From: Bdellovibrionales bacterium
Lineage (GTDB): Bacteria > Bdellovibrionota > Bdellovibrionia > Bdellovibrionales > UBA1609
Length of the DNA: 64,000 nt
Reading direction: 5' to 3'
NCBI GenBank assembly: GCA_965226095.1
Contig: OZ245336.1
Span: 1,033,308 to 1,097,307 of the forward strand
The translations under genes were made by a program, and so were the position numbers. Below, piece by piece: positions 1 through 64,000 of this stretch (the stretch's first letter is position 1; each line of letters begins with the position of its first letter). The notes under the pieces are model-generated. The model made no database searches. It was not told the origin of the DNA and saw only the letters and a program-made list of their open reading frames with translations.

Positions 1-816
1 GTTTAAGCCTAACTCCGCCAATAAGGAAAATAACTCTCCATAAGACATATTGGGGTTTTTATGGGATAATAGCTTTTTTAAATCCTCCAACTTTTGCTGA
101 CAGTTTTTGTCCATAATTATTCTTATTTCCACTTTGTCATTATTGATGTTTCTAATTTTTTCTTTTTCATTACAGACTTCAGGAAAAGTATTGGACAGTA
201 ATTGTTCTGTTTCCTTCCTGGACTTGCCTTGCACTTGCTCAATCAAATCTCTTTTTTGATCTTTACTTATAGGTACTTGATGACGCAGCAATTCTTCACT
301 GTGAATAATAGGTGCGTCATTTTTAGTAAGCTTTTGATTTAATTGAGTTTTTTTATTTTTATCCAACAGCGTTTTAGTTGTCATAGCCTGCTGTTGAATT
401 GCCTTATTTTTTATCTGTTTTTCCTGCTTTTCAAACACAGTTTGAAGCTTACTGGCTGTACAAAGATTAAGTTCTCCTTTTGCCATTTTCAGCTTTGTTT
501 CCGGCAGTTCTTTACAAAGCTTCATGGCTTTAATTCTTCTATAGGCGGAGCTTTCACTATATCCAAGTTCTTTAACAGTATATTCAAACAAACTGGAAAA
601 GCCTCTTTTCAAATAGAGTTTTCTTTTTTCTATTTCCTGCAAGTGTTGCAAAACTAAAACATTAATTTGTCTTTCTTTTTGTACCAGATTTTTGGTTTGT
701 GAAAGTAATTGATTATCTGTCATACCTGCGAACGCAGGTATCCAGCCCACTGGATTCCCGTTTTCACGGGAATGACGGGTACCTTGTCCGTTTTGTTTTT
801 CTTGGTTTTTGTACAT
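1..816 (-). CDS. HNH-endonuclease-family protein, N-terminal part only (gene runs off the window start); apparently intact copy of the 8235..9077 repeat gene
   Basis: My hand translation of the minus strand is open from ATG (rc of 814-816, AGGAGG about 8 nt upstream) to position 1. It reads MYKNQEKQNGQGTRHSRENGNPVGWIPAFAGMTDNQLLSQTKNLVQKERQINVLVLQHLQEIEKRKLYLKRGFSSLFEYTVKELGYSESSAYRRIKAMKL... The ERG(F/Y)xSLFEYxxxxLGYSExxAYRRI pattern is typical of N-termini of multi-copy bacterial HNH endonuclease genes. The HNH motif itself lies outside the window, and the gene is missing from the ORF track only because no stop falls inside the window. Confidence 0.5.
   Translation of the reverse strand, partial: MYKNQEKQNGQGTRHSRENGNPVGWIPAFAGMTDNQLLSQTKNLVQKERQINVLVLQHLQEIEKRKLYLKRGFSSLFEYTVKELGYSESSAYRRIKAMKLCKELPETKLKMAKGELNLCTASKLQTVFEKQEKQIKNKAIQQQAMTTKTLLDKNKKTQLNQKLTKNDAPIIHSEELLRHQVPISKDQKRDLIEQVQGKSRKETEQLLSNTFPEVCNEKEKIRNINNDKVEIRIIMDKNCQQKLEDLKKLLSHKNPNMSYGELFSLLAELGLN
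722..776. repeat. REP-like double palindromic element, in frame inside the HNH-family gene
   Basis: ATACCTGC-GAAC-GCAGGTAT and ATTCCCG-TTTTCA-CGGGAAT hairpins followed by GAC. It encodes RHSRENGNPVGWIPAFAGMT on the minus strand. Confidence 0.75.
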
Positions 817-1153
817 AAAAAATGCCTCCTATGTTGATAATTATTTTTAATAAAAACAATATAGCATGGGTTTTTAAAAGGAGATTTTTATAAAGGTTGA
901 ACACAGTTATAGCTTCACTTTAAAGCCACCTAATAGTCTTATACACTGGCTTTTTTATTCTTAGGCTTCAAAAAACATTTGGATGATATGAAAATAGGAA
1001 GAATAAAGAAATATGAGCATCAAAAAACCTGTCAAGATTTTTTTATTAGAAACACATAGCATATAAAAAATATTTATTTTTAATTAAATACAAATGAATG
1101 ATTCTTGTGAGAAGGTGAAGAAATGATTCTGTTAGCGAATTACTGAACATTTA

Positions 1154-1232
1154 CAGGAATGACAAGATCTACAGGAATGATGGTTGACGGGATTGCGGCT
1201 CAAGGCCGCAATGACAAGTGTTCGGGAATGAC
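1154..1232. repeat. Cluster of REP-like GGAATGAC motifs with a GC hairpin
   Basis: Four copies of (C/G)(A/G)GGAATGA(C/T) or CAATGAC, plus the hairpin ATTGCGGC-TCAAG-GCCGCAAT, lie between the inverted-repeat arm and the pdxJ 3' end. Confidence 0.6.
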
Positions 1233-1298
1233 AAACTTTGTAAAAGTAATAAAATTATAAAAAGGTAAAAGAATACTCTATCGTGAATAGCTGAGCAC

Positions 1299-2036
1299 TT
1301 ATAAGTTGCAAATACGCAGATAATCTTTACATACTTTTTCCAAGCCTTCATACAAAGCTTCACAGATCAAAGCATGCCCTATAGACACTTCCTGAATACC
1401 GGCAACATTTTTTAGAAAAAAAGTTAAATTTTCTCTATTTAAGTCATGGCCGGCGTTGAGAGCAATTCCTAGGTTTTGAACTTTATCACCAACACTGTGA
1501 TAAACATGTGTGATCTTTTGTCTTTGTGCAGTATGAAAGGAATCCGCATAAGCCTTGGTATAAAGCTCCGCTCGATCTGGCTTTAACAAGCTCAAGGCCT
1601 CCTGCTCTTTTTCATCAAAAGTAAAAGGATCCAGAAAAACCGAACTTCGTATATTTTGTTGTCTTAAAAAGTTAAGTGTTTCCTGTAAAATGTTGAATTG
1701 ACTTTGAAAATTCCAACCGGATTCAGAGGTCAAAACATTTGGTCCGTCCGGAACCAGTGTGCATTGATGGGGTTTTACCTCCTGCAGGAGTTTTAAAAAA
1801 ACAGGATTGGGAGTGCCCTCTACATTAAATTCTACATCTTCTTTTTGTAAAACATTCTGAATGGCGCGGACATCTTCATATAAAATATGGCGTTTGTCTG
1901 GTCGAGGATGGACGGTAATACCTCGCACACCAAAAGAAATCAAATCTTTAACGACAGATAACAAATTAGGCTGATCCGTTCCTCGTGCATTTCTAAGAGT
2001 GGCAATTTTATTGACATTTACACTCAGTCTAACCAT
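1299..2036 (-). CDS. pdxJ: Pyridoxine 5'-phosphate synthase
   Basis: 245 aa. The N-terminus MVRLSVNVNKIATLRNARG and later GITVHPRPDKRHI and EVSIGHALI are characteristic PdxJ blocks. Confidence 0.9.
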   Translation of the reverse strand: MVRLSVNVNKIATLRNARGTDQPNLLSVVKDLISFGVRGITVHPRPDKRHILYEDVRAIQNVLQKEDVEFNVEGTPNPVFLKLLQEVKPHQCTLVPDGPNVLTSESGWNFQSQFNILQETLNFLRQQNIRSSVFLDPFTFDEKEQEALSLLKPDRAELYTKAYADSFHTAQRQKITHVYHSVGDKVQNLGIALNAGHDLNRENLTFFLKNVAGIQEVSIGHALICEALYEGLEKVCKDYLRICNL

Positions 2037-2145
2037 ATCATTTTCTCATAAAAAGTTAGTTACAAAAATAAGTTGCTTTAATGTGTGTAGTAGGTCAATG
2101 AAATAGTACATAGAGCGGATGTTTCAAATTTAATGAGGTTTTATA

Positions 2146-3228
2146 TTGTTTAAAAATATAAGAATAAAGCCAATTAGTTGGATATGGATGCTATTGTTTT
2201 GTTGTGCAGTTTTATCTGCCTGCTCTCCTTCATCACAGAAAGCATCAGAGAAAAAACCTCTTCTTATTAATGGCGCTGGCGCTTCTTTTCCCTATATTTT
2301 ATATTTCAAGTGGTTTTCAGAATACAGAAAAGTAAACCCTTCTGTGATAATCAATTACCGTTCAGTGGGAAGTGGCGGTGGCATTCGTCAATTTTTAGCA
2401 GGAACAACAGACTTTGGAGCGACGGATGTTCCTATAAAAAAAGAACAACTTATAAAACATAAAAAAAAGATTCTTCATGTTCCATCCACATTAGGGGCAG
2501 TGGTTGTTAGTTATCATCTGCCTGAGTTGGAAAAAACAGCAGTGATTCGTCTCAATGCGCGAGTATTGGCAAAAATTTATATGGGTCAGATTAAAAAATG
2601 GAATCATAAGGAATTAAAACAGCTTAATCCTTCCTTAAGCTTGCCAGATAGAAATATTCTACCGGTGTATCGAGCAGATGGCAGTGGTACAACAGCTATT
2701 TTTACAGAATATTTAGCGCAGTTCTCACCAGAGTGGTTACAAACAGTGGGGAAGGGTAAAGCGGTCAGTTGGCCTCTGGGCATTGGAGGAAAAGGGAATG
2801 AGGGTGTTATGGGATTCTTGCAAAAAACCCCGGGAGCACTTGGTTATGTAGGAATGAGTTATGCTTTAAACAGACAGTGGCCCATGGCGCAGATTCAAAA
2901 TAGCTCAGGGCATTTTGTCACAGCTAGTGTTCTTTCTGTGAAAAAGGCGGCGGAACAAACTCTCGATCAAACACAGGATTTATTTCATCCTATGACACAA
3001 GCTGGAGGGGAGAATGTTTACCCTTTGTCTTCTTATACATACCTGTTGTTTTATCAGCAAATGTCGGGACAAAAGGGAGAAGCCTTATTGAAACTTTTAG
3101 GTTGGGTTTTGGAAGATGCGCAAAACTTTTCTGAAAAATTGTATTATATTCGCCTTCCCAGTCCCGTTGTGAAAAAAATCAAAAAAATTGTAAAATCAAT
3201 CCAAATTGTTCCTTCGGTCCATGAGTAA
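2146..3228 (+). CDS. pstS: Phosphate ABC transporter substrate-binding lipoprotein
   Basis: 360 aa with a lipobox LSAC. It carries the GAGASFPYILY and RADGSGTT motifs typical of PstS, and it leads the pstCAB-phoU operon. The start is TTG as in the ORF track, so the exact start is uncertain. Confidence 0.88.
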   Translation: MFKNIRIKPISWIWMLLFCCAVLSACSPSSQKASEKKPLLINGAGASFPYILYFKWFSEYRKVNPSVIINYRSVGSGGGIRQFLAGTTDFGATDVPIKKEQLIKHKKKILHVPSTLGAVVVSYHLPELEKTAVIRLNARVLAKIYMGQIKKWNHKELKQLNPSLSLPDRNILPVYRADGSGTTAIFTEYLAQFSPEWLQTVGKGKAVSWPLGIGGKGNEGVMGFLQKTPGALGYVGMSYALNRQWPMAQIQNSSGHFVTASVLSVKKAAEQTLDQTQDLFHPMTQAGGENVYPLSSYTYLLFYQQMSGQKGEALLKLLGWVLEDAQNFSEKLYYIRLPSPVVKKIKKIVKSIQIVPSVHE

Positions 3229-4258
3229 AGCAAGGGAAAAAGCCTCTACAGGCTTGCTTGTTTTATGGAATTTTTTGCAAAAAAGTTTTAAAAAAGAAAA
3301 TCATTTTTCAGATCAGATTTTTTATTTGTTATTAAGGAGCGGCGGCTGGCTTTTGATTTTCATTTTTGTTTACATGATGTGGAAAATTTTTCAAATGTCC
3401 TGGCCGGCCTTCTCCCATTTTGGTTTTTCTTTTTTTTCCAGTGCGCAATGGAATAGCTGGACTCAAGAGTATGGAGCTTTGTCGCTGATTTATGGCACCC
3501 TGGTTAGTTCTTTTTTAGCAGTGGTGTTGGCTGTGCCGGTGAGTGTAGGCGTTGCTCTTTTTTTAAATGAACTGGCGCCGGACTGGCTCAGTAAACCACT
3601 GTCTTTTGTCGTGGAAATGCTGGCGGCCGTGCCTTCTATTGTGTATGGCTTGTGGGGTTTGTTTGTACTGGCTCCTTTTTTAAGGGATCATGTTCAATCC
3701 TTTTTATCTGAATACTTTTCCTTTTTACCCATTTTTTCCGGTCCTTATTATGGTGTGAGTATGATGTGTGGTGGAGTGGTTTTAGCAATTATGATTGTGC
3801 CCACTATTTCTGCGGTTTGCCGGGAAGTGTTTCGCACTATTCCTGAATCTCATAGAGAGGCCGCTATAGGTTTAGGAACTACAAAGTGGGAAATGTTAAA
3901 AATAGCAGTTTTGAAAGGGGGGTTTTCAGGGATTATGGGAGCTATTGTTATGGGTCTTGGTCGCGCTTTGGGAGAGACAATGGCTGTAACAATGGTCATT
4001 GGTAATGCAACCTCTATTAAAGCCTCTTTGTTTGGACCAGCACAAACTATGGCCAGTATTTTAGCCAATCAATATGTGGAAGCGGATAACGAATTACATT
4101 TGGCCGCTTTAACAGCTGTTGGGTTTTCTTTGTTTTGTATTTCTTTGTTCATTAATTTGCTGGCTCGAGGATTGGTTTGGAGAATGGAAAGACGCTATCA
4201 CCCACCAAAAGTACCTCATGGTTTGAAAAAAACACAACAAGTAGCAGAGCAAAGCTGA
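3221..4258 (+). CDS. pstC: Phosphate ABC transporter permease
   Basis: Polytopic membrane protein containing the EAA-loop-like EAAIGLGTTKWEM. I prefer the ATG at 3221, which overlaps the pstS stop (ATGAGTAA), over the TTG at 3206. Confidence 0.88.
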   Translation: MSKAREKASTGLLVLWNFLQKSFKKENHFSDQIFYLLLRSGGWLLIFIFVYMMWKIFQMSWPAFSHFGFSFFSSAQWNSWTQEYGALSLIYGTLVSSFLAVVLAVPVSVGVALFLNELAPDWLSKPLSFVVEMLAAVPSIVYGLWGLFVLAPFLRDHVQSFLSEYFSFLPIFSGPYYGVSMMCGGVVLAIMIVPTISAVCREVFRTIPESHREAAIGLGTTKWEMLKIAVLKGGFSGIMGAIVMGLGRALGETMAVTMVIGNATSIKASLFGPAQTMASILANQYVEADNELHLAALTAVGFSLFCISLFINLLARGLVWRMERRYHPPKVPHGLKKTQQVAEQS

Positions 4259-4267
4259 GGAGATGTA

Positions 4268-5152
4268 ATGAATACCATGATCGACAAATTATCACACCAC
4301 TCTGGTGGAGCCAAGTCTCCTAGATATTATTGGAGAAAGTGGAGTAGTAGATGGGTCGTGGGGCTTTTGATATTCATGAGTGTACTGGCGGCTATTCCCT
4401 TTTTTTTCATTGTCTATTATGTGATCCAGCAAGGTTTTATGGCTATTAACTGGGACTTTTTTACCGGCTTACCTAAGCCACCCGGTGAAAGCGGAGGAGG
4501 AATGGCCAACGCCATTGTAGGTAGTGCGATTGTTGTAGGTTTGGCTTCTGTGGTGGGAATGCCCTGGGGTTTGAGTTTAGGAATTTATTTAAGTGAGTAT
4601 AGGGATACAAGAACGGCCAGTTTATTAAGATTTGTCATTGATGTGTTGTTGAGTGCTCCTTCTATTGTTGTGGGTATTTTTATTTATGTTATTTTGGTGA
4701 CTCGCTTTGGTTTTTCCTCTTATGCCGGTTCAGCGGCCTTACTATTGATTATGCTACCTGTGACAGCTAGAGGTACAGAGGAGATTTTAAAACTCACTCC
4801 TGTTTCCATAAGGGAAGCTGGTTTGGCTTTGGGGATTTCCAGATGGAAAACAATTTTATTTATTTTAGTGCCAAGTGTTTTCAGTATGCTGTTGACAGTG
4901 CTGATGTTGGCCGTGGCTCGTATTGCTGGAGAAACAGCTCCATTGCTTTTCACCTCACTGGGTAATCAAGTTCATATCTCCAATCTGACAGAGCCAGTAG
5001 CCACTTTACCTGTGCAGATTTATGAATATTCCAAGAGCGGATTTGAGCAACTGGAAGGACAGGCCTGGGCCGGTGCAATGGTGTTGGTGGGTTTTGTTTT
5101 TTTGGTCAATCTTCTCACCCGTATTACTTTCTTTTTTTATAAAAGGAAATAA
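4268..5152 (+). CDS. pstA: Phosphate ABC transporter permease
   Basis: 294 aa membrane protein with the EAA loop REAGLALGISRWKT. It occupies the second permease position in the pst operon. Confidence 0.88.
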   Translation: MNTMIDKLSHHSGGAKSPRYYWRKWSSRWVVGLLIFMSVLAAIPFFFIVYYVIQQGFMAINWDFFTGLPKPPGESGGGMANAIVGSAIVVGLASVVGMPWGLSLGIYLSEYRDTRTASLLRFVIDVLLSAPSIVVGIFIYVILVTRFGFSSYAGSAALLLIMLPVTARGTEEILKLTPVSIREAGLALGISRWKTILFILVPSVFSMLLTVLMLAVARIAGETAPLLFTSLGNQVHISNLTEPVATLPVQIYEYSKSGFEQLEGQAWAGAMVLVGFVFLVNLLTRITFFFYKRK

Positions 5153-5198
5153 AAAGTTTTGTCTGGACATTTCAAAAATTTAAAGTTTATAAGGAAAC

Positions 5199-5966
5199 AT
5201 GTCTCTTAACGAAAATGTATTGTTACAAATAAAAAATTTGGAAGCTGGTTTTTCCGGCACTCAGGTTTTAAAAAATATTAGTATGAAGGTGGTGCCCAAT
5301 AAGGTGTTGGCAGTGATTGGACCTTCTGGTTGTGGGAAGTCCACTTTTTTAAGGTGCCTTAATCGAATGCATGAAGAGGTTAAGGGAGCTTATGTTAGTG
5401 GAGAGATTTATCTCAATAAAAAAAATATTTATGATACAAATATGGATCCGGTTTTAGTTCGTCGGCAAATTGGCATGGTCTTTCAAAAGGCCAATCCTTT
5501 TCCAGGACTAAGTATTTTTGATAATGTGGCAGTGGGCTTAAGACTCATGGGAGTGAAAAAATCAGTATTAGTAGAGAAAGTGGAAAACTCTCTTAAGGAT
5601 GCGGCCTTATGGTCGGAGGTGAAAGATATTCTCAAGCGGCCAGGTACCTCTTTATCTGGTGGTCAACAGCAAAGGTTATGCATTGCCAGAGCTTTGGCCG
5701 TCAATCCTGATGTGATTTTAATGGATGAACCGACTTCTGCTTTGGATCCGATATCTACTGCCCGAGTGGAGGCTTTGATTCAACAGTTGAAAAAACAAGT
5801 CACTGTGGTGATTGTTACTCATAATATGCAACAGGCGGCGCGTATTTCTAATAAAACCGCTTTTTTACTTATGGGTGAATTGATAGAATATGAAAAAACC
5901 TCTACACTTTTTACAACTCCTTCTCATGAAAAAACAGAAGCTTACATTACAGGAAGGTTTGGATGA
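5199..5966 (+). CDS. pstB: Phosphate ABC transporter ATP-binding protein
   Basis: Walker [13 protein letters not shown] signature LSGGQQQRL and Walker [12 protein letters not shown]. The 255 aa length is typical for PstB. Confidence 0.92.
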
Positions 5967-6655
5967 GCAAGTTACAAAGTAAATTGGATGAACGACTCAA
6001 TTATATTAAGAGTCTTATTTTGGATATGGGGGGACTGGTGGAGAAAACCATATCCGATTCCAGTGCCTGCTTATTGAAAGATAAACTAAATAATCAGTTT
6101 TTGGAAAAACTGCAAAAACGGGAAGAGAAGATTAATACGTTTCACTTAAAGATAGCTCGTTCCTGTTTTAAAAATTTGGCTCGTGAAAGTCCGGTGGCTC
6201 GTGATCTCAGGCTGATACTGGCCATTATCAATGCCAACACGGATTTGGAGAGAATGGGGGATTTGGCTTTTAATATCGCTGTGAAGGGACAGGTTCTACA
6301 AAGAGATCCTCTGCTGGAGGCCTCTTTTAAATTATTTGAAAAAATGTTTTCACAGGTGATTAAGATGACTCATGAGTCTTTATCCGCTTTTGTAGAAGGA
6401 AATGAAAAGTTGGCTCGCGAGATATTACTTCAAGATGATATTGTGGATCATATCAGAGATGATATTCGCTCACATGTAGAAAAGATTTGTTTCTCTAATG
6501 CTCAAGTCATAAAACCTTGTATTGATTTAATTACTATTGCCGGAGATCTGGAACGTATTGCCGATCATGTGACCAATATTGCTGAAGAAGTGATCTTTTT
6601 GGAAACCGGTGACGATATCAGACACCAGCACGGATCTGATTCAGAAGAAAATTAA
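5963..6655 (+). CDS. phoU: Phosphate signalling complex protein PhoU
   Basis: 230 aa with two PhoU repeats, each carrying a D/E-LERxxD motif ([13 protein letters not shown] and [14 protein letters not shown]). Its start overlaps the pstB stop. Confidence 0.9.
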
Positions 6656-6677
6656 TTTAGATTTAGAATAAAGTATT

Positions 6678-7679
6678 TTAAATAAGTTCTTGAATTTTTT
6701 GTAAAATTTCTAATTTAATATCTTTTGTATAATTCTGTAATAAAGCTCCTGAAGAGTGTGCATGTCCGCCACCATTAAAGTTTTCAGCCAAGCCGGAGAC
6801 ATCTATAAATTTACTTCTAAAACTGAGTTTATATTGATTTTCTGCTAATTGGACAATCAGTGCCGCTACTTTGATAGATGGTATTTTTAAAGTCATTTCA
6901 ATAAAATCACAAGCGTCTGTCACATAAAGATCATGGCTTAATAAAATATCTTGATTTATTTTTAATATGGCAATGCTTTCCTTATTAAAATATTCCACTT
7001 GTTGGATTGTCTGTGCTAGTAAATTCAATTTCTTTTTGCTCATGTTAAACAGATGGTGATAAATAGTTCGATGTTCTTCTATATAGGAAAACAGTTCTCC
7101 GCAAATTTTATAAGAATTGGCTGAATTTTTAATAAATTGAAAGTTTTGAGTATCTGATAAGATACTCACATATAAAGCAATGGCAATACTAGTATTCATT
7201 TCCAGTTTTAATTCTTTAAGTAAGGAGTAAATGATTTCTCCAGTACTGGCGGCCGTAGCATCCACAAAATATTCGGCATCCGTGCAATAGGAAGGAGGTG
7301 AATTTTTTAATAAACAATGGTGATCAATAAAAATAATTTTTTTACATTTTGTTTTTAACTCTGTATATAGAGGTTCGATCAGACGGCAGTCGTTAGTATC
7401 ACAAATGAGAGCTAAATCACAGTTTTCGATTGGTGTTTTTAAATGATCAAAAGATTCAATATCTTTTTTAGGGATAAAAAAATCATATTTTTTAGAAATT
7501 GGATCCACTGTCAGGATTCGTGTTTTCTTTTTGAGTTGGTTAAAGCTATGATAAAGCGCTACAATGGAACCCAAGCCATCGCCATCGCAGGTTTTATGTG
7601 TTGTTAGTAAAATAGATTCAGATTTTTGAATATCTGAGATTAATTGGTTAATTTGTATATTGCTTACAGATTGAGGCAT
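6678..7679 (-). CDS. DHH-family phosphoesterase (NrnA-like oligoribonuclease/pAp phosphatase)
   Basis: 333 aa with the motifs HKTCDGDGLGS, IDHH and the DHHA1 GGGHAHSSG. Confidence 0.8.
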   Translation of the reverse strand: MPQSVSNIQINQLISDIQKSESILLTTHKTCDGDGLGSIVALYHSFNQLKKKTRILTVDPISKKYDFFIPKKDIESFDHLKTPIENCDLALICDTNDCRLIEPLYTELKTKCKKIIFIDHHCLLKNSPPSYCTDAEYFVDATAASTGEIIYSLLKELKLEMNTSIAIALYVSILSDTQNFQFIKNSANSYKICGELFSYIEEHRTIYHHLFNMSKKKLNLLAQTIQQVEYFNKESIAILKINQDILLSHDLYVTDACDFIEMTLKIPSIKVAALIVQLAENQYKLSFRSKFIDVSGLAENFNGGGHAHSSGALLQNYTKDIKLEILQKIQELI

Positions 7680-7754
7680 ATTTTATCCAGTATTTCCTAT
7701 ATTATTTAAAAGTAACATTTTTTTAATGTCAGAGCCATAAAAAATTATTTGATT

Positions 7755-7949
7755 GGATTCCTGTATAATCACTTCTCTCCTGCGAAAGCCGTCATCCCTG
7801 TATAACTGAAAGCTCTCTAAGAGCTTTCAGTCCCTGCGAAAGCCGTCATCCCTGTATAACTGAAAGCTCTCTAAGAGCTTTCAGTCCCTGCGAAAGCCGT
7901 CATCCCTGTATAACTGAAAGCCGTCATCCCTGCGAAAGCAGGGATCCAG
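7755..7949. repeat. REP-like cluster including about 2.7 tandem copies of a 54-bp unit
   Basis: The unit TCCCTGCGAAAGCCGTCATCCCTGTATAACTGAAAGCTCTCTAAGAGCTTTCAG occurs at 7777-7830, 7831-7884 and 7885-7920 (partial). The array ends in an intact hairpin ATCCCTGC-GAAA-GCAGGGAT at 7926-7945. Confidence 0.85.
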
Positions 7950-8234
7950 AAAACTAAACAATTAATTATCATAAAAATATTTTTATATGTTCTGTGTTTC
8001 TAATAAAAAAATCTTGACAGGTTTTTTGATGCTTATATCTCTTCACACTTGCTATTTTTATAGCATCCAAATGTTTTTTTCAGCTTAAGAATAAAAAAGC
8101 CAGTGTATAAGACTATTAGGTGGCTTTAAAGTGAAGCTATAACTGTGTTCAACCTTTATAAAAATCTCCTTTTAAAACCTCATGTTATATTGTTTTTGTT
8201 AAGAAATAATTATCAACATAGGAGGCATGTTTAT

Positions 8235-9077
8235 ATGTACAAAAACCAAGAAAAACAAAATAGGCAAACTGTTCGTCATTCCCGTGAAAACGGGAATCCA
8301 GTGGGCTGGATACCTGCATTCGCAGGTATGACAGATAATCAATTACTTTTGCAAACAAAAAATCTAGTACAAAAAGAAAGACAAATTAATATCCAAGTTC
8401 TTCAGCACTTACAGGAAATAGAAAACAGGAAACTCTATTTGGAGAGAGGCTTTCCAAGCCTTTTTGAATATGCTGTTAAAGAACTTGGCTATAGCGAAAG
8501 CTCAGCCTATAGAAGAATCAAAGCCATGAAGCTTTGTAAAGAACTGCCAGAAACAAAACTGAAAATGGCAAAAGGAGAATTGAATCTTTGCACTGCCAGC
8601 AAGCTTCAAAGTGTGTTTGAAAAGCAGGAAAAACAGATAAAAAATAAGGCAATTCAACAGCAGGCTATGACAACTAAAATGCTGTTGGATAAAAATAAAA
8701 AAGATAAGTTAAATCAAAAGCTTACTAAAAATAACGCACCTATTATTCACAGTGAAGAATTGCTGCGTCATCAAGTACCTATAAGTAAAGACCAAAAAAG
8801 AGATTTGATTGAGCAAGTGCAAGGCAAGTCCAGGAAGGAAACAGAACAATTACTGTCCAATACTTTTCCTGAGGTTTGTAATGAGAAAGAAAAAGTCAGA
8901 AATATAAATAATAACAAAGTGGAAATAAAAATAATTGTGGACAAAGACTGCCAGCAAAAACTGGAAGATTTAAAAAAGCTATTATCCCACAAAAATCCTA
9001 ATAGAGAGGTGATCAGAAAAAACACAAAGATCGTAGAGCTAAATAGGAAAAGCCCTCAGGCGGTTTTTCCTATTTAG
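8235..9077 (+). pseudogene. Truncated or decayed copy of the HNH-family repeat gene
   Basis: The ATG at 8235 is preceded by AGGAGG. The protein tracks the left copy up to ...LLSHKNPN. A different ~120-bp segment (9013-9132) then replaces 36 bp of the left copy and introduces a stop at 9075-9077. Homology resumes at TTAGGCTTAAAC and then ends in REP-like elements before mgtE, so no room remains for an HNH domain. Confidence 0.6.
8275..8329. repeat. REP-like double palindromic element in frame in the right gene copy
   Basis: GTCATTCCCG-TGAAAA-CGGGAAT followed by ATACCTGC-ATTC-GCAGGTAT, the mirror image of 722-776. Confidence 0.75.
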
Positions 9078-9184
9078 CCCCTCAAAAAAATTATCTTCCA
9101 ATTTTTACTCCCATAGAAATGACACTGCAGAATTAGGCTTAAACAAATACGATCCTAAAAGAAAAATAAACAAAAATAATAACT

Positions 9185-9250
9185 GGATTCCTGCTTTCGC
9201 AGGAATGACAGCATTGCAGATAAATTCGTCATTCCCACAAATACAGGAAT
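9185..9250. repeat. REP-like elements
   Basis: GGATTCCTGC-TTTC-GCAGGAATGAC followed by GTCATTCCCACAAATACAGGAAT. Confidence 0.65.
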
Positions 9251-9256
9251 TATGAT

Positions 9257-10615
9257 TTAAAGTGTTTGCCCCATCAATTTTAATCCTAAAGCGGCAATGC
9301 CAAGGAAGAAAAGGAAACCAAATATATCAGTGATGGTTGTCACTAAAACACCGCTACCTATAGCAGGATCTCTTCGCAAGCGTTTTAAAAAAATAGGAAT
9401 ACAGGCTCCGGCTACAACGGCCATTAAAGAATTTAAAAGCATGGCTATAAAGATCACTGTAGATACTAAAATAGAACCTCTCCAAAAATAAGTGACTAAG
9501 GCCGCTCCGAATCCAGTGGTTATTCCTAAAACAGCACCTACTCCCAATTCTTTCATTAAGGCTTTTTTTACAGAGATAAAACGAAAATCTCCAAGAGCCA
9601 GGCCTCGTGTGATCACTGTCAAAGTTTGAATAGCGGTATTGCCTCCAATGCCTGTGACAATATTTTTTAAACTGGCCAGGAGAATTAACCGAGACATAGT
9701 TTGTTCAAACAAGCTCACCACAGCGCTGACAGCTACGGCCAATAATAAATTTAATCCCATCCATGGAAGTCGATATTTAATACTGGTTCTGATAGGAGTA
9801 AAAATACGATCGTCCTCTTCTAACCCTGCACTTGCATAGAGATCTGCTGTTGCTTGTTCCTGCATAAGATCAATCACTTCATCTTTAGTGATAAGACCTA
9901 TGAGTTCTTGTTGTTCGTTGATAACGGGAACAGCTAAAAAATTATAATGCGCCACTGTTTGAGCAGCTTCCTGCAAGGAGGCGTTGGCTTTAATATTAAT
10001 AGTGGATTTATCGATGAGACTTTCCAGCGTCAAAGATTCTTCTGCAACAGCCAACTGTCTCATTGACACGACACCAACCAATTGATTTTTTCGATTAACA
10101 CAATAGACATAATAAATAGGTTCTTCTTTAGCTCTTTGTTTGAGAAGTTCAATTCCTCTGGAGACAGTAAAGTGTGAAGGAACAGAAAATACATAGGCCT
10201 GCATCGAGCGACCCACACTGTTTTCCGGATATTTTAAAAATTGTTCAACTTGAATTTTTTTATTGAGAGGAATTTTACTTAATAATTCTGTTTGAGTTTG
10301 TTCATCCATGAGATCTAAAAAGTATACCAATTCTTCCGGAGTACCTTCGTGAAATAGAGCCAGTAATCTTTGATCACTGATGTGTGAGAGTAAATCCTTT
10401 AAAGCCGGTTCCGGCATTTCTGCCAAGGTCGAAGAGACCCGTCCCAAAATGAGTAAAATGTCTATAAACTCAACACTTTGGTTCTTGTTGAAAGAGGTCA
10501 TTAAGCCTGCTAAATCCACTGTTTCAGAGGATTTAACCAGTTGCACAATTTTTTGATTATCGTGGTTATTTAATAAATCTTTAACTCTGGCAATTTGTCC
10601 AGGGGTGAGTTTCAT
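9257..10615 (-). CDS. mgtE: Magnesium transporter MgtE
   Basis: 452 aa with an N-terminal MgtE_N region, tandem CBS region and a C-terminal 5-TM domain ending in PAIGSGVLVTTITDIFGFLFFLG, which is characteristic of MgtE. Confidence 0.9.
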   Translation of the reverse strand: MKLTPGQIARVKDLLNNHDNQKIVQLVKSSETVDLAGLMTSFNKNQSVEFIDILLILGRVSSTLAEMPEPALKDLLSHISDQRLLALFHEGTPEELVYFLDLMDEQTQTELLSKIPLNKKIQVEQFLKYPENSVGRSMQAYVFSVPSHFTVSRGIELLKQRAKEEPIYYVYCVNRKNQLVGVVSMRQLAVAEESLTLESLIDKSTINIKANASLQEAAQTVAHYNFLAVPVINEQQELIGLITKDEVIDLMQEQATADLYASAGLEEDDRIFTPIRTSIKYRLPWMGLNLLLAVAVSAVVSLFEQTMSRLILLASLKNIVTGIGGNTAIQTLTVITRGLALGDFRFISVKKALMKELGVGAVLGITTGFGAALVTYFWRGSILVSTVIFIAMLLNSLMAVVAGACIPIFLKRLRRDPAIGSGVLVTTITDIFGFLFFLGIAALGLKLMGQTL

Positions 10616-10728
10616 TTGACTAAAAGTTCCTTAATGAACAAAATAAAAGTAAAGTCAGTCTTTAATTATTTCACAAGTAATATGAAAATTCTTTGATAAA
10701 CAATATAACTTTTTAATGGAGTAGGCAA

Positions 10729-11205
10729 ATGTCGGAAAGAAGAAAACCAATGACTGTACATGGAAAGATGTTATTGGAAAAAGAGTTAAAGCAATTGATG
10801 GAGATCGAGCGACCTCATGTGATCTCAACAATTGAGGTGGCCAGAGCGCATGGTGATTTAAGCGAAAATGCGGATTATCTGGCGGCAAAAGAGAGACAAG
10901 GCCATATTGAAGGGCGTATTGCCAATATTAGCCATACTTTGTCCAATGCTGAGGTGGTGGATCCTTCGACTATAAAATCCGATCGAGTGACTTTTGGAGC
11001 TTATGTGCATTTACAGGATGAATCAGAAAAGAAAGTGACTTATCAGATTGTTGGAGCAGATGAAGCAGATGTGGAAAAAGGAAAAATTTCTATCAATTCC
11101 CCTTTGGCCCGTAGTATCATTGGTCGAAAAAAAGGTGAAGAGTTTGAATTTCATAATGTAAAAGGAGAAAAGCTTTATTGTATTTTGGATTTTTATTTTA
11201 AATAG
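10729..11205 (+). CDS. greA: Transcription elongation factor GreA
   Basis: 158 aa with the typical GreA blocks PMTVHGKMLLEKELKQL and GDLSENADYLAAKERQ. Confidence 0.92.
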   Translation: MSERRKPMTVHGKMLLEKELKQLMEIERPHVISTIEVARAHGDLSENADYLAAKERQGHIEGRIANISHTLSNAEVVDPSTIKSDRVTFGAYVHLQDESEKKVTYQIVGADEADVEKGKISINSPLARSIIGRKKGEEFEFHNVKGEKLYCILDFYFK

Positions 11206-11270
11206 TTTATTTAGGTGAAGTACATAAGGAATTTGAAGAAATAAAAAGAGTAAAGAAAGATAAGGGGATA

Positions 11271-12245
11271 ATGAAAACAGAGAGAAAATGGTGGTTTAAG
11301 CTATTCTGTATTCTTTTTATCTCTCTATCTGTTTGCTCTCTTGGCTTAAATTGGTTCATATCCGTTTTTCAATTTCACCAAAGACAGGAGTATCAACTTC
11401 AACAATCTCTTTCCTTTTCGAGTTCTGCTTTTTTTTCCTGGGAAACTTTGCCGATATTTTTATCTCACTTAATTGTAAGTTTCAGTGTGGCAGGCCTTAT
11501 ATCTATAGTGATTTTTTTCTTTATTTTTAGATATTTAAAGATATTTATTAAAGCTAAGTTTCTCTTATTAAAAACCTTTTCCTCTCCTTTAAGTCCTTCG
11601 GATCGGAAAAAAGCTTTAGTGGCTATAGCACATGCTTCAAATCCTTATCTGTTTGCACTTCGAGAGGGGCTTATTTCTATTTTGCAGGAACAATCTCAGG
11701 AAAACAAAGAATCAGGAAGTTCCATAAAAGAGCCCTTATTTTCTGAACTCATATCCAGACTTTGTCGGCGAAGCGCTCATTTTTATCCTTTTTTATCTAT
11801 TCAAGCTCAAATCAATACAGATATTGCTTTACCGGTATTTTCATCAGCTCTTTTTCAGGCTCTTTGGGAGTTAGTAAAAAATGCGGGCGAGGCTATGGGT
11901 TCTAATCCAAGTACCCGGCACATGGCAGAATTTCATATTCGATCCTTTCGTGATGAACAGTGGTTTTGTTGTGAATTAGAGGATAATGGACCGGGTATGA
12001 GTGAACAAGAAATAGCCCAAGCTTGTGAATTATATTTCAGTACAAAAAAATCTTCTGTCGGATTGGGTCTTAGTGTTGTGCAATCGGTATTGTCGCGTAT
12101 CGGTGGCATTATGAAGTTATCTTCTTCAAAAAAATTCAGTGGGTTAAAAGTGTCACTATTTATTCCATTGGATTATATGGAGTACATGCAGGGTTTAAAG
12201 CAAATGGATCAAAAAGAATATTCCCCTGAGGCGGCGCAAGTATGA
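11271..12245 (+). CDS. Membrane-anchored histidine-kinase-like ATPase (no adjacent response regulator)
   Basis: Two N-terminal hydrophobic segments. HATPase_c boxes are present: N-like LWELVKNAGEAM, G1 DNGPGMS and G2 GLGLSVVQS. Only a weak H-box candidate (AIAHASNPYL) is visible. Confidence 0.6.
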   Translation: MKTERKWWFKLFCILFISLSVCSLGLNWFISVFQFHQRQEYQLQQSLSFSSSAFFSWETLPIFLSHLIVSFSVAGLISIVIFFFIFRYLKIFIKAKFLLLKTFSSPLSPSDRKKALVAIAHASNPYLFALREGLISILQEQSQENKESGSSIKEPLFSELISRLCRRSAHFYPFLSIQAQINTDIALPVFSSALFQALWELVKNAGEAMGSNPSTRHMAEFHIRSFRDEQWFCCELEDNGPGMSEQEIAQACELYFSTKKSSVGLGLSVVQSVLSRIGGIMKLSSSKKFSGLKVSLFIPLDYMEYMQGLKQMDQKEYSPEAAQV

Positions 12246-12267
12246 ACCACAGGGAGGTTTTTTCAAA

Positions 12268-13443
12268 ATGGAAGTTACAATGCGCGCTTGCCTGGAAGTA
12301 AATTTACAATACTTAGCTGATAATATTAAAACACTTCATTCTTTAAGTGAAACAGCAATGGTTCATCCTTCAAAACAATCACTAAAAAATTTTTTCTGTC
12401 CAATGGTGAAAGCGAATAGCTATGGTCATGGGGTCATAGAAATTGTAAAAATACTCAAAAAATCCGGCATCACAAAAGTGGGAGTTATATCTGTTGAAGA
12501 AGCCATGGAAATTAAGGACATTGGGTTAAGCGTTTATGTTTTTGGCCCTTATAAACCGGCAGATATTGAGTTAATGGATCGCTATTGTTTTATACCAATT
12601 GTGGGTCAATGGCAGGATTTAAAAGCTCTCCTGCGTTCACAAAAAAAACAAAAATTTCATATTGAATTTAATATGGATATGAATCGTACTGGATTTGAAT
12701 TCTCTGAAGCGGAAGCTCTTATTAATTATATTAAAAAAAATCCTGTCTTACAATTAGAGGGTATAGCTTCTCATTTAAGTACCGGAGAAGAACTGGCTTC
12801 GGATTTTCATTTTATATCCAAAAAGTTTAAAAGTATTTTAGATAGTTTTAAAAATTCTTTTCCACAACAAAATCTGAATGTGCATCTTCTCAATAGTTCT
12901 GGTTTTTTTTCAATGTGGAGTCATTCTCTTGAGGGCTTAAATGTAGGGTTTAGACCAGGTATTTCTCTGTATGGTATCAAGCCTAAAATACGATTTAATT
13001 CTCCTGTGGCAGAGCAAAAATATCAATCTTTAAACTTAAAACCGGTGTCTTGTTTAAAATCCTTTATTGTTCAAACACGTTCCCTGTCTCGAGGAGAAGG
13101 GGTTTCTTATTGTAAAACCTGGAAAGCTTCCAAACAGTCCACTATAGCAGTGGTCTCAATGGGTTATGCAGATGGTCTTCCTTTTCAGGGTTCCAATAGA
13201 ATGGAAGTTTTATTAAGGGGAAAAAGAGTGCCGGTGATTGGAAGAATTTGTATGGATTTTTTTATGGTGGATGCTACAACAGTAGTGGAGGGAGGGGAGT
13301 TGAAAAGAGGGGAAGAAGTGGTGATTTTTGGTTCTCAACAAGAAGCCAGTATTTCTCCAACAGAACAGGCAAATAAATTAGGAACTATTCCCTATCAATT
13401 GATGACTGGACTTGGAAAAAGAGTCATAAGAATTTACAAATAG
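12268..13443 (+). CDS. alr: Alanine racemase
   Basis: 391 aa with the PLP-lysine motif MVKANSYGHG and the C-terminal MGYADG, GRICMDF and IPYQLMT blocks. Confidence 0.88.
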   Translation: MEVTMRACLEVNLQYLADNIKTLHSLSETAMVHPSKQSLKNFFCPMVKANSYGHGVIEIVKILKKSGITKVGVISVEEAMEIKDIGLSVYVFGPYKPADIELMDRYCFIPIVGQWQDLKALLRSQKKQKFHIEFNMDMNRTGFEFSEAEALINYIKKNPVLQLEGIASHLSTGEELASDFHFISKKFKSILDSFKNSFPQQNLNVHLLNSSGFFSMWSHSLEGLNVGFRPGISLYGIKPKIRFNSPVAEQKYQSLNLKPVSCLKSFIVQTRSLSRGEGVSYCKTWKASKQSTIAVVSMGYADGLPFQGSNRMEVLLRGKRVPVIGRICMDFFMVDATTVVEGGELKRGEEVVIFGSQQEASISPTEQANKLGTIPYQLMTGLGKRVIRIYK

Positions 13444-13462
13444 CAGTGAAGAAGGAAAAGTA

Positions 13463-14965
13463 ATGTTTAAGAATGCCTTAGTCAGTGTATCCAATAAAAA
13501 AGGATTGATAGAATTTATTGCCCCTTTGGCTCAACAGGGACTGCGCGTGGTGTCCACAGGTGGAACAGCCAAATATTTAAAAGAGGCGGGAATTGATGTC
13601 GTGGAAGTGAGTGAGCAAACCGGCTTTAAAGAAGTAATGAGTGGGAGAGTTAAATCCTTGCATCCTCGAGTGCATATGCCTCTATTGGCTAGAAAAAATC
13701 ACAGCGAAGATCAACAAGCGCTGAGTTCAGAAAATCTACAAGCTTTTGATCTCTTGGTTTGTAATCTTTATCCCTTTGAAACAAAACCAGGGATTGAACA
13801 GATTGATGTGGGTGGCCCCTCCATGTTGATGGCTGGTGCCAAGAATTTTGAACAGGTTACCGTATTGTGTGACCCCGAAGATTATCAAAAAATTCTTCTG
13901 GCTGGTCAATTACCTGAGCAACAGATCAGAAAACAGTTGGCGGCAAAAGTTTTTTCTCATTTGGCACATTATAACTCCTGTATTGCTCATTGGATGGCGG
14001 ACTCTATGGATTCCAAGGAAAAAGACCTTCAACTTACAGCTCGTTTTTTTAAAAAACTTCGATATGGAGAAAATCCATCACAAAAAGCGACTTGGTTTCA
14101 AATAGATAAACAGGGATTGCATCAATCCAATTGTTTACAGGGTAAGCCATTGTCGTTTAATAATATTCGCGATTTGGAATCAGCGGTTTCCACGCTTAGA
14201 CAATTTACACAAACAGCCTGTTGTGTGGCTGTGAAGCACAATAATCCCTGTGGAGTGGCCTGTGGAGACACTTTGGAATCAGCTGTTGAAAAGACTTTAA
14301 AAGCAGATCCAGTAAGTGTGTTCGGAGGAGTGTTAGCTCTTAATAAAAAAGTGTCTGAAGCAGTGGCTGTTCAACTGAGCTCTTTATTTTTAGAAGCGAT
14401 CATTGCCCCTTCTTATACGGAGGAGGCTTTAAAAGTTTTTCAAACCAAAAAAAACTTAAGAGTGCTGGAGTGGTCAGCTTTAATTAAGCAACCTGTTAGC
14501 TCTTCTAAAATCTACTCAGTGGAAGGTGGTTTATTGTCACAAGATGGTCAACCCACAACTTTTTCATGGGATGAAAATTGGCAATGCATCGGTGAATCTC
14601 TTTCTGAAAAAACTCAATTAGACTTATTGATGGCATGGAAAGTGTGCTCCCAACTAAAAAGCAATGCCATTGCCATAGTAAAGAATTGCCAGACAGTGGG
14701 CTTAGGTATGGGGCAGGTGAGCCGTATTGCCGCAGTGGAAGGAGCGATTAAAAATTGGAAACATTTTCATCCTGATATCAAAGATCCGGTGTTGGCCAGT
14801 GATGGTTTTTTCCCTTTTCCTGATTCTATTGAAACAGCCTGTCAATCCGGTATTAAATGGCTGATTCAACCTGGAGGTTCCATTAGAGATAAAGAGATCA
14901 TTGCAAAAGCTAAGGAGTTATCTGTTAACATGGTTCTCACCAGTAGCCGTTGTTTTTTACATTAG
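13463..14965 (+). CDS. purH: Bifunctional AICAR transformylase / IMP cyclohydrolase
   Basis: 500 aa. N-terminus ALVSVSNKKGLIEF...STGGTAKYL (MGS-like domain); C-terminus QPGGSIRD. Typical PurH. Confidence 0.92.
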   Translation: MFKNALVSVSNKKGLIEFIAPLAQQGLRVVSTGGTAKYLKEAGIDVVEVSEQTGFKEVMSGRVKSLHPRVHMPLLARKNHSEDQQALSSENLQAFDLLVCNLYPFETKPGIEQIDVGGPSMLMAGAKNFEQVTVLCDPEDYQKILLAGQLPEQQIRKQLAAKVFSHLAHYNSCIAHWMADSMDSKEKDLQLTARFFKKLRYGENPSQKATWFQIDKQGLHQSNCLQGKPLSFNNIRDLESAVSTLRQFTQTACCVAVKHNNPCGVACGDTLESAVEKTLKADPVSVFGGVLALNKKVSEAVAVQLSSLFLEAIIAPSYTEEALKVFQTKKNLRVLEWSALIKQPVSSSKIYSVEGGLLSQDGQPTTFSWDENWQCIGESLSEKTQLDLLMAWKVCSQLKSNAIAIVKNCQTVGLGMGQVSRIAAVEGAIKNWKHFHPDIKDPVLASDGFFPFPDSIETACQSGIKWLIQPGGSIRDKEIIAKAKELSVNMVLTSSRCFLH

Positions 14966-14997
14966 ACAAATTATAAAAAAAACAGGATAATTTTGGA

Positions 14998-15483
14998 ATG
15001 AGTGAAGATAAAAGCAAAAGATGGTTGATAAAAAAAAATGCTGAAATTATAGGACCTCTTTCGAACGAAGAAGTGGAGGAGGGGTTAAAAACTGGAAATT
15101 TTTCAGTTTTGGATTCTGCCTGCCTGCCTGGTGAACAAGTGTGGCTTTGTCTTGGTAACTACGAGAACTTTTCAGAGTTTATGGATAAAGTAAAAGGTTC
15201 ATCCAGCGCAACGGCTCAGACATTATTATCTAGAATCACAGATACGATATTTGTAAATACTAACACCAATACACTGACGGACACCAGTGAACTGGACACA
15301 GTTGCATCCACCACTGTAGCAGAGGATGTGCCTTATGAGGTGATTGGTGAGAAACAAATGAAGAATAAGTTTATGAAAATAATATTTCAGAAAAAAATTA
15401 TTTTTCTCTTTGCTATAGTAACGACCCTCTTAATTATTTATTTTATTGCTTCTGACTTATTTAGAAATAACAATATAAATTAA
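14998..15483 (+). CDS. GYF_2-like domain protein with a C-terminal TM helix
   Basis: The N-terminus WLIKKNAEIIGPLSNEEVEEGLKTGNFSVLDSACLPGEQVW resembles DUF4339/GYF_2. A hydrophobic C-terminal segment IIFLFAIVTTLLIIYFIA is present. Confidence 0.5.
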   Translation: MSEDKSKRWLIKKNAEIIGPLSNEEVEEGLKTGNFSVLDSACLPGEQVWLCLGNYENFSEFMDKVKGSSSATAQTLLSRITDTIFVNTNTNTLTDTSELDTVASTTVAEDVPYEVIGEKQMKNKFMKIIFQKKIIFLFAIVTTLLIIYFIASDLFRNNNIN

Positions 15484-16811
15484 AGAATATTAGCCGCTGT
15501 TTCCGCTAATTCGGAACGTTCCCCTTTGGATAAAGTGACATGTGCTGCTAAAGATTCTGATTTAAATTTTTCCACCGAAAAGGTTAATCCATTATTAGAA
15601 GAATCCACATAAGGGTTATCTATTTGATAACAATCTCCTGTGAGGATAACTTTGGTTCCCAAACCTGCTCTAGTCAGTATAGTTTTAATTTCATGTGGAG
15701 TAAGGTTTTGTGCTTCATCTACAATCAGATACTGGTTGGGAATACTGCGACCTCGAATATAAGCTAATGGTTCAATATTAATGAGCCCTTGATTCATTAG
15801 ATCCTGCGCCAGTCGGGAGGCTTTTTTTCCAAGTCCCATGAGAAATTCCAAGCTGTCAAACACGGGTTGCATCCATGGATTAAGTTTTTGCTCAATATCC
15901 CCTGGAAGATAGCCAATATCCCTTCCCATAGGGAAAACAGGGCGGGACACCAGGAGTTTATGAAAGCGGCTTTCATCCAGTGTTTTATATAGTCCCACAG
16001 CTAAAGCCAATAGGGTTTTTCCTGTTCCGGCTTTTCCCAAAAGTGATACCAGTTTAAAGTCATCCTGCATAAGAGCATCTAATGCAAAATGTTGTTCCAT
16101 ATTTCTTGGATGTATTCCCCATGTTGGTCCTTGGGGTTGATATATGGTGTGAACTTGATTTGTTTTGGCAGTAAAGCGCCCAATAACTTTTTCTGTATCT
16201 TGTTTCATCACTATGTATTGGTTGGGATAAAATTTGGTAACTTTATTATCTACAGCCAAAATTTTTTTATTTTTAAAAGTTTCCATTTCCTGCTCAGTGA
16301 TACTCCATTGCCGAATACCTGTATAAAGATCTTCCACATCTGTGCTTGGAGAGGGATCATAATCTATTGCTTCGATACCAAAGACATCTGCTTTAATTCT
16401 CAAGTTTATATCTTTTGTGACTAGTTTAATTGTGGCGGAGGAATGGCAGCTTTGAATATATAAACCAGTAGCTAAAATGCGATGATCCGCTTTGGAAAAA
16501 CTCAGTTCCGGTGAAGTCATAGGAACATTCATACAGACATAGAGATAGGAATCATTTTCCAGTTGGATACCTTTTGTTAAGGAACCTTTTTGTCGTAACA
16601 AATCAACAAATCGATTAAATTGTCTGGCATTTCTTCCTTTTTCTCCCATATCCCTTTTGAACTGATCAATTTCCTCCAGCACAGAAAAAGGGATATAAAT
16701 ATCTGAGGATTTAAAAGTATTAAATGACAGGGCGTCATACAGTAGTGTGCTTGTGTCCAGCACTATTTTTTTGTTAAACCGACCAGGTATCAGTAAATGC
16801 TGTTTTTGCAT
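15480..16811 (-). CDS. PIN-domain / PhoH-like ATPase fusion (PhoH2 type)
   Basis: 443 aa with an N-terminal PIN-like region (VLDTSTLLYD...) and a C-terminal PhoH ATPase carrying Walker A GKAGTGKT and Walker B LIVDEAQN. Confidence 0.85.
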   Translation of the reverse strand: MQKQHLLIPGRFNKKIVLDTSTLLYDALSFNTFKSSDIYIPFSVLEEIDQFKRDMGEKGRNARQFNRFVDLLRQKGSLTKGIQLENDSYLYVCMNVPMTSPELSFSKADHRILATGLYIQSCHSSATIKLVTKDINLRIKADVFGIEAIDYDPSPSTDVEDLYTGIRQWSITEQEMETFKNKKILAVDNKVTKFYPNQYIVMKQDTEKVIGRFTAKTNQVHTIYQPQGPTWGIHPRNMEQHFALDALMQDDFKLVSLLGKAGTGKTLLALAVGLYKTLDESRFHKLLVSRPVFPMGRDIGYLPGDIEQKLNPWMQPVFDSLEFLMGLGKKASRLAQDLMNQGLINIEPLAYIRGRSIPNQYLIVDEAQNLTPHEIKTILTRAGLGTKVILTGDCYQIDNPYVDSSNNGLTFSVEKFKSESLAAHVTLSKGERSELAETAANIL

Positions 16812-16844
16812 CCTACATAAGTAGCATGAATGTTTTTTAAAAAG

Positions 16845-17924
16845 CTATACGCTCATAGACACTTTGTTGCGTCCGGTGTTTTTACTCTCGTACAAGGCCC
16901 GATCGGCCCTTTCATACATATTCTTCCAACTGGTATCTGTTTTTATTCTTTCAGTTATTCCTGCGGAGATTGTTATTTTTAAGTTTTTGCCATTATAATT
17001 AAAAGTTTGGTTTTCCAGAGTTTTTCTCATTTTTTCGATGGCCTTTTGAGCATGGGTAATTTGGCTGTGTAAAAGAATACAAAATTCTTCTCCTCCACAA
17101 CGGGTTAACAGATCATCTGAACGAAAGTTGGAACGAAGAATCTGTCCAATCTGTTTCAAAATAAAGTCACCGGCTTGGTGTCCATAAGTGTCATTAATTT
17201 TTTTAAAAAAATCAATATCCAGTAAAATAAGAGATAAGGTGCTTTTTGCTCTTTTACTAATATGGAAAAATTCAGGGGACTTTACTTCCAGCATAGAACG
17301 ATTCCCCACTTCAGTGAGCATGTCGTAAAAAGATTTTTGATAATTTTTGATAATAGAAGAAAGTTCATGGTTCCCTTTATTTAAAAATTTAAAACCAACA
17401 TTGCCTAGTTTAATAATGTCATTATCATTCAATGAAAGAGAAGTTTGTGGTTGGATAGAGTGTTCATTAACATAAGTGCCATTTGTGGAGTTGAGATCTT
17501 TTATAGAGATTTTGTCACCAGTGTCTGAATAAATAGCTAGGTGTTCTTTGCTGATGGATAAATCTCTAATACAAATATCACTTCTCCAGTTTCTACCAAT
17601 GATTATTTCCTGTTTATTAATGGGCCAATAACTTCCAATCATGGCTTCCGGGCCAAAAATCATCACCAGATTGGAGGGAATAGATTCCACCAATTTTATT
17701 TGATTCAATAAAACAGTATCTCGGGCGATAACAGTTTTATCATCACCAATGGTAGTGGCTCGAGTGGTTTGTGTAATATGGGTTGTCTGAACGTTTGTTG
17801 CAGATGCCTTCTTTCCAGTTTTTGGCTTCTTCTTTTTCATATTTTTTGTTGCTGAAAGAGATTTATTTGAGGATGAAAACTCAAATGCTTCTTCCATAAT
17901 TTTCCATTTTTTTTTAGAACTCAT
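16845..17924 (-). CDS. FHA-domain diguanylate cyclase (FHA-GGDEF)
   Basis: FHA signature IIIGRNWRSDICIRDLSISKEHLAI...STNGTYVN. The GGDEF domain has the active site RCGGEEF. Confidence 0.85.
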   Translation of the reverse strand: MSSKKKWKIMEEAFEFSSSNKSLSATKNMKKKKPKTGKKASATNVQTTHITQTTRATTIGDDKTVIARDTVLLNQIKLVESIPSNLVMIFGPEAMIGSYWPINKQEIIIGRNWRSDICIRDLSISKEHLAIYSDTGDKISIKDLNSTNGTYVNEHSIQPQTSLSLNDNDIIKLGNVGFKFLNKGNHELSSIIKNYQKSFYDMLTEVGNRSMLEVKSPEFFHISKRAKSTLSLILLDIDFFKKINDTYGHQAGDFILKQIGQILRSNFRSDDLLTRCGGEEFCILLHSQITHAQKAIEKMRKTLENQTFNYNGKNLKITISAGITERIKTDTSWKNMYERADRALYESKNTGRNKVSMSV

Positions 17925-17951
17925 AAGTATTATTCCTGTGGGTTTAATACA

Positions 17952-19163
17952 TCAAATCTGATCTTCATCAGTTGATTTTATTTTAGACTCTATCGATTCA
18001 TCTTCTTCTCGCAATAGAGAACGTCCCTTTAAAATATGCGTGACCATTTGTATACCGCGAACAGCTCTTCGAGATTGTTCCAAGTGTTCTTCGAGTTTTT
18101 GCTGAAGTTCGCTGTATTTATCTTTATGTGTGTTTAAATCCATTTTAGAGCGTTCAATTTGTTGCTTTAATTGCAATATGTAGCGATTTTTTTCTCTCAC
18201 AAGAGTTTGACTGTCTACTTTTACTAATTCCAGACGGTTTTCCAGTTCTTTTTCACGGATTCGAATATGTTGCAAATTGTTAGACAACCTTTTTTCTAAT
18301 TCTTTGTTTTTTACCTGCATTTTATCCATCTCTCTGCTTTGATCAGATAGAGTGTTCATGAGAACTTTTTTTTCACTGAGAAATTCTTCACGACTTTCTT
18401 CGTAAGCTTTTTTAAGATCGTCATTTTTTACTAATACTTTGTCTAAGCGTTCTTTAAAAATATTAGCTGTAGTGATGAGTTTTTCATTTTCCTGTCTTAA
18501 TCGTTCAATTTCTTCCTCTAAAGAAGTCATTCTCTCTTGAGCCAGGCTCAAATTTTCTGATTGTTGAAGGGAGATTTGAATAGGCATGTGAGTTTCTTGG
18601 TTTTTTTGATATGAATGAGTGGCTAAACCGACATTGCCATCCATTGAGAAAGATGGGGAGGGAGGGGATTCCAAAGTTTTCTTCTCTTTTAAAGGCATTT
18701 GAATAATGGAAGCCGTGTTATTTAGGTTCTCTGGCTTCAGCTGTGTTGTGAGTGAGTTTGATGCAGATGTTGAGGAAATCTTATGTTTTTTTAATTTTTT
18801 CTTTGTTTTTTCTTTGTTTTCAGAAGTGAGACCGGACTCATTTGGTTTAAATTCCATTAAACTCATGATTTCTGTGTCACTGCTCTTTATTATTTCCTTT
18901 TCACTTAAATCCTCTTTTTGGTCTAAAAATGGGATACCTGTTTCCACTGATGCATCTATTTCAGACAAATTGCTCTTTTCCTGATCTGCCGATATATGCT
19001 CTTTTATTGCTGATTCGGATTCTTCGGATTCTATAGAAAGCACATTTTCAGCTGATTCGTCCAATAAATTAGCAACTTCAGATAGGGAAGACTCTTGTTG
19101 ATACTCCTGGACCAAATCTTCCATTACAGTTTCAATCATTGCTGTGTTTTTTTTTCTATTCAT
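17952..19163 (-). CDS. Acidic, Ser/Glu/Lys-rich coiled-coil protein of unknown function
   Basis: 403 aa long ORF. The C-terminal half has heptad-like E/K/L-rich sequence, and I recognise no catalytic motif. Confidence 0.55.
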   Translation of the reverse strand: MNRKKNTAMIETVMEDLVQEYQQESSLSEVANLLDESAENVLSIESEESESAIKEHISADQEKSNLSEIDASVETGIPFLDQKEDLSEKEIIKSSDTEIMSLMEFKPNESGLTSENKEKTKKKLKKHKISSTSASNSLTTQLKPENLNNTASIIQMPLKEKKTLESPPSPSFSMDGNVGLATHSYQKNQETHMPIQISLQQSENLSLAQERMTSLEEEIERLRQENEKLITTANIFKERLDKVLVKNDDLKKAYEESREEFLSEKKVLMNTLSDQSREMDKMQVKNKELEKRLSNNLQHIRIREKELENRLELVKVDSQTLVREKNRYILQLKQQIERSKMDLNTHKDKYSELQQKLEEHLEQSRRAVRGIQMVTHILKGRSLLREEDESIESKIKSTDEDQI

Positions 19164-19296
19164 AACTTACCTATACAAAAAAACCGGGTTATCAGTCTGT
19201 TTCCTTATCGGAAAAATATATTGAGCTTTAAAATTTATTGACAGTGGAGCTAATCGCTATAAATATTTAAAAAACTAGATAAATAGAGATTCACTC

Positions 19297-20583
19297 ATGG
19301 AAATCTACAAAGACGAAATACTGGATAATCCACTTTATAAGAATATTCTTTATAGCCTTGCACAGGCTGGGAGACATATTGGTATAAATCGCAATGTCAT
19401 GGAACGGTTAAAAAGACCGCGTCGTGCTATTCGTGTTTCCATACCGGTTCGCATGGATAACGACCGTGTACAGGTTTTTAATGGTTATCGAGTCCAGCAT
19501 AATCATACCTTAGGTCCATTTAAAGGAGGAATTCGTTATCACCCAAAAGTGTGTATGGGAGAAGTGGCGGCTTTAGCCGCTTTAATGACTTATAAAAACT
19601 CTCTGTTAAATTTACCACTTGGAGGCGCTAAAGGTGGGGTGCAGTTGGATCCTTCCGCCCTTTCAAAGGCAGAGTTGGAAGCTCTTACTCGTCGCTTTAC
19701 ATCGGAATTAAGTCCTTTTATAGGGCCTGACAAGGATATTCCTGCACCGGATGTTGGTACAGATTCTGAAACAATGGCATGGATGCTAGATACTTACTCA
19801 TTGGAATCCGGTTTTTCCCAGACAGGAGTTGTGACGGGTAAACCAGTTGAAATTGGCGGATCCAAGGGGAGGAGTTCTGCTACTGGCTTGGGTGTGGTGT
19901 ATGTGCTGGAAAAGGCTTTGGAAGTGCAAAACAGGCACTTAAGTGATACGACTTTGGCTGTACAGGGTTTTGGAAAAGTGGGTATGCACGCTTGTGTGGA
20001 GGCTCATGCTTTAGGCGCTAGTGTTGTTGCTATCAGTGACCAATCAGGAGGGGTATTTAATCCTAAAGGCTTGAATATTACAGAAATTGTTCAACATGTT
20101 ACGGAGAATCGCTTTATAAAAGATTATCCAAAAGCAGAAAAAATTTCCAATGAAGAGCTTTTAGCTTTGGATGTCGATGCTGTTTTACCTTGTGCTTTGG
20201 AGGATGTTATCAACGAAAAAAATCAGTCTAGTATTAAAACAAAGCTGATTATTGAAGGGGCCAATAGTCCTATTGCTCCCAAAGCCAGCGAGTACCTTAC
20301 TCAAAATGGAGTTTTAGTTGTTCCAGATATTTTAGCCAATGGTGGAGGAGTCATTGTCAGTTATTTTGAATGGGTGCAGGATATAGGTTGGTTGTTTTGG
20401 ACAGAAACACAAGTCAGGAACAAGTTGAGAGATATTTTAAGAATGTCTTTTGATAAAGTGTGGCAATTTACTGAAGATCACCCTGTTCAAGAAAATGGAC
20501 AGAAAAATTTAAGATTGGCAGCTATGAGCGTTTCTCTTCTGCGTTTGGAAAAAGCAATGAAACTTAGAGGGCAAGCTTGGTAA
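19297..20583 (+). CDS. gdh: Glutamate dehydrogenase (Glu/Leu/Phe/Val dehydrogenase family)
   Basis: 428 aa with the catalytic-lysine block PLGGAKGG and the Rossmann motif VQGFGKVG. The architecture is typical of the ~420-aa GDHs. Confidence 0.85.
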   Translation: MEIYKDEILDNPLYKNILYSLAQAGRHIGINRNVMERLKRPRRAIRVSIPVRMDNDRVQVFNGYRVQHNHTLGPFKGGIRYHPKVCMGEVAALAALMTYKNSLLNLPLGGAKGGVQLDPSALSKAELEALTRRFTSELSPFIGPDKDIPAPDVGTDSETMAWMLDTYSLESGFSQTGVVTGKPVEIGGSKGRSSATGLGVVYVLEKALEVQNRHLSDTTLAVQGFGKVGMHACVEAHALGASVVAISDQSGGVFNPKGLNITEIVQHVTENRFIKDYPKAEKISNEELLALDVDAVLPCALEDVINEKNQSSIKTKLIIEGANSPIAPKASEYLTQNGVLVVPDILANGGGVIVSYFEWVQDIGWLFWTETQVRNKLRDILRMSFDKVWQFTEDHPVQENGQKNLRLAAMSVSLLRLEKAMKLRGQAW

Positions 20584-21572
20584 AACCCTGGTTATATTTA
20601 CCGGCTTCCTGGTCTCATCAGCTGGCCTCTCCTTGTTTATCTGTATTTTCTTCTGTAGTGGGAGACAAAAAACCTCCTCAATGGAAACCTTTTAAATGGG
20701 GTAATATGGAGTTCCCCAATCCATTGGCTCCTGCAGGAGGAGTGGATAAATCTGCAAAGCATATGAAGGCTTGGTGGGCTTTAGGGGCTGGGTTTATAGA
20801 AGTGGGAACAATTACTCCTCTCCCTCAAAAAGCCAACAAAGGTGCCATTTTAAAAAGAAATGTTAAGGAACAGGCTTTATGGAATTATATGGGCTTTCCC
20901 GGAGATGGTTTAAATCGTATACGCGATAGACTGGCAAACAACTCATCGAGACCAACTCCTGTTTTTGCGAATATTGGTAAAAACAGGGATACCAATCTGG
21001 AAAAGGCTTATCAGGATTATATTCGATGTATTTCAACTTTAAATCCTTATGTAGATGCTTTCGTTATAAACATTAGTAGCCCTAACACTAAGGATTTAAG
21101 GGATTTATCGACTCCAGCCTATTTAAAAACACTTTTGAATAAAATTAACACTCACTTGTCTTCCATGAAATATAGAAAGCCAGTTTTTGTGAAATGGAGT
21201 CCTGATATGAGTGAAAAAGATTTTTTACATGCTTTGGATCAGGCTGGAGAATGTGGTGTGGAAGGACATATTATTTGCAATAGCAGTGAAGTTTTGGGTC
21301 GAGATTTAAAACAAGATATTTTTCCAAAGCGAGGTGGAGTATCTGGTGCCCCTCTGTCGAATACTGCTAAAAAGAGGTTGATTTTAGCGCATAAGCATTT
21401 GGCTGTTAATAGACAAAAATATCTCCTTATTTCTTCTGGTGGAGTGTTAACACCGACAGATGTGTTTGAAAGATTGGATATGGGTGCTGATCTGGTTCAG
21501 GTGTATTCAGCTCTTATTTTTGATGGTCCTTGCTTTTTCTTAAAGACAAAAAACACTTTTAACCAACTTTGA
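20577..21572 (+). CDS. pyrD: Dihydroorotate dehydrogenase (quinone), class 2
   Basis: 331 aa with the blocks GFIEVGTITPLPQ, NISSPNT and GGVSG. The TTG start overlaps the gdh stop, so the start is uncertain. Confidence 0.85.
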   Translation: MVKPWLYLPASWSHQLASPCLSVFSSVVGDKKPPQWKPFKWGNMEFPNPLAPAGGVDKSAKHMKAWWALGAGFIEVGTITPLPQKANKGAILKRNVKEQALWNYMGFPGDGLNRIRDRLANNSSRPTPVFANIGKNRDTNLEKAYQDYIRCISTLNPYVDAFVINISSPNTKDLRDLSTPAYLKTLLNKINTHLSSMKYRKPVFVKWSPDMSEKDFLHALDQAGECGVEGHIICNSSEVLGRDLKQDIFPKRGGVSGAPLSNTAKKRLILAHKHLAVNRQKYLLISSGGVLTPTDVFERLDMGADLVQVYSALIFDGPCFFLKTKNTFNQL

Positions 21573-21629
21573 TTATTTTTTGTTTTTTATTTGTCAAATT
21601 TCAAAAAAGAAATTATCCTTTATTAAGAG

Positions 21630-21932
21630 ATGGTAAAAAAAACACCTATTTATAAGAATTTTACAAAGTCTGATTTGGTTGATGAGCTTTCTAAGAAGCA
21701 TAAAACAACGAAGGTATTGGCAGAAATAAGTGTCAATACTGTATTGGACTCTATTGCAAAAAGTCTGCAGGAAGATAATCGTGTGGAGATTAGAGGGTTT
21801 GGAACCTTTGAAATAAGAAAGTATGGAGCTTATCAAGGTCGAAATCCGCAAACTGGGCAAAAAATACAAGTTTCAGCAAAAAGATTACCTTTTTTTAAGC
21901 CTGGTAAGCTCAAAGAGCGAATTAAGACATAG
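21630..21932 (+). CDS. IHF/HU-family DNA-binding protein (IHF beta-like)
   Basis: 100 aa with RVEIRGFGTFEIRKYGAYQGRNPQTGQKIQVSAKRLPFFKPGK, the typical HU/IHF arm. Confidence 0.85.
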   Translation: MVKKTPIYKNFTKSDLVDELSKKHKTTKVLAEISVNTVLDSIAKSLQEDNRVEIRGFGTFEIRKYGAYQGRNPQTGQKIQVSAKRLPFFKPGKLKERIKT

Positions 21933-22005
21933 ATGTACATTTTGGATGTTTTATGCGTAGGCTGGTTGAATATTTTAAAAACTTGGCTTTAATTTAAACA
22001 ATTGA

Positions 22006-22064
22006 GTGTAATATTTTCATTTATAAAAACTTATATTTTAAAAAATATTAAATTCTGATATAAT
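22006..22064 (+). promoter_or_regulatory. Candidate promoter: shared motif GTGTAATATTTTCA plus an extended -10 TGATATAAT
   Basis: The motif lies at 22006-22019 and TGATATAAT at 22056-22064. The same motif with the same spacing (50-51 bp) recurs upstream of the next secreted-protein gene. Confidence 0.5.
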
Positions 22065-22153
22065 GCATTTGCCTTTATTGCTAAAACTATAATATGCCAA
22101 TGTGAATCGATTGTGGTATGATTATGATAAGGTTTGAGACAAAAGGATAATCT

Positions 22154-22819
22154 ATGAAACAAATAAATATTGTATATCATTTACTGAGAGTTTTATTTTT
22201 ACAAAGCCTCATGTTTTATGTTGTTTTAACTGGTGCAGACGATAAGTATGAGGTTCCACTAAATTGTAGAGATTCGTATTGTGTTGATTATACATACGAA
22301 TATCAAAATGGTGATATTAAGTACCCTTTGCTACCGTTTAGATCTTATGGCCTCTATTGTGGGAATTATAGCATAAAAGAAAAAAAAATGATTTGTAATA
22401 AGGCAGGCTGTATGTATGCAACGCCACTATTTGAAAATGGAGAGAAGCTTGCTGAATCTTGTAGAATAGTAGAACTTGTACTACCTAAAGAGGAAACAGA
22501 TGTAGGTACAAAATTAGTATTTGGAAAATACTATTGGGTAGAGAAAGATGGTATATATTATAATAGTGAAGAGTTTCAAGGTACGAAAAGTGAAAGTGAC
22601 TTTTCTGATGGTAGTACGACAGCCTTCTGTCATCCAAAAACAGTGGAAGCAACAGGAGCTGGAGAGCAAGATGCTGATGCAGTAGTGGAAACAACAGGAG
22701 CTGGAGAGCAAACAGATAATTATAGTGAACCTTGCATTCTGAAGATAGAAAAGTCAGAGGATGAACGTAGTCGCCTCAATTCTGGAAAAAGGCACCGTTT
22801 CACTTCTAGATACAATTAA
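22154..22819 (+). CDS. Secreted cysteine-rich protein of unknown function
   Basis: 221 aa with a hydrophobic N-terminal signal-like segment, 10+ Cys residues and an internal 42-bp direct repeat (VEATGAGEQ/VETTGAGEQ). I recognise no family. Confidence 0.6.
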   Translation: MKQINIVYHLLRVLFLQSLMFYVVLTGADDKYEVPLNCRDSYCVDYTYEYQNGDIKYPLLPFRSYGLYCGNYSIKEKKMICNKAGCMYATPLFENGEKLAESCRIVELVLPKEETDVGTKLVFGKYYWVEKDGIYYNSEEFQGTKSESDFSDGSTTAFCHPKTVEATGAGEQDADAVVETTGAGEQTDNYSEPCILKIEKSEDERSRLNSGKRHRFTSRYN

Positions 22820-22853
22820 AACAATAGATACACTGTATAAAAATTGTAAGAAC

Positions 22854-22913
22854 GTGTAATATTTTCACTTCTTAAATTTATAATTTTAAAAAACTGTTTC
22901 TTTTTGATACAAT
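22854..22913 (+). promoter_or_regulatory. Candidate promoter: shared motif GTGTAATATTTTCA plus an extended -10 TGATACAAT
   Basis: The motif lies at 22854-22867 and TGATACAAT at 22905-22913. It is paralogous to 22006-22064. Confidence 0.5.
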
Positions 22914-23001
22914 AGCTTCAATGAGTTATTGAAAGTTCTGAATGAGTTCTTAATTTTCAATTTATTTATAGAGAAATAAAAGCCAATAAAGGAGGGCGTC
23001 T

Positions 23002-23586
23002 ATGAAAACAATAAATCTGTTCTACTACTTATTTGGGAGTTTAATTTTTATTTTTTCACAAACTGTATTAGCAAGTTCAATTATTGATGATGCAGAAGAT
23101 ATCGAATTAGGTGCAAAAGTTACATCCTGTAGTGATGATCATTGTTCTACATATGTTCATCTTGGAGGAGGAAAATTGAGGCATCAATCCAGAGTTCCTT
23201 TACAAAAGATTGTGTTTCAATCAATTTCACGCCAATTCTTATCGTGCCAGGATTTGCAAACGGGTAAAACAGAATTGTTTTGTGAAGAAACAAACAATAT
23301 CAAATGTGTAAAAATCGTCCCTGGTGGTGATAGGAATCAATGTTTAGTTGAAGCATTAGTGAATGTAAATCCAATGGTCAGACATGTGGCTTTAGCAAAT
23401 GAAGAAGGTGAAAAACAAGAGCAAGAATACACTCAAATTGTACTTTCTGATGCTCCGAGTAGAGAGGTTTTTTGTAATCATACTTCTTGTATCGAGGTAA
23501 TTAGAAAAAGTACCCGAAGTGTTTCAAATGGAGTTAATGGTTACGAGCCGATTCTTCCTTATGCTACTAGCGAGTATATACAATAA
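23002..23586 (+). CDS. Secreted cysteine-rich protein of unknown function
   Basis: 194 aa. The signal peptide MKTINLFYYLFGSLIFIFSQTVLA resembles that of the preceding gene (MKQINIVYHLLRVLFL...). It has many Cys residues and AGGAGG about 8 nt upstream. Confidence 0.65.
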   Translation: MKTINLFYYLFGSLIFIFSQTVLASSIIDDAEDIELGAKVTSCSDDHCSTYVHLGGGKLRHQSRVPLQKIVFQSISRQFLSCQDLQTGKTELFCEETNNIKCVKIVPGGDRNQCLVEALVNVNPMVRHVALANEEGEKQEQEYTQIVLSDAPSREVFCNHTSCIEVIRKSTRSVSNGVNGYEPILPYATSEYIQ

Positions 23587-23669
23587 GAGAGTTTATTCAC
23601 GCGCAATCTGATGCATACGAGAGTAAGAAGACTGAAGGTCTGATGGTGGGTGCTATTGGGAAATATGTT

Positions 23670-24089
23670 TTATATTAAATTTTTTATTAGAGTGAGTTGA
23701 TTAGTGTCATTTTGATAAGAATAAGACATATCATCCACTAAATTTCTGGCCAGTAATACACCTACACCTCCTAGTGTACGTTCTCTCAGGTTGGTGTGAG
23801 TATTTGTGCTCTTATAAGTAACAGGATTAAAAGCTTTTCCTTGATTACTAAGGCATAAAATCAGTTTATTTTGGCTGAGTTCTACTTTTAATTGTATTTG
23901 GTGGGTTTTTTGATCCTCATAAGCGTAAGAAATAATATTCACAATGAGTTCTTCTAAAGCCAGTTGAATATGTGAGATATTTTTTGTTCCTATATTGTGG
24001 TTTTTACCTAATTCAGTAATAAATGATTGTATCTTTTCTAATTCATCAAAATCATTGTTGATGGTACGTGTGTAGGCTACCTGGTTCAT
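23670..24089 (-). CDS. Anti-sigma-factor-type serine kinase (RsbW/SpoIIAB-like HATPase)
   Basis: 139 aa with the N-box-like ALEELIVNIISYA and the G-box GGVGVLLARNLVDDM. The size and position next to a STAS gene are typical. Confidence 0.75.
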   Translation of the reverse strand: MNQVAYTRTINNDFDELEKIQSFITELGKNHNIGTKNISHIQLALEELIVNIISYAYEDQKTHQIQLKVELSQNKLILCLSNQGKAFNPVTYKSTNTHTNLRERTLGGVGVLLARNLVDDMSYSYQNDTNQLTLIKNLI

Positions 24090-24092
24090 TTT

Positions 24093-24443
24093 TTAAAGCT
24101 TTTCAAGTGTGGTTTTTTTATCTTTATAAATACTAAATATTTTATCAAAGCTGGAGATTCGAAAAACTGAACTGACAAATTCATTAAGGCCAAATAAGGC
24201 CAGGTTTTTTTTAGCACCAGCCAGTTCTTTTGCCAATTTCAATAAAATTCGAAGACCAGCGCTGGAAATATAAGTGAGGTTGGATAAATCTATTAAAATA
24301 TTTTTTTTTGTTTGAACTAAAGCTTCTTCTGCCTTTTTTTCAAAGATCGGTGAATCAGCATAACTGATTTCTCCGGTTATTTTCATAAGACTATAATTGT
24401 GTTCCGTACTCCAGACTATTTCCAATTGACTTTGTTTTGTCAT
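24093..24443 (-). CDS. STAS-domain anti-sigma-factor antagonist (RsbV/SpoIIAA-like)
   Basis: The block DLSNLTYISSAGLRILL carries the conserved phosphorylatable Ser context. I prefer the ATG at 24443 over the TTG at 24479. Confidence 0.75.
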   Translation of the reverse strand: MTKQSQLEIVWSTEHNYSLMKITGEISYADSPIFEKKAEEALVQTKKNILIDLSNLTYISSAGLRILLKLAKELAGAKKNLALFGLNEFVSSVFRISSFDKIFSIYKDKKTTLEKL

Positions 24444-24529
24444 GCCAAAGATTTTATACCTGCAAGGAAAAATGGTCAACTTTAGTCTGTCTTGATTTCT
24501 TTATATGTAAGATGATATAAGTCAATCTT

Positions 24530-27289
24530 ATGAAAAAATCAGTAGAGAGTGCAGAAAAAGATCTCATCTCAAAATGGGATGTGGAAAAAATATATACCTA
24601 TGATTCTCATAAAATACGTAGTCAGAATTTTGTAATTGACACTCCGCCGCCTACTATCTCTGGCGCTTTGCATATTGGCCATGTGTTTAGCTATACACAA
24701 ACTGATATTTTAGCTCGTTTTCAAAGAATGTCGGGAAAAAATGTTTTTTATCCTATGGGTTGGGATAATAATGGCTTACCTACGGAGAAACGTGTCCAAA
24801 ATCTTTATAAAGTCCTTTGTGATTCTACTTTATCTTCTGAATTATCAGATGAGAAATGGCAGAATCTGTTGGATCGAAAAGTAAAAAAACAAGTCACTGA
24901 TTTTCAAAAAGTTTCCAGAGATACTTTTGTTAAGACCTGTTTATTACAAACTAGGGAGGATCAAAAAAAATATAAAGAACTATGGCAGAATCTTGGATTA
25001 TCAGTGGATTGGAATCAAACGTATGAAACCATTTCTCCTTATGTACAAAATGTTTCACAAAGATCATTTTTAGATTTGTATCAAAAGGGTTTTGTGGAAA
25101 ATCGCTTGGCGCCAGTGTTTTGGGACACTCAATTTCAAACAGCAGTGGCACAAGCAGATATTGAAGATAGAGAGAAGCAGGGTTTTTATTATAATATTCG
25201 ATTTAAAATAATGGGAGAAGAAGGAGAATTTATTATTTCCACTACACGTCCAGAGCTGTTGCCGGCCTGTGTGGCTGTTGCAGCTCATCCGGAAGATGAT
25301 AGATATAAAAAGTTTTTTTATAAAAAAGCCCTTACTCCTTTGTTGAGTGTTCCTGTGCCTATCTTACCGTCTACACATGCTGATCCGGAAAAAGGCACAG
25401 GTATTTTAATGATTTGTACTTTTGGTGATATGGAGGATGTGCGTTTTTGGCAAAAGATAAATGGCTCAAAACTGACTAAACAAAATTTACCCATTCGACA
25501 GATTATAGATGAATCCGGTTTTATAAAGGATATTCAATTTAAAAAAACTTCAGATTCATTGTTTGTGAGTGAAGACCCTGAATCCGCTAACAAACATTAT
25601 GCTAAATTGAAAGGGTTAAGAGTTAAACAAGCCAGATCGGCTATTGTTAAAATTTTATCGGAAACAAAAGAGTTAGCTTCAAAACCTCTGTCGACTGAAC
25701 AATTCATAAAATTTTATGAAAAAGGGGAGTACCCATTGGAGTTAATACCGACTCGTCAGTGGTATGTGAAAATTATGGATTATAAAAATGAACTCATAGA
25801 TCAAGGTCGAAAAATTCAGTGGCATCCTGTTTCCATGTTAAAGAGATATGAGCAATGGGTGGAAGGACTTAATCAAGACTGGTGTATCTCACGACAAAGA
25901 TTTTTTGGAGTGCCTTTTCCAGTTTGGTACTCAATAGACGATAAAGGGGAAGTGAACTATAATGAAGTTTTACTACCTGAGATGTCCACTTTGTTGAAAA
26001 ATGAACAACAATCAGTGGATCCAATGCACTCTGCGCCAGCAGATTGGAATCCAAGTTTAAAGCATTATACAGAAGATAAAAGAGGGAAGCCTGGTGGTTT
26101 TCTGGCTGACTCCTCAGTGATGGATACATGGGCCAGCTCTTCTCTATCTCCTCAAATCAACAGTCAGTGGGGCATTAATAACAAGCGACATGAAACACTT
26201 TTTCCGGCTGACTTACGTCCACAAGCACATGAAATTATTCGCACATGGGCATTTTATACTATCGTGAAAACTTTTTTTCATTCTTCGAAAGATACAAGTG
26301 TTCCGTGGAAGAATATTGCGATTAGTGGTTGGGTGATGAATCCCAATCGATTAAAAATGAGCAAATCCAAAGGTGATACAGTGTCGCCGGAACAACTGTT
26401 ACAGTTATATAGTGCAGATGCAGTAAGGTACTGGGCGGGCAAGGCTCGTTTGGGACAGGATACTGTATTTGATGAAAACATGATGAAAAATGGAAAGCGA
26501 TTGAGCACTAAATTACAAAATGCCTTCAAGTTTGTTCAAATACAAATACAGAATCTGGACACAGAAGGTAGTAAATCTGTAGGCTTATTGGGTTCCTTAA
26601 AGGAAATAAGTACTCAGATGGATCGCAGTTGGATTGGGCATTTATTACAAGTTCATGAACAAGTGACAAAGAATTTACAAAATTTTTCATATGCTGGTGC
26701 TTTGGATCAACTTGAAAAAACTTTTTGGCTGTTTTGTGACAACTATTTGGAATTAGTGAAAGGGAGAGCTTATCAGTTAAAATCAGAGAAAAGTGGTAGG
26801 TCCAGTATAAGAGCATTGGATATCAGTCTGTATTTTTTTATAAAAATGTTGGCTCCTTATATGCCTTTTGTAACCGATCATATCTGGCGGCAAAGATATA
26901 GTGAGATGTATCCCAGTGAAAATAAAAATAGTAAAAAATCTGTACACGTACAACATTGGGGAATGAAAGACTTGGAAAGAAAAGAAATTCTCTCTTGGGG
27001 AGTTCCTAAACAAGATAATGATTTGTTGGAGTTTTCTTTTTTTATTCTACAAAAAATCAGATCCTTTAAAGCATCAAAACAAAAAAGTCTTTCTACCAAA
27101 GTTAAGAAATTTGAGATGAAGATGAGTAAACAACAGGCTGTTTTATTTGACCTGTGTCGGGAAGATCTCATACGCGCCGGTCAATTGGATGCAAGTAATA
27201 TCTTTGTAAAAGTAGTAGAGAATTTGGGAAAAGAAGATAGTCTTGAAAATAATAAATTTTTTGAGCCTAGTCTTATATTGGAAGATTAA
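24530..27289 (+). CDS. valS: Valine--tRNA ligase (long type-2 form)
   Basis: 919 aa class I aaRS with HIGH as LHIGH and KMSKS present. The N-terminal block TPPPTISGALHIGHVFSYTQTDILARFQRMSGKNVFYPMGWDNNGLPTE matches the actinobacterial-type ValRS pattern. Confidence 0.85.
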   Translation: MKKSVESAEKDLISKWDVEKIYTYDSHKIRSQNFVIDTPPPTISGALHIGHVFSYTQTDILARFQRMSGKNVFYPMGWDNNGLPTEKRVQNLYKVLCDSTLSSELSDEKWQNLLDRKVKKQVTDFQKVSRDTFVKTCLLQTREDQKKYKELWQNLGLSVDWNQTYETISPYVQNVSQRSFLDLYQKGFVENRLAPVFWDTQFQTAVAQADIEDREKQGFYYNIRFKIMGEEGEFIISTTRPELLPACVAVAAHPEDDRYKKFFYKKALTPLLSVPVPILPSTHADPEKGTGILMICTFGDMEDVRFWQKINGSKLTKQNLPIRQIIDESGFIKDIQFKKTSDSLFVSEDPESANKHYAKLKGLRVKQARSAIVKILSETKELASKPLSTEQFIKFYEKGEYPLELIPTRQWYVKIMDYKNELIDQGRKIQWHPVSMLKRYEQWVEGLNQDWCISRQRFFGVPFPVWYSIDDKGEVNYNEVLLPEMSTLLKNEQQSVDPMHSAPADWNPSLKHYTEDKRGKPGGFLADSSVMDTWASSSLSPQINSQWGINNKRHETLFPADLRPQAHEIIRTWAFYTIVKTFFHSSKDTSVPWKNIAISGWVMNPNRLKMSKSKGDTVSPEQLLQLYSADAVRYWAGKARLGQDTVFDENMMKNGKRLSTKLQNAFKFVQIQIQNLDTEGSKSVGLLGSLKEISTQMDRSWIGHLLQVHEQVTKNLQNFSYAGALDQLEKTFWLFCDNYLELVKGRAYQLKSEKSGRSSIRALDISLYFFIKMLAPYMPFVTDHIWRQRYSEMYPSENKNSKKSVHVQHWGMKDLERKEILSWGVPKQDNDLLEFSFFILQKIRSFKASKQKSLSTKVKKFEMKMSKQQAVLFDLCREDLIRAGQLDASNIFVKVVENLGKEDSLENNKFFEPSLILED

Positions 27290-27306
27290 CTTTTAAAGGA
27301 TAAAAA

Positions 27307-28812
27307 ATGAAAAAATTTTCTATTAGAGTTTTTCCTGAAAAGGAATGTTTGAAAAAAGAGGATCAGTTAGCTTGGAAATTAGCTGAATGTGCTTTGGATT
27401 CAGTTTCACTTTCAGAATCTGTTGTTGATATGGTTATTAACCGTATAATAGATAATGCTGGTCTGGCCTTGGCTTCTTTTCATCGCAGTTCAGTGGTTTG
27501 TGCCAGAGATCAGGCATTGGCTCATACTCATCAGAGTGGGGCTTTAATTTTTGGTTGTTCAAATAAACAAAAAACTTCAGCTAATTGGGCGGCTTGGGCC
27601 AATGGTGTGGCCGTGCGTGAATTGGACTTTCATGATACTTTTTTAGCGCAGGATTATTCTCATCCGGCAGATAATATCCCTCCTATTTTGGCAGTGGCAC
27701 AGCAAAAATCTCTCAATGGTCAGACCTTATTAAAAGCCATTGTCTCCGCTTATGAAATTCATATTGCCTTGGTAAAATCGATATGTTTGCATAAACATAA
27801 AATTGATCATATTGCTCACTTATGTCCAGCGCAGACAGCGGGTCTGGGTGCTTTACTTTCTGTTTCACCAGACACTTTATATCAGGCTATTAATCAGGCG
27901 GTACATATTAGTTTCACCACTCGACAGTCTCGTAAAGGCAGTATTTCCTCCTGGAAAGCTTTTGCTCCTGCTCATGCAGGGAAATTGGCTATAGAGGCGA
28001 TGGATCGCTCTATGAGAGGACAGAAAAGCCCTTCTCCTATTTATGAGGGAGAGGATTCAGTGATGGCCTGGCTCTTGGATGGTCCTTCAGCAGATTACAC
28101 CATTGAGCTTCCTGAAAAAGGTGAAGAAAAAAGAGCACTTCTGGAATCTTATACGAAGGAACATTCAGCAGAATATCAATCCCAAGCCTTAATTGATTTA
28201 GCTTTTGAAATGAGAAGAAAAATTAAAGATGTAAAATTCATCAAGGAGATTACAATAAAAACTTCTCACCATACCCATTATGTGATTGGTACCGGATCAG
28301 AGGATCCACAAAAACAAGATCCCAAAGCCAGTAGGGAAACATTGGATCACAGTATTACTTATATTTTTGCGGTGGCTTTAGAGGATGGTTATTGGCATCA
28401 TGTTGATTCTTATAAACCAGAGAGGGCGAATCGACCTGAAACCATTCAACTGTGGCATAAAATTAAAACCCAGGAAGAAAAAAAGTGGACAGATCTTTAT
28501 CATCATCCCGATCCAAATAAAAAATGTTTTGGTGGCAGTGTGGAGATTATTTTTCAAGATGGCACAAAAATAGTGGGTGAGAAGGCCAGAGCAAATGCTC
28601 ATCCTGCCGGAGATAGACCCTTTCAGAGGGAGGATTATATTCAGAAATTTGTAAAATTAAGTGAGAGTGTAGGTGTTAAAGAAAAAGAACAAAAGAGGTT
28701 TTTATCATTAGTGCAAAGACTACCTGAGTTGTCTGCTGTGGAAATCAGTCAATTAAATGTTCAGATAAGTGATACTCCTGTGCGGAAACAGTCTGTTGGA
28801 GTGTTAGATTGA
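27307..28812 (+). CDS. prpD: 2-methylcitrate dehydratase (MmgE/PrpD family)
   Basis: 501 aa PrpD-family sequence (IDNAGLALAS..., AWANGVAVRELDFHDT). It is followed by prpB and prpC. Confidence 0.85.
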   Translation: MKKFSIRVFPEKECLKKEDQLAWKLAECALDSVSLSESVVDMVINRIIDNAGLALASFHRSSVVCARDQALAHTHQSGALIFGCSNKQKTSANWAAWANGVAVRELDFHDTFLAQDYSHPADNIPPILAVAQQKSLNGQTLLKAIVSAYEIHIALVKSICLHKHKIDHIAHLCPAQTAGLGALLSVSPDTLYQAINQAVHISFTTRQSRKGSISSWKAFAPAHAGKLAIEAMDRSMRGQKSPSPIYEGEDSVMAWLLDGPSADYTIELPEKGEEKRALLESYTKEHSAEYQSQALIDLAFEMRRKIKDVKFIKEITIKTSHHTHYVIGTGSEDPQKQDPKASRETLDHSITYIFAVALEDGYWHHVDSYKPERANRPETIQLWHKIKTQEEKKWTDLYHHPDPNKKCFGGSVEIIFQDGTKIVGEKARANAHPAGDRPFQREDYIQKFVKLSESVGVKEKEQKRFLSLVQRLPELSAVEISQLNVQISDTPVRKQSVGVLD

Positions 28813-28827
28813 TAAATATAATAATTC

Positions 28828-28942
28828 AAAACCCGGTCAAAAAAGACTCAAAAGTTCAAACATGCGTTTTGCCACAGAGCAACTTTCAGTCGCTCTCAAG
28901 TTCAAAGCCGAACTCATTTTGATCCTTTTTTGACCGGGTTTT
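28828..28942. repeat. 115-bp element bounded by 18-bp perfect inverted repeats (MITE-like or a very long stem-loop)
   Basis: AAAACCCGGTCAAAAAAG at 28828-28845 is the exact reverse complement of CTTTTTTGACCGGGTTTT at 28925-28942. The interior is 79 bp and contains the direct repeat AGTTCAAA. Confidence 0.7.
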
Positions 28943-29018
28943 AAATTAAATAAAGCTTTATTTAGGACGGAGTTTTTAGTATTTTTCATATAAAGAATGA
29001 GTGTTGAAAGGTGAACAA

Positions 29019-29885
29019 ATGGTATTTTCTATTCCTGAAACAAGTGTAAAAAGAAAAAAGTTTAGAGAGCAGTTAAAGAACAAAAAGCTTTTGCGTTTTG
29101 TAGGTTCTTTTTCTCCTTTAGTTTCCAGAATTATTGAAGAACAAAAAAAATTTGATGGGATTTATATTTCTGGTGCAGTGATTTCCAGTGACCTGGCTCT
29201 ACCAGATTTGGAATTATTTGATTTATCTGAATTGGTGGAGCGAGGGGGAAAAATTGTTCGGTCCAGTGCTTTGCCTGGCTTGGTTGATGCGGATACTGGA
29301 TTTGGTAATGTGGCTCAAACAGTGCAACAAATAGAGGAGGCTGGTTTCTGCGGGTTGCACTTGGAAGACCAGGCAAGCCCTAAAAAATGTGGGCATCTAG
29401 ACAATAAAAACCTCATAAATATTAAAGAGATGCAAAAAAAAATTAAAGGTGCAATTGAAGCTAAAAAAGATCCTAATTTTTTGGTAATGATTCGAACAGA
29501 CGCACGGGGAGTGGAGGGCTTAGAGAAGGCGATAGAAAGAGCCAGGCATTATGTATCTGCCGGAGCGGAGGCCATTTTTCCAGAGGCGTTGGAAACGGAG
29601 GAAGAGTTTGATCAATTTCGACAAGCTGTGGATGTTCCTTTAATAGCCAACATGACAGAGTTTGGAAAATCGGAATTGCTTTCTGCTGAACGTCTGGAAC
29701 AGCTGGGTTATAATATGGTTTTATATCCTGTTACAGTTTGGAGATTAGCTTTAAAAGCTGTAGAGCAGGGGCTTAAGTCGATTGCCAGTGAGGGACATCA
29801 AAAGAAATTATTGGATCAGATGTTAACCAGACAAGAACTTTATGAGTTGTTAAAATATTCTGAATACGTTAAGAAAGATAATTGA
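29019..29885 (+). CDS. prpB: Methylisocitrate lyase
   Basis: It carries the PEP-mutase/isocitrate-lyase family motif PKKCGHLDNK and the block DADTGFG. I prefer the ATG at 29019; the ORF track starts at the GTG at 29001. Confidence 0.88.
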   Translation: MVFSIPETSVKRKKFREQLKNKKLLRFVGSFSPLVSRIIEEQKKFDGIYISGAVISSDLALPDLELFDLSELVERGGKIVRSSALPGLVDADTGFGNVAQTVQQIEEAGFCGLHLEDQASPKKCGHLDNKNLINIKEMQKKIKGAIEAKKDPNFLVMIRTDARGVEGLEKAIERARHYVSAGAEAIFPEALETEEEFDQFRQAVDVPLIANMTEFGKSELLSAERLEQLGYNMVLYPVTVWRLALKAVEQGLKSIASEGHQKKLLDQMLTRQELYELLKYSEYVKKDN

Positions 29886-29965
29886 GATTTTTTATTGAGT
29901 TTTTATATAAACAGTGTGAAAATGCTATTCAATATTTCTAAAATTCCAGGAAAGGATTGTTATTA

Positions 29966-31084
29966 ATGAAGGCAAAAAAAGGATTAGAAGGGATTATTGC
30001 AGATGAAAGCGCGGTATCCAAAGTTATTTCTGAAAAAAGTTCTTTGATTTTTAGAGGTTACTCTGTGGATGAGTTGGCCAGGAAGTCTTCTTTTTTAGCT
30101 GTAGTTTACTTGTTGTGGAGAGGGAAGCTTCCTACCAAGGAACAGTTAAACAAATTTGAAGAGGAAGAAAAACAAGCACGAAAAAATGATGAACGCATTT
30201 TAAAAACTCTTCAGGAATGTGCCAAAGGACATCCTATGGATACACTTAGGACAGCAGTTTCCATGGCCGGTGCTTTGGATTCTTCTGCATGGGATGACAG
30301 TGATGAAGAATTGGAGAGGAAAGCATTCAATCTTTTAGCCAATATTCCTTTATGGATAGCCGCTCATAGTCGTATCAGAAAGAATTTACCGATTTTAAAA
30401 CATTCTGATCAATTATCTTTTGTGGAAAACTTTTTTCAGTTGGGTTTTGGTGAATTACCTCAAAAAGAAGTTTTAAAAACTTTTGAATCTTCTTTAATTT
30501 TATATGCTGAACATGGTTTTAATGCTTCCACCTTTACGGCTCGTGTGGTGACTTCCACCACATCTGATGTTTATTCAGCGGTGGCTGGTGCTATTGGATC
30601 TTTAAAAGGGCCTTTGCATGGTGGGGCTAATGAACAGGTGATGTACATGATGAAGGAGGTTGGAGAGCCTTCCAATGCCAGGGAGTGGATGTTGAAGGCT
30701 TTAAAGGAAAAAAGAAAGATTATGGGTTTTGGTCACAGGGTTTATAAAAAGGGAGATTCACGAGTGCCTCAAATGTTTGCCTGTACTCAGGCTATGGCGG
30801 AGGTGACAGGCAACACCAAGTGGATTGAGATGTACAATATATTAAAGGATACGATGTTGGAGCAAAAGGGTATTCATCCTAATTTAGATTTTCCGGCAGG
30901 GCCGGCCTATTACATGATGGGTTTTGATATTGATATGTTCACGCCTTTTTTTGTGATGAGTCGTATTTCCGGTTGGGTGGCACATATCATGGAACAACGG
31001 AAAAACAACCGTATCATTCGTCCGTTGTGCGAGTATGTTGGTCATGAGGAGCGCTCTGTTCCTGAGGGTGGTCTTGTACAGTAG
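29966..31084 (+). CDS. prpC: 2-methylcitrate synthase (citrate synthase family)
   Basis: It has the citrate-synthase blocks GPLHGGANE and GFGHRVYK and sits in a prp cluster. I prefer the ATG at 29966. Confidence 0.85.
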   Translation: MKAKKGLEGIIADESAVSKVISEKSSLIFRGYSVDELARKSSFLAVVYLLWRGKLPTKEQLNKFEEEEKQARKNDERILKTLQECAKGHPMDTLRTAVSMAGALDSSAWDDSDEELERKAFNLLANIPLWIAAHSRIRKNLPILKHSDQLSFVENFFQLGFGELPQKEVLKTFESSLILYAEHGFNASTFTARVVTSTTSDVYSAVAGAIGSLKGPLHGGANEQVMYMMKEVGEPSNAREWMLKALKEKRKIMGFGHRVYKKGDSRVPQMFACTQAMAEVTGNTKWIEMYNILKDTMLEQKGIHPNLDFPAGPAYYMMGFDIDMFTPFFVMSRISGWVAHIMEQRKNNRIIRPLCEYVGHEERSVPEGGLVQ

Positions 31085-31715
31085 AGTTATAATATTCTGA
31101 TGAATTATGTTTCAAAAGGTTTTCTCTGATCCAAATATTGCGCTCTCTAGTATTTTTTGTAATTTTTTCTAGTATCCAGGCAGTTCTTTCTTTGCCTTCT
31201 GCCATTTCATGGGCCATCATTTGATCCATTAATTTATCTATCATATATTGGGCTGATTTATGTTCATTTTGTAGAGCTACATTAAACCATGCATAGGCTT
31301 CCGATAAATTTTTTGATAACCCCATGTTTCCATCTTGATAGCGTATTCCCAGTGAAAGTTGGGCTTTAGTTTTTCCCAAGAAAGCTTGATCGAATAGATT
31401 AACTATGTCTCTTTCTATGGCATTCAGTCTATTTCTAGAATTCATTTTCCAGTTAAAGTTAACGCTGGTGTAGTAGGAGCAGTCGCCAAAGCGTCGTATG
31501 TGTGGATAAGGATAATTACAGTATCTTCCTCGTGAGTAATAGGTTCTTCCTCTATAGATGTATACGGATGGGTTGTTAAACGAATCTTCTTCAAAGATGA
31601 TTTCATTTTCTGATAATTCGCTATTTAATATATTGTCCATTTGTTCTTGTAGAGTTTCATTGGCCATAACGGCTTGTATTGAGAAGATTAAAAATAAAAA
31701 AATTATTGGTTTCAT
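31014..31715 (-). CDS. Secreted Sel1-like repeat protein
   Basis: 233 aa with the signal peptide MKPIIFLFLIFSIQAVMA. The Sel1-like unit is AQLSLGIRYQDGNMGLSKNLSEAYAWFNVALQNEHKSAQ. Its 3' end overlaps the prpC 3' end convergently by 71 bp. Confidence 0.65.
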   Translation of the reverse strand: MKPIIFLFLIFSIQAVMANETLQEQMDNILNSELSENEIIFEEDSFNNPSVYIYRGRTYYSRGRYCNYPYPHIRRFGDCSYYTSVNFNWKMNSRNRLNAIERDIVNLFDQAFLGKTKAQLSLGIRYQDGNMGLSKNLSEAYAWFNVALQNEHKSAQYMIDKLMDQMMAHEMAEGKERTAWILEKITKNTRERNIWIRENLLKHNSSEYYNSTVQDHPQEQSAPHDQHTRTTDE

Positions 31716-31848
31716 TTTCAGGCCTCCTATTGAGGAAGATTATACTATGGTTTTAATATAAATCAAAACGTTTATATCTTACTTACAGGAGGTAAATTTA
31801 GTCTTTTCGGGACGCACATTCCTGGAAAGCCTTTCAGGGCTTTCCAGT

Positions 31849-31890
31849 TATACAATATATAATAACCTTGACATATCTATATATTGTATA
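31849..31890. promoter_or_regulatory. Perfect 13-bp inverted repeat flanking a TTGACA box; candidate operator for the downstream antitoxin-like gene
   Basis: TATACAATATATA (31849-31861), then N16 containing TTGACA (31868-31873), then TATATATTGTATA (31878-31890). It lies 12 bp upstream of the ATG at 31902. Confidence 0.55.
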
Positions 31891-31901
31891 GGTAAGGTTT
31901 T

Positions 31902-32117
31902 ATGAAGAAGGAATATAATTTTTCAAAAATGAAGGAAGTAAAAAGTTCTCTTAAAGGAAAGAAGAGCATAGGAATTAATCTAAGTCATGAAGTAATAGAC
32001 TACTTTAAAAGACTAAGCAAAGAGGCAAATGTTTCTTATCAACAGCTTATTAATTTTTATCTTCTTGATTGTGTAAAAAAACAAAAAAAACTATCTATGA
32101 AATGGACAGGTTCATAA
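31902..32117 (+). CDS. Ribbon-helix-helix type II antitoxin-like protein (BrnA-like), with no adjacent toxin gene
   Basis: 71 aa, MKKEYNFSKMK...KKSIGINLSHEVIDYFKRLSKEANVSYQQLINFYLLDC...KLSMKW. It fits the xYDFSKxK...I(R)LDxDVLxxFK...YQTLIN..L pattern of BrnA/CopG-type antitoxins. Confidence 0.6.
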   Translation: MKKEYNFSKMKEVKSSLKGKKSIGINLSHEVIDYFKRLSKEANVSYQQLINFYLLDCVKKQKKLSMKWTGS

Positions 32118-32135
32118 GTTTAAGAAATAAATAAG

Positions 32136-32535
32136 CAGGATTTGCCTACTACACTCACTCGCGTCCGGCTCGTTCGCTGCGTAGGCTCGCCTCGTGAGCT
32201 CAGAAAATCGTCCGGATTTTCTGCCTCGTATTGAATACTTATCGCATTCAACACGAGTCGCTCACTCATTTCAAATCCTGCGCAGATAAAATAATCAGGG
32301 AGCGATAGCCCCTTGATTATTTTAAATGACCACGGCAGGATTTGCCTACTACACTCACTCGCGTCCAGCTCGTTCGCTGCGTAGGCTCGCCTCGTGAGCT
32401 CAGAAAATCGTCCGGATTTTCTGCCTCGTATTGAATACTTATCGCATTCAACACGAGTCGCTCACTCATTTCAAATCCTGCGCAGATAAAATAATCAGGG
32501 AGCGATAGCCCCCTGATTATTTTAAATGACCACGG
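32136..32535. repeat. Two tandem 200-bp units, each ending in a copy of the tRNA-Arg 3' end
   Basis: The period is exactly 200 bp (32136, 32336 and 32536 all begin GCAGGATTTG). The units differ at 2 positions (32167/32367 and 32313/32513). Each unit has a 10-bp closing inverted repeat, GCAGGATTTG...CAAATCCTGC, and at least three internal hairpins. Confidence 0.9.
32488..32523 (-). terminator. Hairpin immediately 3' of tRNA-Arg (copy at 32288..32323)
   Basis: On the minus strand it reads AAAATAATCAGGGGGC-TATC-GCTCCCTGATTATTTT, a ~16-bp stem with one mismatch whose 3' side ends in a U-rich run. It starts 4 nt after the tRNA discriminator base. Confidence 0.5.
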
Positions 32536-32600
32536 CAGGATTTGAACCTGCGACCTAGAGTTTAGGAAACTCTTGCTCTATCCAACTGAGCTACGTGGCC
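32527..32600 (-). tRNA. tRNA-Arg (anticodon CCT)
   Basis: Hand-folded cloverleaf of 74 nt: acceptor GGCCACG/CGTGGTC (one G-U), D arm GCTC-AGTTGGATA-GAGC, anticodon arm AGAGT-TTCCTAA-ACTCT, variable AGGTC, T arm GCAGG-TTCAAAT-CCTGC, discriminator A. No CCA is encoded. Confidence 0.9.
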
Positions 32601-32601
32601 T

Positions 32602-33396
32602 TTAAGTTTTTAAGATGGATTCCAGATTTTCAGCTAATTGTAAAAATGCTTTTCCTTCTTCTGAGTCCGGTTCGCTTTCCAGGAAGGGGAGTCCGGTTTC
32701 ACAACTGAGTCCTACATTGGGGTGAAAGGGAATACTGGCTAGTTTTTTGATGTCATTACTTTTTAGATAAGTATCTAATTGTCCCTTTGGGAACAAGCTA
32801 ATAGGTTCCTCAGAGGGATGCATTTTAAAAGAGGACATATTTTCCACAACTCCCAGGCAGGGAACTTTTAGGTGTTTTAGCATATTCAGAGCTTTTTTAG
32901 CATCGGCCAGGGCAATGTTTTGTGGAGTGCAGATCACAACACCTCCAGAGAGGGTTGTTTTTTGTGCCAAGGTGAGCGCTATATCTCCTGTACCGGGAGG
33001 AAGGTCCACTAATAAATAATCTAATTCTCCCCAATCGACTTCTTTTAAAAATTGATCAATAGCTTTAAACAGCATGGGGCCTCTCCATATTACGGGTGTT
33101 TCTTCTTCTACGAGAAAGCCCATACTCATCAGTTTTATTCCATAGCGACGCAGAGGGATGATCATTTTTTTATCTTCAGAGATATCCGGTTTTTGATTTA
33201 AACAACCCATCATACGGGGTATGGAGGGGCCGTAGAGGTCGGCATCCATCAAACCGATTTTATGGCCTTTTTGTTTGAGAGCCATAGCCAGGTTGACAGA
33301 GACCGTACTCTTTCCAACACCGCCTTTTCCAGAACCAATAGCGATAGTATGTTTAATTCCTTTAATGGAGCTTTGTTGATCGAAAGGGTTTTTCAT
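32602..33396 (-). CDS. mrp: Mrp/ApbC/NBP35-family Fe-S cluster carrier ATPase
   Basis: 264 aa with the deviant Walker A GSGKGGVGKST and the downstream blocks DADLYGPS and DLPPGTGD. Confidence 0.88.
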   Translation of the reverse strand: MKNPFDQQSSIKGIKHTIAIGSGKGGVGKSTVSVNLAMALKQKGHKIGLMDADLYGPSIPRMMGCLNQKPDISEDKKMIIPLRRYGIKLMSMGFLVEEETPVIWRGPMLFKAIDQFLKEVDWGELDYLLVDLPPGTGDIALTLAQKTTLSGGVVICTPQNIALADAKKALNMLKHLKVPCLGVVENMSSFKMHPSEEPISLFPKGQLDTYLKSNDIKKLASIPFHPNVGLSCETGLPFLESEPDSEEGKAFLQLAENLESILKT

Positions 33397-33455
33397 TATT
33401 CTGGTATGATATAAAAGCAGTTGTTTATCAAGTGTAAACTTTTAATTATATTATT

Positions 33456-34055
33456 TTATTGATGGGGAGTGTTTATCATAAAGATTTTCAACTGTTGATC
33501 TTTATCTTTTTTTATCCAGATTTTATTCTGACCTATGGAGGCACCGGTATTGCTACAGGACATGTCTTCAAAATTTTGCTCCTGGATAACTTGTAGAACA
33601 TGGGCATTAAAAACAGATGGGAGTGAATGATAAAATTCCTCTATAGATTGTATGCGTGTAAAACTTCCGGAAGTTGAGATCACTTGTAAAGGGAAGGTCA
33701 GTATATTTGGCATATGTTCTTTTAATGATTCAAAAGAGTGCTTACCTTCGCATGGTTGAAGGTTTTCCTCTTGTTGTTCAACAATCCAACTCTTCATTTG
33801 AATAAAAAAGTGAGTTGGTGAAAAAGAATTGCATTCTATACATGCCGCTACAGCTTCTGTTTCATTATTATCCAGTGTTTGTTTATTGAAGCACTTATAA
33901 TTTTTCACAAATTGTTTCAAATCCTGTAAAAAATTAGATAGGTCATCTGGACTGCCGTGTCCATAGGTGTATACTGAACATTTTGAAGTATATGCCTGAG
34001 CTTGCGGTGCAATCACACTGATGAAAAAGATTATAAAAAACAATATATTTTTCAT
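33456..34055 (-). CDS. Secreted Cys-containing protein of unknown function
   Basis: 199 aa with the signal peptide MKNILFFIIFFISVIAPQAQA. I recognise no family. Confidence 0.55.
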   Translation of the reverse strand: MKNILFFIIFFISVIAPQAQAYTSKCSVYTYGHGSPDDLSNFLQDLKQFVKNYKCFNKQTLDNNETEAVAACIECNSFSPTHFFIQMKSWIVEQQEENLQPCEGKHSFESLKEHMPNILTFPLQVISTSGSFTRIQSIEEFYHSLPSVFNAHVLQVIQEQNFEDMSCSNTGASIGQNKIWIKKDKDQQLKIFMINTPHQ

Positions 34056-34300
34056 ATTGTCTTTATCGGAAAGAAGATCTTCTTTAGTAAAGAAATTATT
34101 GTTTTAGGTAAATTACAAAAAAATATCTTTTGTTAGAGTTAAAAGAACTGTAAAATCAATCAGTCAGCTTGCCAAAAGCCGGGCCTTATGTTTAATATAA
34201 AAAATATCCATCATTTTCAGATGTTAAAAAACAGGTTATCAAGGCAGATATTTCTCCTGTTATAAAAATTGCAGAGAAAGTAAATTGGAGGAAAAGCGCA

Positions 34301-35170
34301 ATGAAAAGCATGACAGGGCATGGGGTTGCTTATAGCCAGCAAAAAGACAGGTTTGTTGAAATAGTTGTTCGAGCATTAAATGGTCGATTTTTGGAAATTC
34401 GGTTTCAAATGTCGGATTTCTATTCTTCGATGGAAGGTGAGTTAAGAAAAAAAGTTCAAAAAAAATTTACTCGAGGAAATATTGATATTTTGATCAACAG
34501 AAAACCTGCTCAACCTGGTGTGAAAACAAAATTGAAATGGAATTATAAGCAAGCTCTTGTCTGGAAAGCTTTTTATAAAAAAATGGCTTTTGCGTTGAAA
34601 TTACAAAATAATCTGGATCTTTTAAGCTTATCTCGTCAGCCTGGTGTGTTGGACATACAATCTGTTACTCCAAGCCTTTCCACGCAGGAAAAACAAATCA
34701 TAAAAAATCTTTTACAAAAAGCTATTAACTTATGTGACAAAGAAAAATCGAGAGAAGGCTTGGCTTTAAAAAAAGAATTTCAAAAAAATCTAACTACATT
34801 GTCTCATTGTTTGCAGTTGATTAAACGTATTTCCAATAAACAAAAACGGGAGAAAAAGAAACAGTTAAAGCGCAACCTATCCAGTGATGTATCCACTCAG
34901 CAACAAAGCGCTAATGAAGCTGTGGTTATGCTTAGTCGGGTGGATATTGAGGAAGAGTTGAGTCGTCTTGTTGAGCATATACGGATTTTTCGCACACTGA
35001 TTACGAAAAAATCTATAATGGGAAAACAGATGAATTTTTATTTGCAAGAAATGATACGGGAAATTAATACTATTGGTTCCAAATCTCAGGAGGTTCGTCT
35101 GACTCGCGAAGTGGTGAATGCTAAAACTCTTATAGAGACTATGCGCGAGCAGGTTCAAAATGTGGAATGA
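34301..35170 (+). CDS. yicC: YicC-family protein
   Basis: 289 aa with the N-terminus MKSMTGHGVA and a C-terminal block EEL.R...H...FR......GK...F.LQEM.REINTIGSK that is typical of YicC. Confidence 0.85.
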   Translation: MKSMTGHGVAYSQQKDRFVEIVVRALNGRFLEIRFQMSDFYSSMEGELRKKVQKKFTRGNIDILINRKPAQPGVKTKLKWNYKQALVWKAFYKKMAFALKLQNNLDLLSLSRQPGVLDIQSVTPSLSTQEKQIIKNLLQKAINLCDKEKSREGLALKKEFQKNLTTLSHCLQLIKRISNKQKREKKKQLKRNLSSDVSTQQQSANEAVVMLSRVDIEEELSRLVEHIRIFRTLITKKSIMGKQMNFYLQEMIREINTIGSKSQEVRLTREVVNAKTLIETMREQVQNVE

Positions 35171-35742
35171 ATAAGAGGAAAACAGCAAAACCCTTTATTG
35201 TTTTATCCGGTCCCAGTGGTTCCGGTAAATCCACTTTATTAAAGCGGGTACTTGAGCTTTATGGTTCGGATAAACTAAGAACAACTGTTTCTTATACCAC
35301 TCGCCCTCCCAGAGGTCGGGAAAAAGACTCTAAAGACTATTATTATGTGAGTGAAAAGCGTTTTTTGGAATTAGCAGAACAGAATTTTTTTATGGAATGG
35401 GCTCGTGTTTACGAGCACTATTATGGAACAGCGATGGATCAGGTGCTTTCACATTGGCAACAGGAGTGTGCGATTATCAAAGATTGTGATTTACAGGGAG
35501 CGGAAAATATTAAAAAATGCTTTCCACAAGCTTTAAGAGTATTTATTCAGCCTCCCTCCTTATTAACTTTGAAAAACAGGGTTTCAAAAAGAGAGGAGAA
35601 CACCGATAAGGAGATGAATATCAGGATTAAAGCGGCTGAGGAGGAAATGAAACAAGCTCATAGCTTTGACTACCAGATAGTAAATGAGGACCTTTTAGAA
35701 ACTGTTAATAAATTAAAAATAATTATTGATAATTATATTTAA
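35167..35742 (+). CDS. gmk: Guanylate kinase
   Basis: 191 aa with the P-loop SGPSGSGKST and the blocks TTRPPRGRE and EHYYGT. Confidence 0.9.
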   Translation: MNKRKTAKPFIVLSGPSGSGKSTLLKRVLELYGSDKLRTTVSYTTRPPRGREKDSKDYYYVSEKRFLELAEQNFFMEWARVYEHYYGTAMDQVLSHWQQECAIIKDCDLQGAENIKKCFPQALRVFIQPPSLLTLKNRVSKREENTDKEMNIRIKAAEEEMKQAHSFDYQIVNEDLLETVNKLKIIIDNYI

Positions 35743-35788
35743 TATGTTTAGACTTATGTGAAGGTTTTTTTACTAAAGAGAGGATAGT

Positions 35789-36061
35789 ATGGCTCGGGTA
35801 ACTGTTGAGGATTGTTTACAAAAGGTATCTAATCGTTTTGCCTTAGTGGCATTAGTGACAAAGCGTGTAAAGCAGTTTTTAAAGGGAGATAAATGTCTTT
35901 TAGAGGGTAAAAATAATGTAGTGGTGAACGCATTAAGAGAGGTGGCGGCCGATAAAATTAAGTTCGATTGTGGCGATACACCTCCAGAAATACAACTTGA
36001 GCAGGATTTAAGAATTGAAAAGAAACACAAAAAAAATCTTTTTTTACCTGAAGCAAATTAA
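35789..36061 (+). CDS. rpoZ: DNA-directed RNA polymerase subunit omega
   Basis: 90 aa beginning [29 protein letters not shown], the canonical omega N-terminus. Confidence 0.9.
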
Positions 36062-36100
36062 TTTTTTAATCAATCAAAAATATAAAAAGAATAAGAAGAA

Positions 36101-36730
36101 ATGTTAAAACGTTTAAATAAAGTATTATTAACTGGATTTTGCTTAAGTTTTATTTTTTTACTATTGTTATCTTGTGATAATATTTTTGTTAAATCTGATG
36201 AGGAGAAGGCCGAAGAATCTGCAGAAGCTGCAAAAAAGGCTGTAGCCGCCAATCCAATATGTGAGAGGACAGAGCAAGTCAGAGACACTATAGTAAAGGC
36301 AGTTAAAACATCTAAATGTGAAGAGGTGAGTGTTGAGGACTTGGCTAAGGTAACAATTTTGAGTTTTAACAATAAAGATCTGCAGGAATTGAAAGTTGGA
36401 GATTTTGCCGGTTTAACAGGACTTAAACAACTTTATCTTTCAAACAATGATTTAGAGGCTTTGCCAGTTGGATTATTGGATAATTTGATCAATTTAGAAT
36501 ATTTTTATGCAGATAACAATTCGTTACAGACTTTACCTGAAAACTTCTTTAATGGCTTATCTTCATTGGAAAAAGTTAATTTTTATGGAAATCAGTTGTC
36601 TTCTCTCCCTGCCGGTTTATTTGATGACCTGGATTCTTTGGAAAAAATGTATCTGGGTGGTAATGAGTTTTCTGATGAAGAGGAGAGTCGTCTTAAACAG
36701 GAATTAGGGGAAAAGTTAACCACTATATAA
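36101..36730 (+). CDS. Leucine-rich-repeat lipoprotein
   Basis: 209 aa with the lipobox LLLSC. A Cys-flanked cap (CERTEQVRD...CEEVSVEDL) is followed by about 5 LRRs of LxxLxLxxNxLxxLPxxxF type. Confidence 0.75.
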   Translation: MLKRLNKVLLTGFCLSFIFLLLLSCDNIFVKSDEEKAEESAEAAKKAVAANPICERTEQVRDTIVKAVKTSKCEEVSVEDLAKVTILSFNNKDLQELKVGDFAGLTGLKQLYLSNNDLEALPVGLLDNLINLEYFYADNNSLQTLPENFFNGLSSLEKVNFYGNQLSSLPAGLFDDLDSLEKMYLGGNEFSDEEESRLKQELGEKLTTI

Positions 36731-36828
36731 CTAGTGATATCTTAAAGGTAATAAAATCAGCTAAAACTATTGAAAAAGAGAAAAAATATTTCCTAAAATC
36801 TTTTCAGATCGAGTATAATAGCTTTGTA

Positions 36829-39054
36829 ATGGTAAGCCAAGCAATTGATATGAGTCATAAAGCTAAAAAGACTAGTGATCTACAGGAACTTCTTACTCGT
36901 ATTCAAACATACTATCCTTCAGCTGATTTAGATATTGTCGAAAAAGCTTATAATCTGGCTAAAAAAGCTCATACCGGTCAAACCAGAAAAGATGGTTCAC
37001 ATTACATTACACATCCTTTGGCAGTGGCTTGTATTCTGGCTGATTTACAAATGGATCTTTACACTATCATTACAGGTCTTTTGCATGATGTGGTGGAGGA
37101 TACTTCTGTCAGTGTTACTGATATTCAAAAAGAGTTTAATAGTAAAGTGGCTTTTTTAGTGGATGGTGTGAGTAAAATTTCTCATCTTAAGTTTAAAAGC
37201 ACCTATCAACAAGATAGTGAAAATATGAGAAAAATGGTTGTGGCTATGTCCAGGGACGTTCGGGTTATTCTGGTGAAGTTGGCGGATCGGCTTCACAATA
37301 TGAGGACCTTACAATATCTTCCAGCGGAAAGACAGAATAAAATAGCGATGGAAACATTAGAAATATATGCGCCCTTAGCTTCCCGTTTAGGAATCAATTC
37401 TATTAAAGTGGAATTGGAAGATTTAGCTTTTAAATACTCTAATCCTGAGAACTATCATTCTCTGGTAAAACAAATGGATAGAGAAAAGTTAGAAATGGAA
37501 AATTATATAAAAGAAGTTATTAAAATTTTAACCAGGGAAGTTAAAGAGAAAATGAATATACAGGCTGAAATTACAGGTCGTCCTAAGAATACGTATTCTA
37601 TCTATCAAAAAATGATCAATCAAAACCTGGATTATCATGAAGTTTATGATGTATTGGCATTTCGAGTGTGTGTGGACAAGGTAGAGGAATGCTATAAAGT
37701 TTTAGGAGTGATCCATGCTTTATGGAAACCTATCCCTGGACGCTTTAAAGACTACATTTCCATTCCAAAGGTGAATGGGTACCAAAGTTTACATAGTACG
37801 GTGTTGGCTGAACAGGGTAGAAGAATTGAAATTCAGATAAGAACATTTGAAATGCATTTATTAGCTGAGAAGGGGATTGCAGCTCATTGGAGGTATAAGT
37901 CCAAGTCGTGGCAAAGTATGTCTTCTGTAGATGAAGAGACTTTGAAAAAGTTTAACTGGCTTCAGGATCTGGTAAGTTTACATAAAGGGAATCAGCATTT
38001 TAGTGAGTTTTTAGAATCAGTTAAAACAGATTTATTTGATAAGGAAATTTATATTTTTACTCCAAAGGGAGAGGTTAAAGAATTTCCTACAGGTGCCACT
38101 CCGATTGATTTTGCTTATTCCATTCATACGGATCTGGGGCATAAAGTGAGTGGTGCTAAGGTAAATGGTCGATTGGTTCCTTTGAAATATAAGTTAAAAA
38201 ATGGAGATAAAGTGGAGATCACCACTTCAAAACAACAAAGTCCTTCAGAGGAATGGCTTAAATATTGTGTCACTTCCAAGGCTAAATCAAAAATCAAAAA
38301 TTTTTTAAGAATGGAAAGTCGGGTCAAAGCTATTGATATAGGACAAAAGTTATTTGAAAAGGAATTAAGAAATAGAAAAATAAAACTGGACACCGTTTTT
38401 AATACTCTGGAGTGGGCTAAGTATATGAAGGAAAATGGATTAAATAAAAAAGAGGATATTTATATTCGTCTCGCTTACGGAAAAGTGTTGGTTCAAGACC
38501 TATTTTCTATTTTAATGCCAGAGTTAACAAAATTAACTCATACGGATGTATTACCAGGAACATTTCAGCGTGAAGCGGAATATTCTCAACAGGACACGGG
38601 TGATAAAAACACCTGTCCAGTGATGGTGGATGGTATGGGTAATATTATGGTGCATTTTGCTAAGTGCTGTCGTCCCCTACCGGGAGACAGTATTATTGGT
38701 TTCATTAGTCGTGGAAAGGGAATTACTGTTCATCGGCACTCTTGTGCAATTCTTTTATCTATGGAATCAGCTAGGTATGTGGATGTGCAGTGGAATATTT
38801 CACCTAAGACCAAGCATAAGCACATCAGTCTCATCCAAATTGTTGTTAACAATGTACCTGGAGTACTCAATAAGGTATCTGCAGTTTTTGCTGAAGAAAG
38901 TGTGAATATTTTTCATTTGATGGTAAGTCATACTAAGGACATGAAGTCAATCATTCAACTTAATGTTGAGGTGCGAAATCTCCAACAGCTTCAAGAGCTA
39001 ATAAAATCTTTAAGATCTACTAAACATATTATTAGTGTGAGTAGAAAAGAATAG
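36829..39054 (+). CDS. spoT: Bifunctional (p)ppGpp synthetase/hydrolase (RelA/SpoT homolog)
   Basis: 741 aa containing an HD hydrolase domain (HPLAVA...LHDVVEDT), a synthetase domain (YQSLHT-like YQSLHSTV), and TGS and ACT regions. Confidence 0.9.
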   Translation: MVSQAIDMSHKAKKTSDLQELLTRIQTYYPSADLDIVEKAYNLAKKAHTGQTRKDGSHYITHPLAVACILADLQMDLYTIITGLLHDVVEDTSVSVTDIQKEFNSKVAFLVDGVSKISHLKFKSTYQQDSENMRKMVVAMSRDVRVILVKLADRLHNMRTLQYLPAERQNKIAMETLEIYAPLASRLGINSIKVELEDLAFKYSNPENYHSLVKQMDREKLEMENYIKEVIKILTREVKEKMNIQAEITGRPKNTYSIYQKMINQNLDYHEVYDVLAFRVCVDKVEECYKVLGVIHALWKPIPGRFKDYISIPKVNGYQSLHSTVLAEQGRRIEIQIRTFEMHLLAEKGIAAHWRYKSKSWQSMSSVDEETLKKFNWLQDLVSLHKGNQHFSEFLESVKTDLFDKEIYIFTPKGEVKEFPTGATPIDFAYSIHTDLGHKVSGAKVNGRLVPLKYKLKNGDKVEITTSKQQSPSEEWLKYCVTSKAKSKIKNFLRMESRVKAIDIGQKLFEKELRNRKIKLDTVFNTLEWAKYMKENGLNKKEDIYIRLAYGKVLVQDLFSILMPELTKLTHTDVLPGTFQREAEYSQQDTGDKNTCPVMVDGMGNIMVHFAKCCRPLPGDSIIGFISRGKGITVHRHSCAILLSMESARYVDVQWNISPKTKHKHISLIQIVVNNVPGVLNKVSAVFAEESVNIFHLMVSHTKDMKSIIQLNVEVRNLQQLQELIKSLRSTKHIISVSRKE

Positions 39055-39116
39055 ATTGTAAGTATTATACAGAAGTGTTGCACAAAATAAAAAATCTATT
39101 TATTCGATAAAAGATA

Positions 39117-39145
39117 TTGATCTATTTTTATTTTATTGCTATAAG
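39117..39145 (+). promoter_or_regulatory. Candidate sigma70-type promoter for carD-gltX-uvrB
   Basis: TTGATC (39117-39122), a 17-nt spacer, then TATAAG (39140-39145), about 65 nt upstream of the carD ATG. Confidence 0.45.
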
Positions 39146-39211
39146 TGTCATTGATAGGCAATAGGCTTCGTCATTCAGACAAAAGTCCATATAAAATAAA
39201 AGGAGTGTAGA

Positions 39212-39718
39212 ATGCATTTTAAAGTAGGGGATAAGGCCGTTTACCCAGGACACGGCTTAGGGCAAATTACTTCTATAGAGACAAAAGAAATATCAGGGGC
39301 CAAGCAAAAGTTTTACTCTATTTTACTGATGAATTCAGATATGAAAATCATGATACCGGAAAATCGTATGAAGAACGCCGGTCTCAGAAATGTGATCACT
39401 CGTGAAACGGCTGAGAAGGTTTTAAATATTTTAAGAGACAGTAATACTGTTCATCATTTGATTGAGAATGGAAAAAACTGGAGTAAAAGATACCAGGAAT
39501 ACATGAAGGTTATAAAGACAGGAAATATGATAAAAACTGCCTGTATTTTGAGGGAGTTATTAAATATTGATGAGAAAAAGGGTTTAAGTTTTTACGAAAG
39601 GCAGTTAATGCTCACTATTTGTCGTATGCTATTTGATGAAATGGCTACTGTGGTTAAAAAAGAAGAACTACAGGAAGTTTTGGATTTTGCAGGCTTATTG
39701 GAGAAATTTAAACAATAG
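39212..39718 (+). CDS. carD: CarD-family transcriptional regulator
   Basis: 168 aa beginning MHFKVGDKAVYPGHGLGQI, the typical CarD/TRCF RNAP-interacting domain. Confidence 0.85.
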   Translation: MHFKVGDKAVYPGHGLGQITSIETKEISGAKQKFYSILLMNSDMKIMIPENRMKNAGLRNVITRETAEKVLNILRDSNTVHHLIENGKNWSKRYQEYMKVIKTGNMIKTACILRELLNIDEKKGLSFYERQLMLTICRMLFDEMATVVKKEELQEVLDFAGLLEKFKQ

Positions 39719-41187
39719 TGTCAAGTATTCGTGTGCGTTTTGCTCCCAGTCCTACTGGTCAGTTGCATTTAGGTGGAGCGCGTACAGCTCTCATTAATTA
39801 TCTGTTTGCTAAAAATCAACAAGGTGTTTTTGTTGTTCGGGTGGAAGATACAGATCTCAGCCGAGGTAATGAGTCTTTTCTCAAACAGCAATTACAGGAT
39901 TTAAAGTGGTTAGGTTTAAATTGGAAGGAAGGTTTAAACCCTGACACATTAGATAGCCAAGGAGAGTATGGTCCTTATCAGCAAAGCCACAGAACAGATA
40001 CCTATAAAAAATACGCAGAACAGTTAGTGAAGGAAGGAAAAGCTTACTATTGTTTTTTAACTGATAAAGAGATTGAGGAACAAAAAGAGCAGGCCATTCA
40101 GCAAAAAAAACCAATAAGGGTAGTTAGTCCTTATAGAGATATAGATTTAAGTGAAGCAGAAGAAAAAATCTCTCTTGGTAAGAAAGCTGTCATTCGTTTT
40201 AAAACTCCTGAGCAGAAAAAAACTTATAGTATCCAGGATTTGGTGCGGGGAGAGGTGAATTTTCCTTCGGATATGGTGGGTGATTTTGTTATTTTACGAT
40301 CCAATGGTTTGCCGGTATATAATTTTGCTTGTATTATTGACGATTATTTAATGAAAATTTCTCATGTTTTTCGTTCTGAAGAACATTTGGCTAATACCTT
40401 AAGACAAGTGATGCTCTATGAAGCTTTTTCATGGTCACAGCCTCACTTTGCTCATTTGTCCATTATTTTAGGTGAGGACGGTAAAAAGCTCAGCAAGAGA
40501 CAAGGGGCGGTCAGTTGCGGTGAATACCGAAAACAGGGTTTTTTATCTGAGGCACTCTTAAATTTTTTAGCTTTGATGGGGTGGAATCCCAAAACAAAGC
40601 AAGAAATTTTTTCTTTGGAGGATTTAATTAAAAAATTTTCTTTGGAAGGCTTAAATGCTTCGCCGGCTGTGTTTGATAAAAACAAACTGGAGTGGATACA
40701 GGCTCAGCATATCAAGGGCATGAATAATTCTTTATTGTGGGGTATTTTAAAAAAAAATTTTGAAAAAGAGAATTTTAAATTCCCTCCACTAGAAAGTTGG
40801 GCTTTGAAAGCAGTAGAATCCCTAAAGCACTCTTTTTCCAATTTATTGGAAGCAAAGAATGTGTTTCGTTTTTTATCAGAGAATCATTTTAATATTCAAG
40901 ATGAGGCTAAAGAGATTTCTGATTGGGAATCCACCTCTTCTGTTTGGGATGAGTGGGAATCTTTTTTAAAAAATTATAAGGAAGCTCACATCAAAGCAGA
41001 AGATTTTTCTCAGATCTGTAAAAAAATTCAGAAAACAGTGAATGTAAAAGGCAAGTTTTTGTTTATGCCTATTCGAACGGCAGTATTAGGTCAACCAAGT
41101 GGTGCGGAATTAAAACTTATTGTGCCGTTAATTAGGCGAACTGTTCTACTAGACAGAGTAAATCAATGCAGAAAACATTTCAGCTAA
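39718..41187 (+). CDS. gltX: Glutamate--tRNA ligase
   Basis: 489 aa beginning [21 protein letters not shown] (HIGH-type region) and containing KLSKRQG (KMSKS equivalent). It uses a GTG start. Confidence 0.9.
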
Positions 41188-43160
41188 AGAGTTCTTATCA
41201 ACCGGCAGGGGATCAGCCTGTAGCTATTCAACAAATTTACCAGGCTTTAAAGGAGGGGGAACAGCATCAAACTTTACTGGGAGTCACCGGTTCCGGAAAA
41301 ACTTTTACAATGGCTCATGTTATTCAAAAAATGCAAAGGCCAGCTTTGGTTTTAGCTCCTAACAAAACATTAGCCGCTCAACTATTTGTGGAATTTAAGG
41401 AGTTATTTCCAAAGAATGCTGTAGAATATTTTGTGAGTTATTACGATTACTACCAACCGGAAGCTTATATTCCATCCACAGACACTTATATTGAAAAAGA
41501 TTCCAGTATTAACGATCAGATTGATCGCATGAGGCATTCCGCTACAATGGCTTTGTTTGAACGCAAAGATGTCATCATTGTGAGCAGTGTATCCTGTATT
41601 TATGGTTTAGGTAGTCCTTCTGATTATAAGGATTTAAAAATTCATTTAACATTAAATCAGAAATTGGAAAGAGATGTTTTATTAAAGTTACTGGTAGATA
41701 TTCAATATCAAAGAAAAGATTTTGATTTTCATCGTGGAACTTTTCGTGTGCGTGGAGATACAGTGGAGATTTTCCCTCCTTATGAAGAGGAAAAAGCTTT
41801 TCGCATAGAATTTTTTGGAAATTATATTGATTGTATGGCATTGGTAGATCCCTTACATGGTCGAATTTTAAAGGAACTCAATTATTTATCTATTTATCCA
41901 TGTAGTCATTATGTGAGTACAAAGAAAAAGAATAAATTAGCTATAGGATCCATAAAAAAAGAACTGAAATCTCATTTGGTGGATTTATCCAAAAAACAGT
42001 TAAAGCTGGAAAGAGAGAGAGTGGAGCGACGTACTTTATATGATTTGGAAATGATTGAAGAGATGGGGACTTGTCCGGGGATTGAGAATTATTCCCGTCA
42101 CTTTACTGGACGTAGATCAGGAGAGCCACCTCCTACCTTATTGGAGTATTTCCCAAAAGATTTTTTGATGTTTATAGATGAAAGCCACATTAGTGTGCCA
42201 CAGGTTGGTGGTATGTATCGCGGAGACAGAAGTAGAAAGGAAACATTAGTTCAACATGGTTTCAGATTACCTTCCGCTTTGGATAACCGGCCCTTAAATT
42301 TTACAGAATTTGAAAAATCTATTAACCAGGTTATTTATGTGTCTGCAACACCTGGGGATTATGAGATAGAGAAGAGTAGAGGAGTTGTTGTAGAACAAAT
42401 TATTCGTCCCACCGGTCTGTTGGATCCGAAAGTCAGTGTCAGACCCATTGCAAAACAAGTAGATGAATTATTGAGTGAAATCCAAAAAAGGGAAAAAAAA
42501 CAGGAAAGAGTTTTGGTAGTGACTTTGACAAAAAAAATGGCAGAAGCTTTGACAGCCAGTTATCAATCCAGAGGTGTTCAGGTGAGATATTTACATAGTG
42601 ATATAAAAACTATTGAACGTATGGAACTCATACGTGATTTACGATTGGGGGTATTTCAAGTCTTGATCGGGATCAATCTTTTAAGGGAGGGCCTGGATTT
42701 ACCGGAGGTGAGTTTGGTGGCTGTACTGGATGCTGATAAGGAAGGTTTTCTCAGGTCCAGGAGATCTCTTATTCAAATTATTGGCAGGGCAGCCCGCCAT
42801 GTAGATGGTCAGGTGATTCTCTATGCAGATAGAGAGACAGCATCCATTAAGCAAGCACTATTGGAAACAAACAGGAGAAGACAACTTCAGACTGAGTTTA
42901 ACAAAGAACATAATCAAATTCCTAGGAGTATCAAAAAATCAGCACCCAAGGGTTTGTTGGAAATCTATGGTTTTAATGATGAGGATAACTTAGAGCAGGT
43001 AGAACAGAAGCTCAAAAAAGGTGAGACCAATTTGGGTAAGGAAATTACCTTGTTAAGACAGCAGATGAAAAAAGCCACTGAAGAATTGAACTTTGAACGG
43101 GCAGGGCATTTAAGAGATAAAATCAAAAAACTTCAAATCATGGAAATGAATTTACAATAA
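41166..43160 (+). CDS. uvrB: Excinuclease ABC subunit B
   Basis: 664 aa with Walker A GVTGSGKT, the DESH box as IDESH, and a C-terminal UVR motif ([11 protein letters not shown]). Confidence 0.93.
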
Positions 43161-43163
43161 CCT

Positions 43164-43850
43164 TTATTTTACTTTAATGAGTTCCACTTCAAAGATAAGT
43201 GTGGCATTTGGGTAGATTACATTTCCGGTCCCTTGAGCTCCATAACCTAGTTCAGAAGGGATAAACAATTTATATTTGGATCCTTCTTTCATTAGTTGGA
43301 GACCTTCTGTCCAACCGGCAATGACACCATTTAAAGGAAAACTGATGCTTTGATTTCTTTTATAGGAGCTGTCGAATTCTGTACCATCAATAAGAGTACC
43401 ACGATAATGAACCTCCACAGTGTCTGTGGCTTTAGGTTGTTTTCCACTGCCTTCTGTTAAAACTTTGTATTGCAATCCGGAAGCAGTGACTTTCACACCT
43501 TCTTGCGTTTTATTATTCTCTAAAAACTCTTTATCTTTTTTCTGTGTTGTGTCCATTGTTGATTTCTCCTGTTTAGAACTATTATTTTTTATTTCTTTCG
43601 GCTTTGATTTTTTTGTTTTGGAATCGGTTTTAACTTCTTTCAAACCATCTTGGAGTCCCAATACAAAAGCATTTTTCTTTTTATCCTCTTTTAGGGTTAA
43701 AGACAGTCCTTTAGCCACTCTCTTGCCCAAGTCATAACTCTTCTGAAGTTCAGGGTTTTTATTCAATTCTTTACGCAGATTGGCATTTTTTAAAAAATCA
43801 CAGGCAGTGAAAAATATAAGAATGGAAAAATAAAACAAAATTCTTTTCAT
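43164..43850 (-). CDS. FKBP-type peptidyl-prolyl isomerase lipoprotein (FkpA/Mip-like)
   Basis: The C-terminal FKBP domain reads VHYRGTLIDGTEFDSS...VIAGWTEGLQLMKEGSKYKLFIPSELGYG. I prefer the start at MKRILFYFSILIFFTAC (lipobox); the ORF track begins at the TTG at 43889. Confidence 0.85.
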   Translation of the reverse strand: MKRILFYFSILIFFTACDFLKNANLRKELNKNPELQKSYDLGKRVAKGLSLTLKEDKKKNAFVLGLQDGLKEVKTDSKTKKSKPKEIKNNSSKQEKSTMDTTQKKDKEFLENNKTQEGVKVTASGLQYKVLTEGSGKQPKATDTVEVHYRGTLIDGTEFDSSYKRNQSISFPLNGVIAGWTEGLQLMKEGSKYKLFIPSELGYGAQGTGNVIYPNATLIFEVELIKVK

Positions 43851-43900
43851 AGAGAGAAGGATTGTCTGGTAAAGTACGGATTTGGTCAAGGTATTTTTAA

Positions 43901-44812
43901 ATGAATAAAATAATTATTAAAGCCTGTGGAAAATGGATCCTGGCCGGGGAGTACGCTGTGCTGAAAGGTCACCCTGCTTTAGCTTTTCCTTTGCCTTCTC
44001 AATTTATGGAGTTGCATTTCTCCCAAACCAAAGAGAAAAAACTGCATATTCAAATCTCTACTGATAAGGATTCTGAAAATCTGCAAATATTTTTGGAATC
44101 CACACTTCAAAAAGCATTAAAAATGATTTCCAGGGAGAGATGGGAGTTAAATGGATTATTAAAATTAAAATCCTTTATGTTTAGTGGTTCAGGTCTTGGG
44201 TCCTCTTCTGTTATCTGTGTCTTAGTAGGTAAATTATTTTGTAGTTTAAAATGGCTTAAAGAAGAAAAACTTTTTTCTTTTTGTTATGCTTTAGAGAAAT
44301 TATTGCAAAAAGGGGAGAGTAGTGGCTTGGATATTAAAGTGGTCTTGGAAGAACAGGCCATTCTATACACAAATCCAGATCAGTGGGAAGTCTTTCAAGC
44401 TTCATGGGAGCCGGCTATTTATTTATCCTATTCCGGTCCCGGACAAAATACAGATACAAATATTCAGGTAGTAAAAAATCTTTGGCAAAAAGAGCCTAAA
44501 AAAATGGAATCTTTAAATCAAAAAATGCAAGAAGCCGTGTTAAAAGCTAAGGATAACCTGGAACAAAAGATTGATAAAAGTTTCGATGATAGATTAAAGG
44601 CACTGACAGAAGCTTTTCTTATGGCTGAGGATTGTTTTCTTCAATGGGGTCTTATTGGAGAAGATATGCAAAAATATATTCAACTTTTAAAAAAGCAGGG
44701 GGCTTTAGCGGTTAAACCCACCGGTTCCGGCGGTGGCGGTTATGTTTTAAGTTTGTGGCCTACAAAAATCGTTCCTCAAGCAATAAAAGATGAATTATTG
44801 TATGGTTTTTAA
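43901..44812 (+). CDS. GHMP-family kinase, mevalonate-kinase-like
   Basis: 303 aa with the N-terminus ACGKWILAGEYAVLKGHPALAFPL, the GHMP motif II GSGLGSSS and the C-terminal PTGSGGGG. The choice between mevalonate kinase and phosphomevalonate kinase is not resolved. Confidence 0.6.
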   Translation: MNKIIIKACGKWILAGEYAVLKGHPALAFPLPSQFMELHFSQTKEKKLHIQISTDKDSENLQIFLESTLQKALKMISRERWELNGLLKLKSFMFSGSGLGSSSVICVLVGKLFCSLKWLKEEKLFSFCYALEKLLQKGESSGLDIKVVLEEQAILYTNPDQWEVFQASWEPAIYLSYSGPGQNTDTNIQVVKNLWQKEPKKMESLNQKMQEAVLKAKDNLEQKIDKSFDDRLKALTEAFLMAEDCFLQWGLIGEDMQKYIQLLKKQGALAVKPTGSGGGGYVLSLWPTKIVPQAIKDELLYGF

Positions 44813-44882
44813 ATTTATAAAAATTATTGCCTGGATTGGATAAAGTGGATAGTCTCAAAAAAATAAAAAAAGGAATAATAGA

Positions 44883-45938
44883 ATGTCTTCTTCTATCAAA
44901 GAACTAAAGAAAAACTTGCACAGAATTTTTGAAGAAAGCCAAAAAGCTTTTCCCAATGCCACAACTTCTGCAAAGCTTTACGAGTTAAAAACCAAATATT
45001 TGGGTAGTAAAAGTGAATGGCAGAAAGTAATAAAAGGGATGAAAGATTTATCTCAACAAGATAAGCCGGTTTTTGGTCAATGGCTCAATGAAAAAAAACA
45101 GATTTTAGAAGATTTGTATAGAGAGCTTTTTCAAAAACTTTCTCGTGACGAATTACAAAAAAAAATGCTGACAGAAAAAGAAGATCTTAGTCTCCCTGGT
45201 CCTTCCTCTTCTTCAGGAGCTTTACATCCTGTTCAACAAATGATTGATAAAATGTTAAGTATTTTTAAAAAATTAGGTTACTCTGTTCGTACAGGTCCAC
45301 TCATTGAAAGCGATTGGCATAACTTCCAAGCTTTGAATATTCCTAAGGATCATCCATCCAGAGATTTACAAGATACTTTTTATATTGATGATAATTATGT
45401 GTTGCGTACCCATACCAGTCCTATCCAGGTAAGAACAATGACTCAAGAAAAACCTCCCTTAGCTATATTGGCGCCAGGTAAGGTTTTTCGAAGAGATAAT
45501 GATATTTCACATTCTCCTGTTTTTCATCAAGTGGAGGGGATGCTCATTGATCAAAATGTTTCCATGGTTCACTTGAAGAGCACCTTGGCTTATTTTGTCA
45601 GAGAATTGTTCGGTTCTGCCACGAAAGTTCGTTTTCGTCCCAGTTATTTTCCATTTACAGAGCCTTCCGCTGAATATGATTGCTCTTGTCCGATTTGTAC
45701 ATCTAAAGGTTGCTCCATGTGTAAACAAAGCGGTTGGGTGGAGATAGGAGGTTGTGGATTGATACATCCTCATGTGCTATCTCTATCTAATATTGATTCC
45801 GAGCAGTGGGAGGGTTTTGCTTTTGGTTTAGGTGTGGAAAGATTGGCCATTATTTATTATGGCATCCCACACATTCGTTTATTTTTGGAAAATGATCTAA
45901 GATTTTTACGACAATTTCCTAATATCAAGAGTTTGTAG
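44883..45938 (+). CDS. pheS: Phenylalanine--tRNA ligase alpha subunit
   Basis: 351 aa with class II motifs (FRRDNDISHSPVFHQVEG and GFAFGLGVERLA). Confidence 0.92.
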   Translation: MSSSIKELKKNLHRIFEESQKAFPNATTSAKLYELKTKYLGSKSEWQKVIKGMKDLSQQDKPVFGQWLNEKKQILEDLYRELFQKLSRDELQKKMLTEKEDLSLPGPSSSSGALHPVQQMIDKMLSIFKKLGYSVRTGPLIESDWHNFQALNIPKDHPSRDLQDTFYIDDNYVLRTHTSPIQVRTMTQEKPPLAILAPGKVFRRDNDISHSPVFHQVEGMLIDQNVSMVHLKSTLAYFVRELFGSATKVRFRPSYFPFTEPSAEYDCSCPICTSKGCSMCKQSGWVEIGGCGLIHPHVLSLSNIDSEQWEGFAFGLGVERLAIIYYGIPHIRLFLENDLRFLRQFPNIKSL

Positions 45939-45939
45939 A

Positions 45940-48459
45940 ATGAAAATTTCTTTTAATTATCTTAATAAATACATAGATTTACATGATTTTCATAATAAAA
46001 TAGATGAACTATCTGAACTCTTATGCAAAGCCGGAATTGAAGTAGAAAGTTGGGAGGATATTTCTCAAAAATTTAAAAATTTATTAGTTGTGGAAGTGAA
46101 AAAAATTAAAAAACACCCTTCAGCAGATCGATTGAGACTTTGTGATGTCACTGATGGTTCTGAAAAATCCCGATCTATTGTATGTGGAGCTTCTAACTTT
46201 CAGGAAGGTGATAAAACCGTATTAGCTCTTCCGGGAGCAGTATTGCCTGGAGATATAAGTGTTCAGACTCAAAAAATCAGGGGAGAGTTAAGTCATGGAA
46301 TGATGCTTTCATTTAGTGAACTGGGTTTTGCTCCTCAGAATACAGATGATGAAGGAATTATTGTTTTACCTAAAGAGAGCACCCCTGGGCAGAATTTTGC
46401 AGAACTGGTCGGTTTAAAGGATATTATTTTTGAATTGGCCATTACGCCTAATAGATCTGATTGTTTAAGTCACTTTGGTGTCGCCAGAGAGCTTTCCTGT
46501 TTATTAAATCGTCCGATAAAAGAGTGTTTTACAAACAAACATTCAGGCACAGGGGATTCGGTTAAAGAAAAACTGGGCTTGAAAATAAAACAACCGGACT
46601 TATGTTTTCGTTACACTGGACGGGCAGTTTATAATATTCAAATTCAACCTTCACCTCTGTGGCTTAAAACCGGTTTAGAGAATTTGGGGTTAAAATCCAT
46701 TAATAATGTTGTGGATGCTACAAATTACTTAATGATTCAAACCGGACAACCCTTACATGCTTTCGATATGGATAAACTATCAGATAAAGTGTTAGTGGAT
46801 TTTCCAAAAAAAGGAGAATTGTTTAAAACTCTGGATGATAATGAAATTCATCTGACTGGAAAAGAACTTTGCATCAAAGATGCAAAAAACACAATAGCTT
46901 TGGCAGGTGTTATTGGTGGAGTGGACAGTGGTATTCATTCTGATACTAAAAATATTTTTTTAGAATCTGCTTGTTTTTCCCCTTCACATGTTCAATCTGT
47001 ATCCAAACAATGGCAAATGGATACAGATGCCTCTTATCGCTTTAGCAGAGGGGTAGATCCGGAGATGACGGAAAAAGTATTACAGGAGGCATGTGTACTC
47101 ATTCAGTCATTAGCTGGAGGAAAAGTTTCAAAAGATTACTATGATGAATACCTGCGTCCCACTCAAAGTAAAAGCATTTCTATCAGACAAACAGATTTAG
47201 AAAGGCGCTTAGGTGTACCTGTGGATTTTAAAAAGTTCAGTACATGGATGAAAAAACTAAATTGTAAACTAGAACCATTAAAACAAGAAAAGGCAACTAA
47301 GGTTATTCCACCTTCCTATCGATTTGATTTACATATTAAAGAGGATTTAATAGAGGAATTTGCCAGACTGGAAGGGTACGATCAACTCCCTGAAGCAGAT
47401 CATTTAATTCCTTCTTTGTCAGTTGGCTCAAAGGACGTACAAAGTTATTGTAGAGAAAGCCAGATAGCTGGAATTTTAGTCCAAGAAGGGTTTTTTCAAA
47501 GTATCAATCATAGTTTTATTTCCAAAAAATTTTCCAATAGTTTTATAGAAAATTTTGTTAATTATTCAAACGATACACAGCTGCCAAATGATGATTCAGA
47601 AACCATAAAGGATTCATTTTTTACCTATTTGGAGCATAGTAAAAAGTGTTGGAATCCTGTTTATATTAAAAATCCCTTAAGTTTAGAGTACGACATGATG
47701 AGAGTAAGTATGGCACCCTCTTTATTTAAAAATGCAATTCATAATTTGAAACATGGTTCTCGTTATGGCCGATTGTTTGAACTGGGTTATGTGTTTTCCA
47801 AAGAGCAAAAATCTTATCAGGAGCACCCTCGTCTCGGTTTATTGGCTTGGGGACAAGAAGAAGAGCTTTGGTCCGGGACCAAAAAGCGCCTTTGTGTCTA
47901 TGACTTGAAGACAGCAATATCCAGTTTGTTAGAACACTTGCTGATTGAAGATTATGAGTGGGACCAAGTATCTAAAAATGTACCTTCTTTTATACATCCA
48001 GGGCAGTTTATGCAGTTAAAAGTGCAGGATCAGGTTCAAGGCTATATAGGCACACTACACTCTTCATTATTACAAAAATATAAGATTCGAACTAATGTGG
48101 CCGTTGCTGAGTTAAATATAAAAAATCTTTTAAAACAAGAATCTAAGAAAAAATCTTTTAAAAATTTTTCCTATTTTCCACAAGTGGAAAGAGATATCTC
48201 TTTACTTGTTCCTGAAGATTTTCCAGCTGGAAAACTGGTGCAGGATCTCAAACAAATGATTGGAGCTTTGTGTTATGATGTCAAACTATTTGATGTTTAT
48301 AGAATAGAGGATCAACCAAGAGACAGTAAAAATCGCTCTATCACTTTTCGCCTTTATTTACAGTCTCAAAATAAAACTCTAACAGAACAGGATTTAACGG
48401 AGCTTCAACAAAGAATTATTACAGAACTAAGCGCTAAACGGCCAATTAAATTAAGATAA
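45940..48459 (+). CDS. pheT: Phenylalanine--tRNA ligase beta subunit
   Basis: 839 aa with an N-terminal tRNA-binding OB domain (HPSADRLRLCDV), B3/4 and B5 regions, and a C-terminal FDX-ACB region. It directly follows pheS. Confidence 0.92.
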   Translation: MKISFNYLNKYIDLHDFHNKIDELSELLCKAGIEVESWEDISQKFKNLLVVEVKKIKKHPSADRLRLCDVTDGSEKSRSIVCGASNFQEGDKTVLALPGAVLPGDISVQTQKIRGELSHGMMLSFSELGFAPQNTDDEGIIVLPKESTPGQNFAELVGLKDIIFELAITPNRSDCLSHFGVARELSCLLNRPIKECFTNKHSGTGDSVKEKLGLKIKQPDLCFRYTGRAVYNIQIQPSPLWLKTGLENLGLKSINNVVDATNYLMIQTGQPLHAFDMDKLSDKVLVDFPKKGELFKTLDDNEIHLTGKELCIKDAKNTIALAGVIGGVDSGIHSDTKNIFLESACFSPSHVQSVSKQWQMDTDASYRFSRGVDPEMTEKVLQEACVLIQSLAGGKVSKDYYDEYLRPTQSKSISIRQTDLERRLGVPVDFKKFSTWMKKLNCKLEPLKQEKATKVIPPSYRFDLHIKEDLIEEFARLEGYDQLPEADHLIPSLSVGSKDVQSYCRESQIAGILVQEGFFQSINHSFISKKFSNSFIENFVNYSNDTQLPNDDSETIKDSFFTYLEHSKKCWNPVYIKNPLSLEYDMMRVSMAPSLFKNAIHNLKHGSRYGRLFELGYVFSKEQKSYQEHPRLGLLAWGQEEELWSGTKKRLCVYDLKTAISSLLEHLLIEDYEWDQVSKNVPSFIHPGQFMQLKVQDQVQGYIGTLHSSLLQKYKIRTNVAVAELNIKNLLKQESKKKSFKNFSYFPQVERDISLLVPEDFPAGKLVQDLKQMIGALCYDVKLFDVYRIEDQPRDSKNRSITFRLYLQSQNKTLTEQDLTELQQRIITELSAKRPIKLR

Positions 48460-48552
48460 ACAAGGAAGTTAATAAAATAAGTTGTTTAAATAAAAAGGAT
48501 TATTGACTTTAAAACATAGGAAAACTTACACTCTTTTTCAGGTGGAGTAAAA

Positions 48553-48861
48553 ATGTCGTATCAAAAAAGTAAAACTCTGACGAAAGCTGATATTTATACA
48601 GATCTATATAACAAAATTGGTTATTCCCAAAAATATTCTGCTAACCTTGTTAATTCTGTGTTTGATGTTATTTCGGATAAATTATGTAACAACCATCATG
48701 TTCGATTGTCCGGATTTGGTAATTTCTTGTTACGAGACAAGCAACCCCGTATAGGACGTGATCCAAAAACAGGTCATCAAATTACTATTAAGGCCAGAAA
48801 AGTAGTGGTGTTTCATTCCAGTCCGATTTTAAAGGAAAAGGTTAAAAAGAGAAGGGGATAA
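48553..48861 (+). CDS. ihfA: Integration host factor alpha-like protein (HU/IHF family)
   Basis: 102 aa with LTKADIYTDL...VRLSGFGNFLLRDKQPRIGRDPKTGHQITIKARKVVVFHSS. Its position after pheST matches the conserved pheST-ihfA arrangement. Confidence 0.8.
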   Translation: MSYQKSKTLTKADIYTDLYNKIGYSQKYSANLVNSVFDVISDKLCNNHHVRLSGFGNFLLRDKQPRIGRDPKTGHQITIKARKVVVFHSSPILKEKVKKRRG

Positions 48862-48866
48862 AAGTA

Positions 48867-49292
48867 ATGGGTATGGAGATAGATTTTATAGAAACACCAG
48901 AAATACAAATTGGTCATCTGGATCCAATACTCAAAGAAGAAATAGGTAAAATTCCGGATAGAATTTCATTTAAAATTGGTGAAGTGGCGTCCTTATTACA
49001 AATAAAATCTCACGTTTTGAGATATTGGGAAATGGAATTTGATCTTCTTCGTCCAAAAAAAATGTCTAATGGACAAAGGCTTTATTTTAAAAAAGATGTG
49101 GAAACAGCTTTATTGATAAAAAAGCTTTTATATACAGATGGTTTTTCTGTGAAAGGCGCTAAACAAGCTTTAAGAGTTCTTAAAAAAGAAAACCGAATAT
49201 ATAAGAAACAGAATGTTCAAGAGGGTAAGTTATCCAAAAAATTAGATCTTATTTTAGAAAAAATTAGTGATATTCGTGAAACAATAAAATAA
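48867..49292 (+). CDS. MerR-family transcriptional regulator
   Basis: 141 aa with the HTH FKIGEVASLLQIKSHVLRYWEMEF typical of MerR N-terminal domains. Confidence 0.8.
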   Translation: MGMEIDFIETPEIQIGHLDPILKEEIGKIPDRISFKIGEVASLLQIKSHVLRYWEMEFDLLRPKKMSNGQRLYFKKDVETALLIKKLLYTDGFSVKGAKQALRVLKKENRIYKKQNVQEGKLSKKLDLILEKISDIRETIK

Positions 49293-49295
49293 AAG

Positions 49296-50471
49296 TTAAA
49301 GACTTTGTTGTTTTTTTCTCAGGTATTTTTGAATAGCCTGGACAGTTTTAATAAAATATCTTTGTGGTACTTTCTTACCATTGATCAGTACAGTGGGTGT
49401 TCCTGTAATATTCATGTGTTTACCGGCTTGAAGTTGTTCCTCTTGTATATTCATAGCAGCTGTGGATTGTATACAATTTTTCCACTCAAGCCATTGAATG
49501 GGTAAATGTAAGCTGATTTGTTTAAGTGTTTCAATCGCTTTATCCTGATCAGATAAAGGTATAAATTTCTTTTGATTGTCAAATACCAAATGATGCATAT
49601 TCCAACCCTGTTGTTGTCGTTCCGAACAATACACTCCTCTTGTTAAAGCACAAGATACTCCATTACCTTGGCATTGATCTAATGGAAAGGAGTAGTATTC
49701 CACGTATATATTAGGTTGAGATGATTTTAAAAGTTTTAATGTATAATAACTATTTTTACAGTGAGGACATAAAAAATCTGCAAATTCAGTCACTCTGATA
49801 GAATTGTTGGTTTCAGTTTTTTTACCATACTTTAATAGCGGAGTTTTCGATGTATTTTTTATGGGAGCAGATAACCAATCCAAAAAATTAACATGGACCA
49901 CTTGTTTGGAAGATGCAGTATTGCTTAAATTAATAAATATCAAGTGAGATAAAATTCCAGTGATTACCCAGGCTAGCAAGAGACCCGATAAAAAACGGAA
50001 GTTTAATGTTTTGATAGCAGAAAGTAGAAACTTTTTTTTAAAAGCTGGCCACATAGAGATCATAATTACAAAAGAAAGTAAATATAAAATCAGACAGAAA
50101 GGACAAAATACCTTGAGAAATAATCCTGACAGAAGTATCATCACCAAAGAGGCCAAGACAGATAAACCTGACAATCCAAGAAGAGCCAGTATAATACGAG
50201 GGGCTTGTTCCACTAAGCCGCTTATCAGGGTAAAGGTCAACAAAGCAATAATGAAGTTTGTGGCAAAACCCATATCTGATAAATGAAGTCCGGCAAACTG
50301 AGAATAGTCAGAAGCCAAAGCAACATCACAATTCAAACGATCATTGATATGGCAAATGGAAGATTCATTGATTTGCCCGGCAGAAATAGATTGAGCTCTG
50401 GAGCTAAGGTATAAATGAATACCAGATGATATAATAGAGCAAATAAGTATGATAAAAAAATTTTTGTTCAT
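49296..50471 (-). CDS. VKOR-domain / thioredoxin-fold (DsbA-like) fusion protein
   Basis: 391 aa. The N-terminal multi-TM region has a loop Cys pair (CHINDRLNC) and an in-membrane CPFC. The C-terminal domain carries the CPHC active site. Confidence 0.75.
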   Translation of the reverse strand: MNKNFFIILICSIISSGIHLYLSSRAQSISAGQINESSICHINDRLNCDVALASDYSQFAGLHLSDMGFATNFIIALLTFTLISGLVEQAPRIILALLGLSGLSVLASLVMILLSGLFLKVFCPFCLILYLLSFVIMISMWPAFKKKFLLSAIKTLNFRFLSGLLLAWVITGILSHLIFINLSNTASSKQVVHVNFLDWLSAPIKNTSKTPLLKYGKKTETNNSIRVTEFADFLCPHCKNSYYTLKLLKSSQPNIYVEYYSFPLDQCQGNGVSCALTRGVYCSERQQQGWNMHHLVFDNQKKFIPLSDQDKAIETLKQISLHLPIQWLEWKNCIQSTAAMNIQEEQLQAGKHMNITGTPTVLINGKKVPQRYFIKTVQAIQKYLRKKQQSL

Positions 50472-50650
50472 TATTTAAATAGGTAAGATATAAGTTTTTA
50501 ATGTATTGTATAGGTGTTTATTCAGTGTTTTTCAAGGGTTTTTATATAAGTTTTCCATATTAGAGTTTGTTTGCTACTGGTCTTTTTTCTGTTTTTTTTG
50601 TAAAGTAGGCAAAGTTTGTCGAAAATATATAGAATTATCAGAGGTATAAA

Positions 50651-51703
50651 GTGGTTTTTAGGGAAATAGAAAGGTATGGTCAGCATGAACAAGTTGTGTT
50701 CTTTCACGATCCAACAGTTCATCTAAAGTGTATTATCGCAATCCATAATACGAATTTAGGTCCTGCTTTAGGTGGTTGTCGTATGTGGCCTTATGCTTCT
50801 GAAGAGGAAGCATTAAAAGATGTGTTGAAATTATCCAGAGGAATGACTTACAAAGCTGCTGTATCTAATTTGGCTCTTGGTGGGGGGAAAGCGGTTATTA
50901 TTGCTGATCCAAAACAAAAAAATCAAGAGCTTTTTAATACTTTTGGTCGTTTTGTTGAATCTTTAAACGGTCGATACATTACCGCAGAAGATGTAGGAAC
51001 CAGTGTGGAGGATATGAAGTACATTAGAGAGAAAACTTCGTTTGTTGCCGGTTTGCCTCCGGATCTTGGAGGCGCTGGAGATCCCAGTCCATATACCGCT
51101 AAAAGTACATTAATCGGTATGAAAGCCGCTGTAGCCCATAAGTTTAAAAACAAGTCTCTTAAAGGATTGCATGTGGCTATTCAGGGCATGGGTAATGTAG
51201 GTCTGTACTTGGCACAGTATCTTTTGGAAGAAGAGTGTAAACTAACCATTTGTGATTGTTTCGAACAAAAAACTACTACATTTAAAGAGAAATATCCTGA
51301 AGTACAGGTTGTGCATCACGATAAAATTTATGAAACTAAATGTGATATTTTCGCACCTTGTGCCTTAGGATCTATATTAACTCCGCTGACTGTATCCCAT
51401 TTAAATTGTTCTATTATTGCCGGTGCGGCCAATAATCAATTAGATACAATAAAGACAGAAGATATAATCAGGCAAAAGGGTATTCTATATGTTCCGGATT
51501 TTGTTGTTAATGCAGGTGGATTAATTCATGTTTTTGTGGAATCTGCTTCTAAAGGTGATTATAAGGAAGAAGAAACTTTAAGAAGAATTGACAAGGTTTA
51601 TGACACTTTAGTAGAAATTTTTTGTATGGCAGATGCCAGTAAAAACAATAACACTACTGACATAGCTATTCAAATGGCGGAACAAAAAATTTTACAAAAA
51701 TGA
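50651..51703 (+). CDS. Leucine/valine/phenylalanine dehydrogenase
   Basis: 350 aa with HEQVVFFHDP...IIAIHNTNLGPALGGCRMWPY and the catalytic GGGKAV block, plus the Rossmann motif IQGMGNVG. It uses a GTG start. Confidence 0.85.
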   Translation: MVFREIERYGQHEQVVFFHDPTVHLKCIIAIHNTNLGPALGGCRMWPYASEEEALKDVLKLSRGMTYKAAVSNLALGGGKAVIIADPKQKNQELFNTFGRFVESLNGRYITAEDVGTSVEDMKYIREKTSFVAGLPPDLGGAGDPSPYTAKSTLIGMKAAVAHKFKNKSLKGLHVAIQGMGNVGLYLAQYLLEEECKLTICDCFEQKTTTFKEKYPEVQVVHHDKIYETKCDIFAPCALGSILTPLTVSHLNCSIIAGAANNQLDTIKTEDIIRQKGILYVPDFVVNAGGLIHVFVESASKGDYKEEETLRRIDKVYDTLVEIFCMADASKNNNTTDIAIQMAEQKILQK

Positions 51704-51740
51704 TTTAATAACTAATAACCCAGTTGGAAAGGATAGTACA

Positions 51741-52556
51741 TTGTCCAGAAAGCACTCTACTAATTTAGTGGAAAAAGATCCTTTACACATATTTATACAA
51801 AAAGCCACTCGATGGTTACAAGCTTACTTTCAGTATATTTTAGTTGTTTTATGCATCGCCTTTTTTGCCGGTGTTGGGTTTTTAGCCTATGAATATTTAC
51901 AAAAACAAAAAAATCAAAAAGCTGAAAATGAACTCTATACTATCAAAAAAACTTTAATAGATTTAGAAAAAAAATCTGGTGGCAATGTATTTTCAGATGC
52001 CGATAATACTTTTTTTAAAAAAACAGTAAAATCAAAATACAGTGCTGAAATAAAAAACACTATTCAAAAGTATCAAGAGCTTATTAAAAAATGGCAGGGA
52101 ACTTCAGCCGGAATTTTATCAGCAATAGAACTTGCTCATTTTTTATACCAGTATGAAAAATCGACGCAAGCAGTGAAACTCCTCAAGTCTACACTAAGCT
52201 CTTATAAAAAAGATAACCTTATTCGTTTACTTTCCTCCTATCAACTTGGTTTGTATCTCATGGATCAAAAGGACTACAATCTGGCACTGCCTTATTTTGA
52301 TTTTGTTATACAAAGTGAAAAAGGTAAATGGCTTCGACCGGAAGCTTTACTAAAAAAAGCTCTCATTTATGAAAAACAAAATAAAATAACAGAAGCGAAA
52401 AATATTTATAGAATTGTACAAACCGACTATGCAGACAGCCAAACCAGCCAACTAGCCACTCAATATTTAAATCTGATGACAGTGGAACTTAAATTAAAAA
52501 AATTAGAAAATCAAAAAAATGAAGCATCAAAATCTGTTACGAAGGAAGGGAAGTAG
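51741..52556 (+). CDS. YfgM-like membrane-anchored TPR protein
   Basis: 271 aa with one N-terminal TM helix followed by TPR-like repeats. Its position directly upstream of a BamB-like gene mirrors yfgM-bamB. Confidence 0.6.
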   Translation: MSRKHSTNLVEKDPLHIFIQKATRWLQAYFQYILVVLCIAFFAGVGFLAYEYLQKQKNQKAENELYTIKKTLIDLEKKSGGNVFSDADNTFFKKTVKSKYSAEIKNTIQKYQELIKKWQGTSAGILSAIELAHFLYQYEKSTQAVKLLKSTLSSYKKDNLIRLLSSYQLGLYLMDQKDYNLALPYFDFVIQSEKGKWLRPEALLKKALIYEKQNKITEAKNIYRIVQTDYADSQTSQLATQYLNLMTVELKLKKLENQKNEASKSVTKEGK

Positions 52557-52558
52557 AA

Positions 52559-53692
52559 GTGAATCTTTATCTTAAACTAAAGTTTTTAATACAAAGAGGT
52601 TGTTTATATTTGTGTATATTATTTATATGCATCTCTTGTAAAAATTTATCTTCCAGTAATAAAGACAATAAATTATTTCAAAAAATATGGGTTAAAGAAA
52701 CAATACAGGAATCTTTTAAATATCCTTCTCGTTTACAATCTGTCTCTCCAACTTTAGCTGGAAGTTTATTGGTTCAAGGTAATAAATCCACGGGTCTTTA
52801 TGCTTACACAACTAAAAATGGAAAACAAAAATGGTTTTTTCCCATTAAAAATGGAGTGGCAGGAGGAATTTTTCTAACCGCTAATCGAGTTTTTTTTAGT
52901 GGGGCAGATGGTTTTTTTTACAGTTTGAATTTACAGACCGCCCAAATAATATGGAAGTACTATACAGGAATTGTTAACAGCTCTGCGCCGGTTCTACATA
53001 AAGGTATCATATACTTTTCAAGCCCCCATCGTCTGTATGCTTTATCCGCTCATAATGGGAAGAATCTTTGGACTTATGGAGTTACCATTGAAGATAAAGC
53101 TTTTATTGTAGAAGGAGTGACTGCTCCACTGGTAACAAATAACAAAGTGTATTTTAAACCGGCCAATAATTCAATTGTAGCTTTAAATTTAAAAGGAAAA
53201 TTACAATGGCAAAAAAAACTCTCTTCTCATTCTAAATTGGCTTTCGCAGGTTCCGCTCCAGTTTTAAGTACAACTTGTCTTTATACAGCTCATTTTGAAT
53301 CCGGTTTATTTTGTTTGAATAAAAGAAATGGAAAGGTGATATGGAAAAATTCCATTCCTTCTCATGGAGATATTCTACTCTCGGGCTCTTTTTTATTTTA
53401 TCCAACCAAGGATGGAAGAATATTGGCACTTCACCAAAAATCCGGAAAAATTATATGGACTCACAAAGTACCAAAACCTGTTTCCACTTCATTAGTCATG
53501 TATAAAGATACTTTAATCTATGGAGAATATCATGGCGATTTAAGGTTTTTATCCAAACAAACCGGCAGGGAAGTGGGGCACTTTGCTTTTGGTTCTGGAA
53601 TGTCAGCAGTACCAGTGGTGTCTTCCACTCGTTCGGAACTATATTTTCTCTCCAATTTTGGTTGGCTGTATAAACTCAAGCTTTTTCTTTAA
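52559..53692 (+). CDS. PQQ-like beta-propeller lipoprotein (BamB-like)
   Basis: 377 aa with the lipobox ICISC and repeated G.(I/L).W motifs (AQIIWKY, GKNLWTY, GKVIWKN, GKIIWTH) typical of PQQ-type propellers. Confidence 0.65.
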   Translation: MNLYLKLKFLIQRGCLYLCILFICISCKNLSSSNKDNKLFQKIWVKETIQESFKYPSRLQSVSPTLAGSLLVQGNKSTGLYAYTTKNGKQKWFFPIKNGVAGGIFLTANRVFFSGADGFFYSLNLQTAQIIWKYYTGIVNSSAPVLHKGIIYFSSPHRLYALSAHNGKNLWTYGVTIEDKAFIVEGVTAPLVTNNKVYFKPANNSIVALNLKGKLQWQKKLSSHSKLAFAGSAPVLSTTCLYTAHFESGLFCLNKRNGKVIWKNSIPSHGDILLSGSFLFYPTKDGRILALHQKSGKIIWTHKVPKPVSTSLVMYKDTLIYGEYHGDLRFLSKQTGREVGHFAFGSGMSAVPVVSSTRSELYFLSNFGWLYKLKLFL

Positions 53693-53708
53693 GTAAGGAG
53701 CTTTAAAG

Positions 53709-54902
53709 ATGAATGTTTATATTCTATCAGCTAAGAGAACACCCATTGGCTCTTTTATGGGAGGACTTTCTTCTATACCAGCTCCACGATTGGCTGTTCC
53801 AGTTATTAAAGCCTTAGTTACTTCAGGTTCTCAACAAGATGAAGTAAAATCAGTATCTGTTGAAGATGTACAGGAATGTATTATGGGACAGGTATTAACT
53901 GCCGGGAGTGGTCAGGCACCCGCACGTCAATCCGCGCTTTATGCAGGTTTAAAGGTATCCACTCAATGTATGACAATTAACAAAGTTTGTGGTTCCGGTT
54001 TAAAAGCTATTATGTTGGCTCAGGATTCTATTCTTTGCGGACGTCATGATGTCGTAGTGGCTGGAGGGCAGGAGAATATGAGTTTAAGTCCATATATCGT
54101 TCCCCATATGAGGACTGGTTTTAAACTGGGTTCCTTTGAACTGGAAGATAGTCTTATCAAAGATGGTTTATGGGATCCCTATAATAATTTTCATATGGGG
54201 AATGCTGGAGAAATTTGCGCAAAAGAATATAAGATCAGACGGGAAGAGCAGGATAACTTTGCTATTAACAGTTATAAAAAAGCCAAAAAAGCTCAAGAAC
54301 ATAATTATTTTGAAGAAGAGATTGTTCCAGTAAAAGTAGAAAAAGATAAAGAGCAGTATACTGTATTAAAAGATGAAGAACCCGATCGAGTGATCTATGA
54401 AAAAATTCAAAAACTTAAACCTGCCTTTAAAAAGGAAGGTAGTATTACTGCCGCCAATGCCAGTAAAATTAATGATGGAGCAAGTGCCTGCACAGTAGTT
54501 TCAGAAAACTATATAAAATCTGAAAAGAAAAAACCTTTGGCTCAAATCATTGCCAGTGGAGCCTTTGCACAACAACCGGAATTTTTTACTATTGCACCGG
54601 TTTCAGCTATTAAAAATTGTTTAAAAAACGCTGGTTTGAAAATAACAGATATTGATTTATTTGAAATTAATGAAGCTTTTTCTGTAGTGGCTTTGGCTGT
54701 TGCCAAAGAACTATCTATTCCCATGGAGAAACTCAATGTGCATGGTGGAGCCGTGGCTTTAGGTCATCCACTTGGAGCTAGTGGTGCTCGTATTCTCACT
54801 ACTCTGATACATGCCTTACATAAATATAATAAAAGATATGGAATGGTCGGGATCTGCCTAGGAGGAGGGGAAGCTTTAGCCTTATTGGTGGAGAAGTGTT
54901 AA
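53709..54902 (+). CDS. Acetyl-CoA C-acetyltransferase (thiolase II)
   Basis: 397 aa with the active-site Cys block NKVCGSGLKA and the C-terminal NVHGGAVALGHPLGASG and GICLGGG. Confidence 0.9.
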   Translation: MNVYILSAKRTPIGSFMGGLSSIPAPRLAVPVIKALVTSGSQQDEVKSVSVEDVQECIMGQVLTAGSGQAPARQSALYAGLKVSTQCMTINKVCGSGLKAIMLAQDSILCGRHDVVVAGGQENMSLSPYIVPHMRTGFKLGSFELEDSLIKDGLWDPYNNFHMGNAGEICAKEYKIRREEQDNFAINSYKKAKKAQEHNYFEEEIVPVKVEKDKEQYTVLKDEEPDRVIYEKIQKLKPAFKKEGSITAANASKINDGASACTVVSENYIKSEKKKPLAQIIASGAFAQQPEFFTIAPVSAIKNCLKNAGLKITDIDLFEINEAFSVVALAVAKELSIPMEKLNVHGGAVALGHPLGASGARILTTLIHALHKYNKRYGMVGICLGGGEALALLVEKC

Positions 54903-54918
54903 ATGATAGAGGAATGAT

Positions 54919-55617
54919 ATGAATAAAGTGTTTAAAGATGCAGAAGCGGCAATTTTTGATTTAGAAGATTCAGCTGTTTTATTAGCAGGTGGTTTTGGGT
55001 TATGTGGAATTCCCGAAAATCTTATTTTTGCAATTAAAAGAAAAGGAATTAAAAACTTAACTTGTGTATCTAATAATGCGGGTGTGGATGATTTTGGCTT
55101 AGGACTTTTATTACAAACCAAACAGATAAAAAAAATGGTAGCCAGTTATGTTGGTGAAAATAGTTTATTTGAAAAACAATTTTTAGAAAAAACTTTAGAA
55201 GTAGAACTTGTTCCTCAGGGCACTTTGGCGGAAAGAATACGTGCCGGTGGAGCAGGTATTCCAGCCTTTTATACACCAACAGGAGTGGGGACAAAGGTAG
55301 CCGAAGGAAAAAAAGCGGACAGTTTTAATGGTAAAAAATATCTGTTGGAAGAGGCACTCATTGGAGATTTCGCCTTAGTAAAAGCCTGGAAAGGAGATAA
55401 GGCTGGTAATTTAATTTACAGGCATACCGCTCAAAATTTTAATTCTGTTATGGCCACGGCTGGAAAAATCACTATTGCAGAAGTGGAAATTCTAGTGGAA
55501 GCTGGAGAACTAGAGCCTAATACTATTCATACCCCAGGCCTTTATGTGCAACGAATATTTCAAGGAAAAAACTATGAGAAAAGAATTGAACAAAGAACTA
55601 TTAGAGAGAGAAAATAG
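54919..55617 (+). CDS. scoA: 3-oxoacid CoA-transferase subunit A
   Basis: 232 aa with [12 protein letters not shown] and a SENG-type family architecture. It is paired with subunit B downstream. Confidence 0.85.
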
Positions 55618-55681
55618 GAAATGCAATTTATTTAGAAATAGCTTTAATAAAATTTGATAAATATATAAGGATATTAAATAA

Positions 55682-56341
55682 ATGCCTCTTAATCGTAATC
55701 AAATAGCCCAAAGAATTGCTCAAGAAGTGCAAGATGGCTTTGTTGTTAATTTAGGTATTGGAATCCCCACTTTAGTCAGTAACTTTATTCCAAAAGATAT
55801 TCATGTCCTGTTTCATAGTGAGAACGGTCTTTTAGGGCTAGGTCCATTTCCCTATGAAGGAGAAGAAGATGCAGATCTCATCAATGCCGGCAAACAAACC
55901 GTCACTGCTGTAAAGGGATCGAGTTTTTTTTCTTCAGCCAATAGCTTTGCTATGATTCGAGGAGGACATATTGATTTAAGCGTCCTAGGAGCCTTACAAG
56001 TCGATCAAGGAGGATCTTTGGCCAACTGGATGGTACCAGGTAAAATGGTGAAGGGGATGGGAGGAGCTATGGATCTGGTGGCTGGTGCTAAAAGAGTAGT
56101 GCTGGCTATGCAACATACAGATAAAAAAGGCCAATCCAAACTATTAACAAAATGCACATTACCTTTAACAGGAGTGGCCTGTGTCCAGCGTGTTGTTACA
56201 GATTATGCAGTCATTGATATAGATCCCAAAGAAGGCTTTATTTTAAGGGAAGTAGTGGAGGGGACTTCTCCGGAAGAAATACAAAAGATCACCGACGCTC
56301 CTCTAAAAATAGATTCTTCTGTAAAAACCATCTCTTTATAA
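55682..56341 (+). CDS. scoB: 3-oxoacid CoA-transferase subunit B
   Basis: 219 aa with the catalytic-Glu block HSENGLLG and GGAMDLV. Confidence 0.85.
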
Positions 56342-56380
56342 GCTTTTATTATAATGGAATTGAAATATAACGACGAATTT

Positions 56381-64000: not shown

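Follow-up and report, generated by a model that had tools for sequence, protein, structure and literature searches.

The module repeated in tandem behind a tRNA-Arg(CCT) gene in the 64-kb stretch of DNA analysed here (the window) was shown, by comparison with related genomes, to be a type-A member of a family of gene-less units of ~200-220 nt. At its 3' end, each unit has a segment conserved in sequence, R, and then CAAATCCTGC, which duplicates the T-loop/T-stem of the tRNA. The units were found only in the variable island 3' of tRNA-Arg(CCT), in a set of uncultured Bdellovibrionales that are close relatives of one another. They are probably the attachment or junction modules of a tRNA-anchored cassette island whose recombinase is encoded elsewhere.

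The tRNA-Arg(CCT) gene was called by both ARAGORN and Rfam (tRNA, 71.5 bits) at 32527-32600 on the minus strand, as the earlier note on this DNA had proposed, and CCA is not encoded in it. The T-loop/T-stem segment of the gene, CAAATCCTGC (32535-32544), is termed the core and recurs downstream of the tRNA. The described order of tRNA, 182 nt, an 18-nt copy of the tRNA 3' part (CAAATCCTGCCGTGGTCA), 182 nt, and a 10-nt copy agreed with the sequence, and the exact period of 200 bp was borne out by TRF, which gave 2.0 copies with 99% matches over 32135-32544. The repeat starts (32136 and so on) had been placed one base off; GCAGGATTTG on the plus strand begins at 32135, 32335, and 32535. The proximal unit (32327-32526, minus strand, 200 nt) consists, in order, of a terminator, TCTGC, the inverted core, the hairpins HP1 and HP2, R, the core, and CGTGGTCA. 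The distal unit (32135-32326, minus strand, 192 nt) terminates at the core alone (32135-32144). The middle copy of the tRNA 3' part (32327-32344, minus strand) comprises the core CAAATCCTGC (32335-32344) and CGTGGTCA (32327-32334). A 114-nt stretch of the unit had exactly two occurrences, the chance expectation being 0 matches. The two differences between the copies were found at the positions reported before, 32167/32367 and 32313/32513; both belong to the distal copy, and each converts a predicted pair to A.C. An assembly artefact is an unlikely origin of the two copies because they differ at these positions and because the same architecture is present in independent assemblies.

The hairpin opening each unit had been called terminator-like. 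It was identified as an intrinsic terminator of the tRNA (32487-32524, minus strand) with an A-tract 5', a T-tract 3', and a 17-bp stem containing one G.U; over the first 40 nt of the unit, immediately behind the gene, a G+C-rich hairpin gives way to a T run. The distal terminator copy (32287-32324, minus strand) has one A.C mismatch. At the same position in the loci L056 and L057, the hairpin is retained with a wholly different stem sequence. The inverted copy of the tRNA T-loop/T-stem (32470-32481, minus strand; distal copy 32270-32281, minus strand) is 12 nt long when matched to the tRNA itself (TTCAAATCCTGC / GCAGGATTTGAA) and has the core at the unit's 3' end as its pairing partner. The resulting perfect 10-bp stem encloses the type-A domain. 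The inverted core and the next 14 nt are invariant across the window, L056, and L057. A single core variant, in L057, disrupts the stem and is not compensated.

HP1 (32425-32457, minus strand; distal copy 32225-32257) has 14 bp and a 5-nt loop. Its alignment contained two compensatory pairs, one G.U/G-C exchange, and one G.U present in all four copies, with 100% of the cells paired. HP2 (32401-32423, minus strand; distal copy 32201-32223) has 9 bp and a 5-nt loop, and one of its pairs runs from A-U in the window through G.U in L057 to G-C in L056. Segment R (GGACGATTTTCTGAGC...GAGTGAGTGTAGTAGG, ~70 nt, 32345-32414, minus strand; distal copy 32145-32214) is conserved by sequence and was found in type-A units, type-B units, and cassette junctions. 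On the tRNA strand the unit folds at -94.8 kcal/mol (z = -8.7 vs shuffled sequence) and on the opposite strand at -72.9 kcal/mol (z = -7.4). The predicted tRNA-sense fold contains six G.U pairs, not the single non-Watson-Crick pair reported earlier, and these pairs agree with the preference for the tRNA-sense strand deduced from it. Among the stems listed in the earlier note, the two main hairpins and GCCTAC/GTAGGC hold in the homologues, whereas GTGAGC/GCTCAC (given as AGCTC...GAGCT) is broken in L056. In type A four pairs are compensated, a score reached by 2/500 shuffles. The hairpins of the 5' half of the units thus appear to be selected for pairing, and might contribute to site architecture, fold as a single strand, or be part of an RNA.

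Relatives were reached by a protein search with the neighboring Mrp followed by inspection of the contexts of the Mrp 90% cluster, and by the same procedure starting at the citrate-synthase side; searching for exact matches to the window's own Mrp and BrnA proteins gave no hit. The six closest genomes reached (neighboring Mrp product ~95% identical) and the window gave a comparison set of seven assemblies. Breakpoints of short-read assemblies coincide with the repeat spot (L004/L034, L054/L057, L056). With blastn and nhmmer, the whole window unit was recovered in L056 (84%) and L057 (87%), and R plus core was recovered in L051, L052, L053, and L055, with several copies per island. Type-A units (window and two other assemblies) consist of the terminator, the inverted core, two hairpins, R, and the core. 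Type-B units (four genomes) have another 5' half with a long hairpin, followed by the same R and core; they have no inverted core. A type-B profile matched the window at 32414-32327 (nhmmer, E = 7e-27) and at 32214-32135 (E = 6e-24). Full copies of CCTGCCGTGGTCA numbered 14 across the seven assemblies.

In all seven assemblies the first island position is occupied by a gene-less unit. Tandem arrangements recur: L055 has two adjacent type-B units ~85% alike and a third one after a cassette, and L053 has ~1.5 tandem type-B units. Compensation was pronounced in type B, affecting 11/24 pairs of the long hairpin and 16/52 pairs overall (0/500 shuffles reached the score in either case). In 6/6 units the strand opposite to the tRNA sense gave the better fold of this hairpin, and on that strand its apex reads GCGAAGC/GTGAAAC, the former of which we take to correspond to the very stable d(GCGAAGC) DNA mini-hairpin. 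A short motif, YYGGAC, was read by eye three to four times per type-B unit. The earlier note had allowed that the module might be an inert duplication unique to this locus and devoid of compensatory changes. Homologous units are present in related genomes and their hairpins carry compensatory changes; thus, the module is not a strain-specific orphan.

The island is flanked by conserved genes, YicC-gmk-rpoZ-relA/Mrp on one side and a Sel1-like gene and prpC on the other, and is hypervariable, its gene content being different in every genome. The genes upstream of the tRNA-Arg array encode Mrp, YicC, and an uncharacterized 199-aa protein. Deeper in the island, R plus core lies at the joints between BrnTA, HipBA, AbiE, and DarTG cassettes; many sites are truncated or carry insertions. 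Homology stops directly after CAAATCCTG(C), and at least seven different sequences follow. Cassette left ends are heterogeneous; the sole conserved end is the one with the structured site. Cassette genes are mostly oriented against the array direction. L052 and L055 share a BrnTA block of 616 bp at 98.4% identity, against ~88% for the adjacent units, and the array position of the block differs between the two.

In the window, the junction of R-core with cargo (...CAAATCCTGC|TTATTTATTTCTTAAACT, 32118-32144, minus strand) matches base for base a junction at 7275-7320 of L051 that precedes a HipB/BrnA-like gene. Next to it lies an orphan CopG/BrnA-like antitoxin gene (31902-32117, plus strand, 71 aa, Pfam sub-threshold) with no toxin partner, left over from a BrnTA/Hip-type island cassette; at the DNA level it is 87-88% identical to the L003 and L051 BrnA genes. 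From there to the conserved right flank (Sel1-like gene, prpC), the island continues over 31716-31901, a stretch tentatively assigned as containing sequence that resembles a brnTA promoter and a small hairpin (31822-31847) of a type also present within the R variants of relatives. Other repeats occupy the same tRNA. A second, unrelated att family is represented by a 1-kb TA island in L003 between the tRNA and TTCCTGCCGTGGTCACCA; its right end and 3'-end copy also close an AbiE cassette in L055. L005 has a 114-bp x 2.5 array at tRNA-Arg.

These arrangements would be explained if R plus core served as the attachment or right-end site of the cassettes, which recombination at the core would insert, remove, and reshuffle. 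The primary site would be the tRNA's own T-arm, and the recombinase would be supplied from elsewhere in the genome. A unit directly on the tRNA would have to start with CGTGGTCA to complete it; the tRNA-proximal unit would then restore the last 8 nt of the tRNA, and type A would add its terminator. Completion of the tRNA by CGTGGTCA, together with the type-A terminator, would explain why gene-less units always come first. We infer that the pair in the window arose by recent tandem duplication, the copies being 99% identical to each other vs 84-87% to homologues. The duplication may have proceeded by recombination of the core in the tRNA with the core ending a single unit. The middle copy combines the left context of the distal copy with the right context of the tRNA; as judged from these bases, the middle junction is the exact chimera expected from such an exchange. 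An excised 200-bp circle, if formed, would join ...GTAGTAGGCAAATCCTGC|CGTGGTCATTTAAAAT... A pure accident at the 10-bp microhomology was discarded, the distal junction being shared with L051 and predating the duplication.

Of the two readings offered by the earlier note, the one closest to the evidence makes the module the product of a tiny integrative element whose att site is the tRNA 3' end. R plus core bounds different cassettes in relatives, a second att family sits on the tRNA, and the noted absence of an integrase also holds. No tyrosine or serine recombinase was found in the 64 kb (50 ORFs, Pfam), and precomputed Pfam annotation gave no integrase in four complete islands, where an IS3 transposase within hipA of L058 is the only transposase- or recombinase-type gene. 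This lack of a recombinase gene in the window and the four complete islands speaks against junction modules. So do further points: ordinary double-stranded att arms need no covarying hairpins, yet pairing is selected here, and the single variable cassette end fits classical attP x attB elements poorly. Equally, a displaced original tRNA 3' end was found at the far end of this family's arrays neither in the window nor in L058, whose right flank follows immediately upon the last core copy with CGTGGTCA missing; L003 does have such an end, belonging to the other att family. Homologous exchange through the repeats and the conserved flanks could possibly yield much of the same pattern.

Known tRNA-targeting elements were used for comparison. 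As in these, direct repeats of the tRNA 3' part (18-nt and 10-nt in the window) bound DNA, and conserved synteny is interrupted by content that varies between relatives. An integrase in or beside the element was absent from the window and the four islands, so the locus fits the integrase-less (cis-mobilizable) subclass only. The tycheposons of Prochlorococcus are tRNA-anchored islands arising by successive integration (bioRxiv 10.1101/2020.12.28.424599), and the ssrA islands of Dehalococcoides, also formed by successive integration, are of the same class (PMC3146451). Such islands include cis-mobilizable elements with att sites kept and the integrase absent (bioRxiv 10.1101/2020.12.28.424599; PMC3146451). 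The locus resembles them in its variable island directly 3' of a tRNA or tmRNA gene, in the partial gene-3'-end copies that separate cargo blocks, with junctions in the T-loop region, in having some blocks without integrase, and in its adaptive or defence cargo. It differs in that no integrase or integrase fragment was found in any of the four complete islands, in blocks that are as small as ~200 nt and gene-less, in a site with a 70-nt conserved arm and structurally selected hairpins, and in the one conserved end per block.

Two further systems share single traits with the units. The pdif modules of Acinetobacter plasmids consist of genes, frequently TA pairs (brnTA, for example), that lie between short recombination sites and, having no recombinase of their own, are moved by an enzyme encoded elsewhere. 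However, pdif sites are 28-bp XerC/XerD sites of alternating orientation on plasmids, whereas the sites studied here lie on the chromosome, are directly repeated, and consist of a tRNA segment plus a long arm. The attP of lambda-type phages comprises ~240 bp with arm sites. The gene-less units, at 200-220 bp, equal a complete attP in size, and their YYGGAC repeats might correspond to arm-type sites. In contrast, no cognate integrase is known for the units, and compensatory hairpin evolution is not known from the arms of lambda-type sites.

The units might instead encode a structured noncoding RNA on the tRNA-sense strand, extending over ~147 nt from inverted core to core (32335-32481, minus strand), with the tRNA-like end and the array position being secondary. 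We consider this unlikely. In its favor, pairing in HP1, HP2, and GCCTAC/GTAGGC is preserved through the four compensated pairs, and HP1 and HP2 are never disrupted. Every wobble pair, including the A-U, G.U, G-C series and the fully conserved G.U, lies on the tRNA-sense strand, which also folds better. The domain has 51% G+C in a 35.7% genome, placing it in the top 0.2% of 147-nt windows, and in the array a terminator comes after the first domain. On the other hand, only 5 nt separate the domain from a strong terminator upstream, leaving no space for a promoter; promoter-like matches were at chance level (3 found vs 2.6 expected). The part common to the whole family, R, is conserved by sequence and not by structure, its stems being often mismatched, the type-B hairpin prefers the opposite strand, and partial R-core copies are located at gene-cassette junctions. 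The terminator between tRNA and domain also makes co-transcription with the tRNA unlikely. The second reading of the earlier note, in which microhomology duplicated an RNA made together with the tRNA, is only partly tenable; the distal 10-nt junction is older than the duplication and no by-product of it.

The sequence searches point in the same direction as the earlier statement that the module matches no RNA family: an Rfam 15 scan passed the tRNA alone, and the best non-tRNA match (26.7 bits vs a cut-off of 128) covers only the terminator. Scanning 315 kb with a covariance model built from the 147-nt domain gave no extra copy. Exact and degenerate pieces of the module gave nothing real in genome contigs (two chance matches inside genes), viral contigs (one chance match in a coding region), or metagenome contigs, and blastn of the module against phage and plasmid records gave no match. 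A 50-aa ORF inside the module had no relative among 5.8 billion proteins and was treated as spurious.

A second alternative, to which we assign a rather low probability, is that the units are sites of an undescribed cassette system in which the tRNA T-arm is used as an integron uses attI, with single-strand folding and an enzyme from elsewhere acting at the core CAAATCCTGC. TA and defence cassettes, and even empty ones of 200 nt, would each carry one structured site, and folding of the type-A site would rebuild a duplex copy of the tRNA segment. The arrays do resemble those of integrons: cassettes are small, many being TA or non-coding, a structured site lies at one end with its structure conserved and its sequence varying, and the two ends of the type-A site are inverse complements, as in attC. 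In contrast to integrons, no IntI and no attI are present, the first site is the tRNA, and the array is anchored in a tRNA gene with its cassette genes mostly running counter to it. RYYYAAC/GTTRRRY cores are absent, the two ends of the type-A unit being GCAGGATTTG ... CAAATCCTGC, and type B lacks an inverse core.

It is more doubtful still that the unit itself acts as a folded single strand, like integron attC or the attP of CTX phage, with inverted core and core rebuilding the T-arm duplex for a recombinase that exchanges it with the tRNA or another core. The perfect 10-bp stem, invariant in three genomes, is what such a site would show, and the hairpins keep their structure while their sequence varies, most clearly in type B. 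The conserved cassette end is the structured one, with a single such end per cassette; the TA-module cargo is that of chromosomal integrons, and the type-B apex sits on the better-folding strand. Yet type B has no inverted core, types A and B favor opposite strands, neither integron-type cores nor an IntI-like gene occur near the array, and the L057 core variant breaks the stem.

The unit is quite improbably an inert scar, made up of decayed ends of old elements, duplicated once by unequal crossing-over, and functionless beyond its terminator. The missing recombinase gene, the many truncated or interrupted sites, and the two window differences, both of which weaken distal-copy stems, would suit decay. 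Decay is contradicted by the substitutions in HP1, HP2, and the type-B hairpin, which are overwhelmingly pair-preserving, by a 30-nt stretch around the inverted core that is invariant amid DNA of 84-88% identity, and by the retention of gene-less units at the first position. A miniature inverted-repeat transposable element landed by chance beside the tRNA is very improbable: it would account for the 10-bp terminal inverted repeats, the small size, and the strong fold, but the repeats copy the neighboring tRNA and are missing from type B, there is no target-site duplication, and neither the rest of the 64-kb window nor ~315 kb of related loci beyond the island yielded a copy.

Other identities were rejected. 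A degenerate pseudo-tRNA within the core would have AGCTCA as its only shared word, a match reached by 1674/2000 shuffles. A primer-binding-site analogy fails for lack of a CCA complement and of a reverse transcriptase, the absence of which, claimed before, held for window and islands (Pfam). REP/BIME elements, retrons, and ribozymes were discarded on the grounds of no Rfam match and no dispersed copies, and a tRNA-like minihelix was dropped as CGTGGTCA found no partner.

Defence and TA gene islands beside tRNA genes are common; to our knowledge, the mechanism by which integrase-less blocks are exchanged is mostly unknown. As junction modules, the units at this locus provide a compact, comparable set with a 10-nt core, a conserved arm, and pairing-selected hairpins, in arrays that differ between very close genomes. 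They also indicate that a tRNA gene can apparently need an inserted unit to supply its terminator and its final 8 nt. If the units make RNA, they would represent a new family linked to defence islands. If a trans-acting recombinase were tied to the sites, they would reveal a very small (~200 bp) recombination substrate and a mechanism of cassette exchange in an uncultured, predatory or symbiotic lineage about which little is known.

Behind tRNA-Arg(CCT) (32527-32600, minus strand), Tandem Repeats Finder reported a 200-bp period with 2.0 copies and 99% matches at 32135-32544, confirming the tandem module described in the earlier note. A 114-nt piece of the unit occurred exactly twice in the 64-kb window, where none was expected by chance. 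In the direction of the tRNA, each unit comprises CGTGGTCA, the final 8 nt of the tRNA; a terminator hairpin of 17 bp with an A run on one side and a T run on the other; TCTGC; GCAGGATTTG, the tRNA T-loop/T-stem inverted (12 nt against the tRNA itself); the hairpins HP1 (14 bp) and HP2 (9 bp); a segment of about 70 nt, here called R; and CAAATCCTGC, the 10-nt core that copies the T-loop/T-stem. GCAGGATTTG starts at 32135, 32335 and 32535, one base lower than first reported. A complete 18-nt repeat of the tRNA 3' part comes after the proximal unit, and the core alone after the distal one. The two differences between the copies, correctly located before (32167/32367 and 32313/32513), both lie in the distal unit, and each turns a predicted pair into A.C. 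The predicted fold of the unit had -94.8 kcal/mol (z = -8.7 against shuffled sequences) and that of the other strand -72.9 kcal/mol (z = -7.4). Its G+C content of 51%, against 35.7% for the window, ranked among the highest 0.2% of 147-nt windows.

Close relatives were found by a search with the Mrp protein (a cluster of ~95% identity) followed by look-up of the encoding loci, and the procedure was repeated from the citrate-synthase side. This gave six further assemblies (loci L051, L052/L058, L053, L054/L057, L055/L059 and L056). The window was syntenic with them on both flanks, one carrying relA, rpoZ, gmk, yicC and Mrp and the other a Sel1-like gene and prpC/prpB/prpD. The island between the flanks measured 0.8 to ~10 kb and differed in content in each genome; its cargo included BrnTA, HipBA, AbiEi/AbiEii, DarT-Macro, a DUF4145 protein, methyltransferases and unknown small ORFs. 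The island is a hot spot between conserved flanks. Short-read assemblies broke exactly at the array (L004/L034, L054/L057, L056), which is what repeated sites should cause. A 199-aa protein adjoining Mrp had syntenic counterparts in all close relatives, in some of which the ORF neighboring the counterpart gave a weak SNase match.

Homologous units were present in these islands. In L056, a whole type-A unit (the window type) lay directly behind the tRNA with 84% identity, the contig end falling inside the unit, and L057 carried one at a Hip-cassette junction with 87% identity. In L051, L052, L053 and L055, the tRNA was followed by a type-B unit, which differs in the 5' half: CGTGGTCA comes first, then a leader (TTGTTACTTGGACATACT), a long hairpin and a linker (CCCAAAGGACCAGCGAACTTAGGCTTGGAC), before R plus core as in the window. 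L055 7003-7089 matched positions 114-200 of the window unit with 99% identity, and a type-B profile had hits in the window at 32414-32327 (E = 7e-27) and 32214-32135 (E = 6e-24). With the same profile, complete or partial sites were located deeper in the islands at L055 9026-9288 and 12324-12381, L052 7737-7848 and 10072-10322, L051 7270-7300, and L053 7114-7304; more distant relatives gave no convincing match. L055 harbored two adjoining type-B units of only ~85% similarity, with another one beyond the AbiE cassette, and L053 about one and a half gene-less units in tandem. Tandem gene-less units are not peculiar to the window. By sequence comparison, the window module is one member of a gene-less unit family confined to the tRNA-Arg(CCT) island. 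The earlier note had allowed for an inert duplication unique to this strain; with homologous units in L056 and L057 and R plus core in the others, the window array is real and more than that. The motif YYGGAC (TTGGACAT, TTGGACCC, TTGGACGA, CCGGACGC) recurred three to four times per type-B unit in direct orientation (e.g. L055 6871-7089), with CCGGACGA and CTGGACGC as counterparts in the window unit; these copies could be arm-type protein-binding sites.

All sites were aligned on the core to compare their left and right contexts. R, on the left, was conserved, and homology ended directly after CAAATCCTG(C). The core was followed either by CGTGGTCA and a type-A or type-B start, which covered every full tRNA 3'-end copy, or by unrelated DNA beginning TTATTTATTT, CTCATAAG, ACAAGC, TATTGACG, CTACTTATTT or ATTTTTAAAC, the last being, in L058, the conserved right flank itself. 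As judged from this alignment, R plus core marks the cassette junctions. The distal junction of the window, GAGTGAGTGTAGTAGGCAAATCCTGC against TTATTTATTTCTTAAACTTA, is identical to L051 7275-7320, where it precedes a HipB/BrnA-like gene; the 10-nt distal copy is therefore an old junction of R-core with cargo, shared with L051, and did not arise through the duplication. The window units share 99% identity with each other and 84-87% with homologues, and the middle copy is an exact fusion of what lies left of the distal core with what lies right of the tRNA core. For these reasons, we read the window pair as the probable result of a single recent recombination between the tRNA core and the distal core, either site-specific or by unequal exchange.

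Several observations point to cassette exchange. A 616-bp BrnTA block was 98.4% identical in L052 and L055, in which the tRNA-proximal units share ~88%; it stood first after the unit in L052 and after the AbiE cassette in L055. The right end of that AbiE cassette with its 3'-end copy (...CCACTGACCTTG TTCCTGCCGTGGTCA) equals that of the island in the much more distant L003. At least two unrelated site families therefore use the 3' part of tRNA-Arg(CCT). The second family (L003 6946-7995, L055 8860-9030, and L034, a deletion derivative) has a conserved right end of the form ...TGTGCGTGATT...GGTTATCAACAGG...CCACTGACCTYG followed by TTCCTGCCGTGGTCA, and closes a BrnA plus Gp49/HTH block in L003 and the AbiE block in L055. 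In the window, an orphan ORF for a 71-aa CopG/BrnA-like antitoxin (31902-32117, plus strand) without brnT is the remnant of an island cassette. In L051, brnT comes after the homologous antitoxin gene, and the HipB-like partner of HipA carries a second, fused BrnA-like domain; a deletion between paralogous antitoxin genes seems to have produced the window copy. Small hairpins with the pattern CTGAAAG(N)C-loop-G(N)CTTTCAG recurred within and next to R variants and close to cassette promoters (window 31822-31847; L051 7225-7265; L052 10225-10300; L053 7255-7285 and 8660-8740; L055 9190-9255). These seem to form a family of their own, made up of short inserted palindromes or terminators.

No recombinase is encoded locally. 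Pfam analysis of 50 ORFs covering the window detected nothing beyond housekeeping genes, the BrnA-like remnant and the Sel1-like protein, upholding the reported lack of an integrase gene, and precomputed Pfam assignments contained no tyrosine or serine recombinase in the complete islands of L051, L058 (L052 genome) and L059 (L055 genome). The sole such gene there was an IS3 transposase: an IS3-family element (HTH_Tnp_1 plus rve) sits inside hipA at L058 14397-15541, the only transposase seen among the islands. Conserved-looking ORFs without a Pfam match at E <= 1e-5 occur in the window at 33456-34055, 60263-62257, 62267-62851 and 17952-19163 (all minus strand) and at 8145-9077 (plus strand). 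We infer a mechanism of cassette exchange in which R plus core would be the attachment site, the tRNA T-arm would be the primary site, and recombination at the core, by a recombinase supplied from elsewhere, would insert, remove and reorder cassettes. Insertion of a block immediately at the tRNA would part CAAATCCTGC from CGTGGTCA, so that only blocks starting with CGTGGTCA would be tolerated there. It would follow that a gene-less unit starting with CGTGGTCA comes first in every genome, and the terminator carried by type A would follow from placement directly on the tRNA.

The folds were compared among four type-A copies (two from the window, L056 and L057). HP1 had two pairs changed on both sides, one G.U<->G-C exchange and one G.U in all copies; a pair of HP2 appeared as A-U, G.U and G-C; and the GCCTAC/GTAGGC stem had one compensated pair. 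The compensatory changes sought in homologues were found in HP1, HP2 and GCCTAC/GTAGGC. Among the stems proposed earlier, these three kept pairing, and GTGAGC/GCTCAC was disrupted in L056. Overall, 96.6% of cells were paired, the covariation score was reached by 2 of 500 column shuffles, and the hairpin loops varied freely. The terminator stem was wholly different in sequence in L056 and L057 with hairpin and T run kept. At this comparative level, selection for pairing in the unit hairpins is evident. The stem between inverted core and core was invariant except for one uncompensated change in L057, and with almost no variation it was neither supported nor refuted. R was conserved in sequence and its predicted stems were often mismatched, and it is therefore easier to reconcile with an arm bound by protein than with a folded structure.

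All type-A wobble pairs lay on the tRNA-sense strand, the strand on which the type-A unit might act as a functional RNA, a reading we regard as unlikely. In type B, the stems of the long hairpin were almost unrelated between genomes and the apex was conserved; compensatory pairs numbered 11 of 24 in this hairpin and 16 of 52 overall, reached by none of 500 shuffles. All six type-B hairpins were more stable, by 4-14 kcal/mol, on the strand opposite to the tRNA. There the apex reads GCGAAGC (L055 7065-7095, likewise L052 and L053), GTGAAAC with a compensated pair (L051) or GCGTAGC (L055 unit 2). GCGAAGC matches the very stable d(GCGAAGC) DNA mini-hairpin and could point to a role as single-stranded DNA. 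The unit might accordingly recombine as a folded single strand, like an integron attC, with inverted core and core pairing so that a duplex version of the tRNA segment is restored; we consider this quite improbable. Both readings are kept alive by covarying hairpins, which ordinary att arms do not need, by the opposite strand preferences of types A and B, and by the single conserved end per cassette. An Rfam family member, a MITE and a retron were each rejected for the unit.

The Rfam check proposed in the earlier note returned the tRNA as its sole match, and the module itself has no Rfam family. Pieces of the module matched nothing real in species-representative genomes, viral contigs and JGI metagenomes, phage and plasmid records gave no blastn match, and no real relative emerged from a protein search with a 50-aa ORF that the module contains. 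The gene neighboring the tRNA encodes an Mrp/NBP35 ATPase that groups the window with small-genome uncultured Bdellovibrionales. The order Mrp to tRNA-Arg(CCT) was kept in ~20 species-level relatives (Mrp identity 70-79%); the module was absent from all of them, and the DNA downstream of the tRNA differed in almost each. In L003, the tRNA and TTCCTGCCGTGGTCACCA, a distal copy that keeps the CCA missing from the tRNA itself, enclose a 1-kb block encoding a BrnA-like protein and a Gp49/HTH toxin-antitoxin pair. In L005, a 114-bp unit is repeated 2.5 times, each beginning with a copy of the tRNA 3' part. Both arrangements hint at site-specific events at the tRNA. The L005 repeat (6937-7230, equal to L047 1366-1660) is AT-rich and unrelated to the window unit at the same tRNA; its units start with a 26-nt tRNA copy reading TTCAAAT versus TTCGAAT in the tRNA, and units 1 and 2 diverge by ~4%. 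L005 also carries a ~3-kb tandem duplication upstream of Mrp (588-1565, 3597-4574 and neighboring blocks), parts of which L003 matches twice (4877-6133 and 3739-4716). In L001, a 21-bp tandem repeat (GTTACTATATTACCCAGCA...) starts directly 3' of tRNA-Arg (6992-7060).

Integron arrays likewise have one structured site per cassette, structure kept over sequence, and toxin-antitoxin cargo, but the window family was rejected as an integron array since the defining IntI, attI and core motifs are missing. The closest described cases are tRNA- or tmRNA-anchored islands of successive insertions with partial gene copies between them, such as the tycheposons of Prochlorococcus (bioRxiv 10.1101/2020.12.28.424599) and the ssrA islands of Dehalococcoides, with a T-loop junction as here and integrase-less blocks discussed as cis-mobilizable elements (PMC3146451). 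The window family resembles these in anchoring, repeats and type of cargo, but differs in the complete absence of integrase genes, the 200-nt gene-less blocks and the long structured site. On the sequence evidence, the unit array is a new variation on tRNA-anchored, putatively att-bounded cassette islands, set apart by gene-less, structured junction units of an unusual kind.
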